From NCBI GenBank assembly GCA_038217285.1, contig JBBQPO010000050.1:1-27085 (forward strand): 27,085 bases of DNA, read 5' to 3'. Shown here piece after piece: positions 1-27,085 of this stretch. The notes under the pieces are model-generated. The model was not told where the DNA came from, did no database searches, and saw nothing but the letters and a program-made list of their open reading frames with translations. The DNA is from Chthonomonadales bacterium. Its GTDB lineage: Bacteria; Armatimonadota; Chthonomonadetes; Chthonomonadales; Chthonomonadaceae. Each line of letters begins with the position of its first letter. The first letter of the stretch is position 1. The position numbers and the translations under genes are program-made.

Positions 1-128
1 TACGCACCGCCTGCGGCGGTCAAGGGGTTATCACCCCTCGCTACGCACCGCCTGCGGCGGTCAAGGGGTTATCACCCCTCGCTACGCACCGCCTGCGGCG
101 GTCAAGGGGTTATCACCCCTCGCTACGC
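1..128 (-). repeat. Tandem array of 41-bp REP-like palindromic units (3 exact copies plus a 5-bp partial; may continue left of the window)
   Basis: The unit TACGCACCGCCTGCGGCGGTCAAGGGGTTATCACCCCTCGC occurs at 1-41, 42-82 and 83-123, with no spacers. The minus strand reads GTAG-CGAGGGGT-GATA-ACCCCTTG then ACCGC-CGCAG-GCGGT: a GTAG tetramer followed by two hairpins, as in GTAG-family REPs. Confidence 0.85.
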
Positions 129-185
129 GGCTTCGCCGGATCGTCCTTCGGACGAGAGACAGGGTTGCAGGCAACTCCCATGCAG

Positions 186-218
186 ATGCCTCTCCCGTCG
201 GCCCGACAGGAGAGGCAT
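186..218 (-). terminator. Strong hairpin downstream of the lipoprotein gene (terminator or 3' stabiliser)
   Basis: Minus strand ATGCCTCTCCTGTCG-GGC-CGACGGGAGAGGCAT forms a 15-bp stem with one G-U pair, about 25 nt after the stop at 243. There is no U-tract. Confidence 0.5.
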
Positions 219-242
219 GAGGGGGCCAGGCGCAGAGGCAGG

Positions 243-1154
243 CTACGGCAGGGCGATGGTAGGTGCAGTTACGGGAACATCGAGGCGGGTGACAGTCACC
301 GTGACGGATTGCGTCGTGGTCACTGCCGCAGTCACGGTATAGGTCGCTGGTACGACCCAGAACGAATACGTGCCTGTGCTGTCTGTCAAAGTGCTGCCCA
401 GATTGAGTCCACCGGATGCCAGGCTTACGGAGACGTTGGCGGCAGGCGCTCCGTGCGCTGTCACGACCCCCTGAATCGTGAACGGTGCCCCAGGAACCGT
501 TCCTGTTGGCTGTGCGATGAGCAGATCACCGATGGGGTTCGCCCCGGTCACCAGGGCGAACTGCAGCGTATCGGCAGTAATCGGTTTGTCCTCGAACCCG
601 ATGGCTGTGACCTTGCCTAAGAACCCGGCCGTCGCGCCGAGACCGACGGGCAGGTTTGTCAGGGTAAATGTGCCGTCCGTACCGGATTTCGCCGACGCGT
701 TCGCGATGGTCACCGTGGCACCGGTTATCGGCTTGGTTACGCCACTGACGGATGCCACGACACGCCCGGTGACGGTCGCGGTATATCCGCCATTGGAGAG
801 GTAGAGCGTCCCGAGGTTGTTTACGCGGTTCGGTGTCAGAGCCAGCGTCAGGGTAAGCGGCAGCTCATTTGCCGCCGTGACACTGCCGGAGGTCGTCCCA
901 GAGCCTACGTTGGAGAGAGCAAACTTGCCGTCGGCGTCCGTAGTCGCCGTCTGTCCGCCGATTTTCACGGTAGCGCCTGCCGACGCCGGCAGACCGGTTT
1001 CAACACTCAGCACCGTACCGGTAACCGTCACGGGGGCACCGGTCCCTGGACCGCTCCCTCCTCCTCCTCCACAGCCTGTCAATACGACGGCAAGGGCGCA
1101 CAAGAGGCCTAACGCCGCTCCTGATCCATATCTATGGTTTGCATGGGTTCGCAT
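243..1154 (-). CDS. Lipoprotein with about three carboxypeptidase-regulatory-like (transthyretin/Ig-like) beta domains, 303 aa
   Basis: Start reassigned to ATG 1154 (AGAGGAG SD upstream). Signal peptide ends in lipobox VLTG-C followed by a Gly tether. Repeated 'V.G.V...GATV.I....TTD.DG.F.L.N' units. Confidence 0.8.
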   Translation of the reverse strand: MRTHANHRYGSGAALGLLCALAVVLTGCGGGGGSGPGTGAPVTVTGTVLSVETGLPASAGATVKIGGQTATTDADGKFALSNVGSGTTSGSVTAANELPLTLTLALTPNRVNNLGTLYLSNGGYTATVTGRVVASVSGVTKPITGATVTIANASAKSGTDGTFTLTNLPVGLGATAGFLGKVTAIGFEDKPITADTLQFALVTGANPIGDLLIAQPTGTVPGAPFTIQGVVTAHGAPAANVSVSLASGGLNLGSTLTDSTGTYSFWVVPATYTVTAAVTTTQSVTVTVTRLDVPVTAPTIALP

Positions 1155-1167
1155 TGTAAACTCCTCT

Positions 1168-4100
1168 TTAGCGAGTGATGATGACCGGCAGGATGGAGCG
1201 ACTACGCTCGCCTTCCGTATTCTTGGCACTGATTTCGAGTGTGTAGGGGCCTGCCGGCAGACCGCGTCCACGATCGTCACGAAGATCCCAGACGATCTGG
1301 TTGGTGCCCGCCTGTGCGGCGCGTCCCGCCGCAGACAGATGGCGCACGATACTCCCGCCCATGCGAATCTCCACGGTGGTTTCTGCGTCCGCAGTGAGTT
1401 CGTAGCGAATGACCGCCGGTGCCGCAGCACGACCAGGGGCGTTAAACGGTCGGTCCATCGACAGGTTGCGAATGAACAGATGGCTGGCCGAACGGGGTTC
1501 CGCCACGATCTGGAAGCTGCGGACCATCTCATTCTGGGCCGGAGTGAAGACATAGCTCGATGCGCTGATCATCTGAGTGCGCGAGCCGCTCGTCTTATCC
1601 AGCAGGGTCAATCGGGTGCCTTTCGGCACTTTCGCAGTGTCGCTCCAAGTCAGCGTATAAGGCTCTTGAGCGCGCGGCACGCTTACGGTCACGTTCCACT
1701 CGGAATGGGTTCCACTGTGGCGGAAATCGGAGAGGAAGTCGCCTCCGACTCCATTGCCGGCATCCCAGTCGCTGTGGGGGAAGCGTACCGCGAGAGTGGC
1801 TGCGCGGCTGAAGGGCGGGGGACTGGCTGCATCCTGGGCAGATTTGAACGTTTCCGCTCCCTGTTTAGACTGTCCGAAGTGCGCGCCCGACACGGAGCCT
1901 CTGGAATCGCGCAGCAACAGCGGCACGCTCCAACTGCCCATCTCCTTCGTGGGGGTGGCGCTTGATCGCGAAACCTTGAGCGCGCGGGCCGAGCGATTGT
2001 TCGGATTGCTGTAGATGATCGTGACGCCTTCGGTCACCCTCACGCGTATCCAATAGCCTTTCCAGGGCTCCAGTGTGTTCTTCGGAACCGTTGGATCCGC
2101 AGAGGTCAGGATGTCCACATATCCGGCGGACGGGGAAAATCCGGTGATGCCGACGGCCACCCACTCATTTGCGACGGCTCCCGCCAGGTCGACCGAGTCA
2201 CCGCCAAGGTAGGAGAATGAGATATCCATCGTGGTGGCGTTCAGGCCGGGAGCCATGCTGTACGGCGTGCCGATCTGGTTCCAGCCGAAGAGCAAGGGGA
2301 CAGAGATGTCTTTCTCTGCGTCGGTAAGCTGCCCTTTCACGGTCGCACTCAGATTGATGTTGAAACTGCTCCACAGTCCATAACCGGGCTGATAGGTCGG
2401 CAGGGACGGGTAGCGCTGGTACTTGTCTGCAGCCGGCAGATCCTGGCGGTACTGGGCAAGCAACAGGGTCTTCGGATCGGCCTGGGCTCCGAGCGCCAGC
2501 GCCATGTTTCCGGACAGTGGCTTGATGGGCAGGGAGATCATCTGCGGTCCGGCCTGAAAGACATGGGTCAGGGTAGTCGGAGCGCCGGCAGTGACGAACT
2601 TGAAAATCGGTGCCGCCGTGCCGCTACGGTGCAGGACGTTGCGCCGGTAGGTTTGTGGAACCCCTCCTGCCGGGGTGAAGGTAAATGTGTCGCGACTGAA
2701 GGCGTTGGGGGGGCCGCCGAGACCACCGAAGACGCCCTGAACAACGGTTACGTTCTGTGTTGCGCCACTTTCGAACTGAATACTGAGTTGGCCCGCATCG
2801 GCACCGACGAATTCTCCCGAAAAATCGTTCGGAGCGGCCATCGTGCCGGTCTGTCCCGTGGGGAAGTAGACGCGGGTATATTCGTGATTGATCGGAAAGT
2901 CCATCGCGACCCGCATCTGGTCTTTCGGAGTGCCACCAATGTTTGTGAAGAACGGAGCGAGAGCGCCGAAGCCGTTCGTTACGGGAATGGCATTGGGCAC
3001 CGATCCCAGAATAAGGTGATTCTGGAAGGTAGAGTCCCAGAAGATCGGATAGACCGTGCCGTCCATGTCCGTTTCGTCACCGACACCGGTCGGTGTCAGG
3101 GACGTTTTGTAGTAGACGAGAAAGACCGCTGCGCCGCTGTCGTCACCCTGGGTCGTTGTGGGGAAAGTCGGCTGCGGATAGGCATAGATCTTGGGGCCAG
3201 GGGTGACGCTGGTATCGAGCACGAACTGCTGCTCGAACCACTGATCGAACGGCTGCCCCTCGACGTTGGGCACGACGCCGCCGGCGATCGCGCGCAGTGC
3301 GTTGACGTCGTTCGCCGTGTTGACGTTGGCATTGAACGCATCGAAGTACGCTGCGTTGAACAACCGGAAGAAGCCATGGTTCTCCATATAGCATTTCAAC
3401 CACGCTGTCGATGACATCTGAAGGCGCGGAATCAGCATTCCGGAGAGGGTCGTCCTGTTGAAGGCCTGATCGCTCTTAGTCGGCGGTGTGAAGGTGTTGT
3501 TGCCCAGTGCCGGCTGATTCAGAAGATCGTAAAGCGGCGTGTAGTAGAAGCCGTTTGTCGGATCGAGCGGCGTGTTATCGGGGGCGGGGATCGTACCGAT
3601 CTCTTGAGCCGCAACGACCGTCGCGGCGCGCGCCATGCCCTGTTCCCAGGCGTCGTAACCGATACGGAAGGGGCCGTGAAAGGCCTGCACCATGGCCTGC
3701 GACAGAGCGAGAAACTCCGTCTGTGGATCCATAAACGAGGGGAACTGTATCTCCACGCGGACGTCGTCCGTGCCGACGACATTGATAACGACCAGCGCCC
3801 CGATCACTTCGTCGCCCTTGTTTAGACGCGGGTCCAGGTTGAGCACGGTGACGGTCGCATTGGTCGCGCCCTTGTTGTGCCATAGCGGCAGGCCGAGGAG
3901 CGATTTCAGTTCCGGCTTCAGCACCATATTGGCTAGTCGGTCCAGGGCGCTCGCTTTTTCGAGCGTCCAGGCGCCGGGCTCGCCAGCGGGCAGGCTCACC
4001 GGGACGTTAAAAGTGATGTCGTTGGATCCGGGCGGACCTCCGGCGCGGGTGTGCCGAACCGAGGGAAGCGCCAGTCGCCCGTTGTGACGGATGATCGCCG

Positions 4101-4425
4101 CCTGGGTGAAATCGAACTGCTGATTGGGCCGAACGAGATGTTGTTGGCGCATCATGGCGATCTCTTTTTGGATCGCCGGACTCTGCGAGTCGAGGCTGGA
4201 ACGATACTGCCTCAGCGCGGCCTCTCGAACCGCAGCCGTATCACCGGGGTTTGGTACATCGACGATAAGCGCCGACTGCGGTCCGTTTGCAACAGTACGA
4301 AACTTCTGGTTGCTGACGTTGTGATAAGTCTGCGCTCTCGATGGGAGCGCAAGCCACAATCCGGAAAGCGCGAGACAGATCGGCGCAATCAGGCGGGCGG
4401 CTGGGCGAATGTCCAAAGGTTTCAA
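1168..4425 (-). CDS. Large secreted protein (~1085 aa) with degenerate gluzincin-like domain and C-terminal FlgD-like Ig domain
   Basis: Probable TTG start at 4425 (GGAGGG 8 nt upstream). Sec signal ...LALSGLWLALPSRA-Q. The C-terminus 'IRYEL...VEI...G.IVRHL...GTNQIVWDLRDDRGRGLPAGPYTLEI' is FlgD_ig-like. Confidence 0.75.
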   Translation of the reverse strand: MKPLDIRPAARLIAPICLALSGLWLALPSRAQTYHNVSNQKFRTVANGPQSALIVDVPNPGDTAAVREAALRQYRSSLDSQSPAIQKEIAMMRQQHLVRPNQQFDFTQAAIIRHNGRLALPSVRHTRAGGPPGSNDITFNVPVSLPAGEPGAWTLEKASALDRLANMVLKPELKSLLGLPLWHNKGATNATVTVLNLDPRLNKGDEVIGALVVINVVGTDDVRVEIQFPSFMDPQTEFLALSQAMVQAFHGPFRIGYDAWEQGMARAATVVAAQEIGTIPAPDNTPLDPTNGFYYTPLYDLLNQPALGNNTFTPPTKSDQAFNRTTLSGMLIPRLQMSSTAWLKCYMENHGFFRLFNAAYFDAFNANVNTANDVNALRAIAGGVVPNVEGQPFDQWFEQQFVLDTSVTPGPKIYAYPQPTFPTTTQGDDSGAAVFLVYYKTSLTPTGVGDETDMDGTVYPIFWDSTFQNHLILGSVPNAIPVTNGFGALAPFFTNIGGTPKDQMRVAMDFPINHEYTRVYFPTGQTGTMAAPNDFSGEFVGADAGQLSIQFESGATQNVTVVQGVFGGLGGPPNAFSRDTFTFTPAGGVPQTYRRNVLHRSGTAAPIFKFVTAGAPTTLTHVFQAGPQMISLPIKPLSGNMALALGAQADPKTLLLAQYRQDLPAADKYQRYPSLPTYQPGYGLWSSFNINLSATVKGQLTDAEKDISVPLLFGWNQIGTPYSMAPGLNATTMDISFSYLGGDSVDLAGAVANEWVAVGITGFSPSAGYVDILTSADPTVPKNTLEPWKGYWIRVRVTEGVTIIYSNPNNRSARALKVSRSSATPTKEMGSWSVPLLLRDSRGSVSGAHFGQSKQGAETFKSAQDAASPPPFSRAATLAVRFPHSDWDAGNGVGGDFLSDFRHSGTHSEWNVTVSVPRAQEPYTLTWSDTAKVPKGTRLTLLDKTSGSRTQMISASSYVFTPAQNEMVRSFQIVAEPRSASHLFIRNLSMDRPFNAPGRAAAPAVIRYELTADAETTVEIRMGGSIVRHLSAAGRAAQAGTNQIVWDLRDDRGRGLPAGPYTLEISAKNTEGERSRSILPVIITR

Positions 4426-4603
4426 GCGGGAGTCCCTCCAGGATAGAACGGTGCAGGACACGGTGGCCCTGAGGCATGACGGGGGTTTCGAATGCAACTA
4501 CTCTGGTCCGTCCAGTCGAGGGGGTGACGGCAAAGAGCCTACTACGAACTACGCGCCCGGTGGGGCATGCGTTCCCAACAGCGGTCATTTCGGGAACGAT
4601 TGG

Positions 4604-4634
4604 AAAAACCGCGATGGACGAATGTCCATCGCGG
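4604..4634 (-). terminator. Intrinsic terminator after the 4649-6190 lipoprotein gene
   Basis: Minus strand CCGCGATGGAC-ATTC-GTCCATCGCGG-TTTTT: perfect 11-bp stem plus U-tract, 14 nt after the stop. Confidence 0.85.
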
Positions 4635-4648
4635 CGGCAATGGGCGCC

Positions 4649-6190
4649 TCAGGGCGCGACGAATGTCTGAAGCGGACTGACGCTGAAAGCGGAAGCCACA
4701 CTGTCCTGCGCCAGGACTGCCCAGAAGTAGGTATGCCCGGACACCAAAGCCGGACCGGCATAGATGCCGGAGGTAGACGAGAAGTCCGCGTTCCAGACAG
4801 GAGCGACGCCATTCGGGTCGGTATCGGACTGCAGCGCGGGGAACTGATCGTAAACGAGCACCTTGTAGAGTGTCGCGCGATTGACGGTGTTCCAGCGGAA
4901 CGTCGGCGTGGCGGAGGTCACGCTGGCGCTCGCAGGCGACACCAACGACTGGGGGCCGAGTGGTTGGACGGTGACCGGCGGCTGTACGGGGGGGCTGATA
5001 CCGCCGCCATTCGACGGGAAGTTGATCGTGTCCAAGCGGGAGATGCTGTAGTAGTAGAGGTGATCCGGTGTCAGCAGTGAGTCGTTGTCCGCAAAACGAT
5101 CTGCCAGCGGATCCCTCAAGGTAGCGATGGAGACGAAGTTGGCCGGGCTGATTGTCGTGGCCCGCACAATGTCGTAGCCATACAGGTTGTCCAGTTGCTG
5201 ATAGTCCCAGAACAGATCGGTTTCGATGAGGCTTCCCGACGGCGTATCGCGCGTCAGGCTGCGATGCAAGACGATCTTCTGCGCTGCCGCAGAATGGTGG
5301 GCCAGCAGGGCGCGCTTCTTCAGGACGATCTGGCTTATTACGTTCATAAATCCGGCTGTGTCTCCGGCGGCGCGGGTTGGGTTGAGCGGCGCCGTGATCG
5401 TCGTCGCGGCCAGGCCATCCGGGGCCGGGACGGTCGATGTACCACTGCTGGTAGTCAACGTCAGCGTCACCTGGGTCGAACTGGACGGCAGTACGGAGAT
5501 ATTGCTGAGTGTCTGGTTTATCAGCCCGACGCGCGAGGCCGAGATGGTATAGGAGTTCCCAGGCGGCAGGCTTGGCAGGGTGAAACCGCCATCAGAGCGG
5601 GTGGTCGTGTTGAACGAAGCCAGGTTGTTGAAGTACTGCTGCGCAGGCGCGCCGGAAGGGGCGAAGGGGCCGACGTTGGCGAATACGCGGGCTTCGGCCA
5701 GACGGTTGCCGGTCTGGTCCACCACGACACCGATGATGGAGCCCTGGGTATTCGTCGGCGACAGGACGATCTGAACGTCGTGGGTGATCGGGTCGCTGGA
5801 GAGCACTTCGACCTGGTTCTGGCCGCTGTAGGCGACACCTTTGATCGTCGCGGTGGCGACCACTGTGCTGACCAGCGAGGTCTGACCAGCCGGAACGACG
5901 ACGTTCGGAATGATGTAGGAGCCGTACTGGGTCGATGCGGCCGTTTGCGAACCGAAACGAATCATCGCACCAACGACAGGCGCATTGTTCATGTCGGTGA
6001 CGGTGCCGTTGATCTCACTGACAAAGGTAGGCGGCGGCGGCCCCTGGTGATTCGAGTTGCTGCCGCCTCCGCCACAGCCTGCAAGGGCGACGAGGCCGAG
6101 CAGAGCCAGACATGGCAGCAGGATGATCGAAACACGGTAGGACCGAGTGGCCTGCGCTGAGGAGCGCGGTGGGTTGGCTGCAGATGCGAT
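4649..6190 (-). CDS. Lipoprotein with carboxypeptidase-regulatory-like and fibronectin-III-like domains (~513 aa; putative ATC start)
   Basis: The track ORF (ATG 5992) stays open upstream to TAA at 6215-6217. The extension encodes RSYRVSIILLPCLALLGLVALAG-C-GGGGSN, a lipoprotein signal with Gly tether. It contains no in-frame ATG/GTG/TTG, and GGGAGGAGG lies 8 nt before an in-frame ATC at 6190. Confidence 0.75.
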   Translation of the reverse strand: MASAANPPRSSAQATRSYRVSIILLPCLALLGLVALAGCGGGGSNSNHQGPPPPTFVSEINGTVTDMNNAPVVGAMIRFGSQTAASTQYGSYIIPNVVVPAGQTSLVSTVVATATIKGVAYSGQNQVEVLSSDPITHDVQIVLSPTNTQGSIIGVVVDQTGNRLAEARVFANVGPFAPSGAPAQQYFNNLASFNTTTRSDGGFTLPSLPPGNSYTISASRVGLINQTLSNISVLPSSSTQVTLTLTTSSGTSTVPAPDGLAATTITAPLNPTRAAGDTAGFMNVISQIVLKKRALLAHHSAAAQKIVLHRSLTRDTPSGSLIETDLFWDYQQLDNLYGYDIVRATTISPANFVSIATLRDPLADRFADNDSLLTPDHLYYYSISRLDTINFPSNGGGISPPVQPPVTVQPLGPQSLVSPASASVTSATPTFRWNTVNRATLYKVLVYDQFPALQSDTDPNGVAPVWNADFSSTSGIYAGPALVSGHTYFWAVLAQDSVASAFSVSPLQTFVAP

Positions 6191-6322
6191 GGGGGTATCC
6201 TCCTCCCGAAAAATTTAAGAAGCGTAACACAATACCGCTTACTGTACGCTCTCTCGCTGAAAACGTCGGCGTTCCCAGTTCGTGACACCGAGCAGGGGGA
6301 GGTTCGGTTGCAGAACAGTCCT

Positions 6323-6331
6323 ATTTTACCA
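6323..6331 (-). promoter_or_regulatory. Possible extended -10 promoter for the lipoprotein gene
   Basis: Minus strand TG-G-TAAAAT in the intergenic region; no good -35. Confidence 0.35.
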
Positions 6332-6424
6332 CAACTCGTGTGAATTTCAGGTCGGCGCTCGTGGTTTGTCCGTTCGGGAGGAGCCACGGCGGGGAATCGT
6401 AACACGTTGTAAATATCGGCAGAA

Positions 6425-6817
6425 CTATCCGACTTGGCCGGGCCGCTCCAACAGAGCCGTGCGGACACGGTCTTCCAGAGTGTCCAGTCCAAAAGGTTTT
6501 ACGAGGATACCGGCGACACCGAGGCGTGCCACCGGAACGCTTACCGTCGGCCGGTCATCGGTAGACATCAACAGCAAGGCTGCATCCGGACAGAGGGTGC
6601 GGAGACGGGGTAAAAACGTGTCGGAGTCGCGGATTCGCAGGTCCCACAACAGAATATCGAAGGGCTGCTGAAGCGCGAAACGGTACGCATCCGAACCGGT
6701 CGAAGCGCAGACCACGCGAAACCGACCTTCCTTGGTAAGTTTTGCCTCGAAGACCCGACAGATAGTTGGCTCTGCGTCCACAACCAGTACGGAGAACGGA
6801 GCAGGGGTGTCTTGCAT
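6425..6817 (-). CDS. Single-domain response regulator (CheY-like receiver), 130 aa
   Basis: ATG 6817 with GGAAGG upstream. Motifs VLVVDAE, LLWD (phospho-Asp position), LMST and LVKPF. No output domain. Confidence 0.85.
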   Translation of the reverse strand: MQDTPAPFSVLVVDAEPTICRVFEAKLTKEGRFRVVCASTGSDAYRFALQQPFDILLWDLRIRDSDTFLPRLRTLCPDAALLLMSTDDRPTVSVPVARLGVAGILVKPFGLDTLEDRVRTALLERPGQVG

Positions 6818-6891
6818 GGCTAGAACCTTCCGCATGAAACGGCGAACTGTACGGCGACCGTACAGGGACAAGTTGGCTTGGTTGTTTCTAT

Positions 6892-6907
6892 TGCAACTTT
6901 TGTGCCA
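6892..6907 (-). promoter_or_regulatory. sigma54 (RpoN) -24/-12 promoter
   Basis: Minus strand TGGCAC-AAAAG-TTGCA is an exact match to TGGCAC-N5-TTGCW. It is intergenic and oriented toward the receiver gene. Confidence 0.85.
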
Positions 6908-6972
6908 AGTGGTTGACTGCGGTCTTCTGCGCGAAATTACAGAAGAAAGCCGTGTTCCGGAAGGGGCTTCAT

Positions 6973-8175
6973 TTACAGAGCGAGATGGAGGGTGTGTGGG
7001 AGCAGGTCCGGTGTGAGCACCCTGGCCTCGCGGTCCGCAAGCACGACGGCTCGCTCCATCGCGTTCTCCAGCTCACGGACATTGCCAGGCCAGACATAAC
7101 GTTTCAGCAACTCCATCGCATCGGGGCTTACTTGCGATAGTTTTCGATTGTTCTGCCGGTTGAATTTGGCGAGGAAATGCTCCACCAGTGTAGGGATATC
7201 GTCGGTGCGTTCGCGCAGGGGCGGGAGCGTGATGGTCACGATATTGAGGCGATAGTAGAGGTCGGTTCGGAACTTTTCGTCGGCAACGGCCTTTTCGAGG
7301 TTCTTATTGGTCGCTGCGATGAGCCGGACATCCACTTTCAGGCTTTTCGTGCCTCCGATCCGTTCGAACTCCCACTCCTGCAGAACGCGAAGCAGTTTGA
7401 TCTGAACGGTGGTGGGAATGTCGCCGATCTCGTCGAGAAACAGCGTGCCTTGATTCGCCAGTTCGAAACGGCCCGGTTTGGCGGCGACGGCTCCGGTAAA
7501 CGCGTTCTTCTCATGGCCGAATAGCTCACTCTCCAGAAGGGTCTCCGGTAAGGCGGCGCAAGAGACGGGAACGAAAGGCTTGTTGGCCCGCCCGCTCTGG
7601 GTATGGAGCGCCCGGGCGATCAGCTCCTTGCCGGTACCGCTTTCGCCCCGAATCAACACCGTCGCCCGCGTTTCTGCCACCCGTTCCACGATCCGGTAGA
7701 CCTCTCGCATTTTGTCGCTCACGCAGTCCAGGATCATGGATGTCTGGGTTGCTTTGCCTGTTCCAGTCTTCGGCGCCGGCACATCCGAAATCTTGTCGCG
7801 ATGCGCGATGGCCTGTTTGAGAACGACGCGGACTTCGTCGATATCGAAGGGTTTCGAGAGATAGGTAAACGCGCCGTAACGCATCGCCTCGACTGCCGAC
7901 TTGATGGTTCCGTACGCGGTGACGATGATCGCGGCGCAGTTCGGGTGAATCTCCTTGACGCGCTTCAACAACTCCACCCCGTTCATGTCCGGCATGATCA
8001 GGTCGGATACGAGCACATCGACCGTGTTGGAGGCGGCGATGTCGAGGGCGCGTTTGCCGTTCTCGGCCGTGAGAACGGTATAACCCTCTTTTGTCAGCAT
8101 CGCCTCAAAGACGCGCCGGATATTGGGCTCATCATCGGCAACGAGGATCGTCTGTGTTTTGGTCGGTTGGGTCAA
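6973..8175 (-). CDS. NtrC-family sigma54-dependent response regulator (REC + AAA+, no C-terminal HTH), ~400 aa
   Basis: TTG start at 8175 after GAGGAG. REC motifs ADDE, SDLIMP, KPFD. AAA+ motifs: Walker [24 protein letters not shown], Walker [26 protein letters not shown]. The protein ends at [10 protein letters not shown]. Confidence 0.95.
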
Positions 8176-8203
8176 TTCTACTCCTCGATACATCGAGCGC
8201 AGG

Positions 8204-10807
8204 CTAACTATCCGGGAAGGGACCAGTCAGGCTGGAACTGATGAGCGGCGAATCTCCACCCGACTGTTCGGTAAACTCGGGCGGGGGCCGCAACGGCAAG
8301 ACGATACGAAAACAGGTGCCGACGCCGCTCTTGCTTTCGACGTCCACTCTGCCTCCGTGTCCGGTAACGATCTTCTGCACGATTGAAAGGCCAAGTCCGG
8401 TGCCCTTGGGTTTCGTGGTCACAAAAGGGCGAAAAATCCGCTCTCGCTCCTCCTCCTCGATGCCGACTCCGGTATCGCGGAAGGTCAGGATGACCATTTC
8501 GGAGGGAGCGTCGTACTCCGCGCCCAGGTGCAGGTTCCCGCCTTCCGGCATGGACTGCGCCGCATTCATGACGACGTTGCGCACGACCTGGCCCAACTGC
8601 ACCGGATCCGCTTCGATGTCGGGAATGTCTCCGGCTACCTGCCAACGCACGACCACCCGATGTTCCGTCAGGAATGCCGAGAGCGCCTGGACGGCGGTCG
8701 TGAGGAACTCTCGAATGTTCACCGGACGCGGATCGAGTGGAATCGGGCGCGCGAAGTCCAGCATGGCGCTCGTCAGGCGACTCAGTCCATCCACTTCGGA
8801 GACGATGATATCGGGCCACTCCGTGGAAACACCTTGCGTCTCGAGTTCCAGACGGATGATCTGCGCGGCCCCTTTGATCGGGGAGAGGGCGTTGCGCACC
8901 TCATGGGCCATCTTTGCCGCTAGTTGCCCGATATCGGCTAGACGCCGCATCCGCTCCAACTCCGCCTGCATGCGAACCTGCTGCGTCACATCCTCGAGCA
9001 TCATGACGATTCCGGAGCGTTCTCGTCCATGTTCCCCTAACCGGAACAGCTTCAGGATCAGGCTGCGCGGCGCGCCATGTTTTGGGCGCAGCGTCAGCTC
9101 GTGTATCAACACCCGTTCCCCAGTTTCGGGCAGCCGCGCGACCATCTCCAGCAGGTGGTCGCGTTCCGTTGGGGAGACGCACATCTGCTGTACCACTTCG
9201 GTGAGCGTAATGTTGCGAAAGAACGCGGTGGGCTGCTCCAGAATCGCGGCTGCAGCGCGGTTCCAGCGGGCGACATGACCGCGCGCATCCGTCGAGAGGA
9301 TACCATCGCCGATAGACTGCAGGACGTTGTCCATGTAGTCGGTAAGGCGTTGCGTTTTCTCGTGTAGACGGGCATTCTCGATGGCGAGGCCCGCCTGACT
9401 GACAAAAGCCGTCAATAGTCGCGTCTGCTCGTCGCGGAGGGTCCGACCCCGGCTCTTATTGTCCGCGACCACCACTCCCACACAGTCGTTCTTACTGGTC
9501 AAAATCGGGATAGCGACAAAACTATCGGTGCCGAGTGAACGCGCGAAGCCGAGCATCTGAAGGTATTCACGGCCGCCTGCTTCCTCTGCGGGGCGGTCCT
9601 CACGGGCATCGAAATGGCGCAGTACCTTGCCTCGCGCTGTCGCGCCGATGGCGCTGTCACGGTCACGGATCGGGTTCCGCCCGATAGCGTCGTGATACCC
9701 ACGCCAGACTCGCGCGATAAAGGTCATTCCGGTTTGTTCGCGCAGATAGAGGCAACAGCGTTCGAACCCCACTGTGTCGCAGATGTCGTCGGCCACCCGC
9801 TCCAGCAGTTCATCGAGATTGATGGAGATCAGTGTCCGGGAGAGGGTCGAAATCTTGAACAACTCGTTGGCACGTCGGTTCAGGTCGTCGTACAGTCGTT
9901 TGTTGGTCAACGTGAGCGCCGCCTGATTCGCAAAGACACTGAACAGTTTCAGATCGCTGTCGGTAAAATCGGGCGCGGCGCGCCGACGAGAAATCGAGAG
10001 GACGCCCTGCACCCGGCCATCCTGACTTTTCATCGGGACGAAGAGCGAAGAACCAGGCTCTGACGCCCGGTCCACGGCCGCAGTTCGGAGCTCCTGGGAG
10101 CCGCCTACGAAAATGAGGGGCTGCTCGCTGCTCACGACCCTTTCCGCGATCTGCTGGGCCTGCGCCGCGATCGCCTCCTCCGTCCCGTACCTCGCGGCGA
10201 CGGAAAGGAGTTCGCTTCCAACATTTTGCAGCCAGGTGCAACAGGTTTCGGCATCCATAAGTTGGGCCGCTCGGTCCGTAAGAACCTGAAGCAGCTTGTC
10301 GTGTTCGATCTTATCGATCGCCTGCCCGATTTCATAGATGGCGGCGACTTCGCCGATACGCTGATGCGCCCGGTCTTCGGCGGCGTCGATTCGTTCGGCG
10401 AGTTCGTCCCGGCTGAGCCGTAGACAGATCTGCGCGGTGACCGCGTCCAACAGTTCTTGCGTAACGTCTGTCTGCTCGGCGAACACGTAGCAGAGGCGGC
10501 CGGTCGGAACGTTCGCGCCCACCAGCGGGCAGTTAAACTCGCGGCGACCTTCCGCCCCCAGCTTCGACAGGGCGGAGACATCACCGTAAGGCATCAGTTT
10601 CCGCGCCGAGCCGGAGACGACTTCCAGGGCGAGGGCGAGCGCGGCGGCATGATGCTTCAGGATGCGGAACAGTCCTTCGAGTGCGTCCCCATTGGTTGGT
10701 GCGTTGGCTATCCAGGGAACGGCCTCCAGGAGGAGGCGGAGACTCGATGGTGGGGCGGCGTTCTCTACCGTGAGCGAAGGCCGACCGAATGGCACACCAG
10801 ACGTCAT
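8204..10807 (-). CDS. Cytoplasmic multi-GAF/PAS sensor histidine kinase, 867 aa
   Basis: ATG 10807 with GGGAGG SD. GAF signatures ([36 protein letters not shown]), PAS ([17 protein letters not shown]), H-box MAHEVRN, N-box [26 protein letters not shown]. No obvious TM helix. Confidence 0.93.
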
Positions 10808-10865
10808 GGACTTCCTCCCGACCCGACTGCAGGTTAGCCTGGGTAGCGAACTGGGTAGTAAGGCC

Positions 10866-10895
10866 ATTATAGCACACGTCTCCCCCGACAGACAA
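10866..10895 (-). promoter_or_regulatory. sigma70-type promoter for the kinase/regulator operon
   Basis: Minus strand TTGTCT-N18-TATAAT with extended -10 (TGC-TATAAT). Confidence 0.7.
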
Positions 10896-10926
10896 CCGAC
10901 GCCGGGTCTGGAGGGCAGGCCGCTTC

Positions 10927-10956
10927 TTGACAAGGCGGGAGAGGAAATACTATAAT
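10927..10956 (+). promoter_or_regulatory. Consensus sigma70 promoter for the ABC ATPase
   Basis: TTGACA-N18-TATAAT, back-to-back with the kinase promoter. Confidence 0.85.
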
Positions 10957-11045
10957 GCTTGTAAGAAATGCCCTGATCTGAAAAAGCCCTCGCGTCTGTT
11001 GCTTGACGGGAGGGCGAACAGTGTGCAGAGGAGAGAACTTACCCT

Positions 11046-12194
<1,149 letters not shown>

Positions 12195-12202
12195 TATTTT
12201 GC

Positions 12203-12231
12203 TTGATTTTTCGGCTTGTCTGGGGTAGAAT
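12203..12231 (+). promoter_or_regulatory. sigma70 promoter of the rpsF operon
   Basis: TTGATT-N17-TAGAAT. Confidence 0.65.
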
Positions 12232-12237
12232 GAGAGC

Positions 12238-12404
12238 CTGAACAAATTGGCACTTCGCGAACATGGGTGGGTTTCATGTTCGGACAGGACCCGCTTCGGC
12301 GGGTTTCGTCGTGTCCTTCCCGCTCCGGGGAATCCGGAGCCAGAAGCGCCGGGCGGCTGCAACGACAGCGCCGACGCAATTCGACCGAGGGGAGGTGAGT
12401 GAGA
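12238..12404 (+). ncRNA. Structured rpsF leader, probably including an S6:S18 autoregulatory element
   Basis: Hairpins CGAACATG/CATGTTCG, ACCCGC-TTCG-GCGGGT (cUUCGg loop) and GCTCCGG-GGAAT-CCGGAGC. TCCTTC can pair with the GAGGGGA overlapping the SD, as in known S6:S18 leaders. Confidence 0.55.
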
Positions 12405-12707
12405 ATGCGTCACTATGAGGCCATGTACATCGTGGACGGGGAGATCCAGGACGAAGACCTGGAACCGGTACTCGAAAAGTATAAGAAGGTCGTCACGGAT
12501 GCGGGCGGAGAGGTTTCCGACGCGAGCAAATGGGAAAAAGGACGTCGTTCCTTCGCCTATGAGATCGATAAGAAACGCGATGGAATGTATATCCTGATGC
12601 AGTTTACAGGCGATTCGGCGATTCCAAAAGAGCTGGATCGTATCTTCAAGATCAATGATGAGATCATCCGGCATCTGATCGTCCGACAGGACGACACCGA
12701 AGAGTAA
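12405..12707 (+). CDS. rpsF: 30S ribosomal protein S6
   Basis: MRHYEAMYI...W..GRRSFAYEI.K..DG.Y...IIRHLIVR. GGAGGTG SD 7 nt before ATG 12405. Confidence 0.97.
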   Translation: MRHYEAMYIVDGEIQDEDLEPVLEKYKKVVTDAGGEVSDASKWEKGRRSFAYEIDKKRDGMYILMQFTGDSAIPKELDRIFKINDEIIRHLIVRQDDTEE

Positions 12708-12723
12708 CATTTTACAAATAAGT

Positions 12724-12748
12724 CAAAAAGAGCTTTCCGCTTTTTTTG
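12724..12748 (+). terminator. Weak terminator/attenuator-like hairpin between rpsF and ssb
   Basis: CAAAAAGAGC-TTTCC-GCTTTTTTTG: an AT-rich stem whose 3' arm is a T7 tract. Confidence 0.35.
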
Positions 12749-12866
12749 TCTTGTCTGTAGTAGCACTTACAGGGCGGCGCGCAGTCATTGCGTCGTTATT
12801 CTACACACAAAAAGCAAGAGAACCGTTGTTCGCCTCCGAGCGGACATCAGGGAAGGAGAATCGGAA

Positions 12867-13388
12867 ATGGCACTCAATCGAGTCGTACTGGTCGGGCGTT
12901 TGACGAAAGATCCGGAGTTGAAATATACCCCGGCGGGTGTTCCGGTGGCGACGATGGGCATCGCGGTGGATCGCTTCACCAAAGATGAATCGGGCAACTA
13001 TGAGGTGGACTTCTTCAATGTGACCGCGTGGCGGCGCACCGCAGAGTTCGCCCAGAACTACCTGAAAAAAGGCCGTCTCGTCTCCGTCGATGGACGCCTG
13101 CAGACCCGCTCCTGGGTAGACCAGGCGACGGGAATGAAACGCTCTGCGGTGGACATTGTGGCGGACAACCTCGATCCGGTCGGGCCCCGGCCTGCCGGAG
13201 AAGAGATTGTCCCAGAGGGCGAACATGCCGCGACGGAACCGGCGGTCGCACCACGTGCAGCCGCAACTGTGGCCGCAAGCGCGCCTTCGCGACCCGCCGC
13301 CCCACCTGCAGCCGCCGCTTCGAAACGACCCGCTCCGACTCCGGTCGAAGAGGATGCCGACGAATCCGATCCCTTCGCAGATGAATGA
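12867..13388 (+). CDS. ssb: Single-stranded DNA-binding protein
   Basis: LNRVVLVGRLTKDPELKYTPAG...YLKKGRLVSVDGRLQTRSW, Pro/Ala linker and acidic tail. Lies between rpsF and rpsR. Confidence 0.97.
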   Translation: MALNRVVLVGRLTKDPELKYTPAGVPVATMGIAVDRFTKDESGNYEVDFFNVTAWRRTAEFAQNYLKKGRLVSVDGRLQTRSWVDQATGMKRSAVDIVADNLDPVGPRPAGEEIVPEGEHAATEPAVAPRAAATVAASAPSRPAAPPAAAASKRPAPTPVEEDADESDPFADE

Positions 13389-13429
13389 CGGCGCTCCGCC
13401 CTTGCCTCTGACGAAAAGGAAACGTATCC

Positions 13430-13696
13430 ATGGCGACCGTAGCCCGGCGACCAAGCAGCAAGCCGAATAAGTTCCGCAAGCCCCGACGCAAAGTCTGTAT
13501 GTTCTGCGTCGATAAGGCCACGGCGGTAGACTACAAACAGATGATTCTGGGGCGCTATCGCACCAAGCTCATTTCCGAGCGCGGTAAGATCGTCCCGCGA
13601 CGCACCACCGGCACCTGCGCCCGACATCAGCGCATGGTAACCGAAGCCATCAAACGAGCACGGCACGTAGCGCTGTTGCCGTTCGTGGTAGACTGA
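13430..13696 (+). CDS. rpsR: 30S ribosomal protein S18 (Zn-ligand-containing C+ form)
   Basis: RRKVCMFC...DYK...[21 protein letters not shown]...[13 protein letters not shown]. Confidence 0.97.
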
Positions 13697-13764
13697 TCTC
13701 TCGCGTGACCGCTGCCGTGAATGCTTGCGTCTGCATCCCCTTCACGGGCAGCCCTGTGCCTTTT

Positions 13765-13800
13765 CGAGCCGTCTCTTTACCAACGCGAAGAGACGGCTCG
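13765..13800 (+). terminator. 13-bp perfect hairpin after rpsR (terminator or processing signal)
   Basis: CGAGCCGTCTCTT-N10-AAGAGACGGCTCG, preceded by another hairpin CCGTGAA...TTCACGG (13715-13747). No clear U-tract. Confidence 0.5.
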
Positions 13801-13857
13801 TCTGGCGTCTGCCTCCGTGGCACCCAATTTTACCGTTCGATATGACCGGAGACAAGA

Positions 13858-14958
13858 ATGTCTGATTCGTCGCCCCCCCTTCTCGACGCTCTCCACGACC
13901 CGCAGCGCCGAGCGGACCTCGACCCGCTGGACATGATGGGACTCGTGCTGAAATTTCCCCAACAGTGCCGGGAAGGAATCGCTATCGGCAGCCTTCTGCC
14001 GTCGGACGGCTCTGTTCGCCCGGAGATTCGCAATGTCGTCTTTACGGGGCTCGGCGGCTCGGCGATCGGGGCCGATTTCGCGCGCAGTCTGATGGAAGAC
14101 TACGGCTCCGTGCCGATGCAGGTCAACCGGGACTACACCCTGCCTGCCTACGTCGGGCGGCACACGCTCGTAGTCGCGGGCTCCTATTCCGGAAATACGG
14201 AAGAGACCCTGGCGGCGTATGCGGCCGCGAAGGAAGCTGGCGCGCAGTGCGCCGTGGTGACAAGCGGCGGCACGATCCTAAAGTTGGCGGAAGCGGCCGG
14301 TGATCCGGTCGCGCTCGTCCCGGGTGGGCAGCCGCCGCGCTCGGCGACCGGATACATGCTTTTCCCAATGGTGGCCCTTCTCGCGCAGCGCAACCTGTTC
14401 CGCCATGACCTGACCCCCGATCTGGAGGAGATGGTGACTCTGCTGGACGCGCAGGCTGCGGCGCTCGGCCCCGATGTACCGACCGCGCAGAACCCCGCCA
14501 AGCAACTCGCCCTCGCGCTCCACGGCAAGATCCCGGTCGTGTACGGCTCGCAGGGCTATCGCGGGGCGGTCGCGGTTCGCTGGAAGGGGCAGTTCAATGA
14601 GAACGCCAAACTGGCGGCGTTCGCCAACGTCCTCCCCGAGCAGAACCACAATGAGATCCTGGCCTGGACGCTGGCGACGCGACAGGCGCAGAACTGGTCC
14701 GTAATCTTTCTCCGGGACCGCAAAGAGGCTGCGGAGATGCCCCGAATCGCTCACCGTGTCGAGGTGACCAAGCAGGTGATTGGAGAGGCCGCCACGATTC
14801 ATGAGGTCTGGGCCGACGGCGAATCGCTGCTCGCCCGCATGCTTACTCTGGCGCACTATGCCGACTATGTGACGGTCTATCTCGCGATGTTAAACGAGAT
14901 CTGTCCCACGGACATCGCCGGTATCGACTACCTTAAATCCGAAATGGCCAAGATCTGA
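13858..14958 (+). CDS. Bifunctional phosphoglucose/phosphomannose isomerase (SIS family)
   Basis: GLGGSAIG, SYSGNTEETL, TSGG, GQPPRSA, NPAKQLA, RWKGQFNENAK, PEQNHNEI, IDYLK. Confidence 0.92.
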   Translation: MSDSSPPLLDALHDPQRRADLDPLDMMGLVLKFPQQCREGIAIGSLLPSDGSVRPEIRNVVFTGLGGSAIGADFARSLMEDYGSVPMQVNRDYTLPAYVGRHTLVVAGSYSGNTEETLAAYAAAKEAGAQCAVVTSGGTILKLAEAAGDPVALVPGGQPPRSATGYMLFPMVALLAQRNLFRHDLTPDLEEMVTLLDAQAAALGPDVPTAQNPAKQLALALHGKIPVVYGSQGYRGAVAVRWKGQFNENAKLAAFANVLPEQNHNEILAWTLATRQAQNWSVIFLRDRKEAAEMPRIAHRVEVTKQVIGEAATIHEVWADGESLLARMLTLAHYADYVTVYLAMLNEICPTDIAGIDYLKSEMAKI

Positions 14959-14996
14959 CCGCAATCGAGTCGCTTAAAATATTTTTACGGTGTGGC

Positions 14997-15023
14997 GCAA
15001 CTTTCGGGGAATGGGGCCTGTCA
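14997..15023 (+). promoter_or_regulatory. Possible ECF-type (autoregulatory) promoter
   Basis: GCAACTT-N16-GTCA about 80 nt upstream of the ECF sigma gene, resembling the AAC...GTC pattern of ECF promoters. Confidence 0.4.
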
Positions 15024-15103
15024 GGAGTTACATGAGGCGAAGCGTACTGGGCATGGCACACCGTTGTGCTGCGCGACGCCCTTGAGAAGGCAGGCGAACG
15101 ACG

Positions 15104-15670
15104 ATGCTCCTGACAACCGACGAAAAGCTGGTCGCCCGTACGCTTGCGGGCGATAGGAACGCTTTCCGCGTACTGGTCGAACGGCACTACAGTGCTGTTT
15201 ATCGCCTGTGCCGCAGCATCTTACGCCATCCCGAAGATGCGGAGGATGCGACGCAGGAGGTGTTCCTGCGGGTACACCAGGCGCTGGCGCAGTTTCAAAA
15301 CCGGGGCGTCTTCGGCGCGTGGCTGCGCCGTCTAACCGTAAACCACTGTCTGAACCGGACGCAGAGCGCGTCCGCGAAGGTGAGCGCCCGCTCCCATTCC
15401 CTGGAGCTGATGGCGGAAACACTGCCTGCCTCTCGGGATTCCGACCCCGAAGAGGCGCTGTTGCGGAGCGTCGAGCGCGATCGTATCCGCACCGAACTGA
15501 ACCAACTGCCGCCTTCCCAGCGCGCGGCCCTGAGCCTGCGTCTGCTGGACGGATTGTCATACGAAGAGATTGCGGAACTCATGGGCGTTCCTGTCAATAG
15601 CGTGCGGTCCTGGCTGCACCGAGGACGGGCGCGACTGCGTGAGGCCCTTCAAGAGGTCATAGAATGCTGA
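15104..15670 (+). CDS. ECF-subfamily RNA polymerase sigma factor
   Basis: Region 2: GDRNAF..LVERH, DAEDATQEVFL, FGAWLRRLTVNHC. Region 4: LPPSQR..L.L....GLSYEEIAE.MG.PVNSVRSWLHRGR. Confidence 0.95.
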   Translation: MLLTTDEKLVARTLAGDRNAFRVLVERHYSAVYRLCRSILRHPEDAEDATQEVFLRVHQALAQFQNRGVFGAWLRRLTVNHCLNRTQSASAKVSARSHSLELMAETLPASRDSDPEEALLRSVERDRIRTELNQLPPSQRAALSLRLLDGLSYEEIAELMGVPVNSVRSWLHRGRARLREALQEVIEC

Positions 15671-16368
15671 CGCGAGAACAGATACAGGACGGTATGGAAG
15701 ACCCGCAGGAGATGGACCGAACCGTGACCGAGCGCACCTTCCCAAAGAGAGACCGTAACGCCCTGCCACCGACCGGAAGGTCCGGCGGTAAGGGCGGCTG
15801 GAACGGTCGCGGCGGAGACGACGCCTGCGAGTTCGTCTCCGTCAACTTATCGGCCTATCAGGACGGCGAACTCGATCCCGATTCTCTGAATCTGATCGTA
15901 TCCCATCTGGCCCACTGCCCACACTGCGCCACCACACTCGACGCACTGCAGATAGTAGACGAAACACTTGACCGGGAGTGGCGCGACAGTGCGCCGCTCC
16001 CGTCTTCATCTCACTTTGTAGGCTCGATCAATTCGATCATGGACGCCTTGCCGGATGAGCCGGTCGCCGCGCCTGCTTTCGCGCCGAAACGTGTGCATGC
16101 CCGTGTGCGCTGGACGCGATTCGCCACCGGCGCCGTCGGCTTGTTCGCCTTTGGCAGTATGCTCTGGTCGAGTTATCGGCTGGGTTATCGGCAGGGTCAA
16201 CAGAATAACGGCTCGATGGAGCCAGGTAATAATCTCATCAGTCCAAGCAATCGCGTCATGCCTGCCTCGTTCTTTCCCTCCGGTTTCGCTGCTCCCGGCA
16301 ACTCCCGCTTCGCGTCCTCGCCATCCCGCCACCCTGCTTCCGCACCGCCACCCGTCGAGTCACCCTGA
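15664..16368 (+). CDS. Membrane-anchored zinc-binding anti-sigma factor (zf-HC2/ZAS)
   Basis: CEFVSVNLSAYQDGEL...HLAHCPHC, followed by one TM segment (FATGAVGLFAFGSMLW). The start overlaps the end of the sigma gene. Confidence 0.85.
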   Translation: MLTREQIQDGMEDPQEMDRTVTERTFPKRDRNALPPTGRSGGKGGWNGRGGDDACEFVSVNLSAYQDGELDPDSLNLIVSHLAHCPHCATTLDALQIVDETLDREWRDSAPLPSSSHFVGSINSIMDALPDEPVAAPAFAPKRVHARVRWTRFATGAVGLFAFGSMLWSSYRLGYRQGQQNNGSMEPGNNLISPSNRVMPASFFPSGFAAPGNSRFASSPSRHPASAPPPVESP

Positions 16369-16380
16369 AAGAATCTATCT

Positions 16381-17340
16381 GTGAAGATCACTTTTCTTGG
16401 CACGAGTTCCGGCACACCGAGTCGAACCCGTAATGTCAGCGCTATCGGTCTGCAACTGGTACAACAGGGCAAACTCTGGCTGTTCGATTGTGGGGAAGGA
16501 ACGCAGCATCAGGTGCTGCGTTCCAACTTGCGGCTAAGTCAGTTGGAGCGCATTTTTATTACCCACCTGCACGGCGACCATCTGTACGGACTGCCCGGAC
16601 TGCTGGCCTCGCGTTCGCTCTCGGCGGGCGCTTCGACGCCTGTGACGATCTACGGTCCAAACGGCCTGAACGAGTTTCTGCGCGTGGTTTTCGAGCGCAG
16701 CCAGACCCGTCCCGGCTATCCTGTGCGGGTCGAAACCCTGCGTCCTGGTGTGGTCTGCGAGGACGATCAGTTCGAAGTCGTCTGCGCCCCGATGGCGCAC
16801 CGGATCGAAAGCTATGGCTTTGCCGTTATCGAGAAGATACAGCCAGGTCACTTCGATATAGCGCAGGCGACCGCGCTCGGGATAACGCCCGGCCCGGTTT
16901 TCGGTCAGTTGAAACGCGGCGAGACGGTCCGGCTGGCGGATGGCCGTACAATCGATGGAACAACGCTGGTGGGCCCTCCTATCGCTGGGCGTAAAGTAGT
17001 CTATGCGGGCGACACCGGGGAGACGCCCCGCGCGGTCGAACTGGCACAGGGAGCGGACCTGCTCATCCACGAGGCCACCTATATGAGTGAGGATGCCGAA
17101 CTAGCCGCCCGAGGCGCACACTCCACCGCAGCCGGCGCCGCCCGCGTAGCGCAGCAGGCCGGTGTGGAAACGCTGATCCTGACGCACATCAGCCCACGCT
17201 ACGACATGGACGCCGGAGCGCGTCTGCCGGAGCTTCTTGCCGAAGCGCAGTCCATTTTTCCGAAGACCTACCTGGCGCGCGATTTCTGGACTTTCGACGT
17301 ACCACGTCGCAGTTCGTCCTCCGAAGAGGCGAGTCCATGA
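16381..17340 (+). CDS. rnz: Ribonuclease Z
   Basis: FLGTSSGTP..RN, LFDCGEGTQ, THLHGDH, the flexible-arm GP motif (GITPGPVFGQLKRG), GDT, HEAT, HST, LTHISPRY. GTG start. Confidence 0.96.
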   Translation: MKITFLGTSSGTPSRTRNVSAIGLQLVQQGKLWLFDCGEGTQHQVLRSNLRLSQLERIFITHLHGDHLYGLPGLLASRSLSAGASTPVTIYGPNGLNEFLRVVFERSQTRPGYPVRVETLRPGVVCEDDQFEVVCAPMAHRIESYGFAVIEKIQPGHFDIAQATALGITPGPVFGQLKRGETVRLADGRTIDGTTLVGPPIAGRKVVYAGDTGETPRAVELAQGADLLIHEATYMSEDAELAARGAHSTAAGAARVAQQAGVETLILTHISPRYDMDAGARLPELLAEAQSIFPKTYLARDFWTFDVPRRSSSSEEASP

Positions 17341-17356
17341 AAGACCTTGAAAGTTC

Positions 17357-17386
17357 TTGACACCGTTCTTTACATCGTGCGACAAT
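17357..17386 (+). promoter_or_regulatory. sigma70 promoter for serS
   Basis: TTGACA-N18-GACAAT with TG extension, immediately upstream of the AGGAGG SD. Confidence 0.6.
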
Positions 17387-17405
17387 GGGGGTAGGAGGAG
17401 AAGCA

Positions 17406-18695
17406 ATGCTGGATATACGTCTGTTTCGAGAGCAACCGGAACTGGTGCGCGAGGGTTTGCAGAAGGTTGGCGTGGACACCGCGATAGTAGACGAGATTCG
17501 CAGCCTGGACGAACGGGTGCGGGCGTCGAAGACCGAGGTCGAAGCGATGAAGGCTATATTGAACACGGCTAACAAAGCGATGGGCAAAGCTACTCCGGAA
17601 GAGCGCGAGACAAAACGTGCGGAACTGAGAGCCGTGGGAGATTCGATCAGTGGGCTGGACGCGCAGCGCTCGGAGACGGAGCGCTTCTTGCAGCAGCGCC
17701 TGCTGGAGATTCCCAACCTGCCGCACGCCAAAGTACCGGTTGGAAACGACGAGCGCGATAACATCGTAGCGCGCACCGTAGGAACGCCGCGCGAATTCGA
17801 TTTCACGCCGAAACCACACTGGGAACTCGGTGAAAAGCTGGGGATACTGGATCTGGAGCGTGGGGTTAAAATCAGCGGATCGCGCTTCTATGTTCTGCGC
17901 GGAGCCGGAGCGGCCCTGCAGCGTGCCCTGATCACCTGGATGCTCGACCTCCATATCGAAAAACACGGCTATACCGAGGTCTATACGCCTTTCGTCGTGA
18001 AAGAGGAGTGTCTCTACGGGACCGGCAACTTGCCGAAATTTGCGGACAATCTCTATCACGATGTCGAAGAGGATTTCTGGCTGGTTCCCACGGCCGAAGT
18101 TCCGGTTACGAATTTGCACCGCGATGAGCTTCTGGAAGCCGCCGTCCTCCCCATGCACTATGTGGCCTACACGCCCTGTTTCCGGCGCGAAAAGATGTCG
18201 GCCGGGCGCGATGTACGTGGCATCAAACGCGGGCATCAGTTCGACAAAGTCGAGATGGTGAAACTCTGTACGCCGGAGACGTCCGAAGCCGAACTCGATG
18301 CGCTGCTCGATAATGCGGAAGACGTCTGTCGCGCACTGGAGATACCGTACCGGGTCGTGCAGGTCTGCACGGGCGATAAGACGTTTAGCTCCGCCATCAC
18401 CTACGATCTGGAGCTTTATGCCCCGGCGAGCAACGGCGATGAGGGCGCGGAGTGGCTGGAGGTTTCGTCCTGCTCGAATTTCGGCGACTTTCAGGCCCGG
18501 CGGGCCAATCTGCGCTATCGTCCGGAGCCCGGCGCGAAGCCGGAGTTCCTCCATACGCTCAATGGGTCTGGCCTCGCCCTCCCACGCGTCATGATTGCCA
18601 TACTGGAAAACTACCAGAACGCCGACGGCAGCATCACCATTCCGGCCGTTCTGCGCCCCTACCTGCACAATCGTGAGCGGATCACAGCCCCATAA
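17406..18695 (+). CDS. serS: Serine--tRNA ligase
   Basis: MLDIRLFRE start with AGGAGG SD; N-terminal coiled coil; IPNLP, LVPTAEVP, motif 2 FRRE...HQFDKVE, EVSSCSN, motif 3 HTLNGSGLALPR. Confidence 0.98.
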   Translation: MLDIRLFREQPELVREGLQKVGVDTAIVDEIRSLDERVRASKTEVEAMKAILNTANKAMGKATPEERETKRAELRAVGDSISGLDAQRSETERFLQQRLLEIPNLPHAKVPVGNDERDNIVARTVGTPREFDFTPKPHWELGEKLGILDLERGVKISGSRFYVLRGAGAALQRALITWMLDLHIEKHGYTEVYTPFVVKEECLYGTGNLPKFADNLYHDVEEDFWLVPTAEVPVTNLHRDELLEAAVLPMHYVAYTPCFRREKMSAGRDVRGIKRGHQFDKVEMVKLCTPETSEAELDALLDNAEDVCRALEIPYRVVQVCTGDKTFSSAITYDLELYAPASNGDEGAEWLEVSSCSNFGDFQARRANLRYRPEPGAKPEFLHTLNGSGLALPRVMIAILENYQNADGSITIPAVLRPYLHNRERITAP

Positions 18696-18748
18696 ACCCA
18701 GGCGTTTACGGGGCTGGAGCGGGTGGCTTCGCCCTTACCCGAGTGAGG

Positions 18749-19687
18749 TTAAACCTTCGGGGTGTCGGTTTCGACGCCGTAGGTGCCATCGGGAAGGGCG
18801 GTGACGCGGTAGTCGCCAAACAGAATCGGGTCTACGGTGCGCAGACAGAGGAAGGCGCGGAATGCGAGCGCACGGATCTCGGTTTCGGCGTGGGGGTTGG
18901 CCCGCATTTCGAGAATGTGCCGCCAGGCACGGGCGTTGGCCGTGATGACCAGCGGGGCCTCGGTTTCGTTGGGCAGTACACTGCGCGCCGCCTGTTGTAC
19001 CTTTTTGCGCAGGTCGGTGCGAGCGTCGGCGGAGAGGATCTCCGAACCGGATTTCTGCAGCTCCAGCAGCCTATCCGCGATTCGATTGTAGTCGGCGGCG
19101 GCGGCATCGATTCGGCGTTCGAAGGCGGAATGAAGGTCCGTATCGTCCTGATACTCCGGGCGTTCGACAAAACGCAACACCCGCCCAGACACGTAGCGCT
19201 GGGAAACCTGGGAGACGCCCACTCCGGCCCTATGGCGCACCAACTCGTGCGTGACGCTGCGACTGATGCCATAGAACAGAAAGGTAAAGTTGGCGTGCTC
19301 GAGGACGCTGCCGTGCCCGTGCTCACGGATATTGGCGAAGTAGCGTTCAGCATCGGCGTTCATCGTACGTTTGGGAGCAAACGAGGCGTAGCAAAGCTGC
19401 CCTGCCGCCTTGCAGATCTCGGCCCCCGGCGGCAGCGGGGTGGGGTCGTCGAGATACTGCATGAAATGGAGTTCCGAGGCGAACCCGCCCAGAAAGTCGG
19501 CGATATTTCCGACGTTGACCTGCGGCTTCGCGATCAGGGCCACGCCGGGTGCCTGAAGATAGGGCGTGCCGTGCGGAGTAAAAGCCGCCGGAGACGGGAT
19601 GGACGGATACCCCGTATCCACACCTGCCACCCATTCTCGCAACTCCTCGAACGTATCGCCAGCCCGCTGTTTTTCCGTATCCGTCAT
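18749..19687 (-). CDS. thyX: FAD-dependent thymidylate synthase
   Basis: GHGSVLEH, ISRSVTHELVRHR....SQVSQRY, ARSVLPN, NARAWRH..MR...HAETEIR. ATG 19687 after AGGAGG. Confidence 0.95.
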   Translation of the reverse strand: MTDTEKQRAGDTFEELREWVAGVDTGYPSIPSPAAFTPHGTPYLQAPGVALIAKPQVNVGNIADFLGGFASELHFMQYLDDPTPLPPGAEICKAAGQLCYASFAPKRTMNADAERYFANIREHGHGSVLEHANFTFLFYGISRSVTHELVRHRAGVGVSQVSQRYVSGRVLRFVERPEYQDDTDLHSAFERRIDAAAADYNRIADRLLELQKSGSEILSADARTDLRKKVQQAARSVLPNETEAPLVITANARAWRHILEMRANPHAETEIRALAFRAFLCLRTVDPILFGDYRVTALPDGTYGVETDTPKV

Positions 19688-19750
19688 CGCATTTTCCCTC
19701 CTGAGCAGACACACATTGTACCCCATTTCCCCGAATGCTTCTCCGATGAA

Positions 19751-20785
19751 TCAGCCGAGCTTCCTCCGCAGAAAGTCGAATGCGCCGACGCCGTGAAACC
19801 GGTGTCCGCCCTCAAAAATCTCCGAGCCGAACCGGTCTGGGCGACCGAAAACCCGATAGGTATCTTGTGCCTGCTCGACCGCCTCACGGAACGCGCCTAT
19901 AGGGAAGATAGGGTCGGTGTCTCCCGTGACGGCGAAGAGGGCGCGAGGGGCGACAAGCGCCGCCAGATCGGGCATTTCGCAGAGGTGTAACAGACCGGGA
20001 ACGTAGTTGTCCACGCAGTGATCAATCGAGAGCACGGAGGCGGTAAAGGTGTTGAAGTAACTGCTGACCACGCAGGCCGTAAGGCGGGAATCTAGCGCGG
20101 CAGTAAACAGCGAGACCAGCCCGCCGCCGGAGATACCCATGATGGCGAGATGGGCGGGATCGACGCACTCCGTGCGGGTCTGCAGGTAGTCCAGAGCGCG
20201 CATGGCGTCCCACACGCGCCAGCCGGACATCGTTTCGCCCAACATCAGGGCCGCCGTGCTGTCGCGCCCGCAGGACGATGCAGCGGGGCCGGATCGACGG
20301 GCCGCCGCGTCCCTCCGTCTGCCGAAACCGGTGATCTCCAGCGCGAAAGTCGGATACCCTTCCCGAACGCACTGAAGCGCGAAGTCATCCGCGTAGGCTT
20401 CTGCCGCAAGTCCGCACATGCCGTCCACGCCTACGCCATGACCGGGAATACAGAGTACCGCAGGTTGGGGCGAAGACGCAGCGCTATCGGGAACCAGAAA
20501 GTAGCCGAATGCGTGGAGGCCAGGTCGGGTCGTGAATGTCACGGTTTCCCGGCGGTAACCGTCGCACTTCACGACATCGGAAACCACCGGGTCGAGTGGG
20601 CAGCGTTCCCACTGCGCAAGGTTGCCAAGCAGCGCTGCAAATTTTGCGCGGAACTCCGCCTGCCACACCGTCCGCTGAGCATTACTCATCTGCGCGACCC
20701 CTGCCCGGGACCACGCGTTTTCTGCCAGTGTGGCGGCGATTCTGTCGCGCCGATAGATCTCCGTATCGAACATCGTGTTGTCCAA
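19751..20785 (-). CDS. Alpha/beta hydrolase (dienelactone hydrolase / acetylxylan-esterase-like)
   Basis: PAVLCIPGHG, nucleophile elbow GISGGG, GDTDPIFP (Asp), GGHRF (His). TTG start with GGAGG 7 nt upstream. Confidence 0.88.
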   Translation of the reverse strand: MDNTMFDTEIYRRDRIAATLAENAWSRAGVAQMSNAQRTVWQAEFRAKFAALLGNLAQWERCPLDPVVSDVVKCDGYRRETVTFTTRPGLHAFGYFLVPDSAASSPQPAVLCIPGHGVGVDGMCGLAAEAYADDFALQCVREGYPTFALEITGFGRRRDAAARRSGPAASSCGRDSTAALMLGETMSGWRVWDAMRALDYLQTRTECVDPAHLAIMGISGGGLVSLFTAALDSRLTACVVSSYFNTFTASVLSIDHCVDNYVPGLLHLCEMPDLAALVAPRALFAVTGDTDPIFPIGAFREAVEQAQDTYRVFGRPDRFGSEIFEGGHRFHGVGAFDFLRRKLG

Positions 20786-20933
20786 GGCTTTTCCTCCAGT
20801 AAGGCGATAGACTCGTATGCTTCGACATCGGGAGGTGCGAATACTGCTGGCCAGACATGCCGATCCGAATCGTAAGGATCAGGCCTGCCTTTGTGCGGTT
20901 TACGCCATGCTGTGACCACGCGATGGCCAGCGC

Positions 20934-23291
20934 CTATTTTGCTGCTGCCGTGATACCCTGCGGTTTTTTCTTTTTCTCGAACGTCATCACGACCGCGTCG
21001 TCTGATGTCGTGAAGTCGCGGCCGTGCAGAGTGCCGTGGATACGGATCGTATCGCAGAGCAGCCTGGCTGTCCCATTCGCGAGCTCCATCTCCCACGTTC
21101 CGGCAATCATGTCCACGGTGAGCAGGGGATCGCCAAGCGGCATCGGCTTGCCGTTCACGCGCTGGGCTCCGATCCAGACCTTGGTCGGGGAGAGGCTGCT
21201 GCTGCCGAAGGTCCAGACTGGGCCGGTTCCAGGCGTGGTTAGCTGCCAGGGCGCGGGCGCATCTTTCGGGGCGCGTTCCAGCAGTTCGTCGGAGTTCTCG
21301 GCGCGAGTTACCATTTTGACGATACGGTGTTTGGAACGCGACAGCGGCAGACCATCGAGCGAATAGGCGATGATCGTGGCGAAACGGTTGGGAGTGGAGA
21401 CGTGGAGGCACCCGATCTCATAGAGATGTCCCGGCTCCAGTTCTCCGGAAAGAATGGCCAGGGTCGGTGTGCTGACTTCCAGCCGACCCTCGTGGTCGTA
21501 GCGGGTGATCTGGCCGGTATCGCTGCGCCAGATGCCTGTCGCTAACGATTTCTCGCTGATCGGCAATCCCCGTTTGCCATAGTAGTTCAGCAGATCGCGT
21601 AGAGACTGCACATCGGCAAGGGTGCCGGTAGGTGTCTGCGCCGAGGCGTCCGCGCGCGCGCCTGCCAGCACACTCCTCACGCCGACGGACCAGGAGGCGC
21701 GATGGAGTTCGCTCAGGTGCGAGGGCCAGTCGTAGAGACGCGACGGGGGATAGACAAGCGTTGCCGAATGGTCGGCGGAGCGTATAGAATGGCTGAGAAA
21801 CGCCTGACCTGCGATCGCATGCAGTCCCCAGACCGTCGGATCCGCCTGAAACGCGTAGTCGTTCAGGGCATCGGCCTCGGCTCCGTTTGGAGCGCGATTG
21901 GTCTGGTAGCCGAAGAGCAGCACGGCATCGAAGTCCTGCAACGAGGCATACGCCAGCATCTCGGCCTCGCTGACGGCACGGTAGCGGTTCGGCCAGATCG
22001 TTCCCCACTCGCGAATGACGACCGGCTTACTGTTCCAGCGGAGATTGGCGGTAAACGGCGCGACTCCGAAGGGACCGTCCTCCCGCAGCGGATTGCGATT
22101 GCTGTAGAAGCGCATGCCGGGCGATCTGGGATCGTCCTTGATCGTATCGCCGTACCAGTTTTCCGCCGTGAAGTCGCACTCTTGCGCCACAGACCAGACG
22201 TCCGGAGCCACATCGTTCGAGACGACGGCGGTCACCGGAATCTTCAGGCCCAGGGAGTGCAGGTGATCGCGCATGGTGCGAAGATAGGCGCGCTGCAGTT
22301 CGGTAAGGAACTGCACTCCGTCGTGGAGGCGAAGCGGAGCGCGGCGTATGTCGGCGGCAGCGGGATCGACCGCGGCATAGGATCTTGTCAGCACGGGCAG
22401 ATCCACGCTCAGATGTTCGGGGTCTTCCTCATCGCGCAGCACCGTAAAGCCGTTTACGTCGCCCCAGGCCGCCTGGAGCTTTTCGCGGGTTCCATAGTGA
22501 TCGCGCAGCCATCGATTCCAGCGGTTCCGGAGATCGGAGCGGTATGGCTCGACCAGCGTCTCCAGCTTTTCCGGATAGAGGAAAAAACCGTGTTCGTTAC
22601 AGATCTCGACCATGGCGAGCGCCGGGTCGTCGACAGGAGCAAGGCCGGAGTACGGGTTACGATGCATCAGGAGACGCGTCGCATAGTCCTTCTGTAACTG
22701 GATAAGATAGTCGTCGTAGAGGGCGTACGGGCGTGCGCCACGATCCATCGCATCTGCGTTAAGGACGTTGTCGCCGGATTTGAATGTGCGGAAGTCGAGC
22801 AGATCGAGGTAGTAGTAGATGCCATGACGCCGTAGCGAGTCCATCCAATGGTCGAGCCGGTCCAGATAACGCCGGTCGAAGTGAAGGGAGTCGGGCGCAT
22901 CTACCTTGCCGAGCAAGCAGTTACGGTTGTCGATCGCTTCCAGTCGGACCATGTTCAGTCCGGCGCGGGCGAAGTTATCGACGATCGTTTCGATCTGTTC
23001 CGGTGGAATATCAAGTCGCGTGGAGGAGACATTGATGCCCCAGAAGCGCGCCCGTTTGCCGTCCGCGAAATAGAAATGCCCGTTGTCGCTTGTCGTCACA
23101 AAGCCGTGTCGGCCGGCAGGCACATCGAGGGTGCCGCGCAGGTCAAGCTGGCTTGACGGTGGAAAGGAGAAGTCGCTGCGCCCACGGCTCGGCCCATCGG
23201 CGCGGGCAGAGGGTAGGGGAGCGAATGCAATCAGAGTAAAGATAAGAGCAGACGTGCGGCACAGAGCTGTGACAGAGATAGTAGCAAGCAA
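20934..23291 (-). CDS. Secreted clan GH-A glycoside hydrolase (GH5-like, with a GH42-like segment), ~785 aa
   Basis: Probable TTG start at 23291 (GAGGA upstream) with signal peptide ...PSARA. Motifs RFWGIN, GLNMVRL, GIYYYLDL, NPYSG...DDPALAMVEICNE (acid/base) and PVVIREW (nucleophile). Confidence 0.75.
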   Translation of the reverse strand: MLATISVTALCRTSALIFTLIAFAPLPSARADGPSRGRSDFSFPPSSQLDLRGTLDVPAGRHGFVTTSDNGHFYFADGKRARFWGINVSSTRLDIPPEQIETIVDNFARAGLNMVRLEAIDNRNCLLGKVDAPDSLHFDRRYLDRLDHWMDSLRRHGIYYYLDLLDFRTFKSGDNVLNADAMDRGARPYALYDDYLIQLQKDYATRLLMHRNPYSGLAPVDDPALAMVEICNEHGFFLYPEKLETLVEPYRSDLRNRWNRWLRDHYGTREKLQAAWGDVNGFTVLRDEEDPEHLSVDLPVLTRSYAAVDPAAADIRRAPLRLHDGVQFLTELQRAYLRTMRDHLHSLGLKIPVTAVVSNDVAPDVWSVAQECDFTAENWYGDTIKDDPRSPGMRFYSNRNPLREDGPFGVAPFTANLRWNSKPVVIREWGTIWPNRYRAVSEAEMLAYASLQDFDAVLLFGYQTNRAPNGAEADALNDYAFQADPTVWGLHAIAGQAFLSHSIRSADHSATLVYPPSRLYDWPSHLSELHRASWSVGVRSVLAGARADASAQTPTGTLADVQSLRDLLNYYGKRGLPISEKSLATGIWRSDTGQITRYDHEGRLEVSTPTLAILSGELEPGHLYEIGCLHVSTPNRFATIIAYSLDGLPLSRSKHRIVKMVTRAENSDELLERAPKDAPAPWQLTTPGTGPVWTFGSSSLSPTKVWIGAQRVNGKPMPLGDPLLTVDMIAGTWEMELANGTARLLCDTIRIHGTLHGRDFTTSDDAVVMTFEKKKKPQGITAAAK

Positions 23292-23328
23292 ACGATTATC
23301 CTCATAACTAGTGGGTTTATCTCTTCTT

Positions 23329-24495
23329 CTACGCAACGCAGACCTTTTGTTCAGCATCGAATCGGTCCAGGCGGAAACGAGAGAGATCGTAGGGCACGGC
23401 ACGATCCGTTACCAGAGCGCTTGCGATCTCACCGAGCAGGGGCGTAAACTTGAAGCCGTGCCCGGAACAGGCGCTGATGAAGGTAACGGCAGGCAGACCC
23501 GGCACGGTGTCGATGACGAAGTCGGCGTCGGGCGTGTTCGAGTAGAGACAGACCTTTGCGTAGACCACACGGTCGCTGAGCCCGTCGAAGCGACGGTGCG
23601 CATAGCGTCGGACGGTGTCGATGTCCGTCTCCGTGACGCCGCGATTCACGGCCTCCGGCGTGGTCGTCTCGCCGCTATCATGCAGCGCCAGTTTGACGCC
23701 CTCCTCCAGGCCCCTGCCAAGGTGCGGAAAACCGTAGGTGTTGGCCACGGCATCGATCCAGACCGGAAGACGGCCTACTTCAAAGTTTTCCGGATGCCGA
23801 TCAGGTTCCAGATGCACATAGGGCTGCCGCGTCACGACCAGCGGAATATGGACGCCCAGCGAGGCCAGCAGCGGCTGCGTCCAGGGGCCGGCAGCGATCA
23901 ACAGGCGATCCGCGCGAAACATCGCTCCGCTCTCTGTGGTGGCGACGACGCCCGCGCCGTCCGCCTCGATACCGGCGACTGTGGTCTCTTCGTGGATCTG
24001 GGCTCCCAGATTCCGTGCAATTTTGACTGCGGTTCGGACGCAACGCGAGGCGTAGGCGAATCCCATGCCCGGCTCGTGGAGAGCGATTTCGTCGGCGTCC
24101 AGACGGAGGGCCGGGAAGTGGCGGGCACGGTCCTGGGGCTTCCAGACCTGATAGGGAAGGTGGTTTGCCTCCAGAGCGGCCCGAGCGGCGGCGATCTGCG
24201 GATGCTTCTGCGGCCCGAAGAAGATTCCGCCACATCGGTTTATGAGCGGCCCTTCCATGCCGTGCCGTGCCGCGAGACCTTCCAGTTCGGACCAGAGTGC
24301 GTAGGAGTCGGTCATGAGCGATGTATAGAGCGGATCCGGGTAGATGCTGCGCACGATGCGGCTATCGCCGAAGGAGCTGCCCTGGTCGTGATCCACGCGA
24401 AATCGTTCGAGCGCTATGACCTCGTGTCCGTCCCGGGCAAGACGCCAGGCAGCCATCGCTCCGACGCCTCCGACACCGACGATCAGCACACGCAC
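23329..24495 (-). CDS. solA: N-methyl-L-tryptophan oxidase / monomeric sarcosine oxidase family flavoprotein
   Basis: GTG start at 24495 after GGGAGG. GVGGVG Rossmann motif, HDQGSSFGDSRIVR, CLYSNTPD (flavinylated Cys position), ACSGHGFKF. Confidence 0.88.
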   Translation of the reverse strand: MRVLIVGVGGVGAMAAWRLARDGHEVIALERFRVDHDQGSSFGDSRIVRSIYPDPLYTSLMTDSYALWSELEGLAARHGMEGPLINRCGGIFFGPQKHPQIAAARAALEANHLPYQVWKPQDRARHFPALRLDADEIALHEPGMGFAYASRCVRTAVKIARNLGAQIHEETTVAGIEADGAGVVATTESGAMFRADRLLIAAGPWTQPLLASLGVHIPLVVTRQPYVHLEPDRHPENFEVGRLPVWIDAVANTYGFPHLGRGLEEGVKLALHDSGETTTPEAVNRGVTETDIDTVRRYAHRRFDGLSDRVVYAKVCLYSNTPDADFVIDTVPGLPAVTFISACSGHGFKFTPLLGEIASALVTDRAVPYDLSRFRLDRFDAEQKVCVA

Positions 24496-24505
24496 GTGAC
24501 CCTCC

Positions 24506-25396
24506 CTATAGATCTCGCTCGACGATGTAGCGGGCGATCGCACGAAGCGGCTCGGCCCGGTCGTCGAAATTCGCGAGCGTATGCAGGGCAGCCTCCACTT
24601 CGGCGTGGGCGCGGCGGCGCGACTCTTCCAGTCCGTAGAGTTTGGGATAGGTCGCCTTGTCGCGCTCTTCGTCGCTGCCGACAGGTTTGCCGATCTTGGC
24701 CTCGTCTCCCGTCACATCGAGAATGTCGTCTGCGATCTGGAAGGCGAGACCGATGTGCGCGCCGTAGGAACGCAAGGCTTCCACCTGGGCGGAGGTCGCT
24801 CCGGCGAGCATCGCTCCGGCCAGCACGGAGGCGGTCAGCAAGGCTCCGGTCTTATGGGCATGGATGTATTGAAGCGTCTCGGTCGTGACTTCCTGCCCTT
24901 GCGACTCCATATCGACGACCTGTCCGCCGACCATCCCCCAGGTGCCCGAGGCCTCCGCGATCAGACGCAGGGTGGGCAGCACGCGCTCGGCGGAAACGGT
25001 GGCGACGTTCTCGGCAATCAGTTGGAAAGCGAGAGCGAGCAGGGCGTCTCCGGCCAGCAGGGCCATGGCATCGCCATAGACCTTATGATTGGTCAGACGC
25101 CCGCGTCGGTAGTCGTCGTTGTCCATGCAGGGCAGGTCGTCGTGTATCAGGCTGAAGACATGGATGCATTCCAGGGCGCAGGCGGTCGGCATGACATCCT
25201 CATCGGCCCCACCGACGGCCTCAGCGGCGGCCAGTGTCAGCGTCGGGCGCAGGCGCTTACCGGGGGAGAGGACGCTATAACGGAGGGAACTGTGGAGCGT
25301 ATGTGGGCGGGCGTCCGTGGGCGGCAGATAGCGGTGGAGAGCCGCCTCGATACGGGATCGGCGCTCTTCCAGATAGGCTTTCAGGTCAAAAGTCAA
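24506..25396 (-). CDS. ispA: Polyprenyl (farnesyl/geranylgeranyl) diphosphate synthase
   Basis: GKRLRP, FARM DDLPCMDNDDYRRG, GMVGGQVVD, KTGAL, SARM FQIADDILD, GKPVGSD...KATY. TTG start with GGGAG upstream. Confidence 0.93.
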   Translation of the reverse strand: MTFDLKAYLEERRSRIEAALHRYLPPTDARPHTLHSSLRYSVLSPGKRLRPTLTLAAAEAVGGADEDVMPTACALECIHVFSLIHDDLPCMDNDDYRRGRLTNHKVYGDAMALLAGDALLALAFQLIAENVATVSAERVLPTLRLIAEASGTWGMVGGQVVDMESQGQEVTTETLQYIHAHKTGALLTASVLAGAMLAGATSAQVEALRSYGAHIGLAFQIADDILDVTGDEAKIGKPVGSDEERDKATYPKLYGLEESRRRAHAEVEAALHTLANFDDRAEPLRAIARYIVERDL

Positions 25397-26039
25397 CGTT
25401 GTCTCCCACCGGCGCGGTCAGCGTTTCGAGGACCGCCCGGACCGCCGCACAGTGCTGTTGAAAGGTAAAGGTGGCGCGCGGCGCCGCTTCCGTTGCGAAG
25501 GTCGTAGGGTCGGCAGGGATATGCAGAAATCCGGCCCGCGCCGGGTGGTTTTGCGCCTGAAGATGGTGCAGCGTCCAGTAGAGGAGATGGTTGCACAGGT
25601 AGTCGCCGGCGCTGCTCGACGCGACCACCGGCAGGTCGGCCGCTTCCAGAGCCTGCACGAGATCACCTACCGAGACGGTGACCGGTAGTGTGTCCGGAGC
25701 GTCGGCGACAATGACCTCGGTCGTCCATAAGCGATTTTCACTGTCCGCGACCGCAGTCGTGCTTTGGTTCCGACCTACGCTTTCCACGCTCCAGAAAGGC
25801 CGGTTCGACGCGACGCCCAGCATAAGGATGATGTCGAACGATGTTCCGTTCGCACCGCCGGCTTCGATGGCCTCCTGTACTATTCGGGTCGATTCTCGAA
25901 AGGAGACCGGCAGGACGCGGGTCGTGAGCGTGTGCCCTCGTACGGGATCGGCGTCGAAATGCCGCGCCAGTCGTTCCGATGGATTGCTGACAACCGATAG
26001 GAACGGTCCAAAGCCGGTTAGCAGGGTTTGCAGAACGAT
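25386..26039 (-). CDS. pcp: Pyroglutamyl-peptidase I (peptidase C15), ~217 aa; putative ATC start
   Basis: Extending the track ORF upstream in frame gives IVLQTLLTGFGPFLSVVSNPSE...LPVSF, the conserved C15 N-terminus. Catalytic triad: E (WSVE), C (AGDYLCN), H (GFLHIP). No canonical in-frame start; GGGAGG lies 8 nt before ATC 26039. Confidence 0.85.
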   Translation of the reverse strand: MVLQTLLTGFGPFLSVVSNPSERLARHFDADPVRGHTLTTRVLPVSFRESTRIVQEAIEAGGANGTSFDIILMLGVASNRPFWSVESVGRNQSTTAVADSENRLWTTEVIVADAPDTLPVTVSVGDLVQALEAADLPVVASSSAGDYLCNHLLYWTLHHLQAQNHPARAGFLHIPADPTTFATEAAPRATFTFQQHCAAVRAVLETLTAPVGDNVDF

Positions 26040-26095
26040 TGCGAAAGCCTCCCGAAGCGCAACGTAGCCACGATATGCTGTACACTTCCGGAAGT

Positions 26096-26124
26096 AGTGT
26101 ATCGCTTTCTGACGCCAGTGTCAA
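26096..26124 (-). promoter_or_regulatory. sigma70 promoter for the pcp-ispA-solA operon
   Basis: Minus strand TTGACA-N17-TACACT. Confidence 0.75.
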
Positions 26125-26162
26125 GTTAAAAGGGCCATAGGTCCAGATCGAGCAGGCGATTT

Positions 26163-26780
26163 TCATTGGACTTGCGCGTCGGGATGGGAAAGTAGTACTG
26201 GTGCCGAAGGGAACTCTACAAACTCATATATTTCGGCCAACGACACGTCGATGCCGAGCGCATTTATGGTCAGGCTGGAGTCTAAGCTGGTTCGCACCGT
26301 AAGCAGCCACGTGCCGTCCTCGTGGCGGTGGAAATGTTCGACCTGGGGCGATCTTGTGGAGATCATGACGTAGTCATGCAGAGAAGGAATCTGACGGTAA
26401 TGCGCAAATTTGTCACCGCGATCGTAGGCTTCCGTCGATGCTGACAGGACTTCGACAATCAGGGTTGGGCTGAGGAGAGTAACCGACTTTTTTCTGCAGT
26501 CCAACTGCATCTGTCCGCACACCACAACGGCATCCGGATAGGTATAGAGGCCGGTTTCGCTCACTTTCACACGCATCTCGCTGGTGAAGACACGGCAGGC
26601 GCCACCTCTCAGCCTGTTGCCTAGAGCGAGGCTCAGGTTTTGGATAATCGTGACATGTTCGAGCGAGCCTCCTGTCATGGCGTAGATGCGCCCGTGGAAG
26701 AATTCGTGCTTTTCCTGTTCGTCTTCTTCCCAGTCCAGGTATTCTTCAGGCGAAAGAAATTTATCCGCTGTTTGAACCAC
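26163..26780 (-). CDS. Uma2 / DUF820 family putative restriction-endonuclease-fold protein
   Basis: LSPEEYL..E....KHEF..G.IYAMTGGS..H, YTYPD.VV, PTLIVEVLSAST.AYDRGDKF..YR.IPSL. GTG start with GGAGG. Confidence 0.92.
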   Translation of the reverse strand: MVQTADKFLSPEEYLDWEEDEQEKHEFFHGRIYAMTGGSLEHVTIIQNLSLALGNRLRGGACRVFTSEMRVKVSETGLYTYPDAVVVCGQMQLDCRKKSVTLLSPTLIVEVLSASTEAYDRGDKFAHYRQIPSLHDYVMISTRSPQVEHFHRHEDGTWLLTVRTSLDSSLTINALGIDVSLAEIYEFVEFPSAPVLLSHPDAQVQ

Positions 26781-26967
26781 GGTGATCCTCCGTTCTCGAA
26801 CTTCTGTATAGTTTACCTCTGGAAATCTGATCCTTCTTCATACGGCAAATAAAACCGCCGGTATCGGGTACAATGAAAAGGTTTTTGCATTTGCGTTTCT
26901 CCCCTGAAATGATCTATTCCATACCGTCAGCGCAACGACGCGACATAAGAAGAAGGAGCCTCACCCC

Positions 26968-27085
26968 ATGTCCAAACGTGTCTATCTCTTTGAAGAGGGA
27001 GACAGATCTATGCGCGACCTCCTCGGAGGCAAAGGCGCCAATCTGTGCGAGATGACCAATATCGGTCTGCCTGTCCCGCCCGGAT
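26968..27085 (+). CDS. ppdK: Pyruvate, phosphate dikinase (5' fragment, runs off the window)
   Basis: Not in the ORF track. ATG 26968 after AAGGAG translates [39 protein letters not shown], the hallmark PPDK N-terminus. Confidence 0.93.

Follow-up and report, generated by a model that had tools for sequence, protein, structure and literature searches.

Translation of infC, the gene for IF3, and of pcnB in E. coli begins at AUU; these starts are weak and are discriminated against by IF3. Here we describe a related arrangement in pcp, the gene for pyrrolidone-carboxylate peptidase (Pcp), in a soil or sediment bacterium of the Chthonomonadaceae (Armatimonadota). The gene lies in a stretch of 27,085 nucleotides (hereafter the window) of a metagenome-assembled genome, which is fragmented into 459 contigs. 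Like infC and pcnB of E. coli, pcp carries a near-cognate codon behind a Shine-Dalgarno (SD) sequence and has no canonical alternative. Unlike the E. coli cases, the ATC of pcp is not conserved but arose in one lineage on loss of a GTG, and it has no known or demonstrated regulatory logic.

The efficiency of near-cognate initiation in E. coli has been addressed by Hecht et al. (10.1101/063800); in the accessible part of that report AUA, AUC, AUU and CUG initiate at 1–2% of AUG, and a methionine N-terminus was confirmed by mass spectrometry for an AUC construct. The evolution of start codons was treated by Belinky, Rogozin and Koonin in 2017 (PMC5622118), where, as far as the available text goes, switches of the start codon and substitutions at positions −1 to −3 are coupled. 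The change from GTG to GTT in pcp is likewise accompanied by changes in the three bases upstream (ACT to ATC). The switches in that study are between AUG, GUG and UUG, however, whereas in pcp the canonical start is lost and the start would move one codon upstream to a near-cognate codon. A literature search on Armatimonadetes and start codons yielded, by title and abstract, no apparent report of non-canonical starts in the phylum.

The pcp locus, its product and its relatives

All features of the pcp locus are on the minus strand of the window. The promoter is of the sigma-70 type (26096–26124) and consists of TTGACA (26124–26119), a 17-nt spacer and TACACT (26101–26096). It has 10 of 12 consensus matches and is the sole promoter match in the region, where shuffled sequences average 0.3 matches. 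The SD sequence GGGAGG (26048–26053) is followed by an 8-nt spacer (ctttcgca) and three consecutive codons at which translation might begin: ATC (26037–26039), the probable present start, 8 nt after GGGAGG; GTT (26034–26036), the former GTG start with a third-position change of G to T; and CTG (26031–26033), a weaker alternative 14 nt from GGAGG. Read from the ATC, the coding sequence (25386–26039) comprises 217 codons and a stop codon (25388–25386), with no internal stops. According to the open reading frame listing, the frame is devoid of ATG, GTG and TTG from the TGA at 26123–26121 down to the ATG at 25823–25821, which is 72 codons after the ATC. The TGA falls within the −35 hexamer, and any start of pcp is thus confined to the short leader. 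An Rfam search of the whole window gave no matches and folding of the pcp leader was no more stable than that of shuffles (z = 0.63); we therefore do not propose a riboswitch or structured leader.

The final 11 nt of pcp (25386–25396) are overlapped, in a different frame, by the putative TTG start (25394–25396, minus strand) of a downstream polyprenyl synthetase gene, taken from the open reading frame listing. The overlap suggests translational coupling. If the two genes are coupled, weaker translation of pcp could affect the polyprenyl synthetase gene too.

The protein read from the ATC matched the Pfam family Peptidase_C15 with 127.2 bits (cut-off 22.7), covering residues 5–207 of 217 and profile positions 3–201 of 204. 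In a comparison with solved structures, 21 Pcp sequences were matched at E≤1e-15 (best 1.4e-24), and chain residue 2 of the best structure aligned to residue 4 counted from the ATC. The Pfam and PDB alignments together place the native N-terminus of Pcp at most 2 residues from the ATC. The N-terminal strand LLTGFGPF...NPS is present in the product only with a start at ATC, GTT or CTG, and with initiation at the ATG at 25823 the product would lack 72 N-terminal residues. An alignment of 11 Pcp sequences contains 39 invariant columns, including E86, C149 and H173, which we take to be the Glu-Cys-His catalytic triad; all 39 are kept here. The gene is single-copy in the genome. The coordinates, the GGGAGG-N8-ATC arrangement and the lack of ATG, GTG and TTG agree with an earlier note on this DNA, which had also placed the conserved Pcp N-terminus far upstream of the first ATG and described the promoter as intact. 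These observations are borne out, and no other codon of the frame makes a better start for pcp than the ATC behind GGAGG-N8.

The same layout was found in four same-genus relatives with readable DNA: the genomes G001 and G003 and two metagenome contigs, L036 and L037. The two contigs were obtained from a scan with a protein alignment; a scan with a single protein gave no relative. All four read GGAGG...ACT GTG CTG CAA, where the present genome has ATC GTT CTG CAA, and in L036 and L037 the GGAGG and the spacer are identical to those described above. In other genera an ATG or TTG is present at the position of the CTG, and the product begins MQTLLTGFGPF. The GTG of the genus relatives indicates that in the common ancestor of the genus translation of pcp began at a GTG, 11 nt from GGAGG. 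Comparison of these sequences shows that this start was lost in the present lineage by a change of GTG to GTT, with the preceding codon changing from ACT to ATC. A public protein of 216 amino acids (P0003) is identical at 199 of 216 positions (92%) and begins with V at the old GTG codon; as it keeps the GTG start, the loss in pcp is recent, that is, younger than about 8% protein divergence.

Since the SD sequence belongs to the ancestral GTG start, it does not provide independent evidence for an ATC design. The sole new element at pcp is that the codon before the old GTG has turned into ATC, for which the chance is about 4 in 61 for an arbitrary codon. The aligned codon is ATC in none of the four same-genus relatives with readable DNA (0/4). 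The occurrence of three changes within 6 nt was considered as a sign of selection and rejected, as it is not unusual at the nucleotide divergence of 26–30% between this pcp and the relatives with DNA. Both promoter hexamers are kept in 6/6 genus-level sequences aligned.

The pcp promoter (CTTGACAC...TACACTACT) is nearly invariant across the genus (L002, L003, L004, L036 and L037), while the flanking leader diverges. This conservation is unusually strong for a housekeeping gene.

Near-cognate starts elsewhere in the genome

Three further genes have an ATC start at the spacing found in pcp. The infC gene begins GGAGG-ggtgatcc-ATC-AAC-AAG (INKDFRVNE...), with the ATC 8 nt after GGAGG on the plus strand (L035:1447–1449, equal to G000:C128:14372–14374). 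The aligned codon is near-cognate in 22/22 relatives of the order whose 5' end could be read (ATC in 14, ATA in 6 and ATT in 2), and several of these loci are without a canonical alternative start. The second gene is in the window itself (4649–6190, minus strand) and encodes a lipoprotein with a CarboxypepD_reg domain, read from the ATC at 6190–6188. Its SD sequence GGGAGGAGG (6199–6207, minus strand) is arranged as GGGAGGAGG-N8-ATC, and the product has a signal peptide and an LAGC lipobox. No canonical codon precedes the lipobox and the first ATG is at 5992. Among 22 distinct orthologous loci, the SD-defined codon was ATC, ATT or ATA in 13 (with an ATG or GTG immediately next in 3 of these), ATG or TTG in 8, and ambiguous in 1. 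The third gene encodes a PBP5-like D,D-carboxypeptidase (Peptidase_S11 and PBP5_C domains; L268/L217) with GGGAGG-N8-ATC before the signal peptide (G000:C205, ATC at 8741–8739, minus strand). At the same spacing, 5/5 genus members have a near-cognate codon (ATC in four, ATA in the fifth), and neither G003 nor G002 offers a canonical start that could be used instead. The comparative evidence from infC, the lipoprotein gene and the PBP5-like gene thus says that SD-N8-AUC initiation does occur in this organism. With pcp included, all four supported ATC starts are exactly 8 nt after GGAGG.

Two genes appear to start at other near-cognate codons. The pyruvate kinase gene pyk has a CTG (L170/L219, G000:C61, 3264–3262, minus strand) and is without a canonical start before the conserved RRTKIVCTIGP; the aligned codon is TTG in 4/4 genus relatives and in at least two other genera. 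For a short-chain dehydrogenase (SDR) the apparent start is an ATA on the plus strand (L177:97–99, G000:C87:18859–18861), 9 nt after GAGGAG, giving a protein that reads I-SKLQNKVAVVTGASKGIG. Its aligned codon is ATG in two family-level relatives only, G005 and G009, and no clear same-genus orthologue was found. With TTG (pyk) and ATG (SDR) in the relatives, both near-cognate starts are lineage-specific, like that of pcp. Overall, for a genome of about 4,600 genes, sequence comparison supports about 6–8 near-cognate starts; at least four ATC, one ATA and one or two CTG starts are supported.

Several other loci were noted in the course of the analysis. A second 477-aa form of pyruvate kinase is present on another metagenome contig (P0015). 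At G000:C73:14573 (minus strand) an open reading frame of 157 codons (LELLTIGYEG...) runs from a CTG 9 nt after GGAGG, with the first canonical start 24 codons later; its N-terminus presumably resembles that of DUF488-type proteins. Two 30-nt near-copies, GTACGGAGGACTCTTACCATCCTGACAGCG and GTACGGACGGCTCTTACCCTCCTGACAGCG, which start 60 nt apart and agree at 26 of 30 bases, are present at the 5' end of a lipoprotein-like gene of the FG-GAP/ASPIC type (L218:22–129, G000:C417, plus strand). The only canonical starts of this gene are 8–9 codons before the lipobox Cys, and an SD-N9-ATC is found upstream. Finally, a gene of the metallo-beta-lactamase fold (L163, G000:C44:3474–4217, minus strand) is interrupted by an in-frame TGA just upstream (C44:4218–4220), at the expected Cys of a C-x-C-x-x-C motif (...GVPMIGCD* AVCRS...). 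This TGA could be a nonsense change or a consensus error, or possibly a codon for selenocysteine.

Initiation at pcp

We consider it probable that pcp recently lost its GTG start and is now weakly initiated at the adjacent AUC. The ancestral start was the GTG 11 nt after GGAGG; it turned into GTT very recently, and ATC replaced the ACT before it. Transcription from the conserved promoter should continue, with about 45–50 nt of 5' leader on the mRNA, and GGGAGG would remain a docking site for the 30S subunit. Located 8 nt from it and one codon before the old start, the AUC is now the only near-cognate codon within usable reach, and fMet-tRNA at this AUC would give the full-length enzyme, one residue longer than before. 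The output from AUC is probably several-fold below that from GUG. We infer both the use of AUC at pcp and the compensatory nature of the change from ACT to ATC. An argument against this reading is that the near-cognate codon is not conserved at pcp, unlike in infC, the lipoprotein gene and the PBP5-like gene.

The same lack of conservation, with ATC absent from every relative examined, would fit a start-loss pseudogene, in which the change of GTG to GTT inactivated a dispensable pcp, the ATC is fortuitous and the decay is too young to show. A pcp gene was found in 18 of the 24 family genomes searched and not in the other 6, which indicates that it is dispensable in the family. The loss is also recent, given the GTG of the 92%-identical P0003, and near-cognate starts reach only about 1–2% of AUG in E. 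coli in the accessible part of the work of Hecht et al. (10.1101/063800). On the other hand, the promoter, the SD sequence, the spacer and all 217 codons are intact, with no stops or frameshifts, and every family-invariant Pcp residue is retained. The dN/dS of pcp was 0.23–0.27 on this branch versus 0.19–0.28 for the relatives, which shows no relaxation, and SD-N8-AUC is a working design elsewhere in the genome (infC, lipoprotein, PBP5-like). From its conserved promoter, its family-invariant residues and its dN/dS, the gene looks alive. As the loss of the start is recent, the low dN/dS argues against long-standing decay and leaves room for a fresh inactivation. Altogether we regard a pseudogene as unlikely.

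Translation of pcp might instead begin at the CUG at 26033–26031. In alignments this codon falls at residue 1 of solved Pcp and at the start codon of the orthologues that begin MQTLLTGFGPF, and at least one other gene of this genome (pyk) appears to use CTG. However, its distance of 14 nt from GGAGG is poor for this organism, as SD-led ATG starts in the genome peak at 6–7 nt and drop beyond 10 nt. The CTG is moreover present in relatives that have the upstream GTG, and hence it is not a new feature. Initiation at CUG rather than at AUC is very unlikely on these grounds.

An error in the consensus, or a minor strain variant, would have the same appearance if the true sequence were GTG at 26036–26034. 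The contig depth is only about 6–8, the genome is in 459 contigs and the 92%-identical relative has GTG. Against this, Logan contigs of run X1 match positions 25115–26130 and 6140–7422 with 0 differences, so that two assemblers agree over 1 kb around the start; X1 may be the source sample, the agreement does not come from independent reads, and minor variants would be lost in assembly. Runs X2–X4 contain only small shares, and a contig from run X4, about 95% identical, spans 23025–26126 with 162 differences. The relatives differ at three of the six bases, not at one, and the changes of TTG to CTG in pyk and of ATG to ATA in SDR would need separate errors exactly on start codons. We therefore give little credence to an error or variant at pcp.

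Genome-wide use of AUC and annotation of N-termini

The occurrence of SD sequences before near-cognate codons was assessed over the whole genome, using a self-trained coding model that comprised 4,859 genes, of which 4,577 had a known upstream stop. For in-frame ATC codons that precede the first canonical start by 5 codons or more, GGAGG was found at 5–10 nt for 8/783 (1.02%) versus 651/66,766 (0.98%) for all codons, and thus there was no excess; at a control spacing the same ATC set gave 5. Over all start-region codons an SD sequence preceded ATC in 45/4,129 cases versus about 49 expected, and near the coding onset in 4/257 versus a background of 0.85%. No genome-wide excess of SD-led ATC, ATT or ATA was seen. 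For CTG there was a slight SD excess, with 18 at start-like spacing versus 9 at control spacing. After background correction the SD-led starts were about 71% ATG, 17% GTG and 11% TTG.

As tests of SD enrichment are weak for a handful of genes, a screen by homology was added. Of the 8 sites with GGAGG and ATC, four were supported (infC, lipoprotein, PBP5-like and pcp). The site in C402 was rejected, since relatives show an aligned TTG as the start. The remaining sites are a second one in the PBP5-like gene, one in C12 with a negative coding score and one in C417 in a paralogue-rich family. In a Pfam census, 77 genes had a coding signal at least 20 codons before the first canonical start, and in 13 of these a domain started upstream of it. 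Three of the 13 had a clean near-cognate start (pcp ATC, pyk CTG and SDR ATA), four looked like remnants of broken genes, one had an in-frame TGA and five could not be assigned.

The components of the initiation machinery are ordinary. IF3 differs from the same-genus IF3 at about one residue, and at no position does it depart from a residue that 14 or more of the 17 other sequences share. In the initiator tRNA three G:C pairs adjoin the anticodon loop and position 1:72 is unpaired, and the 3' end of the 16S rRNA is canonical (GGATCACCTCCTTTCT). Throughout the order infC retains a start of the near-cognate kind (ATC, ATA or ATT), which, on the E. coli paradigm, suggests that IF3 still discriminates against such codons.

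Routine AUC initiation through relaxed, SD-driven start selection, which could be argued from the two ATC cases within one 27-kb window, from the near-cognate starts supported elsewhere in the genome and from the lineage-specific nature of three of them (pcp, pyk and SDR), is the least credible of the readings, given the lack of SD excess before ATC, the one false site among the eight, the ordinary IF3, tRNA-fMet and 16S 3' end, and the persistent near-cognate start of infC. The earlier note had raised routine initiation on the basis of pcp and the ATC at 6190. The case at 6190 is real and conserved, and its geometry is shared by infC and the PBP5-like gene, but pcp does not count as an independent second instance, its SD sequence being inherited from the GTG start and its ATC the result of a recent, lineage-specific loss. 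The unusual residues that were to be looked for in IF3 and tRNA-fMet were not seen. From the choice offered there between relaxed start selection and an IF3-tuned set of genes, the first part is not supported, while a small IF3-tuned set stays plausible.

In its specific form, this proposal would have the Chthonomonadaceae keep a small set of genes whose output tracks IF3 activity through an ATC, ATT or ATA exactly 8 nt after GGAGG, with pcp joining the set by a compensatory one-codon migration of the start (ACT GTG to ATC GTT). The set may include infC, the CarboxypepD_reg lipoprotein gene and the PBP5-type D,D-carboxypeptidase gene. We put this forward as a speculative and rather improbable extension of the reading in which pcp is now initiated at the AUC next to its lost GTG.

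Standard gene callers accept only ATG, GTG and TTG. The practical point of the analysis is one of annotation, in that N-termini are truncated at near-cognate starts, as the earlier note had anticipated. The exact truncated products are in the public protein collection for 4/4 proteins looked up. The public call for Pcp starts at the ATG at 25821–25823 and has 145 amino acids instead of the full length of 217, with loss of the 72 N-terminal residues. The lipoprotein is called with 447 instead of 513 amino acids and has lost its signal peptide and lipobox, while pyruvate kinase (477 instead of 504) and IF3 (167, from a downstream ATG, instead of 176) have lost their N-termini.

The biological point is modest, and no new initiation mechanism and no relaxed decoding system are indicated. 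The conserved ATC, ATT and ATA starts described here are added for envelope-protein genes of a little-studied phylum. In pcp the turnover of a start codon is seen at a stage that can be dated, with the canonical start lost and the near-cognate codon immediately upstream of it at the better SD spacing.
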